Shown here one piece after another: positions 1 through 64,000 of a stretch of 64,000 nucleotides of DNA. This DNA is from Desulfosudaceae bacterium. Its GTDB lineage: Bacteria; Desulfobacterota; Desulfobacteria; Desulfobacterales; Desulfosudaceae. The position numbers were made by a program, and so were the translations under genes. Every line of letters starts with the position of its first letter. Within the stretch, counting starts at the first letter, position 1. The notes beneath the pieces were generated by a model. It was not told the DNA's origin. It did not search any database and saw nothing but the letters and a program-made list of their open reading frames with translations. The stretch spans positions 2,336,001-2,400,000 of the forward strand of contig CAXXDV010000003.1 of NCBI GenBank assembly GCA_963674745.2. Reading direction: 5' to 3'.

Positions 1-1
1 A

Positions 2-178
2 GCAGCCGTCTTATCCATAAGAGGCAACGAACCGATCAAGGCCTATGTCAATAGATTGACCAAACGGCACAGTAAAGGAAAATCACTTACCATCCTGGCC
101 CACAAGTTAGGCCGGACAGTGTATTATATGCTCAAACATAAGGAACCGTTTAATATGGAACGGTTTCTTCCGACGTAA
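2..178 (+). CDS. IS110-family transposase, C-terminal fragment (5' part outside window)
   Basis: Frame from nt 2 reads AAVLSIRGNEPIKAYVNRLTKRHSKGKSLTILAHKLGRTVYYMLKHKEPFNMERFLPT*, which fits the IS110 C-terminal pattern (A..A.R...YY.RL...KGK..A..A.ARKL.R..Y.ML). Confidence 0.85.
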   Translation, partial: AAVLSIRGNEPIKAYVNRLTKRHSKGKSLTILAHKLGRTVYYMLKHKEPFNMERFLPT

Positions 179-600
179 AGCTTGCCGCCACAGCTTGATG
201 CCTAACTGGGACCTGTGAAAATGACTTTGACAGTGATATGTGAAATTGAATTTCTGCAGCCCGACTGCTTAAATATCAATAAAGCAACCGGTTGGGATCC
301 CTTGGCGTTGATTAGAGTGGCGGCATTTAAATAATAAACGGAACAGGAAACGCTGCGCCTTACCCGACCCTGCATTATAACTGGATGGTCACGGCAGTAT
401 CGTGATCAACCCCGACCTTTGAATAGGGCGGCATGAGGTCACCGAATATATTCTAGGGCGTTTACCACTGTGTTGTTCAACTTGGTAAACCGGCAGCAGA
501 TACTGCGTAAGAGACCCTCAATATGTGTTTGTAGCAGCTATTTTACTACGCGCTTTGAATTAAAGACAGTGAGTCCGTTCTGTTTAAAAAACGGAAAGGG
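179..600 (+). ncRNA. candidate bridge RNA/seekRNA in the IS110 3' non-coding end
   Basis: Two closed domains: GCCGCCAC (184-191) pairs with GTGGCGGC (318-325), and AAACGGAAC (336-344) pairs with GTTCTGTTT (577-585). Short matches to the IS right end are present. IS1111-group elements encode their guide RNA downstream of the transposase. Confidence 0.55.
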
Positions 601-737
601 GGAGTAAAAACTCAGGCCCTAAAAAATTTTTATTCCCTATTGACTCCGGGCGGCTCATATGTGTTAACTGATTTTGTTTATAAAATTTCTTGTTAGATAA
701 ATAATATTTAAAAAACAAATTTTTAAATCTTTTGTCA

Positions 738-968
738 TTATAATTTTGGACTAAATTTTAATAACATTTCACGAATATATAGAATGACCATTATGGGCCA
801 CGCTAAAAAACTTACAATTATAAAAAATATTAAACGTGCAGATAAATGGTAAAGAGCAAATTTGATTGATGCATTGTGGCCTTTAATTGAATTGTTCAGA
901 TCTATAATTATCCATATTATTAGCCATACAAAACCTACAGCAATATATGCACAAAGAAAATTTTTCAT
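738..968 (-). CDS. cassette 19: small two-TM membrane protein
   Basis: ATG 968 lies just after R'. 76 aa with two hydrophobic stretches. The longer ORF-track start lies inside attC. Confidence 0.7.
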   Translation of the reverse strand: MKNFLCAYIAVGFVWLIIWIIIDLNNSIKGHNASIKFALYHLSARLIFFIIVSFLAWPIMVILYIREMLLKFSPKL

Positions 969-973
969 ATTAC

Positions 974-1096
974 AGTTAACGTCCACCGTCACTTGGGAGC
1001 AGGGAAAGGTGACTTTTGCAAAGCCACGTTAACACAGAACCACGATACTATAAAAGCAGCCCGCCCCTGCGAGTCAAGTGCATGGTGTGGTTATAT
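974..1096 (-). repeat. attC site (family B-related, 123 bp)
   Basis: AGTTAAC...GTTATAT cores with internal inverted repeat GCAGGG/CCCTGC. Confidence 0.9.
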
Positions 1097-1447
1097 GGCA
1101 ATTACATTCATTATTGCCTCTTTATCTTTAGTTTTCAGAACTTCAACAAGTTTTTTAACACGATTGATGGACTTATCAAAAACTGGAGATGTATTCTCAA
1201 ACGGCAATAATAGTTCAAGACTTGTTTCGGCTTGCTTCAATGCTTCATTAAAATTTTCTAAGCGAGCGTATGTACAGGCAATACACTCTATTAATATCGG
1301 GGTTCCACCTTCATTTTCCGCAAATTTCAGCGCAAGATTATAATGCTTTAGTGCGTCCTCGAAATTACCTTTGCGAATATTTTTGTGGCCTTTGCCCTCA
1401 TGCCATCCCGACATCATTGAATGATATATTTCTTTTACCGGATTCAT
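1091..1447 (-). CDS. cassette 18: tetratricopeptide-repeat protein
   Basis: KGNFEDALKHYNLAL and ACTYARLENFNEALKQAETSL are TPR-like helices. The stop lies within R''. Confidence 0.75.
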   Translation of the reverse strand: MNPVKEIYHSMMSGWHEGKGHKNIRKGNFEDALKHYNLALKFAENEGGTPILIECIACTYARLENFNEALKQAETSLELLLPFENTSPVFDKSINRVKKLVEVLKTKDKEAIMNVIAI

Positions 1448-1461
1448 TCGTATACTAAGCC

Positions 1462-1586
1462 ATATAACGTCCACGGTGTGGGGGCGCAAGGGGAACGGAC
1501 CACCCGCAAAATCTCGTTAATAAAATAATGTGGCAAGAGCCAAAGCCGGACGCCCCTTGCGGTCCCTTACCAACGTGTTGTTATGA
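1462..1586 (-). repeat. attC site (125 bp, diverged)
   Basis: ATATAAC...GTTATGA cores with GCAAGGGG/CCCCTTGC inverted repeat. Confidence 0.85.
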
Positions 1587-1892
1587 CTTTTTATAATATA
1601 TGTAGCATTCATCACATAAGAGGCGAATGCGTCCTTTATTGAACCAGTAAGTATCGCCTTCCTTTATTTTGTAATTGCATACAGAACAATGCTCATGGTC
1701 CCACATATCATCAATTAAATCATATTTTTCTTGGTCGAATTGTCCCCCATAATAGGGTAAAAAGTTACGATGACCATTTACAGGCTTTTTGCATACAAGT
1801 GCCGGATATGGGATAAAGACGGTTTTGGCAAAATCCTTATCGATTATTTCTTCCCATGTTTGCTTATAATATTCGTCATTGCGATTGATCAT
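1581..1892 (-). CDS. cassette 17: hypothetical protein with possible zinc-binding motif
   Basis: 103 aa with WDHEHCSVC...LLCDECY (two CxxC pairs). The stop lies in R''. Confidence 0.75.
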   Translation of the reverse strand: MINRNDEYYKQTWEEIIDKDFAKTVFIPYPALVCKKPVNGHRNFLPYYGGQFDQEKYDLIDDMWDHEHCSVCNYKIKEGDTYWFNKGRIRLLCDECYIYYKKS

Positions 1893-1923
1893 GGGTTGTC
1901 CGGGCTATTATTTATATTCATAG

Positions 1924-2050
1924 TCATAACGTCTGAAGCCAATGGCAGCAAGGGCTTCCACTAACTTGGTTAAAGATTTAGGTTGTTCAGTTCCCCCGAA
2001 ATTTCAAAACCCGAGTGCCCTTGCTGTCCACTTGAGCTTCTTGGTTAAAC
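1924..2050 (-). repeat. attC site (family A, 127 bp)
   Basis: TCATAAC gtctgaagccaatggcagc...gctgtccacttgagctt GTTAAAC. Confidence 0.93.
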
Positions 2051-2059
2051 CAAAAAACA

Positions 2060-2549
2060 TTAGTTTGGAACTTCCATTTCTTTTTTTATTCGATTGATTT
2101 CATCAAGATGACATGATTCCAATTCATTTTTATTTTTTTCCAACAGCGCAAGGAGTCTGTTCCCTTCTTCTTTTATTTTTATTTTTTTCCAACAGCGCAA
2201 GGAGTCTGTTCCCTTCTTCGGTGTCCCCCTTATTCAATTCTGCGCATATTAGTCCCAATAGGATATCAGGGTTTTGCATTTTTGTGTATGCTTCCCGATA
2301 ATACAATACAGACTTTTCATAGTCCCCTATCATAATATAGCAATAGCCAAGAGCAGCTTTAATAAGTGGGCTTGTCGATTCATTTAAAGCTTTTTTGTAA
2401 TTGCCGATCGCAAAACTAAACCAGTGAAGTTCAGTAAAACAGTTCGCTCGCGCAATATACAAATGTTCTTGGTCAAGCCCTACAAGTAAGTAAGCCAAAT
2501 GGAGATAGATTAATTTAACAATTGTCCATATTTTGCTGGCTATGCTCAT
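2060..2549 (-). CDS. cassette 16: TPR protein, C-terminus frameshifted by a 49-bp tandem duplication (current stop at 2130)
   Basis: AALGYCYIMIGDYEKSVLYYREA is a TPR motif. A 45-bp identical repeat lies at 2126-2170 and 2175-2219. Removing one unit restores the frame to TAA at 2060-2062. Confidence 0.75.
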
Positions 2550-2559
2550 AGTTATATAG

Positions 2560-2686
2560 GTTTAACGTCTCAAGCCAATGGCGGCCAGGGCTTCCACTGA
2601 CTTGGTTAATAAGTATGGTTGTTCAGTCCCCCCGAAATTTCAAAACCCGAGTGCCCTGGCTGTCCACTTGAGCTTGATTGTTATCG
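2560..2686 (-). repeat. attC site (family A, 127 bp)
   Basis: GTTTAAC...GTTATCG cores. Confidence 0.93.
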
Positions 2687-2692
2687 AAATAA

Positions 2693-3019
2693 TCATTTTG
2701 GGCTTGGGTTTCTATATACAAATTTCATTTGTTCAATAGAATTTGAATTTTTGAATAGAAACCATACTCTATTTTTTGTCCAGATAGTCACGTGCCCAGA
2801 ATCATCTATATCCATCGCCTCAAACGTATCATTATCCGATGTAATGATGCTTTTCGAAAAAATTGTACCTCTTTCAGAAGAAGGAGAATAGTCTTCTGGG
2901 TAATCCCCATCTTCATTTGATTTTTGAGCTTGTGCCGTATTTAATCGATCTTGTCTTGATTTAACTTTTTCGGGATTTGTTGGATATATGACAAAATCTT
3001 GCCATTCTTCGTAAATCAT
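2693..3019 (-). CDS. cassette 15: hypothetical protein
   Basis: 108-aa ORF that fills the cassette. It starts 11 nt after the intron 3' splice site. Confidence 0.7.
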   Translation of the reverse strand: MIYEEWQDFVIYPTNPEKVKSRQDRLNTAQAQKSNEDGDYPEDYSPSSERGTIFSKSIITSDNDTFEAMDIDDSGHVTIWTKNRVWFLFKNSNSIEQMKFVYRNPSPK

Positions 3020-3030
3020 ATTTTTCTCGA

Positions 3031-5033
3031 GTCGTGGTAGGAATGCCGGTTACCCGGCACCCCCCACACAGTCCCGGACGTGCGGTTTTCCCGCATCCGG
3101 TTCCTCGGTTATACTCGCTTCCGTGTCGGCTTAGCTCAACGCGCACGTGCGAAAACGTTTCTTTTCCGTCAGCTTCGGTTTCGGTATTTTTACGTATTCT
3201 AAGACCTGCTTAAATCGTTCCCAATTATAGCTTTTACGCTGGCTTCTGCGATTCAGCCATTTAAATGCCGAGCTGATCACATCTCTGTAAAACGACCATA
3301 CCGCACGGGCATTCCCCCGTACATAAAAATAATTGTAATGGCCGGTCAGCTTACGTTTCAGCCCATCAAAGATTTGTCTTTTCGGCAGATGCCGGGACTT
3401 CTTCAACCAATCTCTCATACGCGCCAAGGCTTCACGTTGCTTGGCCGGAGCCGTGCGACGCTGTGCCCGGGCAACACCTTTGCGGTCTTTTGACCAGTAA
3501 AATTCGAACCCCAGAAACGTGAACGTCCTGTCACGCTCCCGGCCGGGTTGGAATCGGCTGAACCGGATGACCTTTGTCTTGCTCGGCTCCACCTCAAGAC
3601 CATAGCAGCCGAGGCGTTTCGAAAGAACATCATAGAACCGGTCCGCATCTTCCCGATATTGAAAGGCGCATACCCAGTCATCCGCATATCTGCACATGAT
3701 GGCACGGCCTGCCAGCCTCGGTTTGACTACCTCCTGGAACCATTTATCCAGCACCTCATGCAGATAAATGTTCGACAGGACGGGAGATACGAGTCCTCCC
3801 TGGGGCGTCCCGGTAACCGGATGCTCGACCTGTCCGTCCGGATGCAGGATGCCCGCTTTCAGCCATTTTCTGATCAACCGCAAGAACGCCCGATCATTGA
3901 TCCGTTTCTCCAGTATGGCCATCAGCTTATCATGGTTAATGGTATCAAAATAACTTTTGATATCCGCTTCCACAACATAGCCGAATACGCCGAACTGAAA
4001 CTGAAACGTCAGGTCGCCGATCGCGTCCTTGGCCCCTTTATCCGGTCGGTATCCGTACGAACAATCCAGAAAATCCGGTTCGTATATCTCCGTCAGGATC
4101 ATGGCCACCGCCTTCTGGACAAGTTTGTCCTCCAAGGCGGGGATGCCCAGGGGCCGTTTCTTACCGTTACGCTTTGGAATAAAACGTCTTTTGACCAATC
4201 TCGCCCGGTATCTCTTCTGCCGGAGCTGTTCCGCCAGCCCTTCCAGGTTGGCGATCAGGTCCTGACTGTATGTCTTGACGGTGATGTCGTCATCGGCTAT
4301 GGCCGAACTTTTATTCAAGCCCTTCCACGCCAGATGAAGCAGTTCCGTATTAAGCAGACCATAAAGATCCCGAAAGCGATGCTGCGTGTTGAACCGAGCC
4401 GTTTTGGCTATCCCCCGCAGTGAGGTTTGCACACGTTTATCCGATCCTGCTGTGTCCGGCATGTGTTTCCTTTGCGGGCTACGTACTTCCGTCAAGTCCT
4501 TCCCCATGTACGTGGCTTTCCCACGCTCAGAGTACTATGCTCGATACGACTCCCACCCAACCAGGGTTCCTCCACTTTCGCTTTGGTTCCCCTTCCTGCC
4601 CTGCGGCTACTTAGGCTCGGCTGATATCTGTATCCGGGTTTCCCTTTCGTGTCTAAGTGTCAGCCGGACCATATTGCCGCGCAGGAGTCGGATGGGCCTC
4701 CCAAGTTCTTGTGTGCGTCTCTTCGTACATGCCACGGCTTGATAACTCCGCCGGCCCTCCACACCCTCACCATAACGGATGCTTTTGTGTTGCCTTCGAG
4801 TACGTTACAACTCTCGGCGACCGGAACCAAGCTTCCTTTCGAAGCGATACCAGCACTTCAGGGAGCACGGACTCCCCTACGGCCTGTACGATTCTCTGTG
4901 TACGCTTCGTGTGGGTCGTTCGACGGTATGCCTATCCTTCCCAATCACGCAACACTCGATACGGGTGGCTGGTTAGGCCTCACCCGACGGGGACTTGCAC
5001 CCCGCAAGACGCACCAAGCTTCGCTTGGCGCGC
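3031..5033 (-). mobile_element. group II intron (2003 nt), probably bacterial class E, inserted in attC R' core
   Basis: 5' end is GCGCGCCAAG. Domain V reads GAACCGGATGCGGGAAAACCGCACGTCCGG and domain VI ends CCTACCACGAC. Excision restores GTTA|TCGA, the complement of the cassette's own R'' (gttatcga 2680-2687). Confidence 0.93.
3131..4507 (-). CDS. ltrA: group II intron reverse transcriptase/maturase (no endonuclease domain)
   Basis: Motifs RPLGIPALEDK, GTPQGGLVSPVLSNIYL, RYADD, FTFLGF and X domain GHYNYF...WLNRRSQRKS. The true start may be 4462 or later. Confidence 0.95.
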   Translation of the reverse strand: MGKDLTEVRSPQRKHMPDTAGSDKRVQTSLRGIAKTARFNTQHRFRDLYGLLNTELLHLAWKGLNKSSAIADDDITVKTYSQDLIANLEGLAEQLRQKRYRARLVKRRFIPKRNGKKRPLGIPALEDKLVQKAVAMILTEIYEPDFLDCSYGYRPDKGAKDAIGDLTFQFQFGVFGYVVEADIKSYFDTINHDKLMAILEKRINDRAFLRLIRKWLKAGILHPDGQVEHPVTGTPQGGLVSPVLSNIYLHEVLDKWFQEVVKPRLAGRAIMCRYADDWVCAFQYREDADRFYDVLSKRLGCYGLEVEPSKTKVIRFSRFQPGRERDRTFTFLGFEFYWSKDRKGVARAQRRTAPAKQREALARMRDWLKKSRHLPKRQIFDGLKRKLTGHYNYFYVRGNARAVWSFYRDVISSAFKWLNRRSQRKSYNWERFKQVLEYVKIPKPKLTEKKRFRTCALS

Positions 5034-5157
5034 TAACGTCTGAAGCCAATGGCAGCCAGGGCTTCCACCGACTTGGTTAAAGATTTTGGTTATTCAACTC
5101 CCACTATTTTTCAAAACCCGAGTGCCCTGGCTGTCCACTTGAGCTTCTTGGTTAGTT
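5031..5157 (-). repeat. attC site (family A), R' core interrupted by the intron after GTTA
   Basis: taacgtctgaagccaatggcagccagggc...GTTAGTT, near-identical to other family A sites. Confidence 0.93.
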
Positions 5158-5537
5158 TTCTTCTTCTCTCTGATGTTAAGAATTGTCTTATACAAATCCT
5201 CCATATCCTGACCAGCCCATGGATACATCCGATAATATTTTGATCTGGGCAATATGCTGTTGGCTATGTCGAAGCAATTACAAGTATCGATGTCAATTTG
5301 GAAATTCATTATGACCATTGATTTGGTTTTATTATCATAAATCTTGAGATCTTCCCATGAACGGGGCCATTCATTGTTTCTCTTCACATAGAATGTTGTT
5401 TGTTTTATAACATCGGCAGTTTTATATTCTGGCCCGGTGTTAGCAATGAGTGCAGTGAAACGCCCCAAAAAATAGGCAACCAAGATTGATAGAATGAATA
5501 AAGCCGCTATTAAAAATTTCTTCTTCTTACCAGTCAT
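5094..5537 (-). CDS. cassette 14: hypothetical membrane-anchored protein; ORF runs into attC
   Basis: N-terminal basic plus hydrophobic segment. The stop lies about 60 bp inside attC. Confidence 0.65.
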   Translation of the reverse strand: MTGKKKKFLIAALFILSILVAYFLGRFTALIANTGPEYKTADVIKQTTFYVKRNNEWPRSWEDLKIYDNKTKSMVIMNFQIDIDTCNCFDIANSILPRSKYYRMYPWAGQDMEDLYKTILNIREKKKTNQEAQVDSQGTRVLKNSGS

Positions 5538-5603
5538 TTCACACTTCTCGTAGGTATATGAAGCTATTCATTCGGGTTGCTGCTTCTCATGTGTAGTAAT
5601 GAA

Positions 5604-5731
5604 AACTAACGGCTGCAGCCAAAGGGCGCCAGGGTTTCCTCTGACTGTCTTATAGGTGGTTTATGTTCAGTTCCCCCTGAGTGTTCAAAAGCCGAGTGCC
5701 CTGGCGATCCTCTTGCGCTGCTTGGTTCGGC
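5604..5731 (-). repeat. attC site (family A'', 128 bp)
   Basis: AACTAAC...cgccaggg/ccctggcg...GTTCGGC. Confidence 0.92.
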
Positions 5732-6214
5732 TTACTCTATATTTTTCTGTAGATGATTTAGAATTTTTTCGCCTCTTTCTACTATAACATCAATATCTTC
5801 ATTAACCCACATCAAGTAAATAACTCTAATGTAATTAAAATCCTCGATACAATCTTCTTGGGGGAACATTGTTATTGTAAAATGTCCATTTTCAACCCGC
5901 CAAGCCCAAAATTTATCTCCTACAATATATTCGGTATCGGGATACTTTGTATTTATGATCTTCCTCATTTCATCAAGTTTGATTTTATTGTCTGGGAAAA
6001 GCATGGATATTGCTTTGCATAAATTGTTCTCAATATCTAATTGAATGTTGCTGGGATAAAGAAGAGTATTTTTATTATTTTCTCCCACTGAGAATAATTG
6101 AAGAGGCGTGTTTACGTCTTTCCCAAGTATACTTGTATTTACGTCAACTATCTCAGTCGCATTTGCATCATTAAGCACTAAAATGAGAATGATTAAAAAA
6201 AATATCTTTTTCAT
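5732..6214 (-). CDS. cassette 13: exported hypothetical protein
   Basis: Signal-peptide-like MKKIFFLIILILVLNDANA. The stop is adjacent to R''. Confidence 0.75.
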   Translation of the reverse strand: MKKIFFLIILILVLNDANATEIVDVNTSILGKDVNTPLQLFSVGENNKNTLLYPSNIQLDIENNLCKAISMLFPDNKIKLDEMRKIINTKYPDTEYIVGDKFWAWRVENGHFTITMFPQEDCIEDFNYIRVIYLMWVNEDIDVIVERGEKILNHLQKNIE

Positions 6215-6234
6215 TTTGATATTTCCAATCAGAA

Positions 6235-6329
6235 GCCGAACGTCTGAGGTTAGCTGCAAACTGGAGAGAAAAAAAATAAATTGGCCTCGGTCGGCCAGCC
6301 AGTTTGTCAGCTACAACTCATTGTTCAAG
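6235..6329 (-). repeat. attC site, short atypical type (95 bp)
   Basis: GCCGAAC...TAGCTGCAAACTGG/CCAGTTTGTCAGCTA...GTTCAAG. Confidence 0.85.
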
Positions 6330-6665
6330 TCGGCCCTTCTATATTAATGGTGAAAAGTACCGACTGTCCGTTTAAAATATTTTTTTATCCCCTGGACATG
6401 ACCCTTTTTAGAATCATTATTACCTTCGGCCACCAGGAATTGGTTCATCAATTTCCCTTTTTCAGACTTCAAAATCATTTTTTCAGCCTTTTCCCAGAAT
6501 CGGATCTGGTTCTTAATGCCGATGAATATCGCACAAATAAAACAAAAATGTACCAGCTGATCCGAGCTTATGAAGACTGAAGCGTAAGCCCCTTTTTATA
6601 ATTGTGCTCGCCCCTAAATTATAACTTAATGCCCAAAATTGTCGCATAAAACCTGCGGCAGCTTA
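6330..6665 (-). other. cassette 12: apparently gene-less cassette
   Basis: Only short (about 44 codon) ORFs on the cassette strand and a weak antisense ORF. The cores match (gttcaagt/acttgaac). Confidence 0.6.
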
Positions 6666-6791
6666 CTTGAACGTCGGCAGCCAGAGGGAGCCAGGGATTC
6701 CACTGACTGTCTTAATGTTGGTTAATGTTCAATTCCCCCGGTTACTCAACAAAGCCTGCCCTGGCGATCCTGCTGCGATGCCTTGTTATGA
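6666..6791 (-). repeat. attC site (126 bp)
   Basis: CTTGAAC...gccaggg/ccctggc...GTTATGA. Confidence 0.9.
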
Positions 6792-6793
6792 AT

Positions 6794-7084
6794 CTATTGA
6801 ATTATTACAGTTGCTACAAGTGCCATTCCGCAAAGAGGAACCATTATAATTGCAGGCCATTTAGGTTTTCTCCTATATGCATAAACTGCAAAAATAAGAG
6901 ATGCAATTCCGAACAAACGATAATATTCCAATTTTCCCAATAATCTCGTACAGCCCCGAAGATCTAAGGCATTGTGTATGTCCGAATATAGGTTGAATAA
7001 ATAAAGACAATTGGCAGCACAAACGATACTTAGTATCACAAGTGGCCAAGATGATTTTTTATTATCTCTTGAATCGTGATCCAT
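6794..7084 (-). CDS. cassette 11: small membrane protein
   Basis: 96 aa with three hydrophobic segments. Confidence 0.75.
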   Translation of the reverse strand: MDHDSRDNKKSSWPLVILSIVCAANCLYLFNLYSDIHNALDLRGCTRLLGKLEYYRLFGIASLIFAVYAYRRKPKWPAIIMVPLCGMALVATVIIQ

Positions 7085-7104
7085 TAATTTTCATATCATA
7101 AGAT

Positions 7105-7228
7105 TCATAACGTCCGCCACCACCGGCGAGCAGGGTTTGCGGACTTCGCTAAAGTAAGTTTAACACCAAACTACGCTAAAACCAAAGCAGCACGCCCCTG
7201 CGAGTCAGCGTGGGTGGTGTTGTTATAT
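7105..7228 (-). repeat. attC site (family B, 124 bp)
   Basis: TCATAAC gtccgccaccaccggcgagcaggg...cccctgcgagtc...GTTATAT. Confidence 0.93.
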
Positions 7229-7663
7229 TTAAAAAAAATCTAATTGCGATATTACAGCCGCCAAAATAATTGCAATAATAATTGCGCCTAATGCAAGTGC
7301 CAAAAACTGGAAGGCTATTGCCCCGCCTCCAAGAACTGCGGCCCCTCCGGCAACTCTGAGAGATTCGTTTTTAATAAAAGCCACAACTGCAATGATAATC
7401 GCTATGCCACCCAAGAGCGCTGTGATCACATCAATTATTTTGTCTGCATCCCATTTCGACGACCATTTTTCTTCTTTTACTTCTTTACCTTTAAGGGCAG
7501 CAACTGTCGCATCTCTTATGGCAACTGCTTTTTCAGCAATGGTTTGCTCTAACTTTGGCTGTGGTGCGAAAGGTCCTGCGTAAAAATGGAATAACGCCAA
7601 CAGCAAAGCAATTGACCCGATAATAACACCGATAATTCCGATCTTTGATTTCTCTTCGTCCAT
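7229..7663 (-). CDS. cassette 10: YidI-like inner membrane protein
   Basis: G.IAL...HF..GPF.P.P.LE..IAEK...I.....A.LKG pattern and C-terminal GGG.IAF resemble E. coli YidI as recalled. Confidence 0.65.
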   Translation of the reverse strand: MDEEKSKIGIIGVIIGSIALLLALFHFYAGPFAPQPKLEQTIAEKAVAIRDATVAALKGKEVKEEKWSSKWDADKIIDVITALLGGIAIIIAVVAFIKNESLRVAGGAAVLGGGAIAFQFLALALGAIIIAIILAAVISQLDFF

Positions 7664-7676
7664 TGTTGTCCCTAAA

Positions 7677-7803
7677 ATATAACGTCTTCAGCCAAAGGGC
7701 GCCAGGGCTTACTCCGACTGACTTAAAGATGGTTAAAGTTCAATCGCCAAGGTTTTTCAAAACCCGAGTGCCCTGGCGATCCTCTTGCGCTGAATGGTTA
7801 TAA
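7677..7803 (-). repeat. attC site (family A'', 127 bp)
   Basis: ATATAAC...GTTATAA cores. Confidence 0.93.
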
Positions 7804-8127
7804 GATTTTGTTTATATAATATAAGACAGTTACAAAACATAAAGCTGAAAATAGAAAGTAGAAAGACACCAGAACATTGAACAGTTTAGGCATTTTTTCT
7901 TTATCGATAGCAACTGTTGACGCCCAGGCTCTTCCAGAGACAACTGAAAAGAAAGCGCTCAAAAATGATATTAGGCAAAACAAGACTGCGAACCACAAAG
8001 TTACTGTATCTTTGCTCAAAAAACCTTGCTTGTATTGCCAAATCACAAAAAACGAAATAAATATGCTCGGGATTATTAGAAATAATTGGATATTATAAAA
8101 TCTATTTCTCTTTTTATGGTCAACCAA
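7798..8127 (-). CDS. cassette 9: three-TM membrane protein
   Basis: 109-aa hydrophobic ORF with TTG start and stop in R''. Confidence 0.7.
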   Translation of the reverse strand: MVDHKKRNRFYNIQLFLIIPSIFISFFVIWQYKQGFLSKDTVTLWFAVLFCLISFLSAFFSVVSGRAWASTVAIDKEKMPKLFNVLVSFYFLFSALCFVTVLYYINKIL

Positions 8128-8154
8128 TTCGATTTTCTCTATTTCTGATTTGTC

Positions 8155-8279
8155 TTATAACGTCTGCAGCCAAAGTAGCCAGGGCTTTCTCCGACTGCCT
8201 TAAAGATGGTTAATGTTCAATTTTCCCCGAATTTTCGAACCCGAGTGCCCTGGCTGTCATTTGGGCTGCTTGGTTGTGC
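8155..8279 (-). repeat. attC site (family A', 125 bp)
   Basis: TTATAAC gtctgcagccaaagtagccaggg...GTTGTGC. Confidence 0.93.
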
Positions 8280-8546
8280 GAAAATATATTTTATAGTGAT
8301 TCACAAAAATTTGCAGGGCTTTTCGTTACAAAGTTTTGCAAAAAATTACAGAAACCGATTTTCATCTTTTCCGGATTGACTGGCGAATTCAAAAAATCTA
8401 ATTTTTGGCTGATCAGAAACGCATGATCTGATCGATGCCGGTGGTTCATTCGCAAAGATGAAAAATATATCTTTTTTCCCCTTTGTTTCAAATTCATCCT
8501 GCCAAAAATTATCGAGTAGCTCGATTTTCCAAAAAGCGTTTTATAC
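8280..8546 (-). other. cassette 8: probably gene-less (doubtful 68-aa ORF 8291-8497)
   Basis: The ORF has no recognisable features. The cassette contains the palindrome ATCGAG-TAG-CTCGAT (8511-8525). Confidence 0.5.
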
Positions 8547-8672
8547 GCACAACGTCTGCAGCCAAAGTAGCCAGGGCTTCCAGTGACTGACTTTAAGGTG
8601 GTTGATGTTCAATTTCCCCCGAATGTTCAAAAGCCGAATGCCCTGGCTATCATTTGGGCTGCTTGGTTAAGT
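8547..8672 (-). repeat. attC site (family A', 126 bp)
   Basis: GCACAAC...GTTAAGT, almost identical to 10516-10641. Confidence 0.93.
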
Positions 8673-8952
8673 GCCCGCATTATTCAGAAAGACTTAAACG
8701 ACAGCATGGGCAAATAAAATAAAATGTTATTTTTCTTTTTACGCTTTGTCCATCATGAACTTATGAAAACGGGTAGGTCTCTTTTCATCCGGACAAATAA
8801 AGGCGCATTATCACTTGGCCGCGCCAGTTCGAAATTACAATTTATCTTTACTGGACAAAAATATCAACTTGGTGACAATTACCATTTTGGCAACGAATGT
8901 CGATTTCAGCCCAAATTCTTTTTTTTATTTTTTTCCCGTACAGAATCAGTGC
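8673..8952 (-). promoter_or_regulatory. cassette 7: gene-less cassette copy A with sigma70-like promoter TGGACA-N17-TAACAT (8752-8724)
   Basis: No cassette-strand ORF. Near-identical to 10642-10921. Confidence 0.65.
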
Positions 8953-9079
8953 ACTTAACGTCTGAAGCCAATGGCAGCAAGGGCTTCCACTGACTTGGTT
9001 AAAAGTTTTATTTGTTCAAATTCCCCGATTGTTCAAAACCCGAGTGCCCTTGCTGTCCACTTGAGATTCATTGTTAGGT
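8953..9079 (-). repeat. attC site (family A, 127 bp)
   Basis: ACTTAAC...GTTAGGT cores. Confidence 0.93.
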
Positions 9080-9091
9080 TTCGCAGTGGCA

Positions 9092-9457
9092 TTATTTTTG
9101 TAATCTGGCTTCAAAAGCAGTAACTCTATCTTGGTCAATCAGATATACAATGTCATTTTCAAATTTCACAATCCCTTTTTCGATAAGACGATTTATTACT
9201 GCTTTACCTTTTTTCTCTGACAAAGCGCCTATAATTTTTTTAAACGGCATCTTACATCCATTTTTCTTTAGGTCATGAATAAATAATTCTTCCCCTAACA
9301 TGCGATACCAGAAAAAGATTAAGACGACGTTTGTTGCTAACAGAATTATCGCAAAAGTGAATTTCTTCGCGACTAATAAAAAGACAAAGAATATGGAAAT
9401 AAGTACGATAGAAAAAGAGAGCTTTTGTGTTTTTGTCTTTAAAATAAAAAGTCGCAT
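9092..9457 (-). CDS. cassette 6: membrane protein with possible C-terminal winged-helix-like segment
   Basis: Two TM segments, then AVINRLIEKGIVKFENDIVYL. Confidence 0.7.
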   Translation of the reverse strand: MRLFILKTKTQKLSFSIVLISIFFVFLLVAKKFTFAIILLATNVVLIFFWYRMLGEELFIHDLKKNGCKMPFKKIIGALSEKKGKAVINRLIEKGIVKFENDIVYLIDQDRVTAFEARLQK

Positions 9458-9473
9458 TCTGTAATTTTCTGAA

Positions 9474-9597
9474 ACCTAACGTCCGCCACCACCGGCGAGC
9501 AGGGAATGGTGACTATTGCAAAGCCACGTTAACACCAGACCACGAAATTTAAAAAGCAGCCCGCCCCTGCGAGTCCGTGTGAGTGGCGTTGTTAGCT
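9474..9597 (-). repeat. attC site (family B, 124 bp)
   Basis: ACCTAAC...GTTAGCT cores. Confidence 0.93.
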
Positions 9598-9602
9598 CTT
9601 TT

Positions 9603-9968
9603 TTAAAATAATTTTATACTGTATCGGTCTACCAACATTAGAGCACCCAAAAGCGAAATCCCGCCAAATGTTAAATTATAAAGAAACGCCCAGCTAAAAT
9701 AAACAAGGGCATCTCTTCTGCTTCGTTTGGTTGTGATATTTAAAACTTCTGCAACTAAAGTAATTGCGAGAACGATTACGAAAAGCAATGCGCCACTCAA
9801 CAAGATTATTCCGAGCCACAAAAGAGCGGCTGGGAAACCTGATTTTATCCATGCGATGATGAACGCAATGCCAGAGATCCATCCCACCGATGCAAAACTC
9901 CAGATTGCCCCCAAAATCATTCCTTGATGCAAGCTGATTCTTCGTTCAATTTTCTCTGGAGTATCCAT
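9603..9968 (-). CDS. cassette 5: three-TM membrane protein
   Basis: 121-aa hydrophobic ORF that fills the cassette. Confidence 0.75.
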   Translation of the reverse strand: MDTPEKIERRISLHQGMILGAIWSFASVGWISGIAFIIAWIKSGFPAALLWLGIILLSGALLFVIVLAITLVAEVLNITTKRSRRDALVYFSWAFLYNLTFGGISLLGALMLVDRYSIKLF

Positions 9969-9975
9969 ATTGTAG

Positions 9976-10102
9976 AGCTAACGTCTGAAGCCAATGGCAG
10001 CCAGGGCTTCCACCAGCTTGGTTAAAGATTTTGGTTGTTCAATTCCCCCGATATTTCAAAACCCGACTGCCCTGGCTGTCCACTTGAGCTTCTTGGTTAT
10101 AC
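9976..10102 (-). repeat. attC site (family A, 127 bp)
   Basis: AGCTAAC...GTTATAC cores. Confidence 0.93.
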
Positions 10103-10501
10103 GCCTAATTTATTATTTTCGACTTTATCAAGAATATCCTTTATTAACGAAGGGTCCTCTGCCCAGAAAGGTCTTGGAATTTTAACGACCGATTTATTTG
10201 TGTCGTCCTTTAGTTTTATGAATAGAAAAGGATTAAGGCTAAATGTTTTTCTTGCATTTGATAATTTGACAGTTCCTCGTCCTAAATACCAGTCTATGGC
10301 TTTTATTTCGTCATTTCTCATAACTGACTCCATGCGTAGCATAGCATTTAAAGCCGCTATGATACCGGATAATAGTGCTATAAACCCGATAAAGGGTATG
10401 TCGAGTCCACATTCACGACCAGCGAAAATAATAACAATCGAAACGGATAGTGCAGAGCCTAAACCCAGTTTCCAGGCGTTAAAATTTATATAGTTTCTCA
10501 T
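10097..10501 (-). CDS. cassette 4: two-TM membrane protein with soluble C-terminal domain
   Basis: ATG 10501 lies after R' and the stop lies in R''. Confidence 0.72.
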   Translation of the reverse strand: MRNYINFNAWKLGLGSALSVSIVIIFAGRECGLDIPFIGFIALLSGIIAALNAMLRMESVMRNDEIKAIDWYLGRGTVKLSNARKTFSLNPFLFIKLKDDTNKSVVKIPRPFWAEDPSLIKDILDKVENNKLGV

Positions 10502-10515
10502 TTTATTTGTATAGC

Positions 10516-10641
10516 GTATAACGTCTGCAGCCAAAGTAGCCAGGGCTTCCAGTGACTGACTTTAAAGTGGTTGATGTTCAATTTCCCCCGAAAGTTCAAA
10601 AGCCGAATGCCCTGGCTATCATTTGGGCTGCTTGGTTAAGT
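10516..10641 (-). repeat. attC site (family A', 126 bp)
   Basis: GTATAAC...GTTAAGT cores. Confidence 0.93.
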
Positions 10642-10921
10642 GCCCGCATTATTCAGAAAGACTTTAACGACAGCATGGGCAAATAAAATAAAATGATATT
10701 TTTCTTTTTACGCCTTGTCCATCATGAACTTATGAAAACGGGTAGGTCTCTTTTCATCCGGACAAATAAAGGCGCATTATCATTTGGCCGCGCCAGTTCG
10801 AAATTACAATTTATCTTTACTGGCCGAAAAATTCAACTTGGTGACAATTACCATTTTGGCAACGAATGTCGATTTCAGCCAAAATTCTTTTTTTTATTTT
10901 TTTCCCGTACAGAATCAGTGC
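10642..10921 (-). promoter_or_regulatory. cassette 3: gene-less cassette copy B with sigma70-like promoter TGGACA-N17-TATCAT (10721-10693)
   Basis: No cassette-strand ORF. Duplicate of 8673-8952. Confidence 0.65.
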
Positions 10922-11045
10922 ACTTAACGTCCGCCACCACCGGCGAGCAGGGTTTGCGGACTCCGCTAAAGTGAGTTTAACTCCAAATTACGCCAATACA
11001 AAAACAGCCCGCCCCTGCGAGTCCGCGTGAGTGGCGTTGTTAGAT
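10922..11045 (-). repeat. attC site (family B, 124 bp)
   Basis: ACTTAAC...GTTAGAT cores. Confidence 0.93.
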
Positions 11046-11073
11046 TTATTTATAATTTTAAGGATAGAATAAG

Positions 11074-11445
11074 TTACTCTTTTTCTTTGTTGGCGTTATC
11101 TAAACAGGACGTAGTTTTGTGCTTTAAAGGTTCTATTTTTTTATATCTTTCTTCCAACCAGCTCTTATCTCGACCTTCCTCGATAAAATTCATTACTACA
11201 CCAAATCGAATATGCATATTAGTTTTAAGAGAATCCGTAATTTGTTGATCCGTGCCTTTATTCTTTTTTTCATATTCTATTGATTCAAGCACATTCAGGC
11301 ATAATTCTGCTTCCCCATTAAACTGCCCTTTGTTGTATCCATATTTTTCACCATCACTGTATGCTTTTAAGTAAATGGCAACTATAGAGACACTTTGAAT
11401 TATGATAACTAAAACCAAGCATTTTATTATATTATTTGTTTTCAT
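11074..11445 (-). CDS. cassette 2: membrane-anchored hypothetical protein
   Basis: GGAG RBS, N-terminal TM segment, 123 aa. Confidence 0.75.
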   Translation of the reverse strand: MKTNNIIKCLVLVIIIQSVSIVAIYLKAYSDGEKYGYNKGQFNGEAELCLNVLESIEYEKKNKGTDQQITDSLKTNMHIRFGVVMNFIEEGRDKSWLEERYKKIEPLKHKTTSCLDNANKEKE

Positions 11446-11455
11446 AGCTCCAGTA

Positions 11456-11584
11456 ATCTAACGTCTTCAGCCAAAGGGCGCCAGGGCTTCCTCCGACTGA
11501 CTTAAAGATGGTTAAAATTTCAACTCAGCATGGCTGTTCAAAACCCGGGTGCCCTGGCGATCCTATTGCGCTGAATTGTTCGGT
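11456..11584 (-). repeat. attC site (family A'', 129 bp)
   Basis: ATCTAAC...GTTCGGT cores. Confidence 0.93.
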
Positions 11585-11591
11585 GCCGATT

Positions 11592-12002
11592 TTAGTTTCC
11601 GAAAAACAACTCTTTTGTCTCATAAAGCTTAGAACTATGTTTCCATCCAGACTCATGAGGTGGATCAGGGAAAGGGGCCTTTGCATAACCACAAGATTCC
11701 TTGAAATTAAATACAGCATGTGGAACTTGATTGATCAATAAGGCTGCTGCAGAAAAATCCCTCGTCCATATAATTTTAATCATGGATGGTTTATCTCGGT
11801 CTATTACATCCTTAACATTGTATATATGTAGAGCATCTACGAAAAATTGACCAGAGAGAGAATAATCTCGCGCATAAAAATAGCCTGTCTCACCATCATC
11901 TTCAAAGACAACTCCACGAATCCCATCAGATGTATCCGATTCAAGGACGATTTCTTCCCCGACCACGATTTCTTCTTCTACACCCAAAAATGGTGGCTTC
12001 AT
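11592..12002 (-). CDS. cassette 1: DUF2251-family protein
   Basis: VVFEDDGETGYFYA...DALHIYNV...I.W...A.LLIN..PHAVF motif. Confidence 0.85.
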   Translation of the reverse strand: MKPPFLGVEEEIVVGEEIVLESDTSDGIRGVVFEDDGETGYFYARDYSLSGQFFVDALHIYNVKDVIDRDKPSMIKIIWTRDFSAAALLINQVPHAVFNFKESCGYAKAPFPDPPHESGWKHSSKLYETKELFFGN

Positions 12003-12010
12003 ATTTTATG

Positions 12011-12075
12011 CACCGAACAGTGTAATAAATGGAAAATTTTTCCATGTTATTGACTCATATATGTGGAAAATTTTC
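12011..12075 (-). other. attI site (crossover G/TTCGGTG at 12018)
   Basis: CACCGAAC (12011-12018) matches cassette 1 R'' (gttcggtg 11578-11585). No attC palindrome upstream, and the site is adjacent to intI. Confidence 0.8.
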
Positions 12076-12218
12076 CATTTATTACTATTATTAAAGGGGT
12101 AAACGTGGAAAATTGTCCGCATTATTTTCCACGTTTGCTTTTTCCAATATATTATTCTTGTAATTTTCCATTTATTACCATATTAAAGGGGCAAACATGG
12201 AAAGTTGAAAGGGTCATC

Positions 12219-13211
12219 ATGGAAGATAAACCCAAATTCCGCCCCAATCCCCAGTTGAAATTGCTCGATCAGGTCCGCCAGGTCCTTCGATATCATCATT
12301 ATGCCTATAGCACGGAACACACCTATAGTCACTGGATCAAACGTTACATTTATTATCATGGTGGTAAAACCCATCCCCGTGAATTAAACGAGAAAGACAT
12401 TGAAAATTTTTTATCGCATCTGGCTACAAATGTCAACATTGCAGCTACGACCCAGCGACAGGCATTGAACGCCCTGGTGTTTTTGTACCGTGAGGTGCTG
12501 GATATCCCGCTGACGAAAAAGATTGCGCCGGCCAAGGTAAAAAGGCAAAGCCGACCTCCAACGGTCTTAACACAACAGGAGACCGCCCGGCTTCTGGAGC
12601 AGATGACCGGCACCAATGCGCTGATGGTCAAACTGATGTATGGTTCCGGTATGCGCCTGATGGAATGCATCCGTCTGCGAATTCAAGATATTGATTTTGG
12701 TCAGGGGAAAATTTTCGTGCGGGGCGGTAAAGGGGGGAAAGACCGGGTCACTCTGCTGCCGTCAAATATCCAGGAGAAACTCCAGCATCATATTGGCCGG
12801 GTAAAACAATTGCACAGGGACGATCTTGAAGCGGGTTACGGCCGGGTGTATCTGCCCGGAGCGCTGGCCAAGAAATACCCTGACGCACCAACCAAAATCG
12901 GCTGGCAGTATGTTTTTCCGGCCAAAGAACGATCGTTGGATCCGCGTTCAGGTAAAATACGACGTCATCATGTATTGGGATCCACCCTGCAGAAGGCCAT
13001 CCGCACGGCTGTACGTCGGGCCAGAATAGACAAACGGGTTTCAAGTCATACCCTGCGGCACAGTTTTGCCACCCATATGCTTGAAAACGGGGTTAATATA
13101 AGAGTGCTGCAGGAGCTTCTGGGGCATGCTGATGTGAAAACCACCGAGATTTATACCCATGTGATGAGAAAAGATATTGACGGCTTGAAAAGCCCGTTGG
13201 ATCTGCTTTAA
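12219..13211 (+). CDS. intI: integron integrase (tyrosine recombinase)
   Basis: LLDQVR..LR..HY...TE..Y..W, YGSGMR, GKGGKDR, IntI-specific insert VYLPGALAKKYP...WQYVFP, HTLRHSFATH, LLGH...TTEIYTH. Confidence 0.97.
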   Translation: MEDKPKFRPNPQLKLLDQVRQVLRYHHYAYSTEHTYSHWIKRYIYYHGGKTHPRELNEKDIENFLSHLATNVNIAATTQRQALNALVFLYREVLDIPLTKKIAPAKVKRQSRPPTVLTQQETARLLEQMTGTNALMVKLMYGSGMRLMECIRLRIQDIDFGQGKIFVRGGKGGKDRVTLLPSNIQEKLQHHIGRVKQLHRDDLEAGYGRVYLPGALAKKYPDAPTKIGWQYVFPAKERSLDPRSGKIRRHHVLGSTLQKAIRTAVRRARIDKRVSSHTLRHSFATHMLENGVNIRVLQELLGHADVKTTEIYTHVMRKDIDGLKSPLDLL

Positions 13212-13261
13212 AAAACCATGGGTTTGGATCTCAAATTTGATTAAGGGGGTTTGTGCGTAAT

Positions 13262-13310
13262 AAAAAAAAGGGCGATGACGATTAATAAAGAACCGTCATC
13301 GCCCCTGTTT
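13262..13310. terminator. probable bidirectional intrinsic terminator between intI and htpG
   Basis: GGGCGATGACG/CGTCATCGCCC stem flanked by an A-tract and TGTTT. Confidence 0.75.
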
Positions 13311-13324
13311 CGGTCAACATATAA

Positions 13325-15277
13325 TTATTCTTCTGTGGTCTTCGCTGTCTGCGCCATCAGGTCGCCCACAATCTTCGACATTTTGGACGGGTCAGCCACC
13401 CGGCCGCCTTCACCGATCAGGGCCAGGTCGTAAATCAGGCCGATGTATTCGCCCAGCCTGGCGTCGTCCTTGTCCTTTTCAAACACATCGTTGATCATGG
13501 CAATGGCCGGATGATTGACGTTGATTTCCAGGATGCGCTTTGTTTCCGGCATGGACTGGCCCGAGGCCTTCATGATTTTTTCCATGTAGGCGCTCATGTC
13601 ATAGGTATCACCGGTCAGGCAGGCCATGGACTCTTTCAGGCGGGTCGACGGCCGGACTTCCTTGATCTTTTCTTCCAGGTTTTTCTGCATATGTTCAAAC
13701 AGCTTGCCAAAGCTTTTTTTCTTGTCTTCATCCACCTTGTCCAGATCCAGGTCACCCTTTTCCGCGCTGATTAATTTTTTGCCGTCATACTCGGGCAATG
13801 ACGAAACCACCCACTCGTCCACCGGATCGGTCATCAGCAGGACCTCAAGGCCCTTGTCCTTGAGCTGTTCCAGGTGGGGATGGTTTTTAAGGGATTCAAG
13901 GTTGTCGCCGGTAATGTAATAAATTTCCTTTTGATCGTCTTTCATGCCGGCCACGTAATCCTTGAGGCTGACCCATTTGCCTTCGGACTGGGTGGTCTGA
14001 TAGCGCAGCAGGTCGGCGATCCTGTCGCGGTTGGCAAAGTCGGTGTGCATGCCTTCCTTTAACACCGGGCCGAATTCCAGGTAAAACTGCTCGTATTTTT
14101 CCGCTTCCATGTCGGTCAGCAGGCCCAGCATTTTTTTAACCAGGTTCTTGCGGATGTTGCGGACCACCGCGTCCTGCTGGAGAATTTCGCGGCTGACGTT
14201 CAGGTTCAGGTCGGGCGCGTCCACCACGCCTTTGACAAACCGGAGGTATTCGGGGAACAGCTCCTGGCAGTCGTCCATGATAAAAACCCGCTTGCTGTAA
14301 AGGGACAGGCCGTGTTTCTTGCCGGGGTGAAACAGCTCAAAAGGGGCCTTGGAGGGGACATACAGCAGGGCCACGTATTCGGTCACCCCTTCCAGCTTCA
14401 TGTGCAGATGGGCCAGGGGCGGGTTCCAGTCGTGACTCAGGTGCTTGTAAAATTCTTCGTGTTCTTCTTCGGTGACGTCATCCTTGTCTTTGAGCCAGAT
14501 GGCCTTCATGGAGTTCAAGGTTTCTTCTTTGACCACTTTTTGGGTCTGGCCCTCGATCTTTTTGCCGTCACCGTCGACCAGGGCGTCGGCGTCATCCACC
14601 GGTTCTTCGCGCTCCACATCCATGACAACGGGATAGGCCACAAAATCCGAGTGTTTTTTGACGATATGACGGATGGTGTATTCCTCGGTAAAGTTATCCG
14701 CTTCATCATCACCTTCGGGCACGGGTTTCAACTCCAGGATGATGCGCGTGCCCCGCTCCGGCTTTTCCACGGTTTCAATGGTATAGGTACCGTCCCCGGC
14801 GGATTCCCAGCGCACGGCCTGGTCGGCCGGCGCACCGGCCGCGCGGGTGATCAGGGTGATCCTGTCGGCCACGATAAAGGCGCTGTAAAAACCGACCCCG
14901 AACTGACCGATCAGTTCCGGCGAGAGGCCTTCACTTTCCTGGGCCTGCTGGATGGCTTTCATGAAAGCGCCGGTACCGCTCTGGGCAATGGTACCGATAT
15001 TTTCAACAACATCGTCCCGGGTCATGCCGATGCCGTTATCGGCGATTTCAAGGGTGCGTTTATCGCCGTCCGGAATAAGCTTGATTTTAAATTCCGTGTC
15101 GTCACCCAGGGCTTCGGGCTCGGTCTGGGCCTTGAACCGCAGCCGGTCAATCGCGTCCGACGCGTTGGAAATCAGTTCCCGGAGGAAAATTTCACGGTTG
15201 GAGTAAAGAGAATTGATAATCAGGTTCAGGATCTGCTGGTCATCGGTCTTGAATTGAAATGTTTCTTTTCCGGTCAT
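13325..15277 (-). CDS. htpG: molecular chaperone HtpG (Hsp90)
   Basis: [38 protein letters not shown]. Confidence 0.98.
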
Positions 15278-15367
15278 GTTTTACCTCGTTCTATTTTTCT
15301 GGTTTATCTCACGATTAATTTCAGCAAAATATTCGAATCACTTTCCATTAATTCAATGGTTTTGAAA

Positions 15368-15453
15368 AGGGTTCGAGAGTTCAAGGGGCCAAGTAAAGAA
15401 AGACCCCCCTCTTGCCCCCTTGAATCCTTGAATCCTTGAATCCTTGAATCCTT
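15368..15453. repeat. octamer microsatellite (CCTTGAAT)x4 with degenerate inverted counterpart upstream
   Basis: Four tandem copies at 15418-15449 and GGTTCGAG/AGTTCAAG at about 15370-15385. Confidence 0.8.
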
Positions 15454-15548
15454 ATAAACCAACTGAATTGGAAAAAATCTAATTTTAAAAAATGTGCATT
15501 AATGACGGATTGTCAAGGCCCGCTCAATTGCAACCGACTCAATTAATG

Positions 15549-15588
15549 AAAAAAAAGCCCGGATACCGCTTCCGGTACCCGGGCTTTG
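15549..15588 (-). terminator. intrinsic terminator
   Basis: AAAGCCCGG/CCGGGCTTT stem followed by a T-tract on the - strand. Confidence 0.8.
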
Positions 15589-15612
15589 ATCATATTTTAA
15601 AAAATTATCGGC

Positions 15613-17424
15613 TTACAGGAAGGCCTCTTCCGGCATTTCCATGACGGCCTTGTTCAGCGCTGCCACACCATCCATTTTCCCCATAGTGGCCGGGAAAAGA
15701 GAGGTCAGATAGAACTGGGCCGTTTTGATCTGTCCGGTGTAAAAAGCCTTGTCCTTTTCTTTGACCTTGTCGTTCTGCAGGGCTTCTGAAGCCACCGCCG
15801 CCCGCCACAGGTGCATCCAGGCCATAACCACGTCGCCGACCACTTCCATGAACGGGGTTGCCGAAGCAAAGGCATCCAGGACGTTTTCGGACATGGCGGT
15901 CTTGCCGATGGCCATGGCCACTTCGCCCAGGCGTTTGACCGCATTTTCCACGTTCTCGGCCCCGTCTTTCAGGCCCTCAAGCTGTTTGGCTTTGGCCGCC
16001 GCGCCACCAACTTCACCCAGAAAATCCATGAACGGCTTGCTCTTGTTCATGCCCAGTTTCCGGGCCAGCAGGTCCATGGCCTGAATACCGTTGGTGCCTT
16101 CATAGATACTGGTGATCTTGCAGTCCCGCACCAGCTGTTCCTGGGGGTATTCTTTGATGTAGCCATAGCCGCCGTAAACCTGGCAGCCCATGGCACAGAC
16201 GTCAAAGCCCTTGTCGGTGCAGTAAGCTTTGACCACCGGGATCAGAAATTCGATCAGGCCCGTATATTTTTCTTTTTCCGCCTCATCCTCGGTTACTTCC
16301 ACCCGGTCAAAGCAATGGGCGACAAAATACAGCATGCCGCGCATGCCTTCCACGTAGGATTTCATCCAGAGAAGCTGGCGGCGTACATCCGGATGTTTGA
16401 TAATGTTCACGCTGGGGGCTTCGGCGTTCATGAAATCCAGCAGTTCCCGGCCCTGAATTCTCTCTTTGGCGTAAGCCACGGCATTGGCATAGGAGGTGGC
16501 GCCCAGGGAGTAGCCCTGCACACCCACGCCGAAACGGGCTTCGTTCATCATCAGGAACATGGTTCTCATGCCCTTGTTTTCTTCGCCCAGCAGGGTACCG
16601 ATGCAGTTGCCCTTGCCGCCCAGGGTCAGGGAACAGGTGGCATTGCCGTGAATACCCATTTTTTCCTCGATGCCGGTACAGACCACATCGTTGAACTCGC
16701 CCAGGCTGCCGTCCTCGTTAACCCGGTATTTGGGTACGACAAACAGGGAAATCCCCTTGGTACCGGCCGGCGCGCCTTCGATCCGGGCCAGGACCGGATG
16801 GATAATGTTTTCGGCCAGATCATGCTCGCCGGCGGAGATAAAAATCTTGTTGCCGGAGATGGAAAAGGTGCCGTCATCATTTCTGACCGCGGTGGTGGTC
16901 AGGGCGCCGACATCGGACCCGGCGTCCGGTTCGGTCAGCAGCATGGTGCCGGCCCACTTGCCGGCATACATGTTTTTGACATAGGTTTTTTTCTGCTCTT
17001 CGGTGCCCACGGTTTCGATCATTTTAGCAGCCCCGTGGGTCAGCCCGGGATACATCATAAAGGCCATGTTGGCGCCGGAGAAATACTCGGCCGCCGCCAG
17101 GTTCAGGACGTTGGGCATGCCCTGGCCGCCGAACTCGGGATCTTCGGAAGCGCCGATCCACTCGCCTTCACAATAAAGGTCATAAATTCGTTTAAATGAT
17201 TCGGGAACCTTTACCTGGCCGTTTTCAAACGTGCACCCGCTATCACCATCCTCGTTGGTGGGCAGTATTTCCTTTACGGCCAGGTTACGGGCCTCGGTAA
17301 CCACCATATCCATGGTTTTTCTATTAAAATCAGCAAATTTTTCGTACTTTGACAGTTCTTCGGCTTTCAGCATTTCATGCAGGACAAAATCGACATCCCG
17401 ACGATTGGAAAGTGTACCAGCCAT
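15613..17424 (-). CDS. acyl-CoA dehydrogenase (long, ~600 aa type)
   Basis: MLLTEPDAGSD, GNKIFIS, EEKMGIHG, QVYGGYGY, IYEGTNGIQ. Confidence 0.95.
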   Translation of the reverse strand: MAGTLSNRRDVDFVLHEMLKAEELSKYEKFADFNRKTMDMVVTEARNLAVKEILPTNEDGDSGCTFENGQVKVPESFKRIYDLYCEGEWIGASEDPEFGGQGMPNVLNLAAAEYFSGANMAFMMYPGLTHGAAKMIETVGTEEQKKTYVKNMYAGKWAGTMLLTEPDAGSDVGALTTTAVRNDDGTFSISGNKIFISAGEHDLAENIIHPVLARIEGAPAGTKGISLFVVPKYRVNEDGSLGEFNDVVCTGIEEKMGIHGNATCSLTLGGKGNCIGTLLGEENKGMRTMFLMMNEARFGVGVQGYSLGATSYANAVAYAKERIQGRELLDFMNAEAPSVNIIKHPDVRRQLLWMKSYVEGMRGMLYFVAHCFDRVEVTEDEAEKEKYTGLIEFLIPVVKAYCTDKGFDVCAMGCQVYGGYGYIKEYPQEQLVRDCKITSIYEGTNGIQAMDLLARKLGMNKSKPFMDFLGEVGGAAAKAKQLEGLKDGAENVENAVKRLGEVAMAIGKTAMSENVLDAFASATPFMEVVGDVVMAWMHLWRAAVASEALQNDKVKEKDKAFYTGQIKTAQFYLTSLFPATMGKMDGVAALNKAVMEMPEEAFL

Positions 17425-17490
17425 AACCTTGTTCTCCTTTTTCTAAAATTCCAGATTATTCTATAATCAATCAACAATAAACGATTGTAA

Positions 17491-17508
17491 TGAATGAATA
17501 CTCATTCA
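17491..17508. promoter_or_regulatory. palindromic operator TGAATGA-N4-TCATTCA (TetR-type)
   Basis: Perfect 7-bp arms just downstream of a - strand TTGACA (17534-17539). Confidence 0.55.
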
Positions 17509-17786
17509 CTATATAGGTCATACACGTCTGCGGTGTCAAGAATAAATTATAAGTATATGTTTGTTTTGACAAATCCATATTCATATAAAACTCAAAAAAG
17601 TGAATAATACGTCAGATTGGGCCTCGACCTGGATTTAAAAAACCTGCGTCTGAAACAATTCGAGCCATTGATCGGTTTGGTCATTCCGTTCAAAAACCAA
17701 TAAAATACCAAAAAGAAGAATAGCATCAGAAAAATTATTGTGATAGATTATAGATTCCTTCGAACCTGCCGGGGAGAGTAACCCAA

Positions 17787-18434
17787 ATGAAACTACCCGC
17801 CTTTATCCGTGCCCTGGAAAAACATTATCACAGCAGTCAGGCCCCGGTTGTGACCCTGATTGCCGATCGCGGGGCATCGCCTTTTGAGATTCTGGTGTCT
17901 ACCCTGCTCTCTTTGAGGACCAAGGACGCGGTCACCACCCTGGCCACCGCCCGCCTCCTGGAAAAAGCCCGCACCCCGGAACAGATGCTGGCGTTGTCCG
18001 AAAAACAGATTGAAAAGCAGATCTACCCGGTGGGGTTTTATCCCACCAAGGCCAAACGGCTCAAACAGATCTGCAGCATGTTGATGACCCAGTTCAACGG
18101 CATTGTCCCGGATTCTTTGGATGAACTGCTGACGTTGCCCGGCGTGGGCCGCAAAACCGCCAACCTGATCTTAATCGAAGGGTTCGGCCATGACGCCATC
18201 TGCGTGGACACCCATGTCCACCGCATCAGCAACCGCATCGGCCTGGTGGACACCAAAACCCCGGACCAGACCGAAGCCGCTTTAAAAGAAGCCCTGCCTA
18301 AAAAATACTGGCGGCGGTACAACAGCCTGCTGGTATGTTTCGGACAGACCATATGCGTTCCGGTGTCACCGTTTTGCAGCAAATGCCCGGTAAAACGAAG
18401 ATGCCCCAAAAACGCCGTAACCAAATCAAGATGA
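17787..18434 (+). CDS. nth: endonuclease III
   Basis: HhH LPGVGRKTAN, VDTHVHRI, C-x6-C-x2-C-x5-C. Confidence 0.93.
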   Translation: MKLPAFIRALEKHYHSSQAPVVTLIADRGASPFEILVSTLLSLRTKDAVTTLATARLLEKARTPEQMLALSEKQIEKQIYPVGFYPTKAKRLKQICSMLMTQFNGIVPDSLDELLTLPGVGRKTANLILIEGFGHDAICVDTHVHRISNRIGLVDTKTPDQTEAALKEALPKKYWRRYNSLLVCFGQTICVPVSPFCSKCPVKRRCPKNAVTKSR

Positions 18435-18455
18435 CAATATCAAGGAGAGCCCCAA

Positions 18456-19133
18456 ATGGACTTTGAAACTACGGTCATGACCCGCCGCAGCATCAGAAAA
18501 TTCAAACCCGATCCAATCGACCGGGAAACCATCCGGCGTGTACTGACCCTGGCTGCCCGGGCGCCGTCGGCCATGAACACCCAGCCCTGGGATTTCTTCG
18601 TCATTACCGGCGACCCGCTTGAGAAAATCAAGCAGGACAACGTTGCCGCCTTAAGAAGCGCCAAGCCGGCCAAACCCGAGCATGCCCTGTCCGGATGGCC
18701 CCAGGACTCTGTTTTCCGCCGTCGCCAGGTCGACCTGGGTAAACAGCTGTTTACACTAATGGAAATCCCCAGGGACGATATGGAAAAACGCGTCTCCTGG
18801 ATGGAGCGGGGTTATCGCTATTTTGACGCGCCGGTGGCCGTCATCATCACCTATGACGCCGCCTTCTCCCACCCCGGCCCCTTGATGGACATCGGGGCGG
18901 TCATACAGACCCTGTGCCTGGCGGCCACTGATACCGGCCTGTCCACCTGCATCGAAGACCAGGGCGTGCATTATCCGGATGTTGTCCGGCGGCATGCCCC
19001 CATTCCGGAATCAAAACAAATGGCTACGGCTATTGCCCTGGGCTACCCGGACCCGGATTTTCCGGCCAACCGGATCCAGAGCGAACGGGCGGACGTAGAT
19101 GATATCACGACCTGGATCGGGTTTGATTCGTGA
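18456..19133 (+). CDS. nitroreductase family protein
   Basis: RRSIRKF, APSAMNTQPW. Confidence 0.92.
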   Translation: MDFETTVMTRRSIRKFKPDPIDRETIRRVLTLAARAPSAMNTQPWDFFVITGDPLEKIKQDNVAALRSAKPAKPEHALSGWPQDSVFRRRQVDLGKQLFTLMEIPRDDMEKRVSWMERGYRYFDAPVAVIITYDAAFSHPGPLMDIGAVIQTLCLAATDTGLSTCIEDQGVHYPDVVRRHAPIPESKQMATAIALGYPDPDFPANRIQSERADVDDITTWIGFDS

Positions 19134-19894
19134 TTGAGCTATCAGAAAACGGTTTGAAATTATACCGGTTTCCCAACCTGTCCGGCTGTCCCGGGCTGGT
19201 CCATGGTGTTTTCACCCGTATTGGCGGCAACAGCCCGCCGCCATTTGACAGCCTCAACATGAGCACCGGGGCGGGTGATGACGCCGAAAGGGTCAGCCGC
19301 AACCGGAATTCCGTTGCAACCTGTTTTGACAGCCGCCCCATTCTTTTTTTAAACCAGATTCACGAAGATGATATCCTGGTTTTTTCCAGCGATGATCCTG
19401 CCCCCGACCCGGCCAAAAAACGCCGGGGCGACGCCATGATCACCAACCGTCCCGGGCTGTTGCTGGCCGTCAAACTGGCCGACTGCCAGGGCGTCATCCT
19501 GTATGACCCGGACCAAAAGGTGGCGGCGGCCGTTCATTCCGGATGGCGCGGCAGCGTGATCAATATCATCGGCAAAACCATCGCCCGCATGGAAACGGAA
19601 TTCGGCTCTGCGCCGGAAAACATCCTGGCCGGCATCAGCCCGTCTCTTGGTCCCTGCTGCGCGGAATTTATCCATTATAAAAGCGAGCTGCCGGAATCTT
19701 TTCGGCCCTATAAAGACGGACGGGATTGTTTTGACTTCTGGCAAATCAGCCGGGACCAGATGACGGCCGCCGGTCTGTTGGGAAAAAACATTGAAATCGC
19801 CGGTATCTGCACCAGCTGCCGCACCGACCTGTTTTATTCCTATCGCAAAGAAGGCCGGACCGGCCGTTTTACGACCGTGGCAGGGATAATTTAA
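19130..19894 (+). CDS. pgeF: peptidoglycan editing factor PgeF (YfiH family)
   Basis: FTRIGG, QIH, ADC, HSGWRG, SYRKEGRTGR. Confidence 0.9.
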   Translation: MIELSENGLKLYRFPNLSGCPGLVHGVFTRIGGNSPPPFDSLNMSTGAGDDAERVSRNRNSVATCFDSRPILFLNQIHEDDILVFSSDDPAPDPAKKRRGDAMITNRPGLLLAVKLADCQGVILYDPDQKVAAAVHSGWRGSVINIIGKTIARMETEFGSAPENILAGISPSLGPCCAEFIHYKSELPESFRPYKDGRDCFDFWQISRDQMTAAGLLGKNIEIAGICTSCRTDLFYSYRKEGRTGRFTTVAGII

Positions 19895-20083
19895 AGCGGA
19901 CATTTGGGGGGGCCGGTCATCCCCGTCCTTATCGATATCCAAAGCACTGCATAATAAGGGGAGACGTCACACACCGTTGCGAAATGCCCATTTTTGTACA
20001 ATAGTGTCATATGAATTCTTGCAGCACAAAATAATTGAAGTTTGTTCCTGAATATTTTTGTTTCCATGGCTACGGAGGGTACC

Positions 20084-21238
20084 ATGACCTTAAGGGTTCT
20101 AATTGCTATTACTATTACTTTAGTAATTCTAGAAACAGGGTCATATTTATTCGACCCGCCCGTTACAACGATAGTTGAATTTTTAGAAGACGGTACAATG
20201 ATTCTGGATAGGCTCCCAGACGCAGGGCTCTATATACGTACATCAAAAGGGACACGATTAAGAAAAAATGTCCGCGCAATCTTGAGGAACCATGTTTTTG
20301 GTGTACCTGAAGTGGAGATTATTACCAATTCTCTGGGGTTTAGACATAAAGAATTGGATAAAAAAGAACCGAATTTATGCCGTATACTTGTTTTAGGAGA
20401 CAGTATTACTTTTGGCGACTGTATGCCCAATAAGCTTACTTACCCCAGCCAAATCGAGTTTTGTTTAAATACCAACAATCAAAAAAATAGAACGGAAGAC
20501 GTATTTGAAGTAATTAATGCCGGAATAGGTTCCATTGATTTAGAAAATGAATTTGAAATTTTAAAAGAATCTTGCCTGGCAGTTGATCCGGATATCGTTA
20601 TCGTTGGTCTATACTTAAACGATGCCTTTGGTTCACCGGCATTTAAGATGCTACATCCACCGCCCATTTTAGATAAGAGCCATTTCATAAAAGTTCTCTG
20701 GGATAAAACGAATAAGGTCCGTGTTGTACATCAATTAAATAAATGGTTAACATCACAAGAAAAAATAATCAGGCATGAAAAAGAAAAATTTGCTCAATTG
20801 AATCAAATAACAGGTGTTGGAAGACCTGGTTCACAAATTTGGCTTAATCAGGAAATCTACAAAAATTTCAGCGACTGGGGATATGCGTGGAGTGAGGGAT
20901 ACTGGAACCGTGTTCTACCGATTTTAGAATTAATGCAAAAATCAGCCGAACAAAATGATTTCCAACTTCTTGTTGTGTTTTTTCCGGTTGCCCAACAAGT
21001 ATATTCAAATTACGATAATAGTGAGCCGCAAAAGAGGTTTTGCATTGAAATGGAAAAACGCAAAATTTTATATCTAGATATACTTCCCTTACTGAGAGAG
21101 AAGGTTAGGAAAGATCATGTACAGATTTTCTTTGATCATTGTCATTATAATAGAGGAGGAAATGCATTTATAGGCAAAACAATTTCTATTTCCATCATAC
21201 GACATTTCTTTAAAGATGATAATTATAACGGATTATAA
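20084..21238 (+). CDS. membrane-anchored SGNH/GDSL hydrolase family protein
   Basis: NSLGFR, ILVLGDSITFG, VINAG, LND, DHCH. AT-rich. Confidence 0.88.
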   Translation: MTLRVLIAITITLVILETGSYLFDPPVTTIVEFLEDGTMILDRLPDAGLYIRTSKGTRLRKNVRAILRNHVFGVPEVEIITNSLGFRHKELDKKEPNLCRILVLGDSITFGDCMPNKLTYPSQIEFCLNTNNQKNRTEDVFEVINAGIGSIDLENEFEILKESCLAVDPDIVIVGLYLNDAFGSPAFKMLHPPPILDKSHFIKVLWDKTNKVRVVHQLNKWLTSQEKIIRHEKEKFAQLNQITGVGRPGSQIWLNQEIYKNFSDWGYAWSEGYWNRVLPILELMQKSAEQNDFQLLVVFFPVAQQVYSNYDNSEPQKRFCIEMEKRKILYLDILPLLREKVRKDHVQIFFDHCHYNRGGNAFIGKTISISIIRHFFKDDNYNGL

Positions 21239-22875
21239 AGTGACCGGTCAATTTCAACCTCCAGATCATGATCTAAGATCAGATCTTTTTCACGCACCGT
21301 TCCGATTGCCTGGTTGGCATTTTTTTCAGCGCCGGTTTGTTTAAGCCTGAAAACCGATATGATTTTTGCTCCTTTGACTACAATGGAGAATATCTCTTCA
21401 TCAAGGTTTTTCACTATATTATCCCACCGATAGTTTGTAAGATAATAATCTGCGTACTTTATATCTGAGACATACCAAATTCGCTGCCGCTGTTTTTCCG
21501 GAAGGATGCAAAGATTAAGAAAACACGAATCATTGGGGGCAAAGACGGTTATTTTTTCCCTGTCATCAACTTTTAGAATTTTTTCCAGTGCCTGTCGATA
21601 AGAAAGTCCCCAATAATCCATCTCGAACTTGTCTTTTACACGATTATAATCTCCACCGGCAATAATGTTGAAATAGACGTTGCCATGGGGATGGTATCTT
21701 ACCATAAACGCCAGAACAAAAATCATGTTGAACGATAGGCACAAAACCAGGCTGCTTCTTAAGAAGAACCTCTTTTTTATCCCGTGTCTTGATGCCACCG
21801 TCCATAGCATTTTTATGCCTTTTACACCGATAATCACAAAAGCCGGATAGACAAAAAACAGATGGCGCCAGGCATCATAAATCGTTGCCTTCAAAGCAAT
21901 AAGAACGATTATCGGGCCAAAAAACCATGCCAGGAGCAAAAGGCTCTCCGTTTTATTCAAAAGAAAAATTTTCCGGCTTTTCGTCATTTCAGTTATGATT
22001 CTGATCACGCCTAAGCAAAAACAAAAAGAATATACTGGTGGAATTGTTATCACCATCCAGACCGGAATGTAGTGCCAAGGAAGCGCGTTGGACTTATAAT
22101 GCGCCCCCAAATAAAACACATCAACTACGGTTGGATGTCTGCTCATGTAGCGAAAGGCTTCTATAAAATTGTTCAGCGGCGCCGGCCAAAGATAGGGCCA
22201 AAAAACTATCGTCAGTAAGACAAAAACAGGCAAAAAGAGCATGATCCGCTTAAAGAGCAGAGTCGCCTGTCTCTTTTGAACAAACTGCAACGCTGTCCAA
22301 AAAAGAGTAAAAGCAGGGATTATGATTCCTATTAGACGTACATCCACGAGGCAGGCAGAAGCGGTAGCATGTAAAAGGCTGTTAAAAACGGAACTTTTTC
22401 TCATAAAGACGGTCATGGTAAAAAAAGCGATGACAAACTGGCCCATAAAAATGATGTCTTTAGAGTTGTAAAAAGCGTGTGCGAATATTCTCGGGTTCAA
22501 AATCAGCATCCCGACTGCAATAAAAGCCATAGGCCAGCTTTTAAGCAAACGTCTTGATAAAAAATAAAAGACGATGCAGGAAAAATAAAAGAAAAGAAAA
22601 GTGGCATAATGCCGGGTGAAAAAGACATCCCTGAAGGTTTCTGGATTTAATAAAAACTCCAAGAAAATAAGCGGCAATTCAAAGGCCGTTCCGTAAAATC
22701 TGTCCCCATAATCATTCAGACCGGGGTCACCGATTAGGTATTTAAAAGCCCCGTAACCGGTCATCCGTTGAACATATTCATCACTGGAAAGACCGTAATC
22801 GCCAACAGATGTTAGTCCCACCACCAGCAGAAGAATAAAAACAACAAAAAAAATCAGAATCTCTTTGTTCGTCAT
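21223..22875 (-). CDS. multi-TM glycosyltransferase (GT39/ArnT-like)
   Basis: DYGLSSDE, PRIFAHAFYNSKDI, DYWGLS and many TM segments. Start uncertain (up to 22941). Confidence 0.8.
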   Translation of the reverse strand: MTNKEILIFFVVFILLLVVGLTSVGDYGLSSDEYVQRMTGYGAFKYLIGDPGLNDYGDRFYGTAFELPLIFLEFLLNPETFRDVFFTRHYATFLFFYFSCIVFYFLSRRLLKSWPMAFIAVGMLILNPRIFAHAFYNSKDIIFMGQFVIAFFTMTVFMRKSSVFNSLLHATASACLVDVRLIGIIIPAFTLFWTALQFVQKRQATLLFKRIMLFLPVFVLLTIVFWPYLWPAPLNNFIEAFRYMSRHPTVVDVFYLGAHYKSNALPWHYIPVWMVITIPPVYSFCFCLGVIRIITEMTKSRKIFLLNKTESLLLLAWFFGPIIVLIALKATIYDAWRHLFFVYPAFVIIGVKGIKMLWTVASRHGIKKRFFLRSSLVLCLSFNMIFVLAFMVRYHPHGNVYFNIIAGGDYNRVKDKFEMDYWGLSYRQALEKILKVDDREKITVFAPNDSCFLNLCILPEKQRQRIWYVSDIKYADYYLTNYRWDNIVKNLDEEIFSIVVKGAKIISVFRLKQTGAEKNANQAIGTVREKDLILDHDLEVEIDRSLYNPL

Positions 22876-23084
22876 GAATCTTGCCTTTGCCCGGCCGGGG
22901 AACAAACTGTTTTGGTAATTATTAACGGACATAAATAGCAAGGCCCAATAAAAACTCTGGTAACTTTTTCATAATTTATTTCCTGTTTTTCACCCTTTAC
23001 AAATGGGATTATAATAAATTAAGTATAGAAGCCAGTAGCAACCAGTTTGTTTTTAAATTGAATTATTTAGCCACATTCATCAAG

Positions 23085-24614
23085 TCAAGGCCCGTTAGAA
23101 CGAAATAGCCTGTGGTCGATGTTCTTGGCGATAAGCGTGGCCAGGGTCATGATGGTGATCTGGGGATTAACGCCCAGCGAGGAAGGCACTACGCTGCCGT
23201 CGGAAACATAAAGATTCCTGACGTCATAAGTCTCGCCGGTCGGGCTGACCGCGCCAAGTCGCGGATGGGCGGCCATTCGGCACGATCCCAGCGGGTGAAA
23301 GGCCAGCATTTCCACATGAACGGGCTTGATCTTCATGGCCAGCAGTTTTTCAATGTCAGCCGCGGAATGGATCACCGGCATTGGCGCAATCCCGGTAAAC
23401 ACCTTGCGCGCACCGGCCGCAAAGAAAATTTCGGCCGTGCGGGCCACGCCGGTGACCAGCCGCTTGATGTCCTGCCAAACGACAAAATAGGTAGAAACCG
23501 GCCGGTTGGCCCGGCCGCTGCCCGGCAGGTTAAATACCCGACCGGTTGTTTCGTCATGGGCCATGACCCCGAAAGCCGCCAGCCGTTTGCAATCCATAGC
23601 CATCTGCTTGTGTGCCTGACCGATGCCCGGAAGGGCCGGCAGCATCAGGGAGGGATGGACGAATATCCCTTCCAGCATGATGCCCTGTCCGTGAAAATCA
23701 TCCACATAGGCGCCCTGGGAAACGCCTTTCCAGCCCTCGACGACCTCGTCCATCAGGGCCACCACCCGGGTGCCGGGATGAATCTGCAGATTGTTGCCGA
23801 TATGCCTGTTTTTCAAGCCATTCCGTTTTAAGAAAGCAGGGCTGATCATGGCCCCGCAGGCCACCACCACCATCCGGGCGGCCACCTCGACCGTGTAGTG
23901 TCGGGTGCCTGTCTCAGGATGAATCACCGATGCGACAACACCATTCACGATATGGTTGCGGATGATCAGTTTTTCCGCCCGGCAGTCGGCCAGAATCCGG
24001 GCGCCATGCTGTTTTGCCAGAGGAATATAGGTAACATCCACGCTCTGCTTGGCCCCCTCCTGACAGCCGAACTGACATGGTCCGCACCCCTTGCAGTCTT
24101 TGACATTATGCATCAGCGGACGACAGGTCAGGCCCAGCCGGTCACAACCCCGCTTGACTATTTGTGCGTTCTTTCCCAGCACCTCCCAGGGGAGCCGGGT
24201 AACGTTGAGTATTTTTTCCACCCGCTCGAACAGAGGGCTCAGGTTCTCCGGCGTCAGCCGATCCAATCCCAGATCATGGCGCCAGTTGGCCAGCACTGTA
24301 TCCGGCGTGCGAAAACAGGTGGCCGAGTTGACGGTGCTGGAACCGCCGATGCACCGGCCCATGGTCACGGATATGGCGGTGTTACCGATGGTGCCGGTAG
24401 CCCCGCCGTCCCGGTACATGCGCATCAATCCGGGCAGCGGCATGCCATTACATTCCGACTGTTTAACATGGCTGCCTTCTTCCAGCAGCACAACATCGTG
24501 ACCTTTCTCCGCCAGTTCCTTGGCCACTACCGCGCCGCCCGGGCCACTGCCGATCACGCAGACATCGCAGGCCAGATGAAGGTCGGATTGATAGTCTTCA
24601 AAAGTGGTAATCAT
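23085..24614 (-). CDS. GMC family oxidoreductase
   Basis: IGSGPGG, GRCIGGSSTVN, HPLGSCRM, LGVNPQITIM. Confidence 0.93.
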   Translation of the reverse strand: MITTFEDYQSDLHLACDVCVIGSGPGGAVVAKELAEKGHDVVLLEEGSHVKQSECNGMPLPGLMRMYRDGGATGTIGNTAISVTMGRCIGGSSTVNSATCFRTPDTVLANWRHDLGLDRLTPENLSPLFERVEKILNVTRLPWEVLGKNAQIVKRGCDRLGLTCRPLMHNVKDCKGCGPCQFGCQEGAKQSVDVTYIPLAKQHGARILADCRAEKLIIRNHIVNGVVASVIHPETGTRHYTVEVAARMVVVACGAMISPAFLKRNGLKNRHIGNNLQIHPGTRVVALMDEVVEGWKGVSQGAYVDDFHGQGIMLEGIFVHPSLMLPALPGIGQAHKQMAMDCKRLAAFGVMAHDETTGRVFNLPGSGRANRPVSTYFVVWQDIKRLVTGVARTAEIFFAAGARKVFTGIAPMPVIHSAADIEKLLAMKIKPVHVEMLAFHPLGSCRMAAHPRLGAVSPTGETYDVRNLYVSDGSVVPSSLGVNPQITIMTLATLIAKNIDHRLFRSNGP

Positions 24615-24676
24615 AAACCCTGCCCGTCTTTCGGTTCACCCCGCATTACATTAATCATGAACAATCCCCTCGGCCC

Positions 24677-24824
24677 GTAGGGGCAACCCCCTGTGATTGC
24701 CCTTCACCGGGCGGCCACGGGGGGCCGCCGCTAAACTGTCCATGAACGCCCTCCACGGCCCGTAGGGGCAACCTCCTGTGGTTGCCCTATCCGTTTCCGG
24801 GCAGGCACGGGGGCCTGCCCCTAC
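24677..24824. repeat. two GTAG-type REP doublets
   Basis: GTAGGGGCAACC...GGTTGCCCT and inverted GGGCAGGCACGGGGGCCTGCCCCTAC. Confidence 0.85.
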
Positions 24825-24863
24825 AAAATTCGCACGCGACCGACAACCTCCCTGTTGTTAAAT

Positions 24864-25766
24864 TCATGGGCCGTCAGGATCAAGGTGACACCCATGCACA
24901 TACCCGATGGATTCGGCCGGAATCTGCTGCTCGTAAAAGGCCGTCATGGTCAGCAGCTTCAAAAACAAAATGATATACCTGTGATACAGCAGCCGGCCGG
25001 ATTCCATCCGCTCGAAAAAACGCTCCGCTTTTTTTCGGGAAAGCCGGGAAAACCGGCGACCGTTGAAGATCAAAGAGACCAGCTCGACATACCAGAGCAT
25101 GAGCGGGGTCAGGCGACGGATCACCGGGGCCAGTGTGTCCAGGTAGGCGTTTACCCGGGGAACCAGTTCATAATCAGCCGCGCCTGCTTCAAAAGCACCA
25201 CCCCGGGGAATAATCGTGCCGGCCGCTTTTTTGAAAAAAGTCTCGGCTTTACCATGAATAACGGGCCCGGCTTTTCCTGGCGGCCGCAAGGGGGCATCAA
25301 CCCTGTTTTTGACCTGTTTCCCGGTAAAACGGCCGCGGCCTTCCCTTTCAACCGAGAAATAAAATGAATTAAACGTCAGGCCGAACAGCCGGAAAACGCC
25401 ACGGCCCAGGTAGCACTGGTCACCGACCTTTTTCAGTTCATCATTCAGGGGACGCAACCAGAAGGGGTTGCCGGTCCGGTTGTAATTGATGCGCAACACC
25501 TGCTGGCCGTCACCCAGAATCGAGTCTGCCGGTTCAATGGTAAACAAACCGATACGAATTTTACCGGCAAATTCATTAAAGCCGCCGCTTTCCGGTTCGG
25601 GGTCGGCAACATCGACCGGGAAAAACTTACGGTGGCCGAAGAACCGCAACGGGGGCAGAAAACCGGTCACCAGTCTTACCGCATAATACCCATGCAGCTC
25701 TTCCGTACCCGGCGGCGGACTTTGAGCAAACTGTTTTTTTAATTTCAAAAACGGCCTGAACCCCAT
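24864..25766 (-). CDS. hypothetical two-domain protein; C-terminal gluconate 2-dehydrogenase subunit 3-like domain
   Basis: AGTIIPRGG...RFSRLS...AFY...IGY pattern. Lies upstream of the GMC oxidoreductase. Confidence 0.6.
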   Translation of the reverse strand: MGFRPFLKLKKQFAQSPPPGTEELHGYYAVRLVTGFLPPLRFFGHRKFFPVDVADPEPESGGFNEFAGKIRIGLFTIEPADSILGDGQQVLRINYNRTGNPFWLRPLNDELKKVGDQCYLGRGVFRLFGLTFNSFYFSVEREGRGRFTGKQVKNRVDAPLRPPGKAGPVIHGKAETFFKKAAGTIIPRGGAFEAGAADYELVPRVNAYLDTLAPVIRRLTPLMLWYVELVSLIFNGRRFSRLSRKKAERFFERMESGRLLYHRYIILFLKLLTMTAFYEQQIPAESIGYVHGCHLDPDGP

Positions 25767-25803
25767 TTCACCCTCGAATCCTCGAGCCTGGAACTTTAAA
25801 AAA

Positions 25804-25970
25804 ATAACCGTGACAAAAGGGCACGGCACGCCGTGCCCCTACAACATTTGCGAACGGACGGTGAACCCTTAAACAAATAACCATGACAAAAGGGCACGGC
25901 ACGCCGTGCCCCTACCGTATTTGCGAACGGACGGTAAACCTTGAACCTCTTGAACCCTGAACCTTGAACC
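25804..25970. repeat. tandem 73-bp units containing REP GGGCACGGCACGCCGTGCCCCTAC, plus CCTTGAA-type short repeats
   Basis: Units at 25804-25870 and 25877-25942. A related unit occurs at 30614-30685. Confidence 0.85.
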
Positions 25971-26086
25971 TATTAATTACCACAACCGCAAGAATCCGAA
26001 AACATCTAAAAAATCTTGAGTCTGAGCCCTGATAAGCATAAATTAGAACATTCAGCCCGACAACCCGAAACAAAGAGGACAAAACC

Positions 26087-26956
26087 ATGACGGAAAAAAT
26101 TATTATTACGGCAGCCCTGGCCGGTGCCGCCACATTCAAGAACAATAACCCGGCCGTCCCTTACACGCCTGAAGAATTCGCCGAAGAAGCCGCCGCCGCT
26201 CACCGTGCCGGAGCGGCCATGGTACATGTCCACGCCCGGACCGACGACGGTTGGGCCACCTGGGAAGTCGACCGGATCCGGCAGACCTATGACGCCATCC
26301 GGCAGAAAACACCCGAACTGATCGTCAACCTGAGTTCCGCCGTGGGCCTGGGCGCTACTGCCGAACAGCGGATCGAACAGATCGTGGCCATCAAACCGGA
26401 AATGGCCTCTTTGAACACCAACACCATGAACTTCAGCGTTATCGACCGCAACAGCGGACAGATCATCATGGACTATGTCTTTGAGAACACATTTACCATG
26501 CTCCAGGATTTCGGCCGGCAAATGGCGGAGAACCGGGTCAAACCGGAAATCGAAATTTATGATATCGGCGGATTTGACAATTATTCTTTGATCGCCAAAC
26601 AGGGCTTCTTTACCGAGCCGCTGAACTTTAATTTTGTCTGGGGAGTGGCCGGCGGCCAGCGTTTCCGTCCGGACGCCTTTATCACACTGGCACACGCGGT
26701 CCGCCATCTGGATCAGAAAGCTAATTTCACCACCTGCGGCGTGGGACTGGATGAATTTCCCGCCATCATGCAGTCAGCGCTCATGGGCGGACACATGCGG
26801 GTGGGGCTGGAAGACAACACCCGGCTGGGCAACGGACAACTGGCCAAAGGCAACTATGAACTCGTTGAGCAGGCGGTTAAAATCGCTGAAGTACTTGGGA
26901 AAGAGCCGGCCACACCGGATGAAGCCAGGGCCATCATGGGCTTAAGGGGCAATTAG
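26087..26956 (+). CDS. 3-keto-5-aminohexanoate cleavage enzyme family (BKACE/DUF849)
   Basis: IIITAALAG, PYTPEE, HVHAR, GGHMRVGLED. Confidence 0.92.
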   Translation: MTEKIIITAALAGAATFKNNNPAVPYTPEEFAEEAAAAHRAGAAMVHVHARTDDGWATWEVDRIRQTYDAIRQKTPELIVNLSSAVGLGATAEQRIEQIVAIKPEMASLNTNTMNFSVIDRNSGQIIMDYVFENTFTMLQDFGRQMAENRVKPEIEIYDIGGFDNYSLIAKQGFFTEPLNFNFVWGVAGGQRFRPDAFITLAHAVRHLDQKANFTTCGVGLDEFPAIMQSALMGGHMRVGLEDNTRLGNGQLAKGNYELVEQAVKIAEVLGKEPATPDEARAIMGLRGN

Positions 26957-27161
26957 TAGTCAACCGAGGCCGCCCTAAAAGATAACAATTTGTTTATATT
27001 ATATTTTATTACCAAATTGAATTTTTCATATATTTTTTGACAAACATTCCTGCTTGGGTTATCATTTTCAAGTTAATATCTGTATGCATGCATCGCCCGG
27101 TGAACAGTGTTTATCGACACGGGCGACAACAAGCGAAAGCTAGAACATAAAGAAGTGAGAA

Positions 27162-28601
27162 GTGACAATATCAATTCCCAACATTCTGGTGATTGATGAC
27201 AGTGCCGCCATCCGGCACCGTCTGACCAAGTTGCTGGAACCGCTCAACGCCAATTTTGAACAAGCGGACAACGGTCGGCAGGCATGGGACATCATCAACA
27301 ACAAGAAATTCGACGTAATCCTGACGGACATTGATATGCCCGAAATGAGCGGGATTGAACTCTGTCGTCGTCTGAAAAAGAAGGATGATACCCGTGATAT
27401 CCCGGTAGTAGTTGTCAGTTCGCTGGATTCCGAAGAAGACATCGAAAAAGGGTTTGAGGTCGGTGCGACATACTATATCGCTAAAAACGATGTCTACACC
27501 GACCTGTTCAATGTGGTCGAGGGTATTCTTTCCCGGAGCAACCGCAACAGCAACCAGATCATTCTGATTGTCGATGATTCCGCTACCATCCGAAAAATCG
27601 TTGAACGGGGGTTGAAATCAGCCGGTTTCAGGACCATGACGGCTGAAAACGGTCGAAAGGCAATGGACGTTCTCAACGAACATATTCCCGACCTTATCTT
27701 AAGCGATATCGATATGCCGGAAATGAACGGTTTTGAATTCTGTGAAACCGTCTATGCCGACCAGCGCTTCTCGGGCATCCCGTTTATCGTCATGAGTGCC
27801 AAGAACGACCGCGGCCATATGAACCGCATGGTTCAACACGGGGCGGCCTCGTATGTCACCAAGCCTTTTAATATCGACTCACTGGTGTTACAGATTGAGG
27901 AAGTACTTTCCAACCAGTTCCGGCTGCTGCTCAAAGAAAGAGAACGGCTGGAAACGGAACGCAACCTGGTAATCGCCAGCATCTCCAGCCTGATTTCAGC
28001 CTTAGAAGCACGGGACCCTTACACCAAGGGGCATTCGGAAGTGGTCGGCCGGATCGTTTCCGGCATGCTGGCCTTGACCGGAGCGACCAAAAGAGAAATT
28101 GAAAACGCCCACATCGGCGGCCGGCTTCACGATATCGGCAAAATCGGCGTTCGGGACAGTGTCTTGCTCAAAAGCGGCCCCCTGACCGACATCGAACTGG
28201 CCCACATCATGGAACACCCGCTGAAAGGTGCTGAAATAATAAAAAATATACCCAGCCTGTCCGAAACGCTCGATATTGTCATGTATCATCATGAACGAAT
28301 GGACGGAAACGGCTACCCGGAAGGGCTCAAAGGCAGTGATATTCCCCTTCTGGCCAGAATGACGGCCGTGGCCGATACCTACCACGCTTTAAGCAGCGAC
28401 CGCCCCTATCGTACCGCCACCAGCCATGACAGGGCCCTTCAAATTATTTACGATGCCCGGGAGACGCAGCTTTGCCCGGACTGCGTTAAACTGTTTATAG
28501 AATGGTGCGATAAAAACAACTCCCACAAAGTCCTCAAACATAGAGCCCCAGAGACAGTAAAACCTTTCGATGTTCCTACCTCCTCGATCGCCTCCGGATA
28601 A
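27162..28601 (+). CDS. response regulator with two REC domains and HD-GYP phosphodiesterase
   Basis: Two DD...DIDMP receivers, YTKGHS, HDIGK, HHERMDGNGYP. Confidence 0.93.
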   Translation: MTISIPNILVIDDSAAIRHRLTKLLEPLNANFEQADNGRQAWDIINNKKFDVILTDIDMPEMSGIELCRRLKKKDDTRDIPVVVVSSLDSEEDIEKGFEVGATYYIAKNDVYTDLFNVVEGILSRSNRNSNQIILIVDDSATIRKIVERGLKSAGFRTMTAENGRKAMDVLNEHIPDLILSDIDMPEMNGFEFCETVYADQRFSGIPFIVMSAKNDRGHMNRMVQHGAASYVTKPFNIDSLVLQIEEVLSNQFRLLLKERERLETERNLVIASISSLISALEARDPYTKGHSEVVGRIVSGMLALTGATKREIENAHIGGRLHDIGKIGVRDSVLLKSGPLTDIELAHIMEHPLKGAEIIKNIPSLSETLDIVMYHHERMDGNGYPEGLKGSDIPLLARMTAVADTYHALSSDRPYRTATSHDRALQIIYDARETQLCPDCVKLFIEWCDKNNSHKVLKHRAPETVKPFDVPTSSIASG

Positions 28602-28612
28602 ATTGGATCCAG

Positions 28613-29263
28613 TCAGGATGTCATCAAATTTTTGATACCGCCCACGGTAAAGGCGGTAACGTCATCGGCCGCAGCCTCGATATCGTCCGGGCGGTCGTGC
28701 CAGAGCATGTAATAACCGGCTACCCGTTCATATATACCCAGGATACAGACGGCCATCAACTCGGCCGACATGTTGGACCGGTAACGGGTTTTGGTTTCCG
28801 TGGCCACCCTTTTCAGCGCGCCTTCCAGGTCTTTGATCAGCTTGCCGTAAAGGCGTTTGCGTTCCTGTTCCACAGCCGCGCTCTGGCCGCTGGCCTCCCT
28901 GAAAAAAATCGACAGACGTTCCGGATATGTGAGGCAGAAATCTTTAAAAAATGAAAGGCCGGCATTGACGATGCCGTCCAGCGTGCCGTGTTTACCTAAA
29001 AAAGCATCCCCCAGGGTTTTGCGGAGTTGAAAACCGACCTCCTGCATCAGCGTGATGAGCAGGTCTTCCTTGTTCTTGAAATAAAAATAGACGGTTCCCA
29101 CCGATACTTCGGCGGCATCGGCGATATTCTCAAGACTGGTCTGATGGTAACCGTTTTTGGCAAAAAGCGATTCCGCCACACTTAAAATCGTGGCATAGCG
29201 TTTTTCTTTTTCCCGCTGCCGGCGCTGGGCCGCCCTGGAAAGGGTTTCGTTCTTAACGTTCAT
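28613..29263 (-). CDS. TetR/AcrR family regulator
   Basis: IADAAEVSVGTVYFYFKNKEDL. Confidence 0.92.
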   Translation of the reverse strand: MNVKNETLSRAAQRRQREKEKRYATILSVAESLFAKNGYHQTSLENIADAAEVSVGTVYFYFKNKEDLLITLMQEVGFQLRKTLGDAFLGKHGTLDGIVNAGLSFFKDFCLTYPERLSIFFREASGQSAAVEQERKRLYGKLIKDLEGALKRVATETKTRYRSNMSAELMAVCILGIYERVAGYYMLWHDRPDDIEAAADDVTAFTVGGIKNLMTS

Positions 29264-29275
29264 ACAACTCGATCC

Positions 29276-30049
29276 TTATTTGCCGGTAAAATTGGGTTTC
29301 CTCTTTTCAATAAAGGCCGTAATGCCTTCGACCGCATCCCCGGTGGCCGCTACTTCGGCCAGCTTCCCGGCGAGGAACTCAACTGCTTCGGCCAGGGGCA
29401 TGGCTTCGGCAACAGCAAAAGCCTGTTTGCCGATTTTCATGCCGATGGGACTTTTTTCACACAATGATGTCACCACCGCCGCGACTTCCGCTTCAAACCT
29501 ATCTTCCGGATAGACCCGGGTCACCAGCCCCATCTCCAGGGCCTGGTCAGCCGTCATTTTTTCACCCAGCAGCACCATCTCCATGGCCTTTTTACGGGGA
29601 ACATTGCGAAAAATCAGGGCGCCGATCATCATCGGGAACAACCCGACGTTTACTTCCGGCGTGCCGAATTTAGCCGTGTCTTTAGCGATGACAATATCGC
29701 AACCCAGCATAAAACCCGTGCCGCCGGCCAGGCAATACCCGTTGATGCGGGCCACGGTGGGTTTCGGAAAAGTCGCCAGACGGGTGATCAGCCTGGCATA
29801 ATCTTTTAAAACATCCTGCCCGCTGTCTCCCAGGCTACCCCCACCGAGGTCGGCCCCGGAGCAGAAGGCCTTTTCACCGGCGCCGGTGACCACCACAACC
29901 CGTACGTTTTCGTCCTGCTCGGCATGGTCCAGTGCCTGGTCAAACAGCGCCATGGCTTCAGGGCTGATGGCATTGCGCTTGTCCGGCCGGTTGATCGTCA
30001 ACCAGGCGGCTTTGTCTTTGACTTCATAGGTCAGATGCGAATCATTCAT
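29276..30049 (-). CDS. enoyl-CoA hydratase/isomerase
   Basis: INRPDKRNA, FCSGADL, FGTPEVNVG. ATG 30049 follows GGAGG. Confidence 0.93.
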   Translation of the reverse strand: MNDSHLTYEVKDKAAWLTINRPDKRNAISPEAMALFDQALDHAEQDENVRVVVVTGAGEKAFCSGADLGGGSLGDSGQDVLKDYARLITRLATFPKPTVARINGYCLAGGTGFMLGCDIVIAKDTAKFGTPEVNVGLFPMMIGALIFRNVPRKKAMEMVLLGEKMTADQALEMGLVTRVYPEDRFEAEVAAVVTSLCEKSPIGMKIGKQAFAVAEAMPLAEAVEFLAGKLAEVAATGDAVEGITAFIEKRKPNFTGK

Positions 30050-30581
30050 TATCCCCTCCCTGCGGCGTTCCGGCCTCGTCTGTCTTTTGAATGTCAACCA
30101 GGATATCACCCGGCATGACCTTGTCCCCTTCAGCCGTGTTGACACCGGTGACCACCCCGTCAAAAGGCGCGTAAAGCGTGGTCTCCATCTTCATGGCCGA
30201 GACGACCACCACGGGCTGGCCTTCGGTAACCGCGTCACCCGTACTGACATTGATCTTAACCACCACGGCCGGCATGGGCGGCGTGACTTCCAGGGGCATT
30301 TTTCTGGCTGATTTGCGACCCGTTACCGACTGCGCCAGCGCATCCTCATCGACAAGCTCATATGAACAGCCATTTAAACAAATTGTTTTACCGTCATCCT
30401 TGTCCACCACAACAACCGGCATCTGGCGGCCGTTAACCGTCATCAGCAGGGTGTTGTCCGATGTCCTTACAAATTCAACCCGGTATTCCTGATCATCCAT
30501 GACCGCCGTAAACGATCCGTCATCGACATCGTTCACGTCCACAGGCAAATCGATATCGTCCATCTTGAGTTTATATTCCAT
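30042..30581 (-). CDS. biotin carboxyl carrier subunit
   Basis: SAMKME biotinylation motif. Confidence 0.9.
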   Translation of the reverse strand: MEYKLKMDDIDLPVDVNDVDDGSFTAVMDDQEYRVEFVRTSDNTLLMTVNGRQMPVVVVDKDDGKTICLNGCSYELVDEDALAQSVTGRKSARKMPLEVTPPMPAVVVKINVSTGDAVTEGQPVVVVSAMKMETTLYAPFDGVVTGVNTAEGDKVMPGDILVDIQKTDEAGTPQGGDNE

Positions 30582-30613
30582 AATCGTCTCCTTAATTCAC
30601 TTGAACCACAAAC

Positions 30614-30685
30614 CCGACAAATGGGCACGGCACGCCGTGCCCCTACAACCTTTGCGAACGGCCCTCAAACCTTGAACCCTGAACC
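30614..30685. repeat. REP-containing unit with heptamer repeats, inside an operon
   Basis: GGGCACGGCACGCCGTGCCCCTAC...TTTGCGAACGG...CCTTGAACCCTGAACC. Confidence 0.8.
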
Positions 30686-30687
30686 CT

Positions 30688-32175
30688 TTATAGTCGCCAA
30701 TGTCCCAACGTCTGCCACGGCAAGGGAATTTCCGCCGGCCCTTCCGCAACGGCATCTGCCACCCGTTTTCCGGCCATGCCGTCCGCGATAAAGGCCAGTG
30801 CCGCTAAATCCTTGTCCGGCAGGGTTGGCTCCCAGGACGGAAAATAGGTATCAATAAAACTGGTCAGGGTGTTCCCCTCACGGAACGGTTGTGAGTCGAT
30901 AATATCGGCCAGAAACTGGGTCGGCGTTTTAATGCCGATCACGACATAATCGGCCAGCGCTTTTTTCATGCGTTCGATGGCCGCCTCCCGGTTTTCCGCA
31001 TGAACCACCAGCTTGGACAGAATCGGGTCATACTCTACGGGCACGGTAAACCCCTGGTAAACACCACAATCGTTTCGGATACCCGGGCCGGTGGGTTCTT
31101 TCAGGCAGACAATCTTCCCCGGAGACGGAAAAAAATCGTTGGCCGGGTCCTCGGCGTAAATCCGGCATTCAATGGCATGGCCACGGGCCGTGACGTCTTC
31201 CTGTTTCAAGTCCAGAGGAAGGCCGGCGGCAATTTCGATCTGGCGGCGGACAAGATCGATACCGGTAATCATTTCCGTTATGGGATGTTCCACCTGGAGA
31301 CGGGTGTTGGCCTCCAGAAAATAAAAACAGCCGTCTTCATCCAGGATAAACTCCACCGTACCGGCATTGACGTAACCGGCCGTGGCCGCTGCCTGCACGG
31401 CGGCTTCGCCCATCTTTTGCCGCAGTTCATCGTTGACGGCGGTAGAAGGCGTTTCTTCGATGATTTTCTGGTGTCGCCGCTGGATGGAGCATTCACGCTC
31501 GAACAGATGGATGATGTTGCCGTGGGTATCGGCCAGCACCTGGATCTCCACATGCCGGGGGTTGGTAATATATTTTTCCAGATATACCGACCCATCGCCA
31601 AAGGCCGCTTTGGCCTCGCTGGCAGCCGATTCCAGGGCGGCGGCCAGTTCGGAAGGTGCGTTTACGATCCGCATGCCCTTGCCGCCGCCGCCGGCAGCCG
31701 CTTTGACCAGAACAGGATATCCGATTTCCTCGGCATGCGCGGCCACCCGCTTTGCGTCAAGATTTGATTCGGTCATGCCCGGCACAACCGGCACACCGCC
31801 GTCAACCATCATTTTCCGGGCTACGGTTTTATTGCCGAAATCCCGAATGACCTTGGCCGGCGGACCGATAAAGACAATGCCATTGTCCTGGCAGGCCCGG
31901 GCAAAATCGGCATTTTCGGCCAGAAACCCGTAACCGGGATGAATGGCTTCGGCCCCGGTCTGTTTGGCCGCATCAATAATCCGTTCCACGTTCAGGTAAC
32001 TTTCAGCCGGCTCGGAAGCCCCGATAAAAACCGCTTCATCGGCTGTACGGGTATGCAGCGCCGATTTGTCAACTTCTGAATAAACACCCACCGTGGCAAT
32101 CCCCATCTCCCGGCAGGCGGCCATGACCCGCAGGGCGATTTCACCGCGGTTGGCGATCAGTATTTTTTTAAACAT
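30688..32175 (-). CDS. biotin carboxylase subunit of acyl-CoA carboxylase
   Basis: IANRGEIA, HPGYGFLAEN, GGGGKGMR, RLQVEHP. Confidence 0.95.
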   Translation of the reverse strand: MFKKILIANRGEIALRVMAACREMGIATVGVYSEVDKSALHTRTADEAVFIGASEPAESYLNVERIIDAAKQTGAEAIHPGYGFLAENADFARACQDNGIVFIGPPAKVIRDFGNKTVARKMMVDGGVPVVPGMTESNLDAKRVAAHAEEIGYPVLVKAAAGGGGKGMRIVNAPSELAAALESAASEAKAAFGDGSVYLEKYITNPRHVEIQVLADTHGNIIHLFERECSIQRRHQKIIEETPSTAVNDELRQKMGEAAVQAAATAGYVNAGTVEFILDEDGCFYFLEANTRLQVEHPITEMITGIDLVRRQIEIAAGLPLDLKQEDVTARGHAIECRIYAEDPANDFFPSPGKIVCLKEPTGPGIRNDCGVYQGFTVPVEYDPILSKLVVHAENREAAIERMKKALADYVVIGIKTPTQFLADIIDSQPFREGNTLTSFIDTYFPSWEPTLPDKDLAALAFIADGMAGKRVADAVAEGPAEIPLPWQTLGHWRL

Positions 32176-32220
32176 GTTTTATCCCCTCACAGAAATAATA
32201 GTCTTTTTTTCAGGGTGCCG

Positions 32221-33837
32221 TTACATTCTAAATACACCGTAACCGTATTCGTCGTCCCTGATGGGCGCGTTGAGCGCGGCAGAGATGGCCATGCCCAGCG
32301 CGTCCCGGGTCTTGGCGGGATCGAGTACACCGTCGTCCCACATGCGGGACGTGCTGTAATAAGCGTTCCCCTCGGACCTGGCTTTATCAATGATCGGTCG
32401 GGTTATCATTTCCACTTCCTCGGGAGTGAGTGGCGGTTTGCCCAGGCGCGCGTTCTGGTCGTTGGTGATGGTTACCAACACGCCGGCGGCCTGTTCCCCG
32501 CCCATGACCCCGATCTCGGCATTGGGCCACATCCACAGAAAACGGGGCGAATAACCCCGGCCGCACATTGCGTAATTACCGGCCCCGAAAGAAGCGCCCG
32601 CAATCAGGGTGAACTTGGGCACACTGGCCGTGGACACGGCATTGACCATTTTGTGCCCGTCCTTGGTCACACCGCCGGCCTCGTAACTTTTACCCACGAT
32701 AAACCCGCTGATGTTCTGTACGAACAGCAGGGGAATTTCCCGGTTGTCACAGATCTGGATAAACTGGGTGGCTTTCTGGGCGCTTTCGGGAAAAAGAACC
32801 CCGTTGTTGGCCAGGATGCCCACCGGAAAGCCGTGGATATGGGCCCAGCCGCAGATCAGGGTGGATCCGTACATTTCCTTGAATTCGATAAAATCGCTGC
32901 CGTCGATCATGCGTGCCAGTGCTTCCCGTATGTCATACGGCGTTGATATGTTCTTTGGAATAATACCGTAAAGTTCCTTGGGGTCATAAGCCGGGGGCCG
33001 CACCGGTTTCCGTGTGACCTTGGCTTTTTCCGTTTTAGGCAGGTTACCGATGATTTCCCGCAAAATAGCGATGGCATGGGCATCATCTTCCGCATAGTAG
33101 TCGGAAACACCGGACTGGGAGCAGTGAAGGTCCGGACCGCCCAGTTCGTCCGGCGTGACTTCTTCGCCGGTGGCCGCCAGCACAAGGGGGGGGCCACCCA
33201 GGAAAATCGCCCCATGGCCCTTTACGTGCACGATTTCATCGCACATGGCCACGCCGTAAGCCCCACCGGCCGTACACAGGCCCATCACCGCGGTGATCTG
33301 GGGAATTTTCATTTTGGACATCATGGCCTGGTTGTAAAAAATCCGGCCGCCGTCGTTGGCATCCGGAAAAATCTCCGATTGTAAGGGCAGAAAAGCGCCG
33401 GCCGAATCCATCAGGGTTACCGAGGGCAGCCGGTTTTCCATACAGATGGTCTGCAACCGCAGGCCTTTCTTTACGCCCATGGGATAAACCGCGCCGCCCT
33501 TGATGGTGGCGTCGCTGATGTTCACCAGTACCTCCCGCCCCTGAACGATGCCGACACCGGCCCGTATCCCGGCCCCGTGAATCTTGCCGTCATACATATC
33601 CTTGGCTGCCAGGGGCGCGATCTCCAGGAAAGGGGTGTTCTTGTCCAGCAGCAGGTCCAGCTTTTTGTCAACCGGCAGTTTGCCGGTTTCCTTGAGCCGG
33701 TCTAGGGATTTGGGGGACCGCTCATTGTGCGCCCGGTCGATCTCTTTGTTGAGATCTTGAACCAGGGCTTCCATTTTTTCACGATTAGCCTTGAACTCAT
33801 CCGAATTGACGTCAATCCGGGATTCGATTAATGCCAT
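32221..33837 (-). CDS. carboxyltransferase subunit (methylcrotonyl/geranyl-CoA carboxylase beta-like)
   Basis: DSAGAFLPLQ, GRIFYNQA, GAGNYAMCGR. Confidence 0.92.
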   Translation of the reverse strand: MALIESRIDVNSDEFKANREKMEALVQDLNKEIDRAHNERSPKSLDRLKETGKLPVDKKLDLLLDKNTPFLEIAPLAAKDMYDGKIHGAGIRAGVGIVQGREVLVNISDATIKGGAVYPMGVKKGLRLQTICMENRLPSVTLMDSAGAFLPLQSEIFPDANDGGRIFYNQAMMSKMKIPQITAVMGLCTAGGAYGVAMCDEIVHVKGHGAIFLGGPPLVLAATGEEVTPDELGGPDLHCSQSGVSDYYAEDDAHAIAILREIIGNLPKTEKAKVTRKPVRPPAYDPKELYGIIPKNISTPYDIREALARMIDGSDFIEFKEMYGSTLICGWAHIHGFPVGILANNGVLFPESAQKATQFIQICDNREIPLLFVQNISGFIVGKSYEAGGVTKDGHKMVNAVSTASVPKFTLIAGASFGAGNYAMCGRGYSPRFLWMWPNAEIGVMGGEQAAGVLVTITNDQNARLGKPPLTPEEVEMITRPIIDKARSEGNAYYSTSRMWDDGVLDPAKTRDALGMAISAALNAPIRDDEYGYGVFRM

Positions 33838-33866
33838 CCCTGTTCCTCCAAAATAAAGTTTTTTTA

Positions 33867-34988
33867 CTATTTCAAAGCGGCGTCGCCGATCTTAACCCGT
33901 GCGATCTCGGTTGATGTCCCGGCGATCTGAATAAATTTAGCGTACCGGTAAGCGATATCCGCATAGTTATCCGGTTTCATCCCCGCGGCGGACAACACCC
34001 GCAGCGCACTGCCGGCTGCCTCTTCAGCGGACTCGGAGCAGAACACCTTGGTGCAATCGGTAAACACCGCCGCTTCCCGATCCCCGGTTTCATCCAGCCA
34101 GGCGGCTTTGTAGGCCATGAGCTGGGCGGTCTGGGTCAGGGTCAGCATTTCCGCCAGCTTAAAGCCGACTTCCTGGTAGGCAATCACCGGCCTGCCGCCG
34201 GAACGGTGCTCTTTGGCAAAAACGGTGGCGGAGAACACCGCCGCACCCATTATGCCGATTGCGGCCGCAATCAATACCTGGTTTTCCCAGAGCCGCAAAT
34301 CCGCCAGCAACTGCGCTTCATCCAAAGGCCCCAGCACCCGGTCTTCAGGCACTTCACAATTTTCGAGTTTGACCGACCCGATTTGAAGCGGCGCGTATTC
34401 GGCAATCACATCCGCTTTGGTGACGGTGACGCCCGGCGCTGTCCGGTCGACAAGAAACACCCCCAGACCGTCATCCAGAGCCCCCACCACCGCCAGCATA
34501 TCGGCTGATTGCGCGCCCACCACAAACCCCTTTTCACCGTTAACCATGACCTTGCCCGCGTCCCTGACACCCCGGGTCGTCAGCGGATCATTGACCACAT
34601 TCATGGCGGCTTCACTTAAGGCCACCGTTCCGACCAGCGCCCCCGCCTGCAATGCCGACAGGAGTTCCTGCTTCTGTTCGGGTTTACCGTAACGGTTTAT
34701 CAGCCGTCCGAAGACCCGGCCACTCGACTCAAATGGAATAAACAGCTTTGGCGCGGCCCCGGCCACTGCCTCCATGGCGGCCATGGTGGCCGCCGACAGC
34801 GGCGTATCATCCAGGCCTGCGGCCATATAACCGGCCTGATTCAACTTGTCCGCCAACCCGCCCATCCATTTCCGTACCTGCTGCGGATTCGACGAATCGA
34901 AACCGTCCGCCGCCGTCATTGCCTCGCTGGTAATCCGGCCCGCTTCTGCTATTAACTGCTGTTCCTGTTCTGTAAATTCGTAATGCAT
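33867..34988 (-). CDS. acyl-CoA dehydrogenase family protein (divergent)
   Basis: NGEKGFV, GRPVIAYQEVGFKLAEM, IAGTSTEI (usual motif altered). Confidence 0.85.
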   Translation of the reverse strand: MHYEFTEQEQQLIAEAGRITSEAMTAADGFDSSNPQQVRKWMGGLADKLNQAGYMAAGLDDTPLSAATMAAMEAVAGAAPKLFIPFESSGRVFGRLINRYGKPEQKQELLSALQAGALVGTVALSEAAMNVVNDPLTTRGVRDAGKVMVNGEKGFVVGAQSADMLAVVGALDDGLGVFLVDRTAPGVTVTKADVIAEYAPLQIGSVKLENCEVPEDRVLGPLDEAQLLADLRLWENQVLIAAAIGIMGAAVFSATVFAKEHRSGGRPVIAYQEVGFKLAEMLTLTQTAQLMAYKAAWLDETGDREAAVFTDCTKVFCSESAEEAAGSALRVLSAAGMKPDNYADIAYRYAKFIQIAGTSTEIARVKIGDAALK

Positions 34989-35014
34989 ATATTCACCTTT
35001 GGCTACCTGTTTTC

Positions 35015-36157
35015 TTACATCATCCTGGAAATGATCATCTTCTGAATATCTGATGTCCCACCGCCCAACGGCGCCAGGCGGTTATCCCGGAAAGCCCCTT
35101 CCATTATATATTCATGGCAGTACCCGTACCCCCCATGAATCAGGATGGCGTCATTAAACGGGCCCAGGCTCCAGTCCCCCACAAACAGCTTGGCCACCGC
35201 GGCCGCCAGGTGGTTCAGCGGCCGTCCCTGGCTTTTGTACCAGGCGATCCGATAAACCAGCAGCTTGGCCGCTTCGTAAAAAATCCTGATATCGGCCAGT
35301 TTATGCTTGGTGGCCTGAAACTCGCCGATGGCTTTACCGAACTGTTCCCGTTTGCCGGCGTAATCCGCGGATTTATCCAGGACATATTTTGTCCCGCCGA
35401 TCATCGGTGCCAGCAGGGCGCTGCGGTCCCATTCCACGGTCTGCATGGCCATCAGAAAACCATGCCCTTCCTGACCGACCAGGTTCCCGGCCGGAATCTC
35501 GCAGTCCTGAAAAAAAAGCTCGGAGGTAGCCGATGTCCGGCAGCCCATCTTTTTTAAAGGCTGACCTGTTGAAAAGCCTTTGGTCCCTTTTTCCACGATA
35601 AATGCGGAAATACCGTCGTGCTTTTTTTCCGGATCGGTCTTGGCGTATACCAGGGCGATATCGGCCAGAGGGCCGTTGGTAATAAACATCTTGCTGCCGT
35701 TTAAAACGTATTTATCACCTTTTTTTTCCGCCACGGTCTTCATTGAGGCCACGTCCGACCCGGCATCCGGCTCGGTCAGCCCCATGCACCCGAGGATCTC
35801 GCCACTGGCCAGACCGGGAACATATTTTCTCTTCTGTTCTTCCGTTCCATGGCAAAAAATCGTATCCGCGCACAAAAAGGTATGGGCGCCATATGAAAGG
35901 GTCAGCCCCCCGTCCACGCCGGCCTCTCCCAGGGCCTCTCCGGCCAGCACAGTGGTTACCACATCCGCACCCTGTCCGCCGTATTCTTCGGGGAAATGCA
36001 TACCGAGGATACCGAACTCACCCATCTTTCGAAACGATTCCATGTCAAAGGTGCCGGAAAGCTCATGCGCCTCGACCCGCGGGACAATCTCCTTTTTCGC
36101 GAACCTGATCACCTCTTTTTTGAACATCATCTGTTCGCGGGTAAAACCAAACTCCAT
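35015..36157 (-). CDS. acyl-CoA dehydrogenase
   Basis: GLTEPDAGSD, NGSKMFITN, REQFGKAIG, HGGYGY. Confidence 0.95.
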   Translation of the reverse strand: MEFGFTREQMMFKKEVIRFAKKEIVPRVEAHELSGTFDMESFRKMGEFGILGMHFPEEYGGQGADVVTTVLAGEALGEAGVDGGLTLSYGAHTFLCADTIFCHGTEEQKRKYVPGLASGEILGCMGLTEPDAGSDVASMKTVAEKKGDKYVLNGSKMFITNGPLADIALVYAKTDPEKKHDGISAFIVEKGTKGFSTGQPLKKMGCRTSATSELFFQDCEIPAGNLVGQEGHGFLMAMQTVEWDRSALLAPMIGGTKYVLDKSADYAGKREQFGKAIGEFQATKHKLADIRIFYEAAKLLVYRIAWYKSQGRPLNHLAAAVAKLFVGDWSLGPFNDAILIHGGYGYCHEYIMEGAFRDNRLAPLGGGTSDIQKMIISRMM

Positions 36158-36265
36158 AGCAACCTCCGAAAATTTTAACTTATTTACGGATTCATCAATA
36201 AGACATTGAAAAACCCGAGTCATAATTGGACGGCATGACGAAGCCGCCTAAAATTAAATTCATTT

Positions 36266-36309
36266 ATTGAATAAGGTTCAATTTTAAAATTCAATTTCAG
36301 TATTGTCAA
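36266..36309 (-). promoter_or_regulatory. sigma70 promoter TTGACA-N17-TAAAAT with adjacent palindrome ATTGAA-N5-TTCAAT
   Basis: -35 at 36309-36304, -10 at 36286-36281, palindrome at 36266-36282. The downstream operon ends with a TetR gene. Confidence 0.65.
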
Positions 36310-36497
36310 GTGGTTTCTATGACCGACTTCCAGGATTGCCGACGGATGTATCTTTCCCCGCTTTTTCGCCTAAAGCGCCCGGCACCTGAAAAAGAAAAAA
36401 CAGCTTGATATTGTTAAAAAAATCTGATTTCTTTTTTTTATAAGGGGTTGGTAGGTTACATTATCATCTTAATTTAGGACAGGCGGGAGTCAGTCAG

Positions 36498-37124
36498 ATG
36501 TTTATTGCCGGCCTTACCGGAAGCATCGCCACAGGCAAATCGCTGGTGGCCAGCAGCCTTGCCGAACATGGCGCCATCATCATCGATGCCGATAAGATCG
36601 CCCATGATGTTGTACGCAAAGGCAAGCCCGCCTGGGAAGAAATCGTACGGGAATTTGGAGAAGAATACCTGCTTGACGACGGAGAAATCGACCGCAAGGC
36701 CCTGGGTAAAACGGTTTTCTCAGATTCCGCCAGAAGGGACATCTTAAACCATATTGTCCATCCAAGGGTGTTTGAAGAAATCAGTCGCGCCATAGCCGCG
36801 GCCGTGGAAAATCACGACGCCCCGGACCCGGTCGTTATCCTGGACGTTCCCCTGTTATTCGAAACCAAAATGGATGTTGACCTGCCGGAGGTCATCGTGG
36901 TTTTTGCCCCGGTTGAAGTGCAACTGGAGCGTTTGATGATCAGGGATGACTTAAGTGAAGAAGATGCCCTGGCCCGCATCGATGCCCAGATCCCGGTTGT
37001 GGAAAAAAAAGAAAAAGCGGATTACGTTATCGACAACAGCGGCGACATAGAAGACACCCTGCAGCAGGTGGACATTCTGTATGATATATTAAAAGCCAAG
37101 GCCGAAACCCACCTCGAAGCATGA
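36498..37124 (+). CDS. coaE: dephospho-CoA kinase
   Basis: GLTGSIATGKS, DADKIAH, LDVPLLFE. Confidence 0.96.
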   Translation: MFIAGLTGSIATGKSLVASSLAEHGAIIIDADKIAHDVVRKGKPAWEEIVREFGEEYLLDDGEIDRKALGKTVFSDSARRDILNHIVHPRVFEEISRAIAAAVENHDAPDPVVILDVPLLFETKMDVDLPEVIVVFAPVEVQLERLMIRDDLSEEDALARIDAQIPVVEKKEKADYVIDNSGDIEDTLQQVDILYDILKAKAETHLEA

Positions 37125-37246
37125 TGGCAAAGTAAAACATCCAATCTCTGCGTTGCGCTTCACCCTTCGGAATTTCACGTACTCCTATGTACGCTGCATT
37201 CCTCAGGATTTGCGCGCCTTGATCTTGAATCTTTTACTTTGCCATC
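37123..37246. repeat. 124-bp palindromic MITE-like element
   Basis: 15-bp perfect terminal IR GATGGCAAAGTAAAA/TTTTACTTTGCCATC. A solo arm occurs at 41258-41273. Confidence 0.7.
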
Positions 37247-37260
37247 CAAAATTTGACTTT

Positions 37261-38421
37261 TTAAGAGGCCAGACGCTCTGCAACCAGTTCGGAAATTTCC
37301 CTGACCTGCAGTTTATCTGACAACCCCTCTGTTTTCACGGCATCTTCCAGCATAACAGCACAGATGGGACAGGCCACGGCCATGACCGTTGCGCCGGCGG
37401 CATGGGCTTCCCGGCATCGGGACCGCGCCGGAGAATCATCTCCTCCGGAAATCATATCGGTAAACAGATTTCCGCTGCCGCCGCCGCAGCACATGGCATT
37501 TTTGCGGTTGCGGTCCATCTCCACCAGTTCAATACCCGGCAGAACGCTCAGAACCGTCCGGCAGGACTGGTAATCCAGGTTATGACGGCCCAGAAAACAG
37601 GGATCATGAAAGGTCACCCGGGTCGTTTCAGCGTCCGGCTGAAAAGAAAGCGCACCCAGGAAAAAGGCCAGCAACTGGGTATAGTGGAACACCTGGAACT
37701 CACCGCCCAGCGAAGGATAAAGATTTTTAAAGGCATGAAAAGCATGAGGTGACAGGGTGACAATTTTTTTAACGCCCCGGTCGGTAAACGTTTTTATGTT
37801 TTTTTCGGCCAGTTCCTCGAACAACGCCTGCTCGCCGATCATGGCCACGTCATTGCCGTCGGAGCACTCACCGTCAGCCAGCACGCCGAAATCCACCCCG
37901 GCTTTTTTCAACAAGCCGGCCACGGATCGGGCGATCTCCTGTCCCCGGGGATCATAAGAGCCCACATCACCCGCGAAAAAAAGATATTCCTGGCCGTTGT
38001 ATGCGGCAACATCCGTGCCGGGCCGCCAGTCCGCCCTTTTGCTTCCGGACTTTCCGTAAGGGTTACCGGAGTTCTGCACTTTGGTCAGATAATCCCTGAC
38101 CGGCCCGGGAACCATCCCGGTTTCCAGGATGACGTCACGGCCGGCGGTAAAGGCCAGCAGCAACTGGTCCCTGAAGTCAGGCATAGCGCAATGTTCCACG
38201 CAATTGCCGCAGCCGGTACAGGAAAACATGATTTGTCCCAATCGCTGGCTGACACCGATCTTTCCGTTCATCAGGGCGGAAAGCAGCCACATGCGCCCGC
38301 CGGGCGCGAAGGTCTCAAAGCGGAAAGACAGGTAGGCCGGGCAATTAATATCGGCGTAATTGGAAGGGAACTTGCAATAGCCACAGCGAAAGCAGCGGTG
38401 TAATATTTCCTGGTATTCCAT
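37261..38421 (-). CDS. Fe-S oxidoreductase with CCG domain (GlcF/HdrD-like)
   Basis: CxxCxxC twice, HDPCFLGR, CCGGG, CPIC. Confidence 0.9.
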   Translation of the reverse strand: MEYQEILHRCFRCGYCKFPSNYADINCPAYLSFRFETFAPGGRMWLLSALMNGKIGVSQRLGQIMFSCTGCGNCVEHCAMPDFRDQLLLAFTAGRDVILETGMVPGPVRDYLTKVQNSGNPYGKSGSKRADWRPGTDVAAYNGQEYLFFAGDVGSYDPRGQEIARSVAGLLKKAGVDFGVLADGECSDGNDVAMIGEQALFEELAEKNIKTFTDRGVKKIVTLSPHAFHAFKNLYPSLGGEFQVFHYTQLLAFFLGALSFQPDAETTRVTFHDPCFLGRHNLDYQSCRTVLSVLPGIELVEMDRNRKNAMCCGGGSGNLFTDMISGGDDSPARSRCREAHAAGATVMAVACPICAVMLEDAVKTEGLSDKLQVREISELVAERLAS

Positions 38422-38433
38422 TGGTTATATCTC

Positions 38434-39810
38434 CTATGCTTCCCAGTTGCCCGGGTTCATGATCCGGTTGGGGTCCAGGGTGTTCCGCAAACGGTCCATC
38501 AACCCCACGGTCCCCGCGTCCATTTGTTGTAAAATTTCTTTCTGGGCCGGCAGTTCGGCTTTCCAGGGGATGCCGCCCATGGCCAGACAGGCCCGGTTGG
38601 TCTCTTCCAGGGCGTCAGCAGCCCGCTGCACATCTTCGGTATCGGCCCGGTTAAAAGCGTAGGCGAAGAAAAACATCATGGCATGCCCGGCCCCGATAAT
38701 GCGGGCTCCCAGCGAGTAGGTCACATGAAATTTTTCGGCAATCTCCATACCCCGGGCATAGGCCTCGGGAAAACGTTCAATGGCCATCATGGCGCCGACA
38801 TATTCAAATCCGCCGCCCTTGCGGGCATCCGCGAAACGGGCCAGGTCCGGCGAGGGGATCTGCATAAAGCGGCCTTTCTGTACCGGCGGTATGGGCAGAA
38901 AACCCGCCCTTTTGGTATCGGTAAGACGCCGGACCGACTCCTGAATCAGGTTGCGTTTGAAAATCAATTCTTTTTTGGAATGCGCCCCGAAGGCGATGTT
39001 AATGTGAAAAAATCCTTTGGCCCACTCGGGTTTGGGCACCATCCAGGGCGTCATGTCTTCGGCCACCTGAACACTGGTCAACAGTGAAATGGCTTCAGGC
39101 ATCTGCTCGGCCGTCTCACACACATAAATCAGCATATCATTGTAACGATAGTTGGGGTAAAGCCGGATACCCAACCTGGTAACAATGCCGGTGGTGCCGG
39201 ACCACCCCAGGAAAAGACCGGACAGGTCGGGCAGGGGCGCCCGTGCAAACCACTGGGGCGACACGCTGCATGATCCAGTACGCACAACCTCCCCGGTAGG
39301 CAGCACAACTTCCATGCCGGTCAGCATATCGGAATGAAATCCGCCCAGCACCGACAAATGGCCGGAACCATGGATACATATATTACCGGCGATGGTGGCC
39401 GCCGGCGGCGCATCGGGCATGGAGTGTTTCAGGTCGGGATGATGTTTGGCCAGATACGCTTTCAGCCCTCCCTGACTGACACCGGCCTCAACCACGGCAT
39501 ACCGGCTGGCGGGATTGACCTCGACGACGGTGTCCATCCGCTTCATATCAACCACCACACCGCCTTTGAGGGCGCGGGTCAGGCCGGACAAAACCAGCCC
39601 GCCGCCCATGGGCACCAGCGGCACCTTGAATTCATTGGCCAGCCGCACAATCTGCGCCACTTCGTCAGTGGTCTTCGGCATGACCACGGCATCCGGCTCG
39701 GCCGGCGGCATGGTGCCCTGGTCCATGGAGTAAAGGTAGCGTTCTTCGGCTTCGGCGGAGACAAACGCTTCTCCCACAATGGTTTCCAGTTTTTTGACAA
39801 AATCTTTCAT
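38434..39810 (-). CDS. FAD-binding oxidoreductase (GlcD/lactate dehydrogenase-like)
   Basis: PDAVVMP, ATIAGN, GTTGIVT, LDPNRIMNPG. Confidence 0.9.
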   Translation of the reverse strand: MKDFVKKLETIVGEAFVSAEAEERYLYSMDQGTMPPAEPDAVVMPKTTDEVAQIVRLANEFKVPLVPMGGGLVLSGLTRALKGGVVVDMKRMDTVVEVNPASRYAVVEAGVSQGGLKAYLAKHHPDLKHSMPDAPPAATIAGNICIHGSGHLSVLGGFHSDMLTGMEVVLPTGEVVRTGSCSVSPQWFARAPLPDLSGLFLGWSGTTGIVTRLGIRLYPNYRYNDMLIYVCETAEQMPEAISLLTSVQVAEDMTPWMVPKPEWAKGFFHINIAFGAHSKKELIFKRNLIQESVRRLTDTKRAGFLPIPPVQKGRFMQIPSPDLARFADARKGGGFEYVGAMMAIERFPEAYARGMEIAEKFHVTYSLGARIIGAGHAMMFFFAYAFNRADTEDVQRAADALEETNRACLAMGGIPWKAELPAQKEILQQMDAGTVGLMDRLRNTLDPNRIMNPGNWEA

Positions 39811-39844
39811 TGTTTCTCCCGGATTGTATCTTCAAACATTCGGG

Positions 39845-40885
39845 TTATTCGCCTAACGCGGCCATAACCAGGTCACTGACCAGAATCGGCATCAGCCCGC
39901 GCTCAGCCACCTCCTGGGCCATGGTGGCCATGCAGAAGGGACAGTTAAACACGCAGTATGTGGCCTTGATGTCCAGCATATCGGCAATGTTCTTTTCCAC
40001 CAGATCATCTGCGAATTCATCCCGTTGATGGGCCCGGGGCACACCGCCGCAGCACAGGGCGTTTTCCCGGTCGTATTTTCGAGGCACGCGCTCGGCACCG
40101 ATCTTCTTAAAAATCTCATCCAACACCGCATCGGTCCCCGGCGCCAGGCGGTTCGAACAGGGCCGCTGATAAGCAATGACCTGGTTTAACGGCTTGATGG
40201 CATCGGCCAGATCGTCCAGCCGCTGGTTGATATAATCAAACAGATGAATCGGATGAAAAGGCACGTCGATGCCATACGCTTTGGCCAGGGTGGTATAGGT
40301 GCCGTAGCATTCGTCATGAAAGCAGACCATGTCGGTAACATCCGAATCCTTCAGATAGTATGACATGATATTGTCAATGGCCATTGGCACCCGCTCCCGG
40401 ATAACGGAATTTTTGGCAAAGTGCAGCCACATGACATTGCAGAAAATGTCCGTACCGGTGATTACGGAAGCCCCTTCAAAAAGCCGGCCCCTTATGGAAC
40501 CGGTCAGCATGGGGAAAGCGCACATATTAACCACCGGCGTCGCAACCGGGGCTTTGGTAATCCGGCCTTTGGGGGCCATCATTTTCAGCTGCTCGGCAAC
40601 AATCGGCCGGGGGGCCGGCAGCAGGCCCAGTTCCTCCTGTCGTTCCACCAGCACAAAAAACGGGTTGTTGCCGTTGGGGCAATACTCCTGGCAGGCGTAA
40701 CAGGTCAGGCATTCATGCAACACCCGGCAGTCCTGGCCGGCATTGATTTTCTGTTTTTCCTGCCTGGCTTCGGCCACATCAGCAATGGCAATATACTGGC
40801 ATTTCATCAGGCAGTCGACGGTAGGGCAGGACTTGCAGACGTCAGGGTCAAAGGCAATGGCATTCACGATGAACCTCCATAACAA
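39845..40885 (-). CDS. Fe-S protein with CCG domain
   Basis: CLTCYACQEYCP, YQRPCS, CCGG, NCPFC. Confidence 0.85.
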   Translation of the reverse strand: MLWRFIVNAIAFDPDVCKSCPTVDCLMKCQYIAIADVAEARQEKQKINAGQDCRVLHECLTCYACQEYCPNGNNPFFVLVERQEELGLLPAPRPIVAEQLKMMAPKGRITKAPVATPVVNMCAFPMLTGSIRGRLFEGASVITGTDIFCNVMWLHFAKNSVIRERVPMAIDNIMSYYLKDSDVTDMVCFHDECYGTYTTLAKAYGIDVPFHPIHLFDYINQRLDDLADAIKPLNQVIAYQRPCSNRLAPGTDAVLDEIFKKIGAERVPRKYDRENALCCGGVPRAHQRDEFADDLVEKNIADMLDIKATYCVFNCPFCMATMAQEVAERGLMPILVSDLVMAALGE

Positions 40886-40952
40886 TAAAAAATAGATATA
40901 AGCATATACTCAAAACGTATAGGAAATCTGCGGGATTCGCAACCGTTTTAAT

Positions 40953-41226
40953 TGTTTTAAGGTTTTAGGGTTTTAAGTAGGGGCACGGTGTGCCGTGCCC
41001 GATTGAAGTGATTATGTGTTTAAGTGGTTAAGTGATTATGTGATTAAGTGGTTAGGTGGCCGTGGTTGTAGGGGCACGGCGTGCCGTGCCCTTTTGAAAT
41101 GGTTACGTGTTTAAGTGGTTATGTGGTTAAGTGGTTAGGTGGCCGTGGTTTGAGGGGGGCAGGCTCTAAATTGGCCATTGTTGATCGGTGCCGCAGGCCC
41201 TGGGGCGACTTGCCGGTCGCCCTTAC
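40953..41226. repeat. REP cluster interleaved with degenerate octamer repeats (AAGTGGTT-like)
   Basis: GTAGGGGCACGG...CCGTGCCC at 40977 and 41068, inverted REP near 41200-41226, and tandem ttaagtgg/ttatgtg units. Confidence 0.85.
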
Positions 41227-41275
41227 AAATAAGTTCCACGGGTGTAACGCTGTAGTAGATGGCAAAGTAAAACGT

Positions 41276-42463
41276 TCAAACAATAATTATTTCTTCGGGA
41301 TAAGTCGTCAACGACTCCAGGCCTTTTTTCGTCACCACGTGCGTGTTTTCAATACCGACCACCCCTTTGCCCGGAAAAATCAGTTTTGGTTCCAGGGCGA
41401 TGATCATGTTTTCGGCCAGTTCCAGGGTCTGTCCTTTGGCCAGGAAGGGGAATTCATCCATATCAATGCCCACCCCGTGGCCGACAAACCGGATGCGTTT
41501 TTTACCCACGCCCATGAAATTATCCGCATATCCCAGTTCGGTCGCCCGCTCCAGGGCCAGATCATAAAGGCTGCCGGCGGGCGTTCCGGGGACAGCCGCT
41601 TTTTTTACCGTTTCCTGAACATCCAGCATGGCCTGATGGGCCTGTTTGAGTTCGTCGGAGATACCGCCGATGGCGTAAATCCGGGTGTGATCCGACAAAT
41701 ACCCTTGAAAGGCAAAAGCGATGTCCACCAGCACCGGTTCTTCCGGCTGGATCGGCTTGAACGTCCCGCCCTGGGGAAAGGCCGGGCTGGTTCCGGGACC
41801 GCCGGTGGGCGAAGAAAGACTGCTCGGGACACCGGCCGAGGCGCCGGCCATGACATGGCCGTAAAACAGTTCCGCCCCCCACAGCCGCATCCGGATCAGA
41901 CCCTGGTGACCCAACCGCCGGGCTTCGGCTTCCACCCGTCCGGAAAATTCCAGCTCGCTGATGCCGGGCGCCAAAATGGTCGGCACAAAGGCATCCAGCT
42001 GATCGGCCAGGGCCGAGGCCCGGCGTATTTTTTCCACTTCATAATCCGACTTGACCGCCCGTTGCAGACGGATCAGAGCGGCGGCATTGACACATTCGGC
42101 ATCGGCAAACAGTTTTTGCAGATTCAAAAACATTTCCGCAGAAATCACGTCCATTTCCAGGCCCAAAACCCGGGGCAGGCGCTTGATGATGTCCGGGACT
42201 TCCGCCGGCCGGTTGATTTCCAGAATGGCTGTCAACGGTGATTCAACCCTGGCCCGATCGACATCCTTTCTGATCATCAGTAACGGCTCACCATCAACCG
42301 GGACATAAAAATAGCCCTGCTGGGTCGTGCCGCAATAGTAAAACAGATCGGCGTTCTGCATCATCAGGACGGCGTCCATCCCCGCTTCAGCCATAGCCTC
42401 TTTCAACCTGTCAATACGGGCACTGATTTCGGACAAGGGCGTGTAGACTTCGGTTAAATCCAT
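41276..42463 (-). CDS. Xaa-Pro peptidase family (M24)
   Basis: VKSDYE, GYLSDHTR, GHGVG, ALEPK, GIEN. Confidence 0.92.
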   Translation of the reverse strand: MDLTEVYTPLSEISARIDRLKEAMAEAGMDAVLMMQNADLFYYCGTTQQGYFYVPVDGEPLLMIRKDVDRARVESPLTAILEINRPAEVPDIIKRLPRVLGLEMDVISAEMFLNLQKLFADAECVNAAALIRLQRAVKSDYEVEKIRRASALADQLDAFVPTILAPGISELEFSGRVEAEARRLGHQGLIRMRLWGAELFYGHVMAGASAGVPSSLSSPTGGPGTSPAFPQGGTFKPIQPEEPVLVDIAFAFQGYLSDHTRIYAIGGISDELKQAHQAMLDVQETVKKAAVPGTPAGSLYDLALERATELGYADNFMGVGKKRIRFVGHGVGIDMDEFPFLAKGQTLELAENMIIALEPKLIFPGKGVVGIENTHVVTKKGLESLTTYPEEIIIV

Positions 42464-42516
42464 AAGGTAATTATCCTCATTGTTTATTGGGGTTCAAGAA
42501 GAGGGGTCGAATGGTT

Positions 42517-42575
42517 GTAGGGGCGGCCCCCTGTGGCCGCCCGATTGAAGGGCACCCACAGGGGGGTGCCCCTAC
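42517..42575. repeat. GTAG-type REP doublet
   Basis: GTAGGGGCGGCCCCCTGTGGCCGCCC...GGGCACCCACAGGGGGGTGCCCCTAC. Confidence 0.85.
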
Positions 42576-42662
42576 ATAATTCCCATGCTGCGCCTCGCAT
42601 CTTCAGCCAGGTGGCTGGGGGCAAACTCGACTCGTGAAATAACCGGGCCAGCATCACACATT

Positions 42663-43838
42663 TCACCGCTTGACGATCAGGGACACCGCCTCGCCTCCCC
42701 CAAGGCACAGAGACGCCAGACCGGTTTTTTTATCCTGGCGCTGCATTTCGTAAAGCAGGGTCACCAGCACCCGGCAGCCACTGGCACCGATGGGATGCCC
42801 CAGCGCCACGCTGCCGCCATTGACATTGGCAATGGCCGGATCGATCCCCAGTTCCCGCAGAACGGCCACGGTGGAACCGGAAAAGGCCTCATTGATCTCA
42901 AACAAATCGACCTGTTCAATGGAAACACCTTCCTTCTTCAGGCACTTGGGAATGGCCCCGATAGGCGCCACCAGCACGTATTTCATGTCAATACCGAAAG
43001 AGGCCTGGGCGCCGACAACAGCCATGGGCGTGCACCCCAGTTCTTCGGCCTTTTCCCTGGACATGACCACCACTGCGGCCGCACCGTCACTGATAATCGA
43101 GGCGTTGCCGGCGGTGGCCGTACCGTTTTTCTGAAAAGCCGGTTTCATGGCCGCCAGGTCCTCGTAACGGGTCTCCCGGGGGCATTCATCCACGGCAAAA
43201 ATCGAAGTCATTCCTTTTTTTCCCGGCACCTCGACCGGCATAATTTCAGCCTCAAACCGGCCTTCTTTGATAGCGGCCAGCGCCCGACGATAGGATTCCC
43301 CGGCATAGCGGTCCTGGTCTTCCCGGCTGACATTGTATTTTTCGGCACACAGGTCATTGGAAATACCCATATGAAAATCATTGACGATGTCCCACAGGCC
43401 GTCATGAACCATATGGTCTTTGAGCTCTCCGCCGCCCATGCGATATCCGAACCGGGCTTTTTCAAGGTAGAACGGCGCCCGGCTCATGCACTCCATACCG
43501 CCCGCGACCACCACCTCGGCATCTCCGACCTGGATGGCCTGGGCCGCCAGCATGATGGTCTTCAAGGCCGAACCACAGACCTTGTTGACGGTAATACACT
43601 CGACCTCCCAGGGCAAACCGGCCATCACGGCCGCCTGGCGGGCCGGATTCTGGCCGTAACCGCAGGGCAGGACCATGCCCATGGCCACTTCATCCACAGC
43701 CGATTTGTCTATGCCCGCCCGCCTTATGGCCTCGTCGATCACCAGGGCACCCAGTTTTGTGGCCCCGATACCGGCCAGGGAACCGTTAAAGGCCCCTAAA
43801 GGCGTTCTGACCGCACTGACAATAACCGCTTCTTTCAT
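42663..43838 (-). CDS. acetyl-CoA C-acetyltransferase (thiolase)
   Basis: NKVCGS, NEAF, GHPIGASG, CLGGG. Confidence 0.96.
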   Translation of the reverse strand: MKEAVIVSAVRTPLGAFNGSLAGIGATKLGALVIDEAIRRAGIDKSAVDEVAMGMVLPCGYGQNPARQAAVMAGLPWEVECITVNKVCGSALKTIMLAAQAIQVGDAEVVVAGGMECMSRAPFYLEKARFGYRMGGGELKDHMVHDGLWDIVNDFHMGISNDLCAEKYNVSREDQDRYAGESYRRALAAIKEGRFEAEIMPVEVPGKKGMTSIFAVDECPRETRYEDLAAMKPAFQKNGTATAGNASIISDGAAAVVVMSREKAEELGCTPMAVVGAQASFGIDMKYVLVAPIGAIPKCLKKEGVSIEQVDLFEINEAFSGSTVAVLRELGIDPAIANVNGGSVALGHPIGASGCRVLVTLLYEMQRQDKKTGLASLCLGGGEAVSLIVKR

Positions 43839-44023
43839 ATTATCCTCCGGTTTCATCCTGGATTATTAAAAAATAGAAGTATAGCATCCACGTGCTTATT
43901 GGCAACCCGTTTTCGGAATGGTTCTATTTGGGGAAAAAATACAAACATGCTAAACTGATTACGTATAAGTTGATTTGGATCCGATCCCTTGGTTCCTTCT
44001 GAAAGGCGCGGGACGCAATCACT

Positions 44024-44228
44024 GTAGCGGAAGGCTTTACAGGCTGTCCAACAACTCGTCATCCCGGGCAGTGGAGCGAAGCGGAACGTGACCCGGGATC
44101 CAGTATAAAATTGGTTTTATTCATTTTTCTGGATTCCGGCGCGGAGGCCGGAATGACGAATGTTGGTGTTATTGGACAGCCTGTTTAGCCTTCCAGATCA
44201 GCCTGGAAAGCTAAAGCCTTCCGCTGTA
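44024..44228. mobile_element. 144-bp MITE-like element (44040-44183) inserted in the loop of a REP doublet, with TTTA duplication
   Basis: TIR CAGGCTGTCCAA/TTGGACAGCCTG and TTTA on both sides. Removal restores GTAGCGGAAGGC-TTTA-GCCTTCC. Confidence 0.8.
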
Positions 44229-44265
44229 TGTTACAACTTCAACGCAGGTTTTCTCAGGGGAAATC

Positions 44266-45624
44266 ATGAAAAGTATCAACCCGGCCACCAACGAAGAGAT
44301 CAAAACATATTCACCCCATTCACCGTCTGATGTCCGCGAAATTTTGCAGGCCGTAAACGATGCCTGGATGTCGTGGAAAAACACGCCTTTTTCCCGACGC
44401 GCGGAGCTGATGCATAACGCCTCCCATGTGCTGATGGCCGAACGGGATGAATGCGCCTCGATCATTACATCCGAAATGGGTAAAACCATCACCGAAGCCA
44501 GGGGCGAAGTTGAAAAATGCGCCCTGGCCTGCCGGTACTTTGCGGAACATACCGAAGGCCTGTTAAGCGACGAAACGATAGAAACCGGTTACACCAAAAG
44601 CGTTGCCGTTTTTGAACCGCTGGGCATCATTCTGGCGGTCATGCCCTGGAACTTTCCTTTCTGGCAGGTCTGGCGGTTTATCGCGCCAGGCTTGATGGCC
44701 GGCAATGCCGGTGTCCTTAAACATGCCTCCAGCGTCTGCGGCTGCGCCTTGAAAATCGAAGAACTCGTCAAAAAAGCAGGCTTTCCGGAAAACCTGTTCC
44801 GGGCCCTGCTGATACCACCGAAAGACGTTGAAGCCGTGATCAGGCACCCCCTGGTCAAAGGCGTTACCCTGACAGGCAGCGAAGGGGCCGGCAGCCGGGT
44901 GGCGGAAATCGCCGGACAGGAACTGAAAAAAAGCGTGCTTGAACTGGGCGGTTCCGACCCCTTCATTGTTTTTGAAGACGCCGATCTGGAAAAATGCGTG
45001 CGCACAGCCGTCAGGTCCCGTTGTCTGAATGCGGGCCAGGTATGCATCTCAGCCAAACGTTTTATCGTCGAAGAGGCCGTTGCAGAAGCCTTTCTGGATG
45101 GCATGGCATCGGCTATGAAAGCACTTGTCATCGGCGACCCCATGGACGAGAAGACGCAACTGGGCCCCATGGCCAGGCCTGACCTGCTGAACGACCTTCA
45201 CGCACAAGTTGAGGCATCCATTCAACAGGGCGCGCGACTTGTTTCGGGCGGGCACAGACTCGACCGCCCCGGAAACTATTACGCGCCCACGATCCTGACG
45301 GACGTCACCAGAGATATGCCGGTATACCATCAGGAGACTTTCGGACCGGTCGCGGCGGTAATCAAAGTCAAAAACGAAGAAGAAGCCGTGGCCGTGGCCA
45401 ATGATACGGATTTCGGCCTGGGTGCCAGCGTCTGGACAAATGATTTAAACCGGGGAGAACGAATCGCCCGAGAAATCGAATCCGGCATGGTATTTGTCAA
45501 CAGCATGACGGCATCCCATCCGGAGCTGCCCTTTGGCGGTGTCAAACGTTCGGGTTACGGTCGCGAGTTGTCCCATTACGGGATTAAGGAATTTATAAAT
45601 ATCAAAACCATCTGTCTCAAATAG
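44266..45624 (+). CDS. NAD(P)-dependent succinate-semialdehyde dehydrogenase family
   Basis: MPWNFP, LTGS, LELGGSDP, NAGQVC, ETFGP. Confidence 0.92.
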   Translation: MKSINPATNEEIKTYSPHSPSDVREILQAVNDAWMSWKNTPFSRRAELMHNASHVLMAERDECASIITSEMGKTITEARGEVEKCALACRYFAEHTEGLLSDETIETGYTKSVAVFEPLGIILAVMPWNFPFWQVWRFIAPGLMAGNAGVLKHASSVCGCALKIEELVKKAGFPENLFRALLIPPKDVEAVIRHPLVKGVTLTGSEGAGSRVAEIAGQELKKSVLELGGSDPFIVFEDADLEKCVRTAVRSRCLNAGQVCISAKRFIVEEAVAEAFLDGMASAMKALVIGDPMDEKTQLGPMARPDLLNDLHAQVEASIQQGARLVSGGHRLDRPGNYYAPTILTDVTRDMPVYHQETFGPVAAVIKVKNEEEAVAVANDTDFGLGASVWTNDLNRGERIAREIESGMVFVNSMTASHPELPFGGVKRSGYGRELSHYGIKEFINIKTICLK

Positions 45625-45633
45625 AGGATTCTA

Positions 45634-47337
45634 ATGCGTGATCCAATTCGTGTATTGAAGATAAGCCTCATTATTTTATTGATCCTCTCTGGTTTTGGGT
45701 TACGCCTTTATTCCCTGTCGGCCGATCCGCCCCATTGGATGTATGTGTTTAATACAGATGAAGGTCACTATTCTTATAATACGCATAATAAATTAAAGTA
45801 CGGGCAGTGGTTTGTAAATAAGTCCCGGTACGCATTGATCACCCCTCTGTTTTCATTTCTTCAGTACCTTGTCGCCACCACGATAGATACACAGGAGAGC
45901 ATTATCCGTTACCGGGCCGTAAACGTATTATGCGGCATATTATCCTGTTTTTTAATGGCGCTCATGTTTAGAGAGAAATGGATGCGGACGGCCGTGCTGG
46001 TCATTAGCGCCTGGTCGTTCATGGGGGTAACGCATTCACGAATCGGTATACCGGAAATGATGTTGACGGTTTTTTTTCAGGTAACGATTCTGCTGGCATG
46101 GCAAGGGCACAAAAGAGACAGCATTCTGCTTATCTTCTTTTCTGGTTTAACGGCCATCGCCGCCATTGGCGTAAAAACAACAGGCGTGCTCATTGTGCCC
46201 GCCGTCATTATTGCGCCATTACTCCATCTTTCAGAAAAAAATCGGCTCTGGAAATACGGGGCAGGCCTTTTTACAGGCCTGACCTGCGGGTTAATCATAT
46301 GGGCAACACTGGTTATTGTTCCCAATTGGAGTTCATGGAATTATATGCAGGAAATGGCCACGCAATATGGAAGGAGTTCCATATCATTTAGCCCTGTATT
46401 ATTACTCAAATCAATCGGCGGTTTCATTCTTTCGCCGGCGTTACAAACCATTCCGGCGCTCTGGCCCATGGCGCTGTGCTGGTGCTTTTTACTTTATATA
46501 CCCAAAATCCGGAAACAATCGGCCGATTTCCTGGACACCCTGGTTTTTCTTTGGATTTTTTGTTGTTTTGCGGGCCTGGGGCTTCCCTCATACCAACCGG
46601 CGAGATGGCAGTTGCTGATCTTCCCCCCGACCATTTATGCCGGACTCCAGTTTATCCGACTTAACAAAAACGATAAAATCACGTTTTTTTCATTTCTATT
46701 AGCCGTCAGTATTTCAATAATGGCTTCTACACTCGTTTCCAAAGTGTTTTTAGCCACAAGCGGTCCCATAAGCCCCCACAGAGGTATTTTCAGCCATAGT
46801 GTATTGGCGTTCATTGCCTTTATAGCCGTTTTTGCGACATATTTTCCGGCTAAAAAATTTCATAAAGAAAAATGGAAGGCCGTCGCCCTGGCAGTTATCG
46901 TTCTGAACCTGGTTGTACAGATCCAGTTGTTTGCCGCCTATACAGTCCCTTTCTATTCCCACAAAAACCAATGGCACAAAATTTCAGCATATCTCGAAGG
47001 GCTTTCACAAAAAGAAAACGCCATTTTTTCAGGTGATCTGGTGGAGAACATAGCCCTGCATGCCGACATTCAGGTGATACCCACTTTCTATTTACTGGAG
47101 GGGAAAAATGATGTTTCTCTTAAAAAGCTCTTTAAGGACGTAAAAGAATTACCGACTCATTTCATCATTTCTGAGGGACATATTAAACGTTTCCAGGTTG
47201 AAGCGCCCAATTTTATGAAAAGCCTTAAGGTGATTAATCGTTTTCCTCTGGTGATCGGGGGCTATGGGCGAAGGCGTATTTTTATTTTTCAATTCACATC
47301 CTACAATTGGCTAAACCAATCCGACCGATTGGAATAG
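45634..47337 (+). CDS. multi-TM ArnT/GT39-like membrane protein
   Basis: LRLYSLSADPP...DEG motif and many TM segments. Lower GC than its flanks. Confidence 0.7.
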   Translation: MRDPIRVLKISLIILLILSGFGLRLYSLSADPPHWMYVFNTDEGHYSYNTHNKLKYGQWFVNKSRYALITPLFSFLQYLVATTIDTQESIIRYRAVNVLCGILSCFLMALMFREKWMRTAVLVISAWSFMGVTHSRIGIPEMMLTVFFQVTILLAWQGHKRDSILLIFFSGLTAIAAIGVKTTGVLIVPAVIIAPLLHLSEKNRLWKYGAGLFTGLTCGLIIWATLVIVPNWSSWNYMQEMATQYGRSSISFSPVLLLKSIGGFILSPALQTIPALWPMALCWCFLLYIPKIRKQSADFLDTLVFLWIFCCFAGLGLPSYQPARWQLLIFPPTIYAGLQFIRLNKNDKITFFSFLLAVSISIMASTLVSKVFLATSGPISPHRGIFSHSVLAFIAFIAVFATYFPAKKFHKEKWKAVALAVIVLNLVVQIQLFAAYTVPFYSHKNQWHKISAYLEGLSQKENAIFSGDLVENIALHADIQVIPTFYLLEGKNDVSLKKLFKDVKELPTHFIISEGHIKRFQVEAPNFMKSLKVINRFPLVIGGYGRRRIFIFQFTSYNWLNQSDRLE

Positions 47338-47420
47338 CAGGATGTAATTACAATAAGATCAAACAATATTGTGAAAATCCGGGGCAAAACATCTGTAATG
47401 TAGACCGGGAGGCCTTTAAG

Positions 47421-48536
47421 TCACGACAGGTTTTGCCCTGCCGGGGACAACGATTCCACATGCAGGGTCTGTGTCGGAAAAGCGAATTCCAGCCCCAGTT
47501 CATCCACCAGCCGCATGATCTTCAGCATGAAGCTCTGCCTGGCCGCCAGGTATTCGGCCCAGACCGTTGAAACGGTAAAGCAGTAAATAAACACATCCAG
47601 GCTGGACGGTCCGAATTGGTTAAAATAGACCAGGTAATAATCCTGGTCCATGGTTTGATCAGCGGCAATGATGGCCCGGATACCCTCGACCAGCTGCTCC
47701 ATCTTTTCGGGGCTGGTGCTGTAGGTCACGCCGACATTCATCTTGATGCGGCGTTTTTTCATGCGCGACCAGTTCTCAATGGCTTTAGTCGTCAGCATGG
47801 AATTGGGCATGGTGATAAGGCTGTTGGCAAACGTCCGGATGCGGGTGGTTCTCAAGCCCACCTCCTCGACCGTACCCTCGATACCGTCCATTTCAATCCA
47901 GTCGCCCACATGAAAAGGGCGGTCAACAAAGATGACCACCGATCCGAAAAAATTGGCCAGTGTGTCCTTGGATGCCAGCGCAATGGCCGCGCCGCCCAGA
48001 CCCAGGCCGGCAATCAGGCTGGCCACCGAATAGCCCAGGTTCTGCAGAAACAGGACAATACCGACGACGTACAGAAAGGCTTTGCCTGCCTTGTGCACCA
48101 GGGGAACCAGCTGATCATCCAGCTTCGAATCCGTGGCATCGGCCTTTGATTTCCAGATCTGGATAAAACCGTCCAGAAGCAGGGCGGCACACCAGACGAT
48201 AATCAGAACAGAGAAGCCTTTGATCAGCGAATCGCTGAATTTACGGATATCCACCGGCTCGGCGGGCAACGGCAGAATCAGCAATGCCCCGTAAAGGCCT
48301 CCCAGAAGACAGGCCCACCCGGCCGGCCGTACAAAGGCGCCGATCAGCATATCATCGACAGCCGTCCGGGTTTTCCCGGCGCCCCTGGCGATACCGTTCA
48401 AAATACCGGTCACAATCCATTTGGCCAGAAAGCCGCCTAAAATCATCAGAAAGGCATACACATAAATCTTAAGACTGATCCCGCCGATGGTGAGCGACAA
48501 AAACTCGTTAACCTCCGTCATAAGTGTTTTCCTCAT
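47421..48536 (-). CDS. mechanosensitive ion channel MscS family
   Basis: GLGLGGAAIALA, RPFHVGDWI, GTVEEVGLRTT, FAFPT. Confidence 0.95.
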   Translation of the reverse strand: MRKTLMTEVNEFLSLTIGGISLKIYVYAFLMILGGFLAKWIVTGILNGIARGAGKTRTAVDDMLIGAFVRPAGWACLLGGLYGALLILPLPAEPVDIRKFSDSLIKGFSVLIIVWCAALLLDGFIQIWKSKADATDSKLDDQLVPLVHKAGKAFLYVVGIVLFLQNLGYSVASLIAGLGLGGAAIALASKDTLANFFGSVVIFVDRPFHVGDWIEMDGIEGTVEEVGLRTTRIRTFANSLITMPNSMLTTKAIENWSRMKKRRIKMNVGVTYSTSPEKMEQLVEGIRAIIAADQTMDQDYYLVYFNQFGPSSLDVFIYCFTVSTVWAEYLAARQSFMLKIMRLVDELGLEFAFPTQTLHVESLSPAGQNLS

Positions 48537-48696
48537 GCTTTATTCATCTAAATAGTGTCAGTTGATCCATATCTAGTCCTTATTTTCAAAAATCCGACTT
48601 TATCTCAAGGAATAAATGATCGCCTCCGGATTCAAAGGGAACACAGCCATAACCAATTGCGATAAATATTACCAGGGCGTCTCTGAAAATGGCCGT

Positions 48697-50787
48697 TTAT
48701 TTCTCCGTACGATTCTCCCCGTAACTGCGGCTAAAAGGTATACCCAGCTTCTTCAGGCGGTTCCGCAACGTGCTGGGGTTGATCCTGAGCATTTCCGCGG
48801 CGCCTCCCGGGCCGTGGATGCGGCCTTCAGTTAGGGTTAGGACGCGTCTGATGTGGCGGCTCATGGCTTCATCCAGGCTCAGCACTTCTTCTGCCGGCGC
48901 CCCGGAATCCGGCAGCGCCTTTTCCAAAGGCTGTTGGGCGATATTCTGAAAAGAAAGCGGGGCGCCTTTGCTCAGGATCAGTTCCCGTTCGACCACGTTT
49001 TCCAGTTCCCGGACATTGCCGGGCCAGGGATAATTTCTCAAACGCTCGAGGGCGTCAGGGGATAAGGTCGAATGGTTTCGGTATTTGAGTTCCCGTGATT
49101 TCTTCCCGATAAAATGGTCCACCAGAAGCGGGATATCGACTTTTCTGTCACGTAACGGCGGAATCTTGATGGGAAAAACGTTCAGACGGAACCAGAGGTC
49201 ATCCCGGAAATTACCGGCCGCCACCAGCTCTTCCAGGTCCCGGTTGGTGGCGGCAATGACACGGATATCAACCGGGATCGATTCGGTGCCGCCGACGCGC
49301 TCGATGATTTTGTTTTGAAGTACCCGCAGCAGGCGCACCTGGGCGTGAAGCGGCAGTTCCGCGATTTCATCCAGAAAAATCGTTCCCCCGTGAGCCCGTT
49401 CAAAGCGCCCGATTTTCCTGCTGACAGCACCGGTAAAAGCCCCTTTTTCATGGCCGAACAGCTCGCTGTCGATGAGCGAATCCGGGATCGCACCGCAGTT
49501 GACCCGGATAAAGGGCCCGTCCTTTCGGGAGGAATGATAATGAATAAAATTGGCGATCAACTCCTTGCCGACACCGGTTTCGCCGAGCAGCATGACCGGG
49601 CTTTCCTGGCCGGCAACCAGCCCGGCCATTTCCATCACCCCCTTTAAACCGAAGTTGACGCCGACAATGGTACCGGTCACCGGATGGTGCAATTTCTTCT
49701 GAAGCGTTTGCTTTTCTTCTTCTAAAAGATTGTTGAGCCGGACGATTTCCCGGTGCTGCATATGATTGGAAAGGGCGATATAAAAAGGATCATGCAGCAT
49801 GGAAAACAGCTGCAGGTGATTTTCGTTAAACATGTTGGTCCCCTCATTGCCCAGCGTCGCCATACCGATCGGCATATCCTTATAAACGAGGAGCATCACC
49901 AGCGTCGACCAGTCGGCACCGAAGTGTTTAACATAAGCCTCCAGATTGGGGTCAAGTTCCGGCTGATTGATAATGCCAATTCTGGATAATTTCAAAATAT
50001 CCTCCGACAGAAACCGTTCCTGCCCCCAGGGCATAATCGGCTCGATTCCGCCGACAATGAACCCGTAACTTTCGGCCAGCACCCGGAAGGCTTTAAGGCC
50101 CTCCTCCCATTGATAAACAATCATTGCCTGCCCCGGCATGAACCGGCTCAGGTACTGCAGGCAATGGGAAACACCCGTCTGCAGGTCAAGATTACCGCAC
50201 AACCGCCGGGTGACCTGGCGGAACAACTCATTGGTGTTTTCCACGGGTTCTTTTAATGCCGGCGGTCTTTTTTTCTGCTGGTGGTCTTCAACAATGCGTT
50301 CAAAAACCGGTTGAAGCTTTTCCCGTAACCCCCTGAACAGGCGTTCATGCTCTTTGGTAATTTTGTTTGTTCCCTCTGCCGTAAAAAAAATGGTTCCGTA
50401 ACCGGGAAGGTCCTTGGCGAAATTCAGGTTCAGGGATGACCAGTTAGCGGCTTTACCTCTCTGATAGATATAACGGCCGATCAAATCATCATGCGGTTCA
50501 TTGATCACATATATTTCCGGTACATACGCCTGTTTAAAAGGTTCCAGAATCACATCCGGCATGTCTTTAAACTGAAAATCCGTTTTTTCAGCACCTGTTT
50601 CAGAAACCTGGGCAACCACCCGCATCAGGTTCCGGACCAGGTCAAACCAGACCACATAAATCCGGTCTATGGGAAAAACATGCCTGATGTCATGATAAAT
50701 ATCTTCAAGCGCGGTATAGGGTGTTTCTTCAATAAATTGCGGATGAGAATGATAGGCTGATAAATCCGGTTCCCTGATCATGGCCAT
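48697..50787 (-). CDS. sigma-54-dependent activator with GAF-like input domains
   Basis: [29 protein letters not shown] and C-terminal HTH. Confidence 0.95.
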
Positions 50788-50801
50788 ACCCCCTGAGAAA
50801 A

Positions 50802-50932
50802 TTGCCGTATATGACAATAATAGACTGTTTTGCCATATATGACAACGACAACCTCCCATATCCGGCAAAACTAAAACCGTAAATTATCAACGTATTGAAT
50901 TTATTATATTAAAAATGTGGCACGATTGTTGC
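50802..50932 (+). promoter_or_regulatory. sigma-54 promoter module: two UAS palindromes, IHF site, -24/-12 box
   Basis: TTGCCRTATATGACAA at 50802-50817 and 50830-50845, TATCAAcgtaTTG at 50885-50897, TGGCAC-N5-TTGC at 50918-50932. Confidence 0.85.
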
Positions 50933-51001
50933 CTTATAAAAACAAATACTTTTTAGATGAAAGTTGGCAAACGGGGAAACCAAAAAGGAGGGTGCAAGGC
51001 A

Positions 51002-51901
51002 ATGAAAAAGTTTTTAACTGTTTTAACCGTTGGACTGGTTTTAATCATCGGACTGACCGGCGTTTCCATGGCCGGAGGAAGTAATCCGGACAAGTGCGAT
51101 ACCCGCTATCCTGTTGTTCTGGCCCATGGCATGGGTGTTTCGGCCGAGGTCCTGGGTATCATCGATGCCTGGTGGGGTATTGATGAAGCCCTGAAAGATG
51201 AGGGCGCGGCCGTCTTTAAGACCTCTGTCAACGGCGTGGATACCACCGCCAAAAAAGCGGCGGATTTCAAGCGGCAGTTCATGGAGATCCTGGCCGCCAC
51301 CGGTGCCGAAAAAGCCAATATTATCGGCCATTCCCACGGAACCCTCTATACCCGTTACGCCATCTCCAACCTCGGCCTGGCGCCGTATGTGGCCAGTTAC
51401 ACCGGCTTGTGCGGGCCCCACCGGGGCAGTGCCATTGCCTCGATGATCATGGATGGAATGCCGGACTGGCTGCTCAACGCCGGTGGTGCGGTAATTGATT
51501 TTGTATATGCTTTTATTTTCGGCGACACCGACCCCGATGTACTGGGCAATGGCCTTGATCTTTGCCCTGATTTCATGATCAACACCTTCAATCCCAATAC
51601 CCCGGACATGCCCGGCATTTACTATCAGAGCTGGGCCGCCAAGGCCAAAATATCCTGCCCCAATATCGTTCTGGAACCAACCTGGCTGGCCTTGCTTGTC
51701 GCAGAAGGGGCCAATGACGGCCTGGTCAGTGTCAAAAGCGCCAAGTGGGGTAATTTCCGCGGGGTGGAAGATGCCGCCTGGTACAGCCCCGGCTGCGATC
51801 ACCTCAACATGGTCGATCAGCTGTTCGGCATCACACCGGGATTTGACGCGCCGCAATTTTTCGTAGAAATTGTTGAGGACCTTAAAAACCGCGGCTATTA
51901 A
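51002..51901 (+). CDS. secreted triacylglycerol lipase (family I-like)
   Basis: Signal peptide, TRYPVVLAHG, GHSHG nucleophile, PHRGS, NDGLV, DHL. Confidence 0.9.
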   Translation: MKKFLTVLTVGLVLIIGLTGVSMAGGSNPDKCDTRYPVVLAHGMGVSAEVLGIIDAWWGIDEALKDEGAAVFKTSVNGVDTTAKKAADFKRQFMEILAATGAEKANIIGHSHGTLYTRYAISNLGLAPYVASYTGLCGPHRGSAIASMIMDGMPDWLLNAGGAVIDFVYAFIFGDTDPDVLGNGLDLCPDFMINTFNPNTPDMPGIYYQSWAAKAKISCPNIVLEPTWLALLVAEGANDGLVSVKSAKWGNFRGVEDAAWYSPGCDHLNMVDQLFGITPGFDAPQFFVEIVEDLKNRGY

Positions 51902-51946
51902 ATCGGACCTTAAGAGAAGTTATCGCTTCTAAAAAAAACAAATGAC

Positions 51947-51985
51947 AAACAGGGGCAGCCGAAAGGCAGCCCCTGTTTCTTTTTT
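51947..51985 (+). terminator. intrinsic terminator
   Basis: AAACAGGGGC.GCC-GAAA-GGC.GCCCCTGTTT followed by a T-tract. Confidence 0.8.
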
Positions 51986-52091
51986 CCCCCCAATATTTCA
52001 CCGTTTGTTTTGAGCGCATACGAGCGTTTGTGTTTTTAAAAAACAGCCAATTATTATTTTAACCTTTTATGTTTTAGGGTTATATTTATCC

Positions 52092-53219
52092 ATGTCGAAA
52101 AATTTCATGAGATCTCCGGGCAGAATCATCTTCACCTTTGTTGGTCTGATGATACTCGGCCTGCTGGTTGTGCTGTTTTTACGGCAGCCGGCCCCCGAGC
52201 CCTCCGAGTATCTGTTTGACTATACCATCGGCCCGGCCATTGACCGGATCAAGGAATCAAAAGCGCATATAGCGGCCATAAAAACACAGGCTCAGAAAAA
52301 TGACGGCGCCGATGAAACAAGCGATGCGGCTGTCAGCCCGACTGAAAACCCGTCTTTGTTCAGGGACCTTTTTTCACAAATGATCGTGGGATCGGGAACC
52401 ACCCTCCACTATTTTACCTGGCTGGGGCATGAATACCGTCACGCCGCCTCCCGCGAAGATCACCTGGCTCAGGTCAGAGAGCGCATTTTCTCCCAGTTCC
52501 CTCCCGACGAGGCCGGCCAGTTGTTCGCCAGATATAAGCAATACCTGGACTGTGAAATCGCTGTCGCTGATTTGGTCACCAGGTTCGGGCCGGTCACATC
52601 GACGGAAAAGGGCCTGGCACTGTTAAGAGAAGTTCAGGAATTCCGACGGGATTACCTTGGCCGGGAACTGGCCGACAATCTATTCGGAGAACGGGTTAAA
52701 GAAAAGGAATACAGCGTCCGCCGGACTGCCATTATTAACGACAGCAGCCTGTATGCCGAAGAAAAACAGGAACAGCTGGATCGGCTGACGCAGGACATGT
52801 GGGGCGAATCCGACGCACTTGAATCGTCCTTTCACAAAACAAACGCCTATACCAGATACCGGGAGGCGTTGGCCATCAATCAAAAAGACCTGGATGAGAT
52901 TGACGGAGAAGCCGACCGCCAGGCGGCGATTGACGACATCCGCCATCAGTACCTGTCGCCGGATGCCATAGAGCGCATACAAGCCATGGAGCGGCAGCAG
53001 ACGGAACAACAGCAGCAAGAGCAGGCTTATCATGCGGCTGAAGAGCGGATCAGCGAAGACACAACCCTTTCTGAAGAAGACAAAGCCGAGCAGATCGACC
53101 GTCTTCGACAGGAGATGCTCGGCGACCAGGCCGAGGCCATGAAAAGAAGAGAAACCATTGAAAGTACCAGGCAGAAACGGTTAAGAGAACTCGAATCAGC
53201 GTCCGATCCCGGCCCTTAA
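52092..53219 (+). CDS. lipase secretion chaperone (foldase, Lif-like)
   Basis: N-terminal TM, LFARYKQY, RRDYLG.E.AD.LFGE helical pattern. Directly downstream of the lipase. Confidence 0.8.
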   Translation: MSKNFMRSPGRIIFTFVGLMILGLLVVLFLRQPAPEPSEYLFDYTIGPAIDRIKESKAHIAAIKTQAQKNDGADETSDAAVSPTENPSLFRDLFSQMIVGSGTTLHYFTWLGHEYRHAASREDHLAQVRERIFSQFPPDEAGQLFARYKQYLDCEIAVADLVTRFGPVTSTEKGLALLREVQEFRRDYLGRELADNLFGERVKEKEYSVRRTAIINDSSLYAEEKQEQLDRLTQDMWGESDALESSFHKTNAYTRYREALAINQKDLDEIDGEADRQAAIDDIRHQYLSPDAIERIQAMERQQTEQQQQEQAYHAAEERISEDTTLSEEDKAEQIDRLRQEMLGDQAEAMKRRETIESTRQKRLRELESASDPGP

Positions 53220-54713
53220 AAAACAAGCCCCCAGCACAGCCAGCAGAAAAAAGAAAAGCCAGTCGCCCCACCTCGTGTAGACCGTCATTCCCGTTAAACG
53301 TGAAAACGTTCCGGATATACGCCGGGGAACAAACAGGTCGCTTGCGGCCGACAGGCTTCCGTCCGGCGCGATCACGGCGGAAATACCGCTATTTGAGGCC
53401 CGGAGGAGCCACCGCCCGTTCTCCACGGCCCGGGCCCGGGCTGCCTGCAAATGGGCGTGCGGCATGGTTGAATCGCCGAACCAGGAATCGTTGGACACAT
53501 TGACCAGGAACCCGGCACCCTGTTTCACGGATCGTCGGATATATTGCGGGTAAAGAATTTCAAAACAGACGGATATCCCCGCCCTGCCGTGAGGCGTCAT
53601 CAGGCAGGCCGGGTTCGCGCCCGGCAGAAACCGGTCAGGGGCGTTGTAAAAACGAAACAGGGGCCCCATAACCGGTGACCTTTCCGAGTACGGCAGCAGG
53701 ATATGTTTGTCATATCTTTGTAAGGGCTGACCGGCCCCTATCAGGTAAACAGAATTGTATACGCCCTTCTGTTCCCCGTCCTGGTTCAGACCGCCGGCTA
53801 TCAGCAGGTTCTTTTCCCCCAACATCCGTGACAGATCCGCGAAAAACGGACCGGTCAGGGCTTGGGTATGGTTGAGCACGGTTTCCGGCCAGACAATGAC
53901 ACGGCCCTGCTCAGATGCCGGCGATGAACCGCTGAGTTCAATATACGTTTTAAGCCGTTGATAAAAGCCAAGCCCGCCCCAGCGGTCCTCAGGTGAGAAA
54001 TTGCCCTGAACAATAACGGCCTTCACACCCTTTTCGGCTGAAACCAGGGCAGGCATTTGATGGCGTCGGACAGAGCCATAACACACGGGCAGTATAATGA
54101 TCAGGCCCAGCAAAATCAACGCTGCCCTGTACATGCCTGCATCTTGATTTCGTCGGGAGCGCTGATCTGTTTTGGAGCGGTTTTCGATCAGAAAGACCAG
54201 CAGGGCGTTGAACATCACCACCCCAAAAGTCACCAGACGCACGCTCCCGAGATCGGCCACCTGAAAATAGGCGGGCCAGTTTACCAGGGCATAGCCCATG
54301 TCACCCCAGGGAATTAATACGGGAATCATGCCTTTTGCATAATCACCCATCACCCAGAGAGACGGCACCACCAGGGCATAAAAAAAAAGGCCCCGGTTGT
54401 TAAGAAACCGGTAAAAAACAGCAACCAGCAGGTGAATAATCCAGACCGGCAGCATCAGGGCCAGGCAGTAAAAAACCACCGCCGTAATTAAAGGAAGCTG
54501 ATAATGCCCCACCAGCGCATTAAACACCCAGTAGCCCATACTGGAAGAAACGATAATCGAAAACAGGGTAATATGAACAATCGCGGCCGTCCATGTCTTT
54601 GCCCGGTCAAGAGACAGAAACAATGGGAACAGCGCCGCAAAAGAAATCCACCATAATGGATTTACAGAAAAGGTCAGGCCATACAGTATGCCGGACAGGG
54701 ATGCCAGAAGCAT
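53196..54713 (-). CDS. lnt: apolipoprotein N-acyltransferase
   Basis: VQGN, WPET, YDKHILLPYSE, VCFE, SNDSWFG. Confidence 0.92.
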   Translation of the reverse strand: MLLASLSGILYGLTFSVNPLWWISFAALFPLFLSLDRAKTWTAAIVHITLFSIIVSSSMGYWVFNALVGHYQLPLITAVVFYCLALMLPVWIIHLLVAVFYRFLNNRGLFFYALVVPSLWVMGDYAKGMIPVLIPWGDMGYALVNWPAYFQVADLGSVRLVTFGVVMFNALLVFLIENRSKTDQRSRRNQDAGMYRAALILLGLIIILPVCYGSVRRHQMPALVSAEKGVKAVIVQGNFSPEDRWGGLGFYQRLKTYIELSGSSPASEQGRVIVWPETVLNHTQALTGPFFADLSRMLGEKNLLIAGGLNQDGEQKGVYNSVYLIGAGQPLQRYDKHILLPYSERSPVMGPLFRFYNAPDRFLPGANPACLMTPHGRAGISVCFEILYPQYIRRSVKQGAGFLVNVSNDSWFGDSTMPHAHLQAARARAVENGRWLLRASNSGISAVIAPDGSLSAASDLFVPRRISGTFSRLTGMTVYTRWGDWLFFFLLAVLGACFLRAGIGR

Positions 54714-54894
54714 TATCTTCAGGTCCTCTTTGAGAAGAGGTTAACAACCGGCGGAAGCCCCCGTAAAACCCTTCCGGGAGGCAGGTCCGGGTTTTTCCGG
54801 CGCCATGAAATTTTCAGCCTGCGACTATACTTACATACAAAATATTTTTCAGGGTGACAACCGGAAGGAATGAAATGAGCAGGAGGAAAACAAA

Positions 54895-56622
54895 TTACGG
54901 TCTTGAACGCATCGCCATAAAGTTCTTCACAATTTCAGTCATGGTTTGCGCAAGTGGCCCGAGTTCGTCTTTTTTGACCTTGTCCAGCGTGTCCTGTTCA
55001 TCAAGCAGGTAATACGGATTGCTGATCCATGAGATGACGGGGATCCGGGGCAGACCGACGGCCTCGGCGCCGGCGACATAACCGCCCACATCTGAAAAAG
55101 GAATCCAGTAATACGCAGGTAGGGAAACCGCCCGTTTGGCCGGTTTCCTGTCCATGGCCTTTGATAAGGCGGCCACCACCCTGGGGTTTTCTTCGGTCCA
55201 TATGATAGAGGGGGCGACCAGCCCGGTCTCTTTATATTCTCCCCGGTCCTCGACAACCTCTTTGGCGGCCATATGCTCAAGGTTCATCACCACCCAGGTG
55301 TTTTTCATGATTTCGGGGTGATCATAAGCGAAAGAATAGCCACCCCATCCGGAATACAGGTGCCCGGCCGCAGCCACAAACACGAGCGTCTTGGGCCTTT
55401 TGTACTGCGGCACCTGGGCCCAGGCCCAGGCCTGTGAAAACACCTGCGTAATGCCGGTGGCGTCTTCCGTAGCGCCCCGAAAGGCGCTGTCCTGATGACT
55501 GCAGATAATTATAGTATCATCCGATTGCCCGGGCAGAACACCCCAGACATTGCGCATATAACCGGGATCTATGGTTCCGGTTAAAACCAGCCTGGCGGTT
55601 TTTTTCTGCATGGCCAGGCGGCGCATCTTGATGGCATCGTACTTTCCGACCCATACCGCAGGAAGCGGTTTCATTGTATCGTCATAACCCGCATACTGGG
55701 AATTATACTTGGATGGTTTGTTGGCCAGCAGCAGGACCACCCCTTTTGCCCCGTGTTCAACGGCCGAGTCATAGACACTCCAGAGGCTCTTTATCGGAAT
55801 TTCCGACCCCGCGGGGGCCCATCCCGGTTCCTCTGCCCAGAGATTCGTGTAGATAAACGTTAAAAACTGGCCGGTAAAAAAATTGATGGTATTTCCCGGA
55901 TCTGAAATAAAAAAGTTGGAGTTGGGGATGCTCAGCAAGGCGCCGCTGGGCAGGTAGGGCAGAAGCACCTCCACAACAGCGATTTTACCGTTGACGTCCA
56001 CCCTGTCAAAATCTCCCGGCAGCCCCAGCCCCACATAGGCCAATGGCGCCGTTACGCCGGCCGTATCCGTGAAGCCGGTATTCAGATAGAAAAAACAGGG
56101 GATGTCATCCCCGTCGACCGTCAGGGACCAGGATGAGGGCTTCCAGGCATCAATATCGATCGATTGCATACTGACATTTTCAAGACCGAATTCCGTAAAT
56201 TTGTCGGCAATCCATTGCTCTGCCGCATGGCCGCCCGGGCTGCCGGGGCGGCGATTTTCCCACTGGCACAAACCCTCGATCCAGGAATAAATCTGCCCAT
56301 TGTCCGGCGTGGGAACCGTCTCCCGGAAACGGGGTATAAAGATTTTCATCAGGGCCGCGGACAGCTTTATCCTGGGGACATCGATCCAGGTGCCGATAAA
56401 GTGCGTCGCCATATCGACCAGGCCGTTCACCACACCCTCATTTCCCTGAACCAGCGCATCAAGATCGGCCTCGGCCTGGTTCTCCATCTCCTGGGTGACG
56501 GCAATTGTTCCTTGGGCCCGCACAGCCGAGGGCATGTCAGAACAGATCAAAAGAATGCCCGGCAGCAGAACCACGGTGATAAGTAAGCGAAAAAATTTGT
56601 GATTAAAAAAATCCGGCTTCAT
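54895..56622 (-). CDS. exported PA-domain/M28-like peptidase
   Basis: RRPGS, PA domain (V.GKIAV), NVWGVLPG, SHQDS...GATEDATG. Confidence 0.75.
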   Translation of the reverse strand: MKPDFFNHKFFRLLITVVLLPGILLICSDMPSAVRAQGTIAVTQEMENQAEADLDALVQGNEGVVNGLVDMATHFIGTWIDVPRIKLSAALMKIFIPRFRETVPTPDNGQIYSWIEGLCQWENRRPGSPGGHAAEQWIADKFTEFGLENVSMQSIDIDAWKPSSWSLTVDGDDIPCFFYLNTGFTDTAGVTAPLAYVGLGLPGDFDRVDVNGKIAVVEVLLPYLPSGALLSIPNSNFFISDPGNTINFFTGQFLTFIYTNLWAEEPGWAPAGSEIPIKSLWSVYDSAVEHGAKGVVLLLANKPSKYNSQYAGYDDTMKPLPAVWVGKYDAIKMRRLAMQKKTARLVLTGTIDPGYMRNVWGVLPGQSDDTIIICSHQDSAFRGATEDATGITQVFSQAWAWAQVPQYKRPKTLVFVAAAGHLYSGWGGYSFAYDHPEIMKNTWVVMNLEHMAAKEVVEDRGEYKETGLVAPSIIWTEENPRVVAALSKAMDRKPAKRAVSLPAYYWIPFSDVGGYVAGAEAVGLPRIPVISWISNPYYLLDEQDTLDKVKKDELGPLAQTMTEIVKNFMAMRSRP

Positions 56623-56906
56623 GTCCCCTCCCCTTTTATGTACTTATTGAAAAAACTTTACAGCAGGATCCGGCCTCTTGTCACCTCGTATTAAGAAAAA
56701 AAGCGGCGCCCGGCGGAAAAACCATTTTTATAATAAAAACAATTATTAACAATGAAATTAACGCCGCAGCGGACAACCCATCCGGCGTTTTCCTCAGGTT
56801 TTGAATTGTGACCTGATTTTAGATTCAACTTGTGGCAGGAACCAAAATCTGCATAAAATAAAAAAAGCAGGCATGATTGCTGATCAAAAAGCCAGGGGGT
56901 CGGAAA

Positions 56907-57725
56907 ATGGGGAAAAGCGAATACATCAAACCACGCAAAAAGCCGATTCAAAAAAGATCCAAAGAAACGGTCGACGCCATTTATGAGGCCGCTCTGCAGC
57001 TTTTCACCACCCGGGGTTACAGGGAGACAACAACCGATAAAATCGCCGAACGGGCGGGGGTGTCTATCGGGACCCTGTACCAGTATTTTCCCAACAAGGA
57101 ATCGATCCTCGTTGACATGTGGGAGCAGGTGTTTGATGCGGTTGTTATCGGCGGCACCACCCTCTCGCTTTCCAGGCCCGAAATCGTGGATGAAATGGAA
57201 AAGGCGCATGAGTCCGACCTGTCCGATGCCCTTGCGTCCCACCCGTTCCAGTGCGACGGAATCAACTACATGGAAGGCATTACCGGCCTGTATTCGGGTG
57301 ACCTGAGCGGTACTGTGGGGGGATCGTTTTTCAACATAAAACACGAATTCAAGGTTCACAGCACCTGGGTCTTTGATGTGGGGAAAGAGCACCTGAAGCT
57401 TGATATCGAAGATTTACCGATACTCAATAAAATATCGGGAAAAGGAACGGTCGATCCCCGGACCGGCCTGTCCAGGATGGTTTTCAAAGTGCCCATTCTG
57501 GGAAAAATGCCGGGAACCGGCCGGATTGACGGCGATAAGAACATGTCTTTTCATATTTCCCGGGTTGACTTTTTATGGTCCGGGCACCTGGCGGAAGACG
57601 GTTCCGTCACAGGCACCTGGGGATTTGACTTCACTTTTGTTTTCGCCAGAATGTACGCCAAAGGGAACATGGCCGGGGCGCTGCTTGATCAGTCAATTGA
57701 GAATATAGCTCTGGAATCGGCTTAG
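56907..57725 (+). CDS. TetR-type HTH fused to atypical beta-rich C-terminal domain
   Basis: PRKKPIQKRS...IAERAGVSIGTLYQYFPNKE, followed by Gly/aromatic-rich strand-like sequence. Confidence 0.8.
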   Translation: MGKSEYIKPRKKPIQKRSKETVDAIYEAALQLFTTRGYRETTTDKIAERAGVSIGTLYQYFPNKESILVDMWEQVFDAVVIGGTTLSLSRPEIVDEMEKAHESDLSDALASHPFQCDGINYMEGITGLYSGDLSGTVGGSFFNIKHEFKVHSTWVFDVGKEHLKLDIEDLPILNKISGKGTVDPRTGLSRMVFKVPILGKMPGTGRIDGDKNMSFHISRVDFLWSGHLAEDGSVTGTWGFDFTFVFARMYAKGNMAGALLDQSIENIALESA

Positions 57726-57775
57726 TACAGCAAGCCTTGTCATGCCCCGTCAGGATTATCCTTTAGAGATACCCG

Positions 57776-60700
57776 TTACATGCCTCTGCGGTATTTTCCC
57801 CCAACCTCATACAAGGCGCCGGTAATCTGGCCCAAAGAGCAGCAGCGGACGGTATTCATCAACTCGGCAAAAATATTTTCACCGGCCAGAACGGTTTTCT
57901 TAAGCTGATCCAACGCCTGCGGGGCCTGATCTTTATGCCGCTGCTGAAAATCCTGCAGGCGATCCAGCTGGGACTGTTTTTCTTCTTCGGTGGCCCGGGC
58001 CAGTTCCAGATCAGCCGTTTCTTCGGCCGATCCGTCGGGATTGACAAAGGTATTGACGCCGACGATGGGATGCTCACCGGTATGTTTACGGTATTCGTAA
58101 TAAATGGATTCTTCCTGGATGCGGGACCGCTGGTACCCGGTTTCCATGGCACCCAGTACGCCCCCACGTGAGGTGATGCGGTCAAACTCGGCCAGCACTG
58201 CTTCTTCGACCAGGTCGGTCAGCTCTTCGGCAATAAAACTGCCCTGGAGCGGATTTTCGTTTTTGGCCAGCCCCCACTCTTTGTTGATAATCTGCTGAAT
58301 GGCCAGGGCCCGGCGCACGGATTCCGTGCTGGGCGTGGTAATGGCCTCGTCATAGGCATTGGTGTGCAGGCTGTTGCAGTTGTCATACACGGCACACAGG
58401 GCCTGCAGGGTGGTGCGGATATCGTTGAACTGGATATCCTGCATGTGCAAAGAGCGGCCCGAGGTCTGAATGTGATATTTGAGCATCTGGGAGCGCGGCG
58501 AACCCTTGTATTTTTCCCGAAGGGCAACAGCCCAGATACGCCGGGCCACCCGGCCGATGACCGTGTATTCCGGATCCATGCCGTTGGAAAAGAAAAAGGA
58601 AAAGTTGGGCGCGAAACTGTCCAGGGGCATCCCCCGGGACAGGTAATATTCCAGGTAGGTAAAGCCATTGGCCAGGGTCAGGGCCAGCTGGGTAATGGGA
58701 TTGGCCCCGGCTTCGGCAATATGGTAGCCGGAAATGGACACGGAATAAAAATTGCGCACGTTGTTGTTAATAAAAAAGTCCTGGATATCGCCCATCATTT
58801 TCAGGGCAAACTCGATGGAAAAAATACAGGTATTCTGCCCCTGGTCTTCTTTTAAGATATCGGCCTGAACCGTCCCCCGGATATTGGCCAGCACGTCCGC
58901 CCGGACCGACGCCAGCTCTTCGCCGGTCAGCTGGCGCTTCTTTTCTTGCGCCAGTTTCTCCGCCTGCTGATCAATAGCGGCATTTAAAAACATGGCCAGC
59001 ATGATCGGGGCCGGGCCGTTGATGGTCATGGACACCGAGTTGTTGGGCGCGCACAGATCAAAACCGCCGTAGAGGACTTTCACATCATCCAGGGTGCAGA
59101 CGCTGACGCCGGAGGTACCGATCTTGCCGTAGATGTCCGGCCGGGTATCCGGGTCGTATCCGTATAGGGTAACCGAATCAAAAGCCGTGGACAACCGTTT
59201 GGCTGCCGAGTCCGCGGACAAAAGTTTAAACCGGCGGTTGGTCCTGGCCGGGTCACCCTCGCCGGCAAACATGCGGGTGGGGTCCTCGCCCACCCGTTTT
59301 AACGGGAAAACCCCGGCGGTATAAGGGAAAAACCCCGGCAGGTTTTCCCGGCGCAGCCAGGTATAGGTCTGGCCGGGATCGCTGTAGTCCGGCAGAGACA
59401 GCTTGGAAATCCGGGTGCCGGACAACGACCGGGTGGACAGGGGCAGGCGGATCTCGTTGTCCCTGACCTTGTAAACCAGTTCATCACCACCGTAGGATTG
59501 ACATGCCGTTTTCCACTGTTCCAGTGTTTTCCGGGTATCCTCATCAACCGACTGCCGGGCGGCATCCAGCAGGCTGTCCAGTTCCGAATCCGTGGCATCG
59601 ATGCCGTTTTGGGCCAGCGCCTGTTTCGTTTCCACCAGGTGCCATTCCCGACGCAAAGCATCGGCCTGCTGTCCGGTCTGGTGATGATAGTTGCGAATGG
59701 TATCGGCAATCTCCGACAGGTAACGAACGCGTTCGGTGGGGATGATAATCGAGCGGGCAGAAGAAGCATTGGTTTCCGGGCAGGCCAGAGAGGTTTCGAA
59801 CCCCACGCCGGTCTTTTCCCGGACTGTATCAAGCAGCCTGTGATACAGGGCAGTCACCCCATCGTCATTGAACTTGGAAGCAATCGTACCGAAAGCCGGC
59901 ATCTGCTCGGGCGGGGTATCAAAGGCTTTCCGGTTGCGTTGCATCTGCTTGCGCACATCCCGCAAGGCGTCTTCCGAGCCCTGTTTTTCAAATTTATTGA
60001 CCACCACAATATCGGCAAAATCGAGCATGTCGATTTTTTCCAGCTGGGATGCCGCCCCGAACTCGCTGGTCATGACATAAACACAGACATCGGCCAGATC
60101 GACGATATTGGAATCCCCCTGGCCGATGCCGGCTGTTTCCACAATGACCAGGTCATACCCGGCCGCTTTTACCGCCGCGATGGTCTCGGGCATGGCCGAC
60201 GGAATTTCCGAATGCGAACGCCGGGTGGCCAGGCTCCGCATATACACCCGGGGGCTGTCGATGGCATTCATGCGAATGCGGTCGCCCAGCAGAGCCCCCC
60301 CGGTTTTGCGCCGGGAAGGATCGGCGCAGATGACCGCCAGGTGGGTATCGCCGGGGTCCATTAGAAAACGCAGAATCAATTCATCGGTCAGCGATGATTT
60401 ACCGGCCCCGCCGGTACCTGTCACGCCGATGACCGGCACTACCCGGTCACCGGTTTTTTCAGCAAGCGCCCGGCGGATTTTTTCGATGGACCCGTCTCCC
60501 GCTTCTTCGGCCTCCCGTACCTGTGAAATCAGGCGGGCCACGGCAACCACGTTTTCCGTCGACAGGCTGTCCACTTCAACCGGATGGTCCCCGACCGTTG
60601 AAAAATCCATGGTCTCTACCATATTATTGATAATTCCCTGCAAGCCCAAGCGGGCACCGTCATCCGGCGAATATATTTTGGTCACGCCGCAGCACTCCAG

Positions 60701-61036
60701 TTCCCGGATCTCCTGCGGTACGATGACCCCGCCACCGCCGCCGAACACTTTGATGTGAGGCGCGCCATGGTCCTTGAGCAGTTCAATGATATACTTGAAA
60801 AATTCCATGTGACCGCCCTGGTAGCTGGATACCGCAATACCCTGGGCGTCTTCTTCCACGGCCGCCCGGACAATTTCCACTGCCGACCGGTTATGGCCGA
60901 GGTGGATGACTTCCACCCCGGTGTCCTGAAGAATGCGTCGCATGATGTTGATGGAGGCGTCATGGCCGTCAAACAGGGATGTGGCGGTGACGACCCGGAT
61001 GTGGTGTCTGGGCTGATAGGTTTCTGTCTGCTGCAT
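57776..61036 (-). CDS. icmF: fused isobutyryl-CoA mutase/GTPase IcmF
   Basis: B12-binding DGHDASINI, MeaB-like GTGGAGKSS, mutase domain RMFAGEG...HTNAYDEA. 1086 aa. Confidence 0.95.
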
Positions 61037-61085
61037 TTCTGATCCTCTTTTTTTGGGTAGCTGAATATTTAATATAGTTTTAATT

Positions 61086-61742
61086 CTATTTTATTCCGTC
61101 TCCTGTAAATGCCCCCAGGATGTTTTCCGTCTGAAAAGCGATATATTCTTCCAGGGTGTAGTGCCGGCGGTAAAACCAGCGGCGGAACGCCCAGGCATGG
61201 CCCATCACCGCGATGTTGTGAGCCACCAGGTCAATACGGCGGCTGTCAACGCCCTTGACTTCACCGGCGGCCACGATCTTTTCCAGCAGGGCCTTGAAGA
61301 TGCCGGTCACCCGGGTCTCGTTTTCCAGCACCCGGGTCATCCATTTTTGCGGCAGAAACTGGGTCACCTGGTAAATCAGCAGAATATGATCGCTCATCCG
61401 GTCGCAGGCGGTAAAATAGCCGCGCACGGCCTGGCGAACGGTTTCTAAAACCGGTTGGTGGTGTGACAGCACCTCGTCCACATACCGTTCCATCTCGGCA
61501 TGGATGGCGTCACACACCAGGTAGAGGATATCCTCCTTGGTAGAGACGTATTCATACAAACTGCCGATGGACATGCCCGTAGCCCGGGCGATCTGACGGG
61601 TGGTGGTCTTGTGAAAGCCGTTGGCCACGAACAGGGCCACCGAGGCATCCACAATCTGCCGCCGGCGCCTGTTGACCAGGTCCTTGTCCTTTACCTCGGT
61701 CGGCACTTCGTGTCTGTTTTTGGGGCTTTCCGCCATTATCAT
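61086..61742 (-). CDS. TetR/AcrR family regulator
   Basis: [24 protein letters not shown]. Confidence 0.92.
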
Positions 61743-61813
61743 TCCAGCTTTTTAAACGTTAATCACGCTCGCAGGCGATACATCCGCCGGGCCAAAATTC
61801 ACCACACAACAAA

Positions 61814-61831
61814 ACTGAGCGAGCGCTCAGT
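61814..61831. promoter_or_regulatory. palindromic operator ACTGAGCG-AG-CGCTCAGT upstream of tetR-icmF
   Basis: Perfect 8-bp arms. Confidence 0.6.
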
Positions 61832-61957
61832 CATATGTACAACAAACGTGACTCTCGAGTCAATAAAAATTTGCCTTTTTCATGTCGGATTTTTTTTAAT
61901 GCCGCCAACCCGAGGATTCTACCTTTCGGACGAATTATAATGGCTTCCCCGATAAAA

Positions 61958-62062
61958 GGACACCCACAGGGGGTGCCCCTACGAGCCTCGGAGGACGTTC
62001 ATACATATTGTAGGGGCAGGCCCCCGTGCCTGCCCTGATGAAGGGCAACCATGGGGGTCTGC
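61958..62062. repeat. GTAG-type REP cluster
   Basis: CACCCACAGGGGGTGCCCCTAC and GTAGGGGCAGGCCCCCGTGCCTGCCCT. Confidence 0.8.
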
Positions 62063-62122
62063 CTCTGCGGGTCGTGGACGGCGTCCATGAAATCGGAATA
62101 AAAGGAGGTTTTTTGAAGTGCC

Positions 62123-63235
62123 CTACAACATAAGGCTGATGCTGGCCACGGCCTGAAGATAGATTTTCTGTTCAACGTAGCTTTTGCCGGGATTACCGGT
62201 GATGGCCAGGTCAAATTTGAAATGACTGAAGACGAACCCGGCCCCGATGGTTGCACCGAACTTGGGGCTTGGCAGATCGTTTCGGATATTGCCCAGGGAT
62301 GTGGTCCGGGCAATCACCGGAATGATCAGCGCGGCCCGCAGAAACGTATGGTCCAGGACCTGCTTTTCCATCCCTGCCCGGATCATCCAGAATTCAATTT
62401 TCTTTTTCTCTTGTCCGCCGAAATGGCCGTAAATAAATTCCTGGTCACACGTGAACAGCCAGGTGTCTTGTTGCACAGCCACTGCCAGGGTGGTAATCAG
62501 CGGCATGGAAAACCGGGTCTGGGAATTTTTTTCGGTTTTTGTCCGTTCATATCCGGATTTATGCAGATCAACCAGATTTTTGGTCATCAGGCCGATGGTG
62601 ATGTCGGGGGTTGCCTGCCAGAGAAGGCCGGCATCCAGGGTAGTATAGTCCAGACCGACCTGCCGTAAATCCTCATACGGGCGCCCGGCCCGGCAGAAAT
62701 CGGTCTGTCATTTCACCTTGACAAATGAGACGCCCCAGGCGAGGCGGTCATAATACGGCAACCGGCCGGCAACAGAAAACCGGTAATCGAATGTGTCTGA
62801 TTTTATTTGTCCGGAATAGGTCTCATCGACATCGATCATGCTCAAATCCAGCAGGTGGGCGGGATAACCGCTCCAGTCCTCCTGCCCGCTGTCGCCGTCA
62901 AAATGCAGCCGCACAAACCGTCCCACGCCAAAGGTCAACGGGAAATCTTCCCCCGGACGGACGACCAGGCTGAAGGCCTCATCCGTATCCGGACAGCCGG
63001 CTGACACAAAAAGCTGGCTGGTCTTCATGCGGGCCATGCCGGCCGGGTTCCAGAACAGGGCCGAACCGTCATCGGCCACGGCCGAAAAAGCCCCGCCCAA
63101 ACCGATGGCCCGGGCCCCCACCCCAAGCCCCAGGTCAGACCCGGACAAGGCGTCAAAGTCCACATCATCGGCCATGACCGGACCGGCCAGAAGACACAAG
63201 ACTACAATTGTTTTTAAAAGAATTGAATCGGGCAT
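62123..63235 (-). CDS. PorV/FadL-like outer-membrane beta-barrel protein with one in-frame TGA (62708-62710); candidate selenoprotein
   Basis: Signal peptide and GARAIGLGGAFSAVADDGSALFWNPAG. The two track ORFs are in one frame, joined by open codons QTDFCRAG...LDAGLLWQATPDITIGL. A strong hairpin follows the TGA. Confidence 0.75.
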
Positions 63236-63324
63236 TTAAGAAGGCCCTTTGTATAAGGGACCCAGCCTGCCGCCGTTCAGCACGCCGGCTTTTTATAATC
63301 AATCAATGAAGAAGAGGATTTTCC

Positions 63325-63999
63325 TTACTGGGTTTTATCCGGTTTTCTGGCCAGCATGATGAGTTTTTTACCGAACAGCAATTGAGGGCTCAGCACCTGG
63401 CGCATTATGGTTTTTGCTGCTTCTTTGGAAAGTTCTTTCTTTTTTTTACGGTAAAGCACCCGCCTCGTGGAAATCCAGGCCAAAGGATATAAAAAAGGGG
63501 CCAGCAACAGTGAATTAATGGAATATCTGGTCGTATCAACCGCGACGACCTCAAGCCCGACGTATTCCAGATAGCAACGAAGCTGAAAGGCGTTGATTAA
63601 AAATATGTGGCCGAAGTATACCCCTTCCGAGTCATGGTCTTGATTTACCGTGTCGTTCCCGCAACTGGCGGTTGCGACAACCGGAATACTGTTTCTACGG
63701 GCGCTCCCGGTCAATAACAGAGACAGTCTTCCTTCCAGATGGAGCGTATTCGGGGTGGTGACAACCAGTAATCCGCCCGGCTTCAGCGTGCGTGCCATAT
63801 CCCTTAAAGAGGCGACCTGCGCGTCCAGGTGTTCAATACCCTCCGAGAACAGAATGCCGTCAAATTTCTCATCGTCGAATGGCAGCGATTTTTCAAGGTT
63901 TATTTTTTGTATCTTAATGCCTTTGCCATGTATGTTTTCAGGAAACAGATCGCCGGCGATGACGTCAAACCCGGAAGCGACCAGACTTCGTGAATTTAC
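63325..63999 (-). CDS. class I SAM-dependent methyltransferase (5' part outside window)
   Basis: Frame is open to the window edge: DVIAGD...LPFDDEKFDGILFSEGIEHL...LKPGGLLVVTTPN. Confidence 0.88.
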   Translation of the reverse strand, partial: VNSRSLVASGFDVIAGDLFPENIHGKGIKIQKINLEKSLPFDDEKFDGILFSEGIEHLDAQVASLRDMARTLKPGGLLVVTTPNTLHLEGRLSLLLTGSARRNSIPVVATASCGNDTVNQDHDSEGVYFGHIFLINAFQLRCYLEYVGLEVVAVDTTRYSINSLLLAPFLYPLAWISTRRVLYRKKKKELSKEAAKTIMRQVLSPQLLFGKKLIMLARKPDKTQ

Positions 64000-64000
64000 G

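Follow-up and report, generated by a model that had tools for sequence, protein, structure and literature searches.

A putative attC-programmed bridge RNA in the 3′ non-coding region of an IS1111-type element from a Desulfosudaceae bacterium

The 5.5-Mb genome of Desulfosudaceae bacterium (GCA_963674745.2) harbors an active-looking insertion sequence of the IS1111 type with a DEDD recombinase, which has in all probability been inserted by site-specific recombination at a TG dinucleotide of an attC site. The 483-nt non-coding region that follows its transposase gene most likely encodes a bridge/seek RNA, with segments that match the attC target and the right end of the element. The window analysed here is a 64-kb stretch of contig CAXXDV010000003.1 (C3:2336001–2400000), and coordinates without a prefix refer to it.

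Borders of the element and its attC target

The element comprises 1615 bp. Its left end is located 957 bases upstream of window position 1 and its right end at position 661, so that the 3′ part together with the shared TG (662–663, + strand) occupies positions 1–663. Genome comparison revealed a second full copy at C3:1847105–1845484, which is 99.8% alike over 1622 bases. Both copies share sequence from 957 bases upstream of the window to position 667 and are unrelated beyond, and the borders were set where this identity is lost. An empty attC site contains a single TG, whereas a TG flanks the full element on each side; the element proper is therefore ATAATC...CTCATATG. Flank comparison identified the sequence following the TG (TTAAC.., 664–670, + strand) as the remainder of the attC R″ core, after which the next cassette begins.

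Positions 1–178 (+ strand) hold the last 58 codons and the stop codon (176–178) of the DEDD transposase, the open frame 2–178 representing the C-terminus of a protein of 347 amino acids, the start of which lies 866 bases before window position 1 (C3:2335135). The protein displays both the N- and the C-terminal domain of the IS110 family, with Pfam matches to PF01548 (E 4.6e-16) and PF02371 (E 1.5e-18) above the cut-offs. Given the position of the stop codon and the element end at 661, the 3′ non-coding region (179–661, + strand) measures 483 nt, compared with 91 nt of non-coding DNA 5′ of the gene. The right end (648–661, + strand) consists of a sub-terminal inverted repeat followed by a 3-nt extension (GGGCGGCTCAT|ATG), and the left end reads ATAATC|ATTGAGCCTCCC. 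The sub-terminal inverted repeat is imperfect, with 10 of 12 aligned positions matching and one gap. Excerpts of Siddiquee et al. 2024 (PMC11187229) give, as a rule for IS1111 elements, sub-terminal inverted repeats with asymmetric extensions of 7 or 6 nt on the left and 3 nt on the right, with which the extensions of 6 and 3 nt found here agree. As expected for the IS110 family, terminal inverted repeats and a long target duplication are missing, and insertion is site-specific.

The target can be read directly from the flanks. The element splits an attC site, the body of which (about 100 nt) lies on the left, directly upstream of the left end, and only TTAAC remains on the right; the right flanks of the two full copies read TTAAC or TTAAG. 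The insertion point is a TG among the final bases of R″, at the 5′ end of attC. A genome-wide pattern search for the attC left arm yielded 75 matches, 67 of which are uninterrupted and continue as ..GAGTGGCGT-TG-TTAxxx (..GGCGT-TG-TTA..), with TG in 60 and GG in seven cases. Four others continue into the left end of the element, one of these being a stub of only about 11 nt, one continues into a solo tail, and three are odd. All five occupied sites in the genome are attC sites hit at the same position. In contigs of two public DNA runs (X1 and X3), the left flank is left after that G and followed by TTAGAC.. or TTATGC.., like empty sites.

The orientation of the element was deduced from the surrounding integron. 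An integron integrase scoring above the curated cut-off is encoded at 12261–13205 on the + strand, the cassette reading frames are located on the minus strand, and in both attC types aligned the right arm (in + coordinates) is 2 nt longer by hand count. The longer attC arm is the R″-L″ arm, which carries the extrahelical bases. The minus strand is thus the cassette strand, R″ appears as its complement GTTAxxx on the + strand, and the element is antisense to the cassettes. Known IS1111-attC elements are likewise situated near the 5′ end of attC and antisense to the cassettes, according to passages of Leon et al. 2010 (PMC3001079), and the present element shares both the position and the orientation of that group.

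Most of what the preliminary description had said of the element as a whole is borne out by these data: an IS110/IS1111 element in an attC site, with about 480 bp of non-coding DNA after the transposase, ending in the R″ core and with the other half of attC upstream. It had also placed the element at the end of attC opposite to that used by an intron. The minus strand of the window indeed carries a group II intron (3030 to about 5030; Rfam matches, with borders taken from a second intron copy), which resides at the other (R′) end of its attC, sense to the cassettes. This placement of the intron departs from the rule published for group IIC-attC introns.

Conserved segments of the non-coding region and their DNA partners

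Relatives of the transposase number in the thousands. At least 8000 exist, since every one of the 8000 candidates scored passed, and identity among the best 120 is 65–95%. In a collection holding a single genome for each species, a relative is encoded by 555 stretches. For comparison of the non-coding regions, 79 loci with transposases of 53–78% identity were taken, whose record labels include Desulfobacterota, Nitrospirota, Acidobacteriota, Planctomycetota, Spirochaetia, Gammaproteobacteria and others. Both ends could be set in 51 loci by a first rule, and removal of 13 with implausible ends or lengths left 38, corresponding to 33 distinct non-coding regions (that of the present element and 32 further ones). 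The right flanks of the relatives start with GTTA or GTTG, all adjoin attC-like GTTRRRY flanks, and the left flanks resemble attC stems. An integron integrase above the cut-off was detected in all five host genomes tested, compared with none of 14 control genomes. Element copies cluster near the integrase and on its strand; in genome G001, eight of nine copies lie within 38 kb. A MAFFT alignment of the non-coding regions displays conserved blocks separated by variable hairpins, so that conservation of the region can be observed directly. A column-by-column covariation map was dominated by clade structure and was not used.

The first conserved module, domain 1 (183–325, + strand), is closed by a perfect 9-bp inverted repeat (183–191/317–325) and contains an internal loop with two segments matching the target. 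The closing stem also closes the minimum-energy fold of 179–330 (−49.7 kcal/mol, z −3.6), which none of 200 shuffles equalled. Among 29 elements with 21 distinct 5′ arms (four elements, in which the extracted region starts at the motif, were dropped), this stem varies in sequence and stays complementary, the duplex with the own partner reaching −21.9 kcal/mol versus −11.8 kcal/mol with the partners of other elements. When domain 1 was folded from its MAFFT alignment with RNAalifold, the poorly aligning center left nothing but the closing stem resolved.

The 5′ strand of the loop carries the putative 5′ target guide AUGCCUAAC (198–206, + strand), which is complementary to the core G and the right flank on the + strand (GTTAGGCAT). 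It belongs to a family-wide block G[CU]CUAAC|UGG, the variable bases of which track the R″ box of the host: CCUAAC is found with GTTAGG, CAUAAC with GTTATG and CCCAAC with GTTGGG. Opposite to it, the putative 3′ target guide UGGCGUUGAU (303–312, + strand) repeats, as read on the + strand, the left flank, the TG core and the two bases with which the element begins. Its family consensus is nnnnUUGAUUGG. Written as DNA (TGGCGTTGAT), it agrees with the left junction of one full copy (copy A) at 10 of 10 and with that of the other (copy B) at 9 of 10 positions. Elements with TG junctions have U as the core letter of this segment, and a clade with GG junctions has G. The segment represents the best match to the target and is absent from the preliminary description.

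Each segment was compared with the DNA of its own element in permutation tests on 34 rows with 20000 shuffles among elements; one row per distinct element (31 rows) gave similar results. Since the shuffles ignore relatedness, the resulting p-values are too optimistic. With kinship thus ignored, the 5′ guide matches its own right flank at 116 of 204 positions (shuffle mean 88.3) and the 3′ guide its own left flank at 123 of 272 positions (shuffle mean 88.3), values that none of the 20000 shuffles reached in either case. Exact 6-mers, counted per alignment column with the DNA of another element as control, are shared with the own DNA by the 5′ guide in 8 of 33 elements (control maxima 3–5) and by the 3′ guide in 14 of 33 (control maxima 5–7). 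Segments 198–206 and 303–312 thus match both target strands around the crossover in an element-specific manner, as is characteristic of the loop of a seekRNA or bridge RNA, and this match across relatives is an observation rather than a prediction. Within the genome, agreement with the 5′ guide is variable: the two full copies occupy the right flanks GTTAACTGA and GTTAAGTGT, which match at only 4–5 of 9 positions, and the three defective copies occupy GTTAGGC flanks, which match at 7–8 of 9. One element type may tolerate very different left flanks, as seen for loci L067 and L068.

A third segment follows the right end of the element. The right-end mimic CUCAAUAUGUG (517–527, + strand) reproduces the right terminus plus the TG core apart from one extra A and is a candidate donor (right-end) guide. 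Its consensus is CUCnAUAnnUG followed by UUUGGUGCAG, and in most elements the two variable letters follow the terminus (TATG, TAAG, TAGG, TACG, TAGA, TAAA). The mimic agrees with its own terminus at 157 of 170 positions (shuffle mean 134.2), which none of 20000 shuffles reached, kinship again being ignored. Moreover, it shares an exact 6-mer with the own right end at its column in 20 of 33 elements, compared with 3–7 in controls. In 13 of 33 elements, among them the whole GG-core clade, the mimic deviates from the terminus by one or two positions. It is directly followed by the conserved UUUGGUGCAG-type block, which reads TTTGTAGCAGCTA in the present element (528–540, + strand) and forms the 5′ arm of a hairpin.

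Several of these segments had already been pointed out in the preliminary description, which regarded them as guide-like matches to attC and to the element end that should covary with target and donor. The expectation holds for 198–206, 303–312 and 517–527, each of which follows its own DNA partner in the aligned homologues. Accordingly, three of the proposed readings are supported: the attC-core-like GCCTAAC (200–206) is part of the conserved 5′ target guide, ATATGTGTT at 521–529, recognized as a copy of the right junction (657–665), occurs nowhere else in the 64-kb window and contains right-end mimic sequence, and TTGACT at 640–645 recurs in the family as a candidate −35 box (see below). Taken alone, the ATATGTGTT repeat exceeds chance only weakly, with 0.36 matches expected from shuffles and two or more in 4 of 100 shuffles; its weight derives from its conservation. 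The two closed stems proposed at 184–325 and 336–585 are also recovered, the former as the perfect, covarying stem 183–191/317–325 and the latter close to the outermost predicted helix (about 335–344 with about 577–586) in the fold of 331–600 (−78.3 kcal/mol, z −2.3, 4 of 200 shuffles as good). In contrast, GGGCGGC (426–432, repeated at 648–654) and ATGAG (433–437, complementary to CTCAT at 654–658) were located correctly and are not guides. They constitute the 3′ strand of a conserved stem with 358–370, and the match at 433–435 was found in 9 of 33 elements with controls of up to 9; lying in a stem and lacking an element-specific match, they fall under the condition that the preliminary description itself had set against a guide.

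Putative mode of action and alternative readings

From these matches, we infer a mode of action in which the region would act as an RNA that binds the recombinase; the order of strand exchange is part of the same proposal. The internal loop of domain 1 would read the target on both strands, 198–206 pairing with the core G and right flank of the + strand (a GTTAGGC-type R″ box) and 303–312 with the left flank and TG of the minus strand. As a copy of the right terminus plus TG, the single-stranded segment 517–527 could pair with the minus strand of that end and thereby mediate donor recognition. Excision would then generate a circle, in which TTGACT (640–645, + strand) as −35 half and, after a spacer of 17 nt, GATAAT across the junction would form a circle-only promoter for the transposase. 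TTGACT is located 22 nt from the right end, TTGAC is found 22–23 nt from the right end in all 33 elements, and a circle junction would give GATACT or GATAAT in 28 of the 33. A junction promoter has been published for ISEc11. No circle junction or empty-site joint was seen in the contigs of four public runs. The sole match in an RNA library is one 235-nt sediment contig covering 437–665, which is evidence neither for nor against transcription. In run X3, a joint skipping 8–484 was observed, whose one side of 29 letters is below the caution line of the tool and which says nothing on expression.

A local hairpin (TCCGTT ... AACGGA, 574–595, + strand) is found upstream of the right end, where several relatives possess a stronger, terminator-like hairpin. 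A promoter and terminator scan of 1–720 called no terminator and gave nothing useful, and no Rfam family matched 1–670 at E values up to 1. In a search for a left-end guide, words of 5 and 6 letters from the core and the adjoining left end were counted in either orientation in the 33 elements, and none exceeded the controls. The sequence ATATGTGA at 236–243, which spans the circle junction, was considered as a copy of that junction in the RNA and rejected, as such a match occurs in only 2 of 33 elements.

Domain 2 (358–438, + strand) possesses an outer stem (358–370/425–438, which holds GGGCGGC and ATGAG) and an internal loop (371–381 and 411–424). TTATAAC, which had been noted as a second attC-core-like motif, is indeed conserved here, although it lies at 375–381 rather than 376–382; together with the following TGG (375–384) it constitutes the conserved 5′ strand of this loop. 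The consensus flanking the loop is the same as in domain 1 (UAACUGG ... UUUGAAU, or UUUGAnU.GG). However, comparison with the possible DNA partners gave weak links at most (p 0.026 with the left flank, 0.07 with the right flank and 0.04 with the right end, and no link with the left end), and the 5′ strand scored 86 against the left end versus 97 expected. A role as second target loop was rejected on account of the weak links to the flanks (p 0.026 and 0.07) and because UUUG does not follow the GG core.

The weak links of domain 2 leave room for the view that only domain 1 is a seekRNA (about 80–150 nt, as for ISKpn4) and that the rest of the region has other tasks, such as to stabilize or terminate the transcript, to bind protein or to regulate the transposase. 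In addition, IS1111 seekRNAs of 70–100 nt are enough for movement, as reported in the excerpts of PMC11187229. This reading is possible but on the whole doubtful, since domain 2 and the right-end mimic are as well conserved as domain 1, the domain 2 loop carries the flanking consensus of the target loop, and the mimic tracks the right terminus.

Unlikely, but suggested by the defective copies of the element, is a function of the internal right-end copy (517–531) as DNA, that is, as an alternative or fossil junction derived from a tail duplication and giving rise to modular head and tail products as in ISPpu9. Besides the two full copies, the genome contains three defective ones. A head-only copy comprises the first 807 bp and ends ..CTTGTATG|TG|TTAGGC, with an internal GTATG joined exactly at the place of the right terminus. 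Two solo tails of 135–138 bp start at 528 and 531, in the UUUGGUGCAG-type block just past the mimic, and keep a normal right junction. In a relative from Desulfopila, a full copy is directly followed by a second tail of 195 bp. Each defective product has one border exactly at an element terminus. In favor of a DNA function, the block has the make-up of a complete right junction (terminus, TG and TTTGG.., the last resembling GTTAGG), the two solo tails begin 1–4 nt past the mimic of block 517–531, the Desulfopila relative carries a second tail, and excerpts on ISPpu9 (PMC12288879) describe circles of sub-modules and solo sRNA modules. However, the left borders of the solo tails do not fit a simple crossover at the mimic TG (526–527): the tail at L004 fits a crossover at TG 530–531, the tail at L003 lacks three more bases, and in Desulfopila the second tail begins about 25 nt before the mimic rather than past it. 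The mimic block is kept in all 33 elements and tracks changes of the terminus, which indicates continuing selection and is equally expected of a guide. By analogy with the processes published for ISPpu9 (PMC12288879), the defective copies suggest deletions made by the recombinase or movement of modules. Solo 3′ modules elsewhere in the genome are common to both elements; in contrast to the ISPpu9 modules as there described, the solo tails found here measure 135–138 bp and lack the target loop.

That the short matches are artefacts of chance or shared ancestry, with the protein selecting its target via the folded attC, is very improbable: about 8 chance 6-mer matches are expected per query (an estimate from lengths; 9 were listed for the target query, part of which is not letter-exact), the relatives are akin to one another and the left flanks used by one element vary widely, but with the flanks of other elements as controls, the three segments exceed the background at fixed columns of the alignment, and from clade to clade the guide changes together with the core letter and the R″ box variant (GTTAGG, GTTATG, GTTGGG).

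Relation to known systems and significance

The transposase most closely resembles those of ISGsu4 and ISMahy12, based on shared peptide words in the published ISfinder protein file and on full-length likeness by eye; no other ISfinder protein of that file contains peptide words of the present transposase. In the source data of the published Figure 8, ISMahy12 is classed as IS1111 type and ISGsu4 as IS110 type, with five and two unique insertion events, respectively, and no target given there. The published identity matrix, the figures of which do not refer to the present protein, places both at its far end, with 15–23% identity to the IS1111 cluster and 16.8–17.8% to ISPst6, ISKpn4 and ISPa21. 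Exceptions to the IS1111 clustering in a deep-branching group are mentioned in the excerpts of PMC11187229. The best plasmid matches outside the clade are 24–32% identical, IS110-type genes of Klebsiella and Escherichia reaching about 24%. These plasmid matches and the matrix rows of ISGsu4 and ISMahy12 argue indirectly against placing the element, by common descent, with ISPst6 and ISPa21 of the IS1111-attC group. The ISGsu4/ISMahy12-like lineage is little described and widespread. A literature search, which did not extend to the founding IS1111-attC papers and ISfinder, found no publication naming attC as its target.

The IS1111-attC group (ISPst6, ISPa21 and ISKpn4, also ISPa25) was reportedly described by Tetu and Holmes in 2008 and by Post and Hall in 2009. 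These elements have in common with the present one the 5′ end of attC as target, the antisense orientation, a long 3′ non-coding region, sub-terminal inverted repeats and the lack of a real duplication. ISKpn4 and ISPst6, which target one end of attC, produce seekRNAs of 82 and 86 nt from the downstream non-coding region, according to excerpts of Siddiquee et al. 2024 (PMC11187229). These RNAs co-purify with the transposase and carry the top-strand match 5′ of the bottom-strand match (PMC11187229), the same order as found here. For 93% of IS1111 elements, the right end has been predicted to contain a bridge RNA, whose donor-binding bases are part of a multiloop, as stated in excerpts of Durrant et al. 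2024 (PMC11208160). With seekRNAs of attC-targeting insertion sequences and right-end bridge RNAs both published, a natural attC-programmed guide RNA is already in print. The corresponding suggestion in the preliminary description was right in kind, apart from GGGCGGC/ATGAG and the overlooked segment 303–312; the idea itself had already been demonstrated by experiment for ISKpn4 and ISPst6 (PMC11187229).

By eye, the ISKpn4 non-coding region in the published Supplementary Table 1 ends with CATATG, contains a loop GATAAC ... GTTTGAAC and displays an internal GGATATG..TGCAACC, which resembles the mimic; ISEc11 in the same table shows GGATATA and ends with CATATA. These three sequences, compared by eye, suggest that a right-end mimic may be general to IS1111 RNAs. 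Differences from the IS1111-attC group are the length of the non-coding region (about 480–660 nt here versus about 260 nt) and the presence of two similar loops. Features in common with IS621 (Durrant 2024; Hiraizumi 2024, 2026) are the DEDD type of recombinase, guides addressed to both strands at a 2-nt core, separate recognition of target and donor and a circle-junction promoter. However, the putative RNA is located in the right instead of the left end, its guides follow one another in the opposite order, the donor segment lies elsewhere than in a simple internal loop and no left-end guide was found. In principle, the element is thus not new, and only the lineage and the second loop are modestly so.

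There is about an even chance that an ISGsu4/ISMahy12-like lineage, with transposases about 17% identical to the classical IS1111-attC group (a matrix figure obtained for ISGsu4 and ISMahy12), became or remained an attC specialist across at least eight phyla. Its bridge RNA would have been naturally re-tuned many times to the attC variant of the host (R″ box GTTAGG, GTTATG or GTTGGG; core TG or GG), and the second target-like loop could provide a second specificity or a donor loop of new design.

Integron cassette arrays are inactivated or remodelled by insertion sequences that target attC, and programmable tools for DNA insertion are being developed from bridge/seek recombinases. The family represents a natural series of co-changing guides and targets, with 33 distinct non-coding regions, several attC types and two core dinucleotides, which could inform the pairing rules of IS1111-type RNAs. 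Moreover, the family shows attC specialists to be far more widely distributed among chromosomal integrons of the environment than one would expect from the small number of clinical examples.

Defective copies of the element and its attC surroundings

Outside the window, the genome carries a head-only copy, which comprises the first 807 bp of the 1615-bp IS110/IS1111-type element (contig C3:1844371-1843563). At its break, the internal sequence ..CTTGTATG is joined to TG-TTAGGC, and this joint falls at precisely the point at which an intact element's right terminus, CATATG, would meet attC. Two solo right-end tails are found on contig C1, one of 135 bp with 99% identity to the element (locus L003:1502-1636, C1:1481764-1481898) and one of 138 bp with 96% identity (locus L004, C1:2287285-2287422). 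Both tails start just past the internal right-end mimic (window 517-527) and each lies within an attC, the two sites being of different types. The L003 tail lacks the 3 bases expected to remain after a clean TG crossover.

Two attC right ends deviate from the expected TG-TTA, reading ..CATTG-ATATG-TTTTTA at C3:2330431 and ..CGTTG-ATGTG-AAAT at C1:903716. Such ends could be scars left by the element's excision, or mere variants.

In a Desulfopila genome, a second, identical 195-bp tail copy directly follows a full relative of the element (locus L013:3069-3263), giving the order element-TG-tail-TG-GTTAT flank.

Direct repeat within domain 1

Domain 1, the predicted target-binding part of the 3' non-coding region (window 183-325), contains a 24-nt direct repeat with 75% identity between its copies (window 205-228 and 230-253). 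Within the second copy, ATATGTGA spans the predicted circle junction, the right end-TG-left end joint of the excised element. Among the 33 distinct non-coding regions compared, such a junction-spanning match is present in only two.

Group II intron and integrons of the genome

Window 3030-5033 holds, on the minus strand, a group II intron that matches Rfam RF02005 and RF00029 and has its reverse transcriptase frame at 3131-4507; a second copy is located at C1:2271037-2273127. In contrast to published group IIC-attC introns, which lie antisense near the 5' end of attC, the intron of the window is positioned at the R' (3') end of its attC and shares the orientation of the cassettes. One cassette reading frame includes a short, nearly exact tandem duplication (window 2130-2230), in which ..TTTTTTCCAACAGCGCAAGGAGTCTGTTCCCTTCTTC.. 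is present twice.

Three integron integrases score above the curated cut-off, one on the plus strand of the window (12261-13205) and the others at C1:2117407-2118342 and C3:27977-28915. Together with the presence of at least two attC families, this characterizes the Desulfosudaceae bacterium genome as multi-integron, its cassette arrays being large.

Follow-up and report, generated by a model that had tools for sequence, protein, structure and literature searches.

A sense-oriented, class E-like group II intron that appears to target the attC R' core of integron cassette arrays

Introduction

The best-described group II introns of integrons are the IIC-attC introns (S.ma.I2, E.c.I7, and Kl.pn.I1/I3), which insert into the bottom strand of attC sites and lie antisense to the cassette genes (PMC3001079; Leon, Quiroga, Centron, and Roy). 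The initial annotation of the locus studied here had given this as established background, and it is indeed in print (PMC3001079). Introns specific to attC have been regarded as a single class C sub-lineage, inserted backwards and blocking cassette transcription. Class C introns are also described as following transcription terminators (summarized in PMC4424553 after Robart et al. 2007). Beyond class C, Sonbol and Siam (2021; PMC7923331) report that a cassette array of Halorhodospira halochloris contains the class E fragments H.ha.F1 and H.ha.F2. The same paper covers UHB.I2, a CL1 (IIB1) intron that closely follows an attC and for which no conservation of the flanking exons is reported, and an "unusual" top-strand IIC intron in an Enterobacter cloacae integron.

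Here we describe an intron in a cassette array within a 64,000-nucleotide stretch of a Desulfosudaceae genome (the window). Comparison of the intron with its relatives makes it quite likely that this is a mobile, endonuclease-less, class E-like intron outside class IIC that homes into the top strand of attC, between bases 4 and 5 of R' (GTTA/N, where the slash marks the insertion point).

Results

A complete group II intron of 2,003 nt occupies 3031..5033 on the minus strand, with GCGCG at its 5' end and GAC at its 3' end. Both junctions were read on the minus strand (...GGCTTCAGACGTTA / GCGCGCCAAGCG ... CCTACCACGAC / TCGAGAAAAA), and alignments of homologous introns have intron bases 1 and 2003 as their limits. 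The junction GACGTTA/TCGA given in the initial annotation therefore stands, while the 5' start that it had placed at 5037 is corrected by 4 nt to 5033. The flanks (...GACGTTA on the 5' side, TCGAG on the 3' side) put the intron exactly at the R' end of the upstream attC (5034..5154, minus strand), a 121-nt top-strand site running from TAAC to GTTA that forms an imperfect hairpin with bulged bases and whose last 6 nt, ACGTTA (5039..5034, minus strand), are the IBS1. The downstream cassette (2563..3030, minus strand) contains an ORF at 2693..3019 and its own attC at 2563..2683. As had been noticed from the start, excision of the intron joins GTTA to TCGA, the exact complement of this cassette's own R'' (TCGATAAC, 2687..2680).

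A second copy, 100% identical over 2,003 nt, lies elsewhere in the genome at the same base of another attC, where removal of the intron joins GTTA to TACGC and again complements the R'' of its own cassette (GCGTATAAC). Since the upstream attC sites and the downstream cassettes differ between the two copies, these are separate insertions and not one duplicated segment. Both copies occupy CTTCAGACGTTA/T, and GC skew indicates that leading-strand sequence carries both of them. The intron was not found in a search of two genomes of its genus, with completeness of 71% and 99%, one of which has the same attC type, and this fits a recent arrival. Contigs of four sequencing runs, which are crowded with related introns, did not yield the joint of 5034 and 3030 in either spliced or empty form, and in a search of 60 relatives for an empty-site orthologue with the downstream cassette only its attC part was matched.

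The host structure is an integron, with the integrase gene (12063..13211, plus strand; TIGR02249, E 1.7e-128) divergent from an attC-bounded cassette array at 1..12000. This array holds 18 attC sites, the upstream attC of the intron among them; 17 were found by BLAST with three local attC types, and the one at 6238 was found by a hairpin scan. The GC content is about 39% in the array and about 55% in the remainder of the window. The cassette ORFs are on the minus strand, as is the intron, and homologous introns likewise lie in sense orientation relative to neighboring small ORFs, which bears out the co-orientation with cassettes noted at first. The earlier count of ACGTTA at the ends of 14 of the 18 attC sites was also reproduced, the others ending in CCGTTA, ACGTTG, and, twice, ACGTTC. 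Across the whole window ACGTTA shows no enrichment (24 occurrences against 17.7 expected), and 14 of these 24 are minus-strand attC ends in the first 12 kb. The genome contains 1,202 ACGTTA and 498 ACGTTAT, about 81 of the latter being attC ends. Just 2 of these roughly 81 ACGTTA/T attC sites are occupied, both also with CTTCAG upstream, so that the suggestion that most of the array is potential target was overstated.

The intron carries a domain I, a 3' end with domains V and VI, and an RT/maturase encoded in domain IV. The domain I core (4736..4997, minus strand) matches Rfam RF02005 (group-II-D1D4-6) with 111.2 bits against a gathering score of 49. Domain V (3071..3103, minus strand) aligns end to end with RF00029, scoring 33.9 bits where the gathering score is 40, and its catalytic triad (3102..3100) reads AAC instead of AGC; domain VI (3031..3066, minus strand) has its bulged A, 7 nt away from the 3' splice site, at 3038. 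Group II introns usually begin with GUGYG and have AGC or CGC as the domain V triad. This intron deviates in both respects, with GCGCG and AAC, and both deviations are kept in its lineage, where AAC is found in 10 of 12 aligned members whose RTs go down to 55% identity; relatives having GUGCG and AGC exist as well. We assume catalytic competence from this lineage-wide conservation and from the two identical copies. The RT/maturase (3131..4507, minus strand) is an intact ORF of 458 aa, the same length as the RTs of relatives, in which YADD is present and an endonuclease domain is lacking. It matches TIGR04416 (E 3.8e-102; 342 bits, cut-off 300) and, in Pfam, RVT_1 alone (E 1.4e-33), with no HNH, and the motifs QTSLRGIAK, GHYNYF, and WLNRRSQRKSYNW picked out by the initial annotation are seen in its translation.

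Target pairing is clearest for EBS1. The domain I hairpin GAGT-TGTAACGT-ACTC (4798..4813, minus strand) is present as first described, and its loop (4807..4802), EBS1 UAACGU, pairs with the 5' exon ACGUUA. Among 54 relatives with a locatable loop, at least 5 contiguous pairs counted from exon position -1 are formed in 50 and at least 6 in 40, with a mean pairing of 6.02 compared to 4.08 for 2,300 non-cognate pairs. Compensatory cases include UAAUGU with ACAUUA (L011) and UAACGC with GCGUUG (L004). Throughout the class, EBS1 loop and 5' exon thus covary. Upstream in domain I lies CUGAAG (4856..4861, minus strand), which in this genome complements exon positions -12 to -7, CUUCAG (5045..5040), and is a candidate for an IBS2-like contact. 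The reading of EBS2 and EBS1 as one contiguous 12-bp match, CUGAAG plus UAACGU against CUUCAGACGUUA, was rejected because CUGAAG is conserved class-wide regardless of the exon. EBS2 covariation was not found in the lineage (cognate 4.81, non-cognate 4.92), and we keep the CUGAAG/CUUCAG contact as a local possibility; in sister sub-lineages an EBS2 lies about 20 nt upstream of EBS1. The candidate EBS3 is an A at intron nt 291 (4743, minus strand), facing the T at 3030 with which the 3' exon begins. In 8 of 11 relatives its column is Watson-Crick complementary to exon +1. This weak signal is the best of any domain I column, none of which pairs with that base in every one of the 11.

Related introns are found in many phyla. 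Seven of the nine homologues with a visible junction in the genome collection end in GTTA, with one GTTG and one ATTA, and among metagenome loci found through the 5' intron motif 31 of 80 end in GTTA. The domain I tree places the window intron in a clade of 14 sequences (SH-aLRT 95), 13 of them at GTTA and 1 at GTTG, and many of these sites are clear attC hairpins. By our attC hairpin test, 19 of 38 GTTA exons pass compared to 6 of 48 others, counts that come from a home-made fold heuristic which misses long sites as well as sites that are attC-like by eye (L009 and L010), so that 19 of 38 is a minimum. Two earlier heuristics were dropped, as they gave no discrimination or wrongly demanded TAAC. 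The distance from stem to insertion is regular, mostly 7 to 10 nt, and hosts with unrelated attC sequences repeatedly show GTTA ends together with attC hairpins. No obvious attC was seen at the closest relative (L003), nor at L011, L014, and L213. GTTA targets are scattered on the domain I tree, where well-supported branches force at least four changes, so that "one lineage" holds for the 14-sequence clade only. We also observed that several of the six passing non-GTTA exons are attC-like with a variant core. The comparison of homologues proposed at the outset, for attC R' flanks and covarying EBS1/IBS1, has thus been made, and the covariation, the clade confined to GTTA and GTTG, and the hairpins all favor the original idea that the intron is programmed against the R' core.

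The RT scores 129 to 148 bits against solved IIC RTs (GsI-IIC, 7UIM, 5HHJ, and 5HHL) and 140 bits against LtrA, while the IIC-clade loci L025 and L041 reach 385 to 458 bits against the same IIC RTs. Against the solved RT of 6me0, which we take to be the chloroplast-like (CL) TeI4h RT, it scores 116 bits, and its best plasmid RT match is only 41% identical. The RT tree, which was built without class E, F, A, and B references and without the IIC-attC references KX711879, KM977631, and KX711880, gives it a clade of its own with SH-aLRT 100, on a stem measuring 0.95 changes per column. The RT falls outside C and ML and lies apart from the single class D reference. As Rfam controls, IIC-clade loci match RF02001 and RF01998, while the intron and all its class match RF02005, which also differs from the families matched by class D controls. 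These results uphold the earlier view that the intron is not class IIC. Its suggested class E character is supported indirectly, by an identity of about 49% to H.ha.F2, an intron fragment published as class E (a by-eye count of some 100 identical positions among about 205 aligned). RT and X domains without D/En, a class E feature, are what the 458-aa protein with RVT_1 only and no HNH displays. No class E intron names were found in the class D and group g1 rows of the Toro 2013 supplements.

Described IIC-attC introns insert antisense in the bottom strand of attC, while this one occupies the top strand with the same orientation as the cassette ORFs. For the class C pattern of a hairpin and a short IBS1 with no EBS2 the signs are mixed: a hairpin lies upstream and no cognate EBS2 signal was detected, yet EBS1 pairing spans 6 bp and the CUGAAG/CUUCAG match exists in this genome. 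Of the three contacts of IIB-like introns, EBS1 is firm, EBS2 is found in sister sub-lineages and not in this lineage, and EBS3 is a candidate.

Discussion

Our results point to a real sense-strand lineage that targets the attC R' core and is probably mobile. Several other explanations have to be weighed against this reading. The one we take most seriously, though we consider it unlikely, is an ordinary sequence-homing class E intron for which ACGTTA(T) is merely common in the attC sites of this genome and attC structure is irrelevant. It can draw on the attC share of ACGTTAT (about 81 of 498, with 1,202 ACGTTA), by which two of two insertions would fall in attC by chance at about 3%, on the relatives that lie outside obvious attC, and on sister lineages of the same class that home via EBS1 to unrelated sequences. 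Chance of this kind would hardly explain why GTTA and attC hairpins recur among hosts whose attC sequences are unrelated or why the spacing between stem and insertion is so regular (mostly 7 to 10 nt), and without EBS2 a target of 5 to 6 nt would be too short for such precision. A class C intron (IIC or IIC-attC, like S.ma.I2) that entered the other strand by chance, as once reported for the Enterobacter cloacae integron, would share the lack of an En domain, the insertion a few bases past a DNA hairpin, and the missing covarying EBS2, and the best solved-structure matches by E-value are in fact IIC RT fragments. We nevertheless hold this to be highly improbable, as the bit scores to IIC RTs are at the level of LtrA and far from those of IIC-clade loci, the RT clade is separate (SH-aLRT 100, stem of 0.95), domain I belongs to RF02005 and not to RF02001 and RF01998, EBS1 pairing extends to 6 bp, and the domain V triad is other than CGC.

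The remaining alternatives concern how the intron arrived and whether it is still active. With the intron 3 nt inside the downstream cassette, an integrase could presumably have carried it in as part of that cassette by recombination, the junction then reflecting cassette shuffling with no retrohoming, and the occurrence of related introns in many phyla would suit such transport. This explanation has very little to commend it when each of the two copies has a different cassette attached, the cassette's own R'' in both copies matches the sequence restored on intron removal, and EBS1 fits the end of the upstream attC, which is part of a different cassette. An inactive relic could be suspected from the non-canonical domain V triad with its RF00029 score below threshold and from the few available sites occupied (2 of about 81). 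That the intron is such a relic seems very unlikely to us, given an intact 458-aa ORF with YADD and the length of its relatives, two identical copies, and an AAC triad retained in 10 of 12 aligned members despite RT identity down to 55%.

For a mobile intron homing into the attC top strand, our observations lead us to propose the following mechanism. The intron RNP would reverse-splice into the transiently single-stranded top strand at the replication fork, and nascent lagging-strand DNA would serve as primer; we propose this because there is no En domain and both copies are on the lagging-strand template. Recognition may rely on the folded attC hairpin 7 to 10 nt upstream together with the short EBS1 pairing (5 to 6 bp) and possibly a single EBS3 pair, an IIC-like mode that would have been reached independently. 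We infer the contribution of the hairpin from its position and from the absence of a covarying EBS2. In its sense orientation the intron would be transcribed together with the cassettes and could splice out, restoring the junction. Moreover, as it lies 3 nt downstream of the G/TT crossover, it should move with the downstream cassette, and excision of that cassette by the integrase would carry the intron along. A broader proposal, for and against which we see about equal weight, is that these introns form a second, independent, and widespread guild, derived from class E, marked by GCGCG and AAC and by loss of EBS2, which reads the folded attC top strand and, via EBS1 UAACG, the universal R' core, sits in sense 3 nt inside the next cassette, splices out, and rides cassettes between phyla.

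A sense-strand lineage outside class C would mean at least two evolutionary origins of attC targeting, and it would also give a natural example of an IIB-like intron that has adopted recognition by a hairpin plus a short IBS1. The effect of such introns on cassette expression would be recast, as their insertions would be removable by splicing and not polar blocks, and a route for the joint spread of introns and cassettes is suggested. The conserved AAC, where a catalytic AGC or CGC would be expected, gives ribozyme chemistry an oddity that can be tested, and cassette arrays could be marked or disrupted with an EBS1 directed at the universal R' core as the tool.

Among described systems, the IIC-attC introns resemble the window intron in being En-less and specialized for attC, in using a fixed base beside a hairpin, and in recurring in many arrays. 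As they are described, they form a monophyletic subset of class C and lie antisense, between a gene and its attC, whereas the window intron is non-class-C and sits at R' in the top strand, in sense, with a 6-bp EBS1. The class C introns behind terminators possibly share the same mode, a DNA hairpin with a short IBS1 right after it and presumably no EBS2; the window intron differs from them in class, and its hairpin is the attC top strand. UHB.I2 and the Enterobacter cloacae intron are, like the window intron, sense to the cassettes, but they are reported in other classes. H.ha.F1 and H.ha.F2 have an RT about half identical by eye, and both fragments follow attC or attC-like structures, in the same strand as the cassettes. 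A sense-strand attC lineage is therefore not fully new, since class E fragments in an array were already reported, and the published account (PMC7923331) hints at one; its supplement offered no searchable DNA matching the domain V or 5' end of our intron. As reported there, these fragments are 5'-truncated with broken ORFs, which leaves their insertion point, EBS1/IBS1 pairing, and lineage-wide target undefined, whereas the window intron is complete, occurs in two copies, and reveals its target rule.

Results

Read along the minus strand, the sequence across the intron runs ...GGCTTCAGACGTTA | GCGCGCCAAGCG ... CCTACCACGAC | TCGAGAAAAA, which places an inserted group II intron of 2003 nt at 5033..3031 (minus strand), between GACGTTA and TCGAG at the R' end of an attC site. 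The initial annotation, which had put the intron at 3031..5037, was right about the junction itself and placed the start 4 nt too high. Alignments with homologous introns run from base 1 to base 2003, and beyond these limits the sequences diverge. Within 5033..3031, all on the minus strand, we found a domain I core that matches Rfam RF02005 with 111 bits, a domain V/VI end whose end-to-end alignment to RF00029 scores 33.9 bits, below the gathering score of 40, and a gene for an RT/maturase of 458 aa (TIGR04416, 342 bits) that carries YADD and has no endonuclease domain.

The R' of a cassette joins two parts of that same cassette, the G at its 3' end and the TTRRRY at its 5' end, and the cassette's own R'' is therefore expected to be complementary to its first bases. 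The R'' of the cassette downstream of the window's intron, TCGATAAC, complements GTTA+TCGA exactly. The genome has a second copy of the intron on another contig, 100% identical to the first, again preceded by ...GGCTTCAGACGTTA of an attC and followed instead by TACGCAAAGG, and the R'' of the cassette after it, GCGTATAAC, is the complement of GTTA+TACGC. The attC sites upstream of the two copies show many differences, and the cassettes downstream of them are unrelated; the copies are therefore independent insertions at one and the same base rather than a duplicated segment. A search of 60 relatives with the downstream cassette found no empty-site ortholog of the locus, and searches of two genomes of the same genus (71% and 99% complete) did not find the intron; related introns are present in the family and order.

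The pairing first noticed between a domain I loop and the 5' exon holds, as UAACGU (4807..4802, minus strand), in the loop of hairpin 4813..4798, is complementary to exon ACGUUA. This loop is identified as EBS1 by its covariation with the exon across the intron class. Homologs comprised 9 introns from the genome collection with a visible 5' junction and 80 metagenome loci with the conserved 5' intron motif; among the 54 introns with a locatable loop, at least 5 contiguous pairs from exon position -1 are present in 50 and at least 6 in 40. The mean number of pairs is 6.02 for cognate versus 4.08 for 2300 non-cognate combinations. Other, quite unlike targets within the class are paired as well (for example CGAAGAU with AUCUUCG, ACGAUC with GGUCGU, GUGAUG with CAUCAC), and the attC-aimed group includes compensatory changes in two relatives, UAAUGU/ACAUUA in L011 and UAACGC/GCGUUG in L004. 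Support for a candidate EBS3, the A at 4743, is weak: among 11 relatives, 8 have it paired with exon +1. No EBS2 was found in the lineage of the window's intron (score 4.81 cognate versus 4.92 non-cognate); in sister sub-lineages an EBS2 is clearly seen, at a distance of about 20 nt on the upstream side of EBS1. Another sub-lineage of the class (loci L095, L096, L109, L110, L113, L119, L122, L138, L141 and L142) occupies a recurrent, unrelated target, ...CCCCACAGTGGACAATCTTCG|, which its EBS1 CGAAGAU matches.

Against RTs of solved structure, the window's RT scored 129-148 bits for class C, 140 for LtrA and 116 for the RT of 6me0, the chloroplast-like RT of TeI4h. In the RT tree, two loci of the large clade scored 385-458 bits against the same class C RTs, one locus from another clade scored 405 bits against LtrA, and the class D reference (NC_013792.1, Table S1 of PMC3552965) falls in a third. 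The suspicion that the intron is not class IIC is borne out by this tree, in which the window's RT lies outside the IIC, LtrA-like and class D clades, in an 11-row clade of its own (SH-aLRT 100, stem 0.95); the tree was built by a quick method from 47 rows, after removal of 6 near-duplicates and of ORFs outside 320-660 aa, with the class D reference among them. Rfam matches are to RF02001 and RF01998 for IIC-clade loci, to RF01999 for the class D reference and to RF02005 for every scanned member of the window intron's class. The proteins H.ha.F1 and H.ha.F2, printed in the supplement of Sonbol and Siam 2021, are class E in their tree (PMC7923331), and by a count made by eye H.ha.F2 shares about 100 identities in about 205 aligned residues with the C-terminal half of the window's RT. 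It is through this likeness that the intron is indirectly and putatively set in class E.

In L091 (266-907), no more than about 300 nt separate domain I (266-519) from domain V/VI (833-907), which makes this locus an ORF-less member of the class. The intron that served as class D reference (L202, NC_013792.1 49900-52300, plasmid pBpOF4-01) has both flanks annotated as pieces of another RT gene and seems to lie inside another retroelement. The catalytic triad in domain V of the window's intron (3100-3102, minus strand; domain V 3071-3103) is AAC rather than AGC or CGC, opposite A.A and A.G. Among 12 aligned members of the lineage it is AAC in 10, AAU in L006 and AGC in L014, and the more distant class members L012, L015 and L016 have AGC with G.A; G.A thus appears to have been exchanged for A.G in this lineage.

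The integron cassette array occupies 1..12000, with all of its small ORFs on the minus strand, and the gene for the integron integrase (TIGR02249, E 1.7e-128) is on the plus strand at 12063..13211. GC content is about 39% in the array versus about 55% in the remainder of the window. There are 18 attC sites of three sequence types in the array, 17 detected by BLAST and one (at 6238) added by a hairpin scan, and a recount agrees with the earlier figure of 14 of 18 ending in ACGTTA. Genome-wide, about 233 attC-like sites of these types are spread over several separate arrays in both orientations, which for a genome of 5.5 Mb is an unusually large reservoir of cassettes; 140 end in ACGTTA, 79 of them empty with T as the next base. 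Some arrays (on contig C3 near 1.8 Mb and contig C1 near 2.1 Mb) run opposite to the direction of replication. Two cassettes of the window's array, those after the attC sites ending at 10925 and 8956, share their first 12 bases, AGTGCACTGATT (minus strand, 10913-10924 and 8944-8955 respectively), and may be one cassette present twice.

Discussion

The location of the intron at an attC could reflect chance or targeting, and the homologs bear on both. Exon ends at the 5' junction are GTTA in 7 of the 9 genome-collection homologs (GTTG and ATTA in one each) and in 31 of the 80 metagenome loci, namely in 18 of 19 with a GCGCG intron start versus 13 of 61 with a GUGCG start. The window's intron starts with GCGCG rather than GUGCG (5029-5033, minus strand; metagenome relatives L083-L162). 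That homologous introns also follow attC ends gains support from a home-made test (AAC-start segment, 44-139 nt, at least 14 pairs between the first and last 28 nt), a heuristic that misses some sites judged attC-like by eye (L009, L010): it was passed by 19 of 38 GTTA exons versus 6 of 48 others, several of these 6 being attC-like with a variant core (GTTG, or insertion straight after GTT). The exons fold into an L-box stem with bulged bases, followed mostly by 7-10 unpaired nt before the insertion point, and wherever a homologous locus has sufficient flank, neighboring small ORFs are co-oriented with the intron. L003, the closest relative, is one of several members that lie outside obvious attC sites.

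When 68 domain I sequences were placed in a tree, by a quick search as for the RTs, the window's intron fell into a clade of 14 (SH-aLRT 95), of which 13 members are at GTTA and one is at GTTG. Other parts of this tree contain GTTA targets too, and well-supported branches force at least 4 changes of target; attC targeting in this class would then be either ancient or attained repeatedly. In sister sub-lineages, introns are found inserted at the 3' foot of long hairpins of other kinds (5' flank of L161, also L102 and L092), one of them a 137-nt near-perfect inverted repeat, TAGTGTCC...GGACACTA (dG -43.8), and insertion at a hairpin foot may be a habit of the whole class.

Introns that lack the endonuclease domain generally prefer the lagging-strand template. 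The minimum of the cumulative GC skew falls at about 1.52 Mb on contig 1 and the maximum at about 1.34 Mb on contig 3, and on the usual reading of GC skew the sense strand of both copies lies on leading-strand sequence, so that the strand receiving the RNA would be the lagging-strand template. An intron of this kind requires a primer from the replication fork (PMC4424553), and the window's intron, having no endonuclease domain, would likewise need a fork-derived primer. Both copies occupy CTTCAGACGTTA|T, of which the genome has 7 sites with the two occupied ones counted; the chance of both falling among these 7 when 2 of the 81 ACGTTA|T sites are drawn at random is 21/3240, about 0.0065, with attC subtype as a confounder. 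This hints at an extra contact beyond EBS1, perhaps by the conserved CUGAAG at 4861..4856, a motif that shows no covariation elsewhere. The insertion point lies 3 nt beyond the G|TT crossover, so the intron would be physically part of the downstream cassette, and in its sense orientation it would be transcribed together with the cassettes and could splice out. In four public runs (X1-X4), depth across 2700-5300 is many times higher at the conserved 5' and 3' intron ends than over the ORF, and numerous distinct loose ends begin within 3030-3036; these samples contain many related introns side by side, with flanks other than those of the window.

A search of the full-text literature, with subscription papers outside its scope, yielded no account of R' as the target of a class E lineage. 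Within class C, the described IIC-attC introns form a monophyletic subset that inserts into the bottom strand, antisense (PMC3001079), and a class D intron is listed in a cassette of a Vibrio chromosomal integron (PMC3552965). According to Sonbol and Siam 2021, only IIC introns had previously been linked to integrons, one top-strand case among them being cited; to these the same authors added a CL1 intron in sense orientation beside an attC, as well as two class E fragments, both 5'-truncated, from a cassette array, and they define no insertion rule for class E (PMC7923331).

Follow-up and report, generated by a model that had tools for sequence, protein, structure and literature searches.

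The window analysed here, a stretch of 64,000 nucleotides from a Desulfosudaceae bacterium, contains two minus-strand open reading frames, at positions 62708–63235 (175 aa) and 62123–62587 (154 aa), which lie in a common frame and raise the question of whether they are separate genes, the remains of a broken one, or a single gene whose internal TGA is translated. When this TGA is read as selenocysteine (U), the minus-strand frame from 62123 to 63235 encodes 370 residues followed by a stop codon, and contains one non-standard codon, U176 (UGA at 62708–62710), in the context VKVK-U-QTDFC. The 40 codons after the TGA, codons 177 to 216, are open, and re-translation bore out the initial annotation, which had placed both open reading frames in one frame with the TGA at codon 176 as the sole break. 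The most likely explanation is that 62123–63235 is a single gene and that its internal TGA encodes selenocysteine, hence its division into two open reading frames.

A contig assembled from a public sequencing run (X1) matched positions 62022–63400 without difference, but this match adds no independent information, because X1 is probably the sample from which the window was derived. Contigs from two further runs (X3 and X4) did not cover the TGA.

Homologs with cysteine or TGA at position 176

A search of 5.8 billion proteins returned 15 strong matches. Thirteen of these are full-length (346–391 aa), and all 13 have cysteine in the column aligned with U176; the two closest matches (45–47% identity; 203 and 221 aa) stop exactly at that column.

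Genomic and metagenomic DNA was scanned at three levels. In a scan of 401 genomes at the level of the order, two genomes, both from other families, were found to hold full-length copies interrupted in frame by one TGA, and a broken copy was found in a third genome (G289); no copy was detected in 12 genomes of the family to which the window belongs, two of them from its own genus. When each species was represented by one genome, 19 full-length loci were identified, and in 12 of them a single TGA occupies the aligned position; two of these TGA-bearing genomes had also been recovered independently by the order-level scan. Ten of the 12 come from records titled Desulfobacterales-type or Deltaproteobacteria, and the other two bear no more than a title such as 'delta proteobacterium'. 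The remaining seven of the 19 loci, with TGC or TGT at the aligned position, are from metagenome-assembled genomes (MAGs) of unclassified 'bacterium'. Of 27 full-length loci found in metagenomes, 21 carry the TGA (one of them together with a later TAA), five are cysteine forms, and one is a cysteine form with an upstream TAA. After removal of three duplicates, the species and metagenome scans provided, with the window included, a set of 31 distinct 60-nt regions with the TGA, referred to as Sec-type. The 30 DNA sequences other than the window are from Desulfobacterales MAGs and metagenome contigs, and in them the frame downstream of the TGA is intact. A TGA followed by an open frame exceeds what chance would produce, since it is found in the same alignment column in 30 other distinct sequences.

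Full-length proteins of both types (13 Sec-type and 18 Cys-type) were aligned. Column 176 is invariantly selenocysteine or cysteine in the 31 aligned proteins, with cysteine in 18 of 18 Cys-type sequences. The initial annotation had proposed that cysteine or a conserved TGA in homologs would support selenocysteine, and that tryptophan, arginine or glycine would point to a simple nonsense mutation or a read error; only cysteine or the TGA was found, and never any of the other three residues. Residues that are invariant in all 31 proteins lie before the TGA (R109 and W121) and also after it (D201, G203, G215, N220, P245, D264, E266, G270, R286 and others), and this downstream conservation implies that translation must continue past the TGA.

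In a maximum-likelihood tree, the 13 Sec-type proteins formed one clade with 100/100 support, within which the protein of the window is the deepest and longest branch and is 36–45% identical to the other members. A single fully supported clade of such low identity indicates that the TGA has been kept through a long divergence. As judged from the alignment and the tree, the TGA is conserved within one clade and cysteine takes its place in the sister groups.

Among the shorter database proteins matching at E ≤ 1e-10, 64 were recovered, comprising 58 N-terminal halves and six C-terminal halves. Fifty-four of the 58 N-terminal halves end exactly at residue 175 (53 when that of the window is left out), and the nearest relatives (65–89% identity) are split at the TGA in the same manner. 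None of the 64 shorter matches carries a selenoprotein label, and the 80 near-length protein matches listed include none of the Sec clade in full length. In a protein library clustered at 50% identity, 61 representatives matched at E ≤ 1e-10 and 11 at E ≤ 1e-30, and 4208 representatives matched at E ≤ 0.001, these forming a wider superfamily with a common N-terminal motif. Judged from these searches, the narrow family is small and nested in a large superfamily.

The division of the locus by gene callers everywhere, into the 58 N-terminal and six C-terminal halves of the database, is what would be expected if the TGA were a true stop codon and the locus were a pseudogene or encoded two separate half-proteins, and one relative (G289) is truly broken. 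This explanation is nevertheless extremely improbable, as the same single TGA is present in 31 distinct sequences of a well-supported clade with an intact and conserved downstream frame, conservation at the protein level extends through the 40 codons that separate the TGA from the next ATG, and this next start codon is differently placed from locus to locus. In addition, the cysteine forms are contiguous, and the protein is modeled as a single barrel with strands on either side of the TGA.

The hairpin downstream of the UGA and the selenocysteine machinery

The initial annotation had described a stem of about 14 bp starting directly after the UGA, together with an alternative GGGC/GCCC hairpin. 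The pairing of the long stem is real, in that CAGACCGAU (62699–62707) pairs with GUCGGUCUG (62651–62659) and CUGCC pairs with GGCAG, giving a lower stem of 9 + 5 bp within an extended minus-strand structure at 62651–62707. The 60 nt from the UGA fold at -28.9 kcal/mol with a z-score of -3.12, two of 200 shuffled sequences folding as well, and for a wider piece of 96 nt the z-score is only -1.51. The long stem is specific to the window, however, since among the 13 Sec-type sequences that were folded only that of the window forms the lower stem. Rather than being an alternative to the long stem, the GGGC/GCCC hairpin is carried by it as a nested element in the minimum-energy fold; this inner hairpin is the conserved SECIS core and the only part of the structure in the window that is conserved in relatives. 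It is located at 62678–62692 on the minus strand and consists of a CGGGC stem, a CGGGC loop and a GCCCG stem, the loop beginning 20 nt after the UGA.

A hairpin of 5–7 bp with a G-containing loop 20–21 nt past the UGA was found in all 31 Sec-type sequences, occupying alignment columns 27–33 and 37–43, which correspond to +15 to +31 after the UGA. In these columns 85.7% of cells are paired and three of the seven pairs show compensatory change, a conservation that is partly coding because the hairpin overlaps a conserved peptide (C/x-R/G/P-T-G-G-S/P-D/E), the two G's of the loop being the first bases of a glycine codon. When the register was slid off the hairpin, 14–55% of cells were paired. The covariation score was 0.308, compared with 0.176 in shuffled alignments, and was reached by none of 500 shuffles. 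One covarying pair joins column 42, a synonymous third base of a Ser/Pro codon, with column 28, the first base of an Arg/Gly/Pro codon that lies 12 nt upstream; the pair is CG in 22 sequences, GC in three, GU in two and UG in two. Covariation of a downstream hairpin had been named beforehand as a sign of selenocysteine insertion, and the hairpin proved to be conserved with compensatory changes across the 31 sequences.

The hairpins were also compared with the criteria for bacterial SECIS (bSECIS) elements given in the legend to Fig. 2 of PMC13188914, namely an apical loop of 3–9 nt with a G in positions 1–2, an upper stem of 4–16 bp, a spacing of 16–37 nt from the UGA, and a minimum free energy of -7.5 kcal/mol or lower. 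In a 27-nt piece from +10 to +36 after the UGA, 28 of the 31 Sec-type sequences fell within all four limits, that of the window among them, with the loop CGGGC, 5 bp, a spacing of 20 nt and an energy of -9.3 kcal/mol. The three misses were narrow: one sequence has a mismatch in its stem, and the other two fold at -5.9 and -6.7 kcal/mol. In loop, stem, spacing and energy, the hairpins of these 28 sequences thus resemble the bSECIS of the fdhF type. Seven Cys-type genes had no common hairpin at this site, and their mean energy was -7.6 kcal/mol as compared with -11.2 kcal/mol for the Sec-type genes. An Rfam scan of positions 62560–62780 at E ≤ 10 gave two chance-level matches and no SECIS family.

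The genome (5.55 Mb in 3 contigs, 99.96% complete) was searched for the machinery of selenocysteine insertion, the lack of which would have spoken against a selenoprotein according to the initial annotation. The genes selA (607.9 bits), selB (369.8 bits against a cut-off of 242.25) and selD (368.6 bits) and a tRNA-Sec (75.1 bits) were all found, each above its curated cut-off, and a second SelB-like gene scored 239.9 bits. The selD gene and two fdhA genes of this genome themselves contain an in-frame TGA followed by hairpins with GG-containing loops that begin at +19 to +21, the same geometry as that of the hairpin in the barrel gene. The loops of the window family differ from these in sequence, being GGC, GGG, GGU or AGGUR as opposed to GGUCU in the fdhA genes. 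Reassignment of TGA throughout the genome was considered and ruled out, since TGA is the stop codon of nine of the 36 long open reading frames in the window and is therefore an ordinary stop there.

In general, read-through can be promoted by a stem-loop that directly follows a stop codon, and UGA176 might be read by a near-cognate or suppressor tRNA (for Trp, Cys or Arg) or through a local recoding signal, without selenocysteine. Such a reading is very improbable given that the homologs have cysteine, the standard counterpart of selenocysteine, and never tryptophan or arginine, that the hairpin fits the bSECIS criteria and resembles the selD and fdhA elements of the genome, that the genome has complete selenocysteine machinery, and that other reading frames of the window use TGA as a normal stop. 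From the alignments and the predicted RNA structure, UGA176 is very probably decoded as selenocysteine. SelB and Sec-tRNA(Sec) would decode this codon as selenocysteine, and the SECIS hairpin, with its G-rich apical loop from 20 nt after the UGA, would direct the decoding.

The predicted beta-barrel fold and the probable place of Sec176

The initial annotation had taken the product for an exported barrel resembling PorV and FadL, and the modeled fold agrees with both. The first 22 residues (MPDSILLKTIVVLCLLAGPVMA; 63170–63235, minus strand) are a probable signal peptide as read from the sequence, with a putative cleavage site after them, and most homologs in the alignment have a hydrophobic N-terminus. 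The AlphaFold2 model built with the 31-sequence alignment is a beta-barrel (mean pLDDT 81.7, pTM 0.81). The top Foldseek matches of the model are all of the FadL type (3dwo, 3bs0, 3bry and 1t16), namely a Pseudomonas aeruginosa FadL homologue, TodX, Escherichia coli FadL and TbuX, with E values of 2e-11 to 2e-9 and TM scores of 0.5–0.6; PorV in the type IX secretion complex (8gl6_F) was matched with a TM score of 0.56, and structures of the FadL mutants NPA, N33A and P34A were also among the fold matches. Residues 61–66, FWNPAG (63038–63055, minus strand), lie within the conserved, putative N-terminal plug (hatch) region, and W62, N63, P64 and A65 are invariant in all 31 proteins; NPA is the plug motif of FadL.

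Matches to profile models were weak. The Pfam model Toluene_X (PF03349) scored 21.5 against a gathering cut-off of 29.7 and covered residues 45–81 only, and some Cys-type homologs have a precomputed match to PF03349. The PorV-type models of NCBIfam matched the N-terminal region only and below threshold (44.8 against 325, and 36.6 against 90 for PorV_fam). Several remote homologs are named PorV or PorQ in their source records. On the basis of the modeled fold, the gene product is best explained as an exported outer-membrane beta-barrel of the FadL/TodX/PorV superfamily.

The protein of the window can be set apart from each of its nearest structural relatives. It shares with FadL, TodX and TbuX (PF03349) the best fold matches, the putative N-terminal plug region with the invariant N-P-A and the weak Pfam match, but it is about 50–80 residues shorter, has shorter external loops, scores below the Pfam cut-off and carries the Sec/Cys residue on strand 5; we know of no residue of this kind in FadL. 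Moreover, fatty-acid or aromatic-degradation genes are not consistently adjacent to Sec-type loci. PorV and PorQ (NF033709; PorV2, NF052325) provide the best NCBIfam matches, through the N-terminal motif, and the fold match to 8gl6_F, but the NCBIfam scores are far below the cut-off and no cargo gene is adjacent to the gene of the window. A role like that of PorV in type IX secretion, with its SprA/Sov translocon and its cargo bearing a C-terminal sorting domain, was considered; neither the SprA_N domain (PF14349) nor the sorting domain (PF18962) had a match in the 99.96%-complete genome, a search in which the control genomes were silent as well.

From the DSSP string of the model, the barrel was read as having 14 strands and short periplasmic turns, with 212–219 and 223–230 counted as one kinked strand. 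In the same reading, Sec176 lies on strand 5 (residues 162–182), with the periplasmic turn about 15 residues below it and external loop 3 seven residues above it. The hydrophobic face of strand 5 switches at Y171. Residues 165, 167, 169 and 171 are predicted from the alternation of hydrophobicity to face the lipid, and above Y171 the hydrophobic residues are 172, 174, 176 and 180, with polar ones at 173, 175, 177 and 179. Judged from secondary structure and the parity of residues, rather than from atomic coordinates, Sec176 appears to face the lumen of the barrel above the level of the membrane, as part of a conserved inward-facing stripe of I172, F174, U176, T178 and F180. Its neighbors would be S146 of strand 4, which is invariant, and Y197 of strand 6, which is nearly so, and it would thus be placed in the vestibule in which channels of the FadL type bind hydrophobic substrates.

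A possible partner for a selenylsulfide is Cys181 (62693–62695, minus strand), and the U-x4-C context to which the initial annotation had drawn attention is present in the window and, in total, in 16 of the 31 Sec-type sequences, that is, in 15 of the 30 others. This context does not extend to the whole family. The nearby cysteine is at -1 (C-U) in 11 sequences and at -3 (C-x2-U) in two, and the remaining two have no cysteine from -6 to +7, so U-x4-C is one of several arrangements.

The selenocysteine could be inserted for a purely structural purpose, taking the place of the first cysteine of a disulfide that tethers an external loop, as a selenylsulfide staple closed in sulfidic, reducing surroundings. 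This is the main rival to our suggestion that the selenol belongs to a reactive or ligand site, and we regard it as doubtful while granting it some chance of being correct. It draws on the second conserved cysteine, about 13 residues downstream in an R-x-C-Q motif, that is found in 16 of the 18 Cys-type homologs and points to a disulfide that links loop 3 to strand 5, on the presence of a cysteine close by in 29 of the 31 Sec forms, and on the fact that every Sec form whose record names a taxon belongs to lineages of sulfate reducers. Yet the partner cysteine is at three places (+5, -1 and -3) and is absent from two of the 31 sequences, and a variable or missing partner is better accommodated by a reactive site with a variable resolving cysteine than by a fixed staple. 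The ancestral partner position, that of the second cysteine of the Cys-type proteins, has been lost in 13 of 13 aligned Sec-type proteins. Selenocysteine is, furthermore, costly for a purely structural role. Given the model and this pattern of cysteines, Sec176 would most likely be a reactive nucleophile or a thiophilic ligand and not a structural cross-link alone, and it could cycle with a nearby cysteine, in this case C181, as a selenylsulfide.

A more specific and rather unlikely possibility, put forward tentatively, is that a passive channel of the FadL type with a reactive selenocysteine in its vestibule captures its substrate at the cell surface, either covalently or as a selenolate ligand, and hands it inward. 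The candidates for such a substrate would be zero-valent sulfur or polysulfide, a form of selenium, or a metal or organometal compound that is thiophilic. A Pfam scan of 70 neighboring open reading frames at 12 Sec-type loci revealed no conserved partner gene, and neighborhoods that are not conserved give no pointer to the substrate. The gene of the window itself is flanked by a methyltransferase gene upstream and by a TetR gene and a fused B12-binding/MeaB/mutase gene downstream.

Two side observations were made on the neighborhoods. Genes of the B12/MeaB/mutase type are located downstream in two loci, the window and L037, which is too weak an observation to build on. At loci L032 and L033, an RNase_H_2 gene and then an open reading frame of about 200 aa are both located upstream, the latter with a weak OMP_b-brl match in L033 and without a Pfam match in L032.

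Relation to described selenoproteins and significance

The closest known systems among selenoproteins are two other exported barrels, both predicted from Sec/Cys pairs according to the deep-Sep paper (PMC12013277) and PMC13188914. One is the TonB-dependent receptor of the FCYXU-motif type (NF049945) from Desulfosarcina sp. BuS5, a predicted selenoprotein in the former, and the other is GSU2204, an MtrB/PioB-family protein (NF041027) and predicted barrel selenoprotein in the latter. In the family table of PMC13188914, as far as it was searched, they are the only outer-membrane barrels. Like the protein of the window, both are exported beta-barrels with an in-frame UGA, and the TonB-dependent receptor is likewise from Desulfobacterales. 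They differ from it in being a 22-strand TonB-dependent barrel and an MtrB-type barrel as opposed to one of the FadL type, and in having a CxxU motif where the window family has U-x4-C, CU or CxxU. Neither model matched the protein of the window at E ≤ 1, and none of the selenoprotein models of NCBIfam release 20 matches it.

A FadL-, PorV- or porin-like selenoprotein is not mentioned in the consulted portions of the 2026 family table (PMC13188914), of the 2022 review (PMC9312934), of the deep-Sep paper (PMC12013277) or of the preprint by Haft and Gwadz, nor in the main text of the BSepDB paper (PMC13326102). Full-text literature searches on selenocysteine with FadL, and on selenoprotein with PorV, turned up unrelated papers only. 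'Hypothetical protein DW' from Desulfosarcina was considered as a prior description and rejected, being, in the deep-Sep paper (PMC12013277), a protein of 54 aa that is unrelated.

The impression given by the initial annotation, that the family had not been described, is consistent with these searches; an earlier mention elsewhere is possible. In conclusion, we could not find this selenoprotein family described in the selenoprotein reviews searched or in NCBIfam, and it would be decoded by the ordinary bacterial mechanism.

To our knowledge, nearly all bacterial selenoproteins are soluble redox enzymes, and passive channels of the FadL/PorV type are not known to perform chemistry. A barrel of this type in which one residue is invariantly selenocysteine or cysteine would represent a new family and would set a reactive selenol on the surface of sulfate-reducing cells. 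Every public copy of the gene that was examined is wrongly annotated, as a pair of hypothetical proteins, and a family model would correct dozens of annotations and raise the selenoprotein counts of Desulfobacterales. The variable partner cysteine (+5, -1, -3 or none) within one clade offers a natural experiment on how selenocysteine sites recruit a resolving cysteine. If the tentative suggestion of substrate capture were true, this protein would be the first among channels of the FadL class in which a residue is chemically active, and sulfate reducers would have a surface route for the uptake of chalcogens or metals.

Selenocysteine genes elsewhere in the genome

In addition to the clear selB gene of the same genome (C1:1156265-1158157), a second SelB-like gene was found at G000:C3:1795409-1797292, with a score of 239.9 bits, just below the selB cut-off of 242.25. 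A SECIS-like hairpin follows the single in-frame TGA that is present in each of three genes, selD (C1:326061-326981) and two fdhA genes (C2:53681-55687 and C3:2042139-2044148). A third Fdh-like match (C3:1453900-1454643) also contains one TGA.

Surroundings of the barrel gene

A fused gene encoding B12-binding, MeaB and methylmalonyl-CoA-mutase domains (IcmF-like; window 57776-61036, minus strand) is located two genes downstream of the barrel gene, and separate B12-binding, enoyl-CoA hydratase and MeaB genes are located downstream of the homologous barrel gene at locus L037 (L037:6542-8821). Because B12/MeaB-type genes were found downstream of the barrel gene at only these two of the 13 loci, their proximity may be a coincidence.

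Just 3' of the barrel gene lies a G+C-rich repeat of approximately 70 nt (window 61990-62065), for which a search of the same genome returned 99 matches with 80-93% identity, many of them arranged in tandem and recurring every 86 or 107 nt, approximately, around 1.06-1.22 Mb of contig C3. A pile-up of contig depth was observed at window 62000-62057 with the contigs of three runs.

Interrupted copies of the barrel gene

In genome G289, from the same order, the Sec-type barrel gene (L024/L030) is broken: an N-terminal region of approximately 72 residues is intact, after which the frame is lost and a C-terminal piece follows in another frame. Two metagenome contigs also carry interrupted copies. 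In L139, which is of the Cys type, an in-frame TAA precedes the Cys by a few codons, and L124, which is of the Sec type, has an additional TAA approximately 100 codons after the TGA. Both interruptions may reflect gene decay or errors in assembly.

Sequence features of the Sec clade and its closest relatives

Alignment of 13 Sec-type and 18 Cys-type proteins identified insertions that are specific to the Sec clade and absent from the Cys forms, namely G-D-S-G before W121 (window residues ~114-118) and a loop of 9-20 residues with F-S-L-P at its end (window residues ~231-245).

Four of the closest N-terminal halves in the protein database (P0088, P0090, P0091 and P0094), which are 67-89% identical to the window protein, share a Cys at the fifth position ahead of the stop (GVSCVKVK and similar), at the position of Phe171 in the window protein. 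Judging from these protein sequences, this Cys may represent a fourth arrangement of the possible selenylsulfide partner of Sec176.
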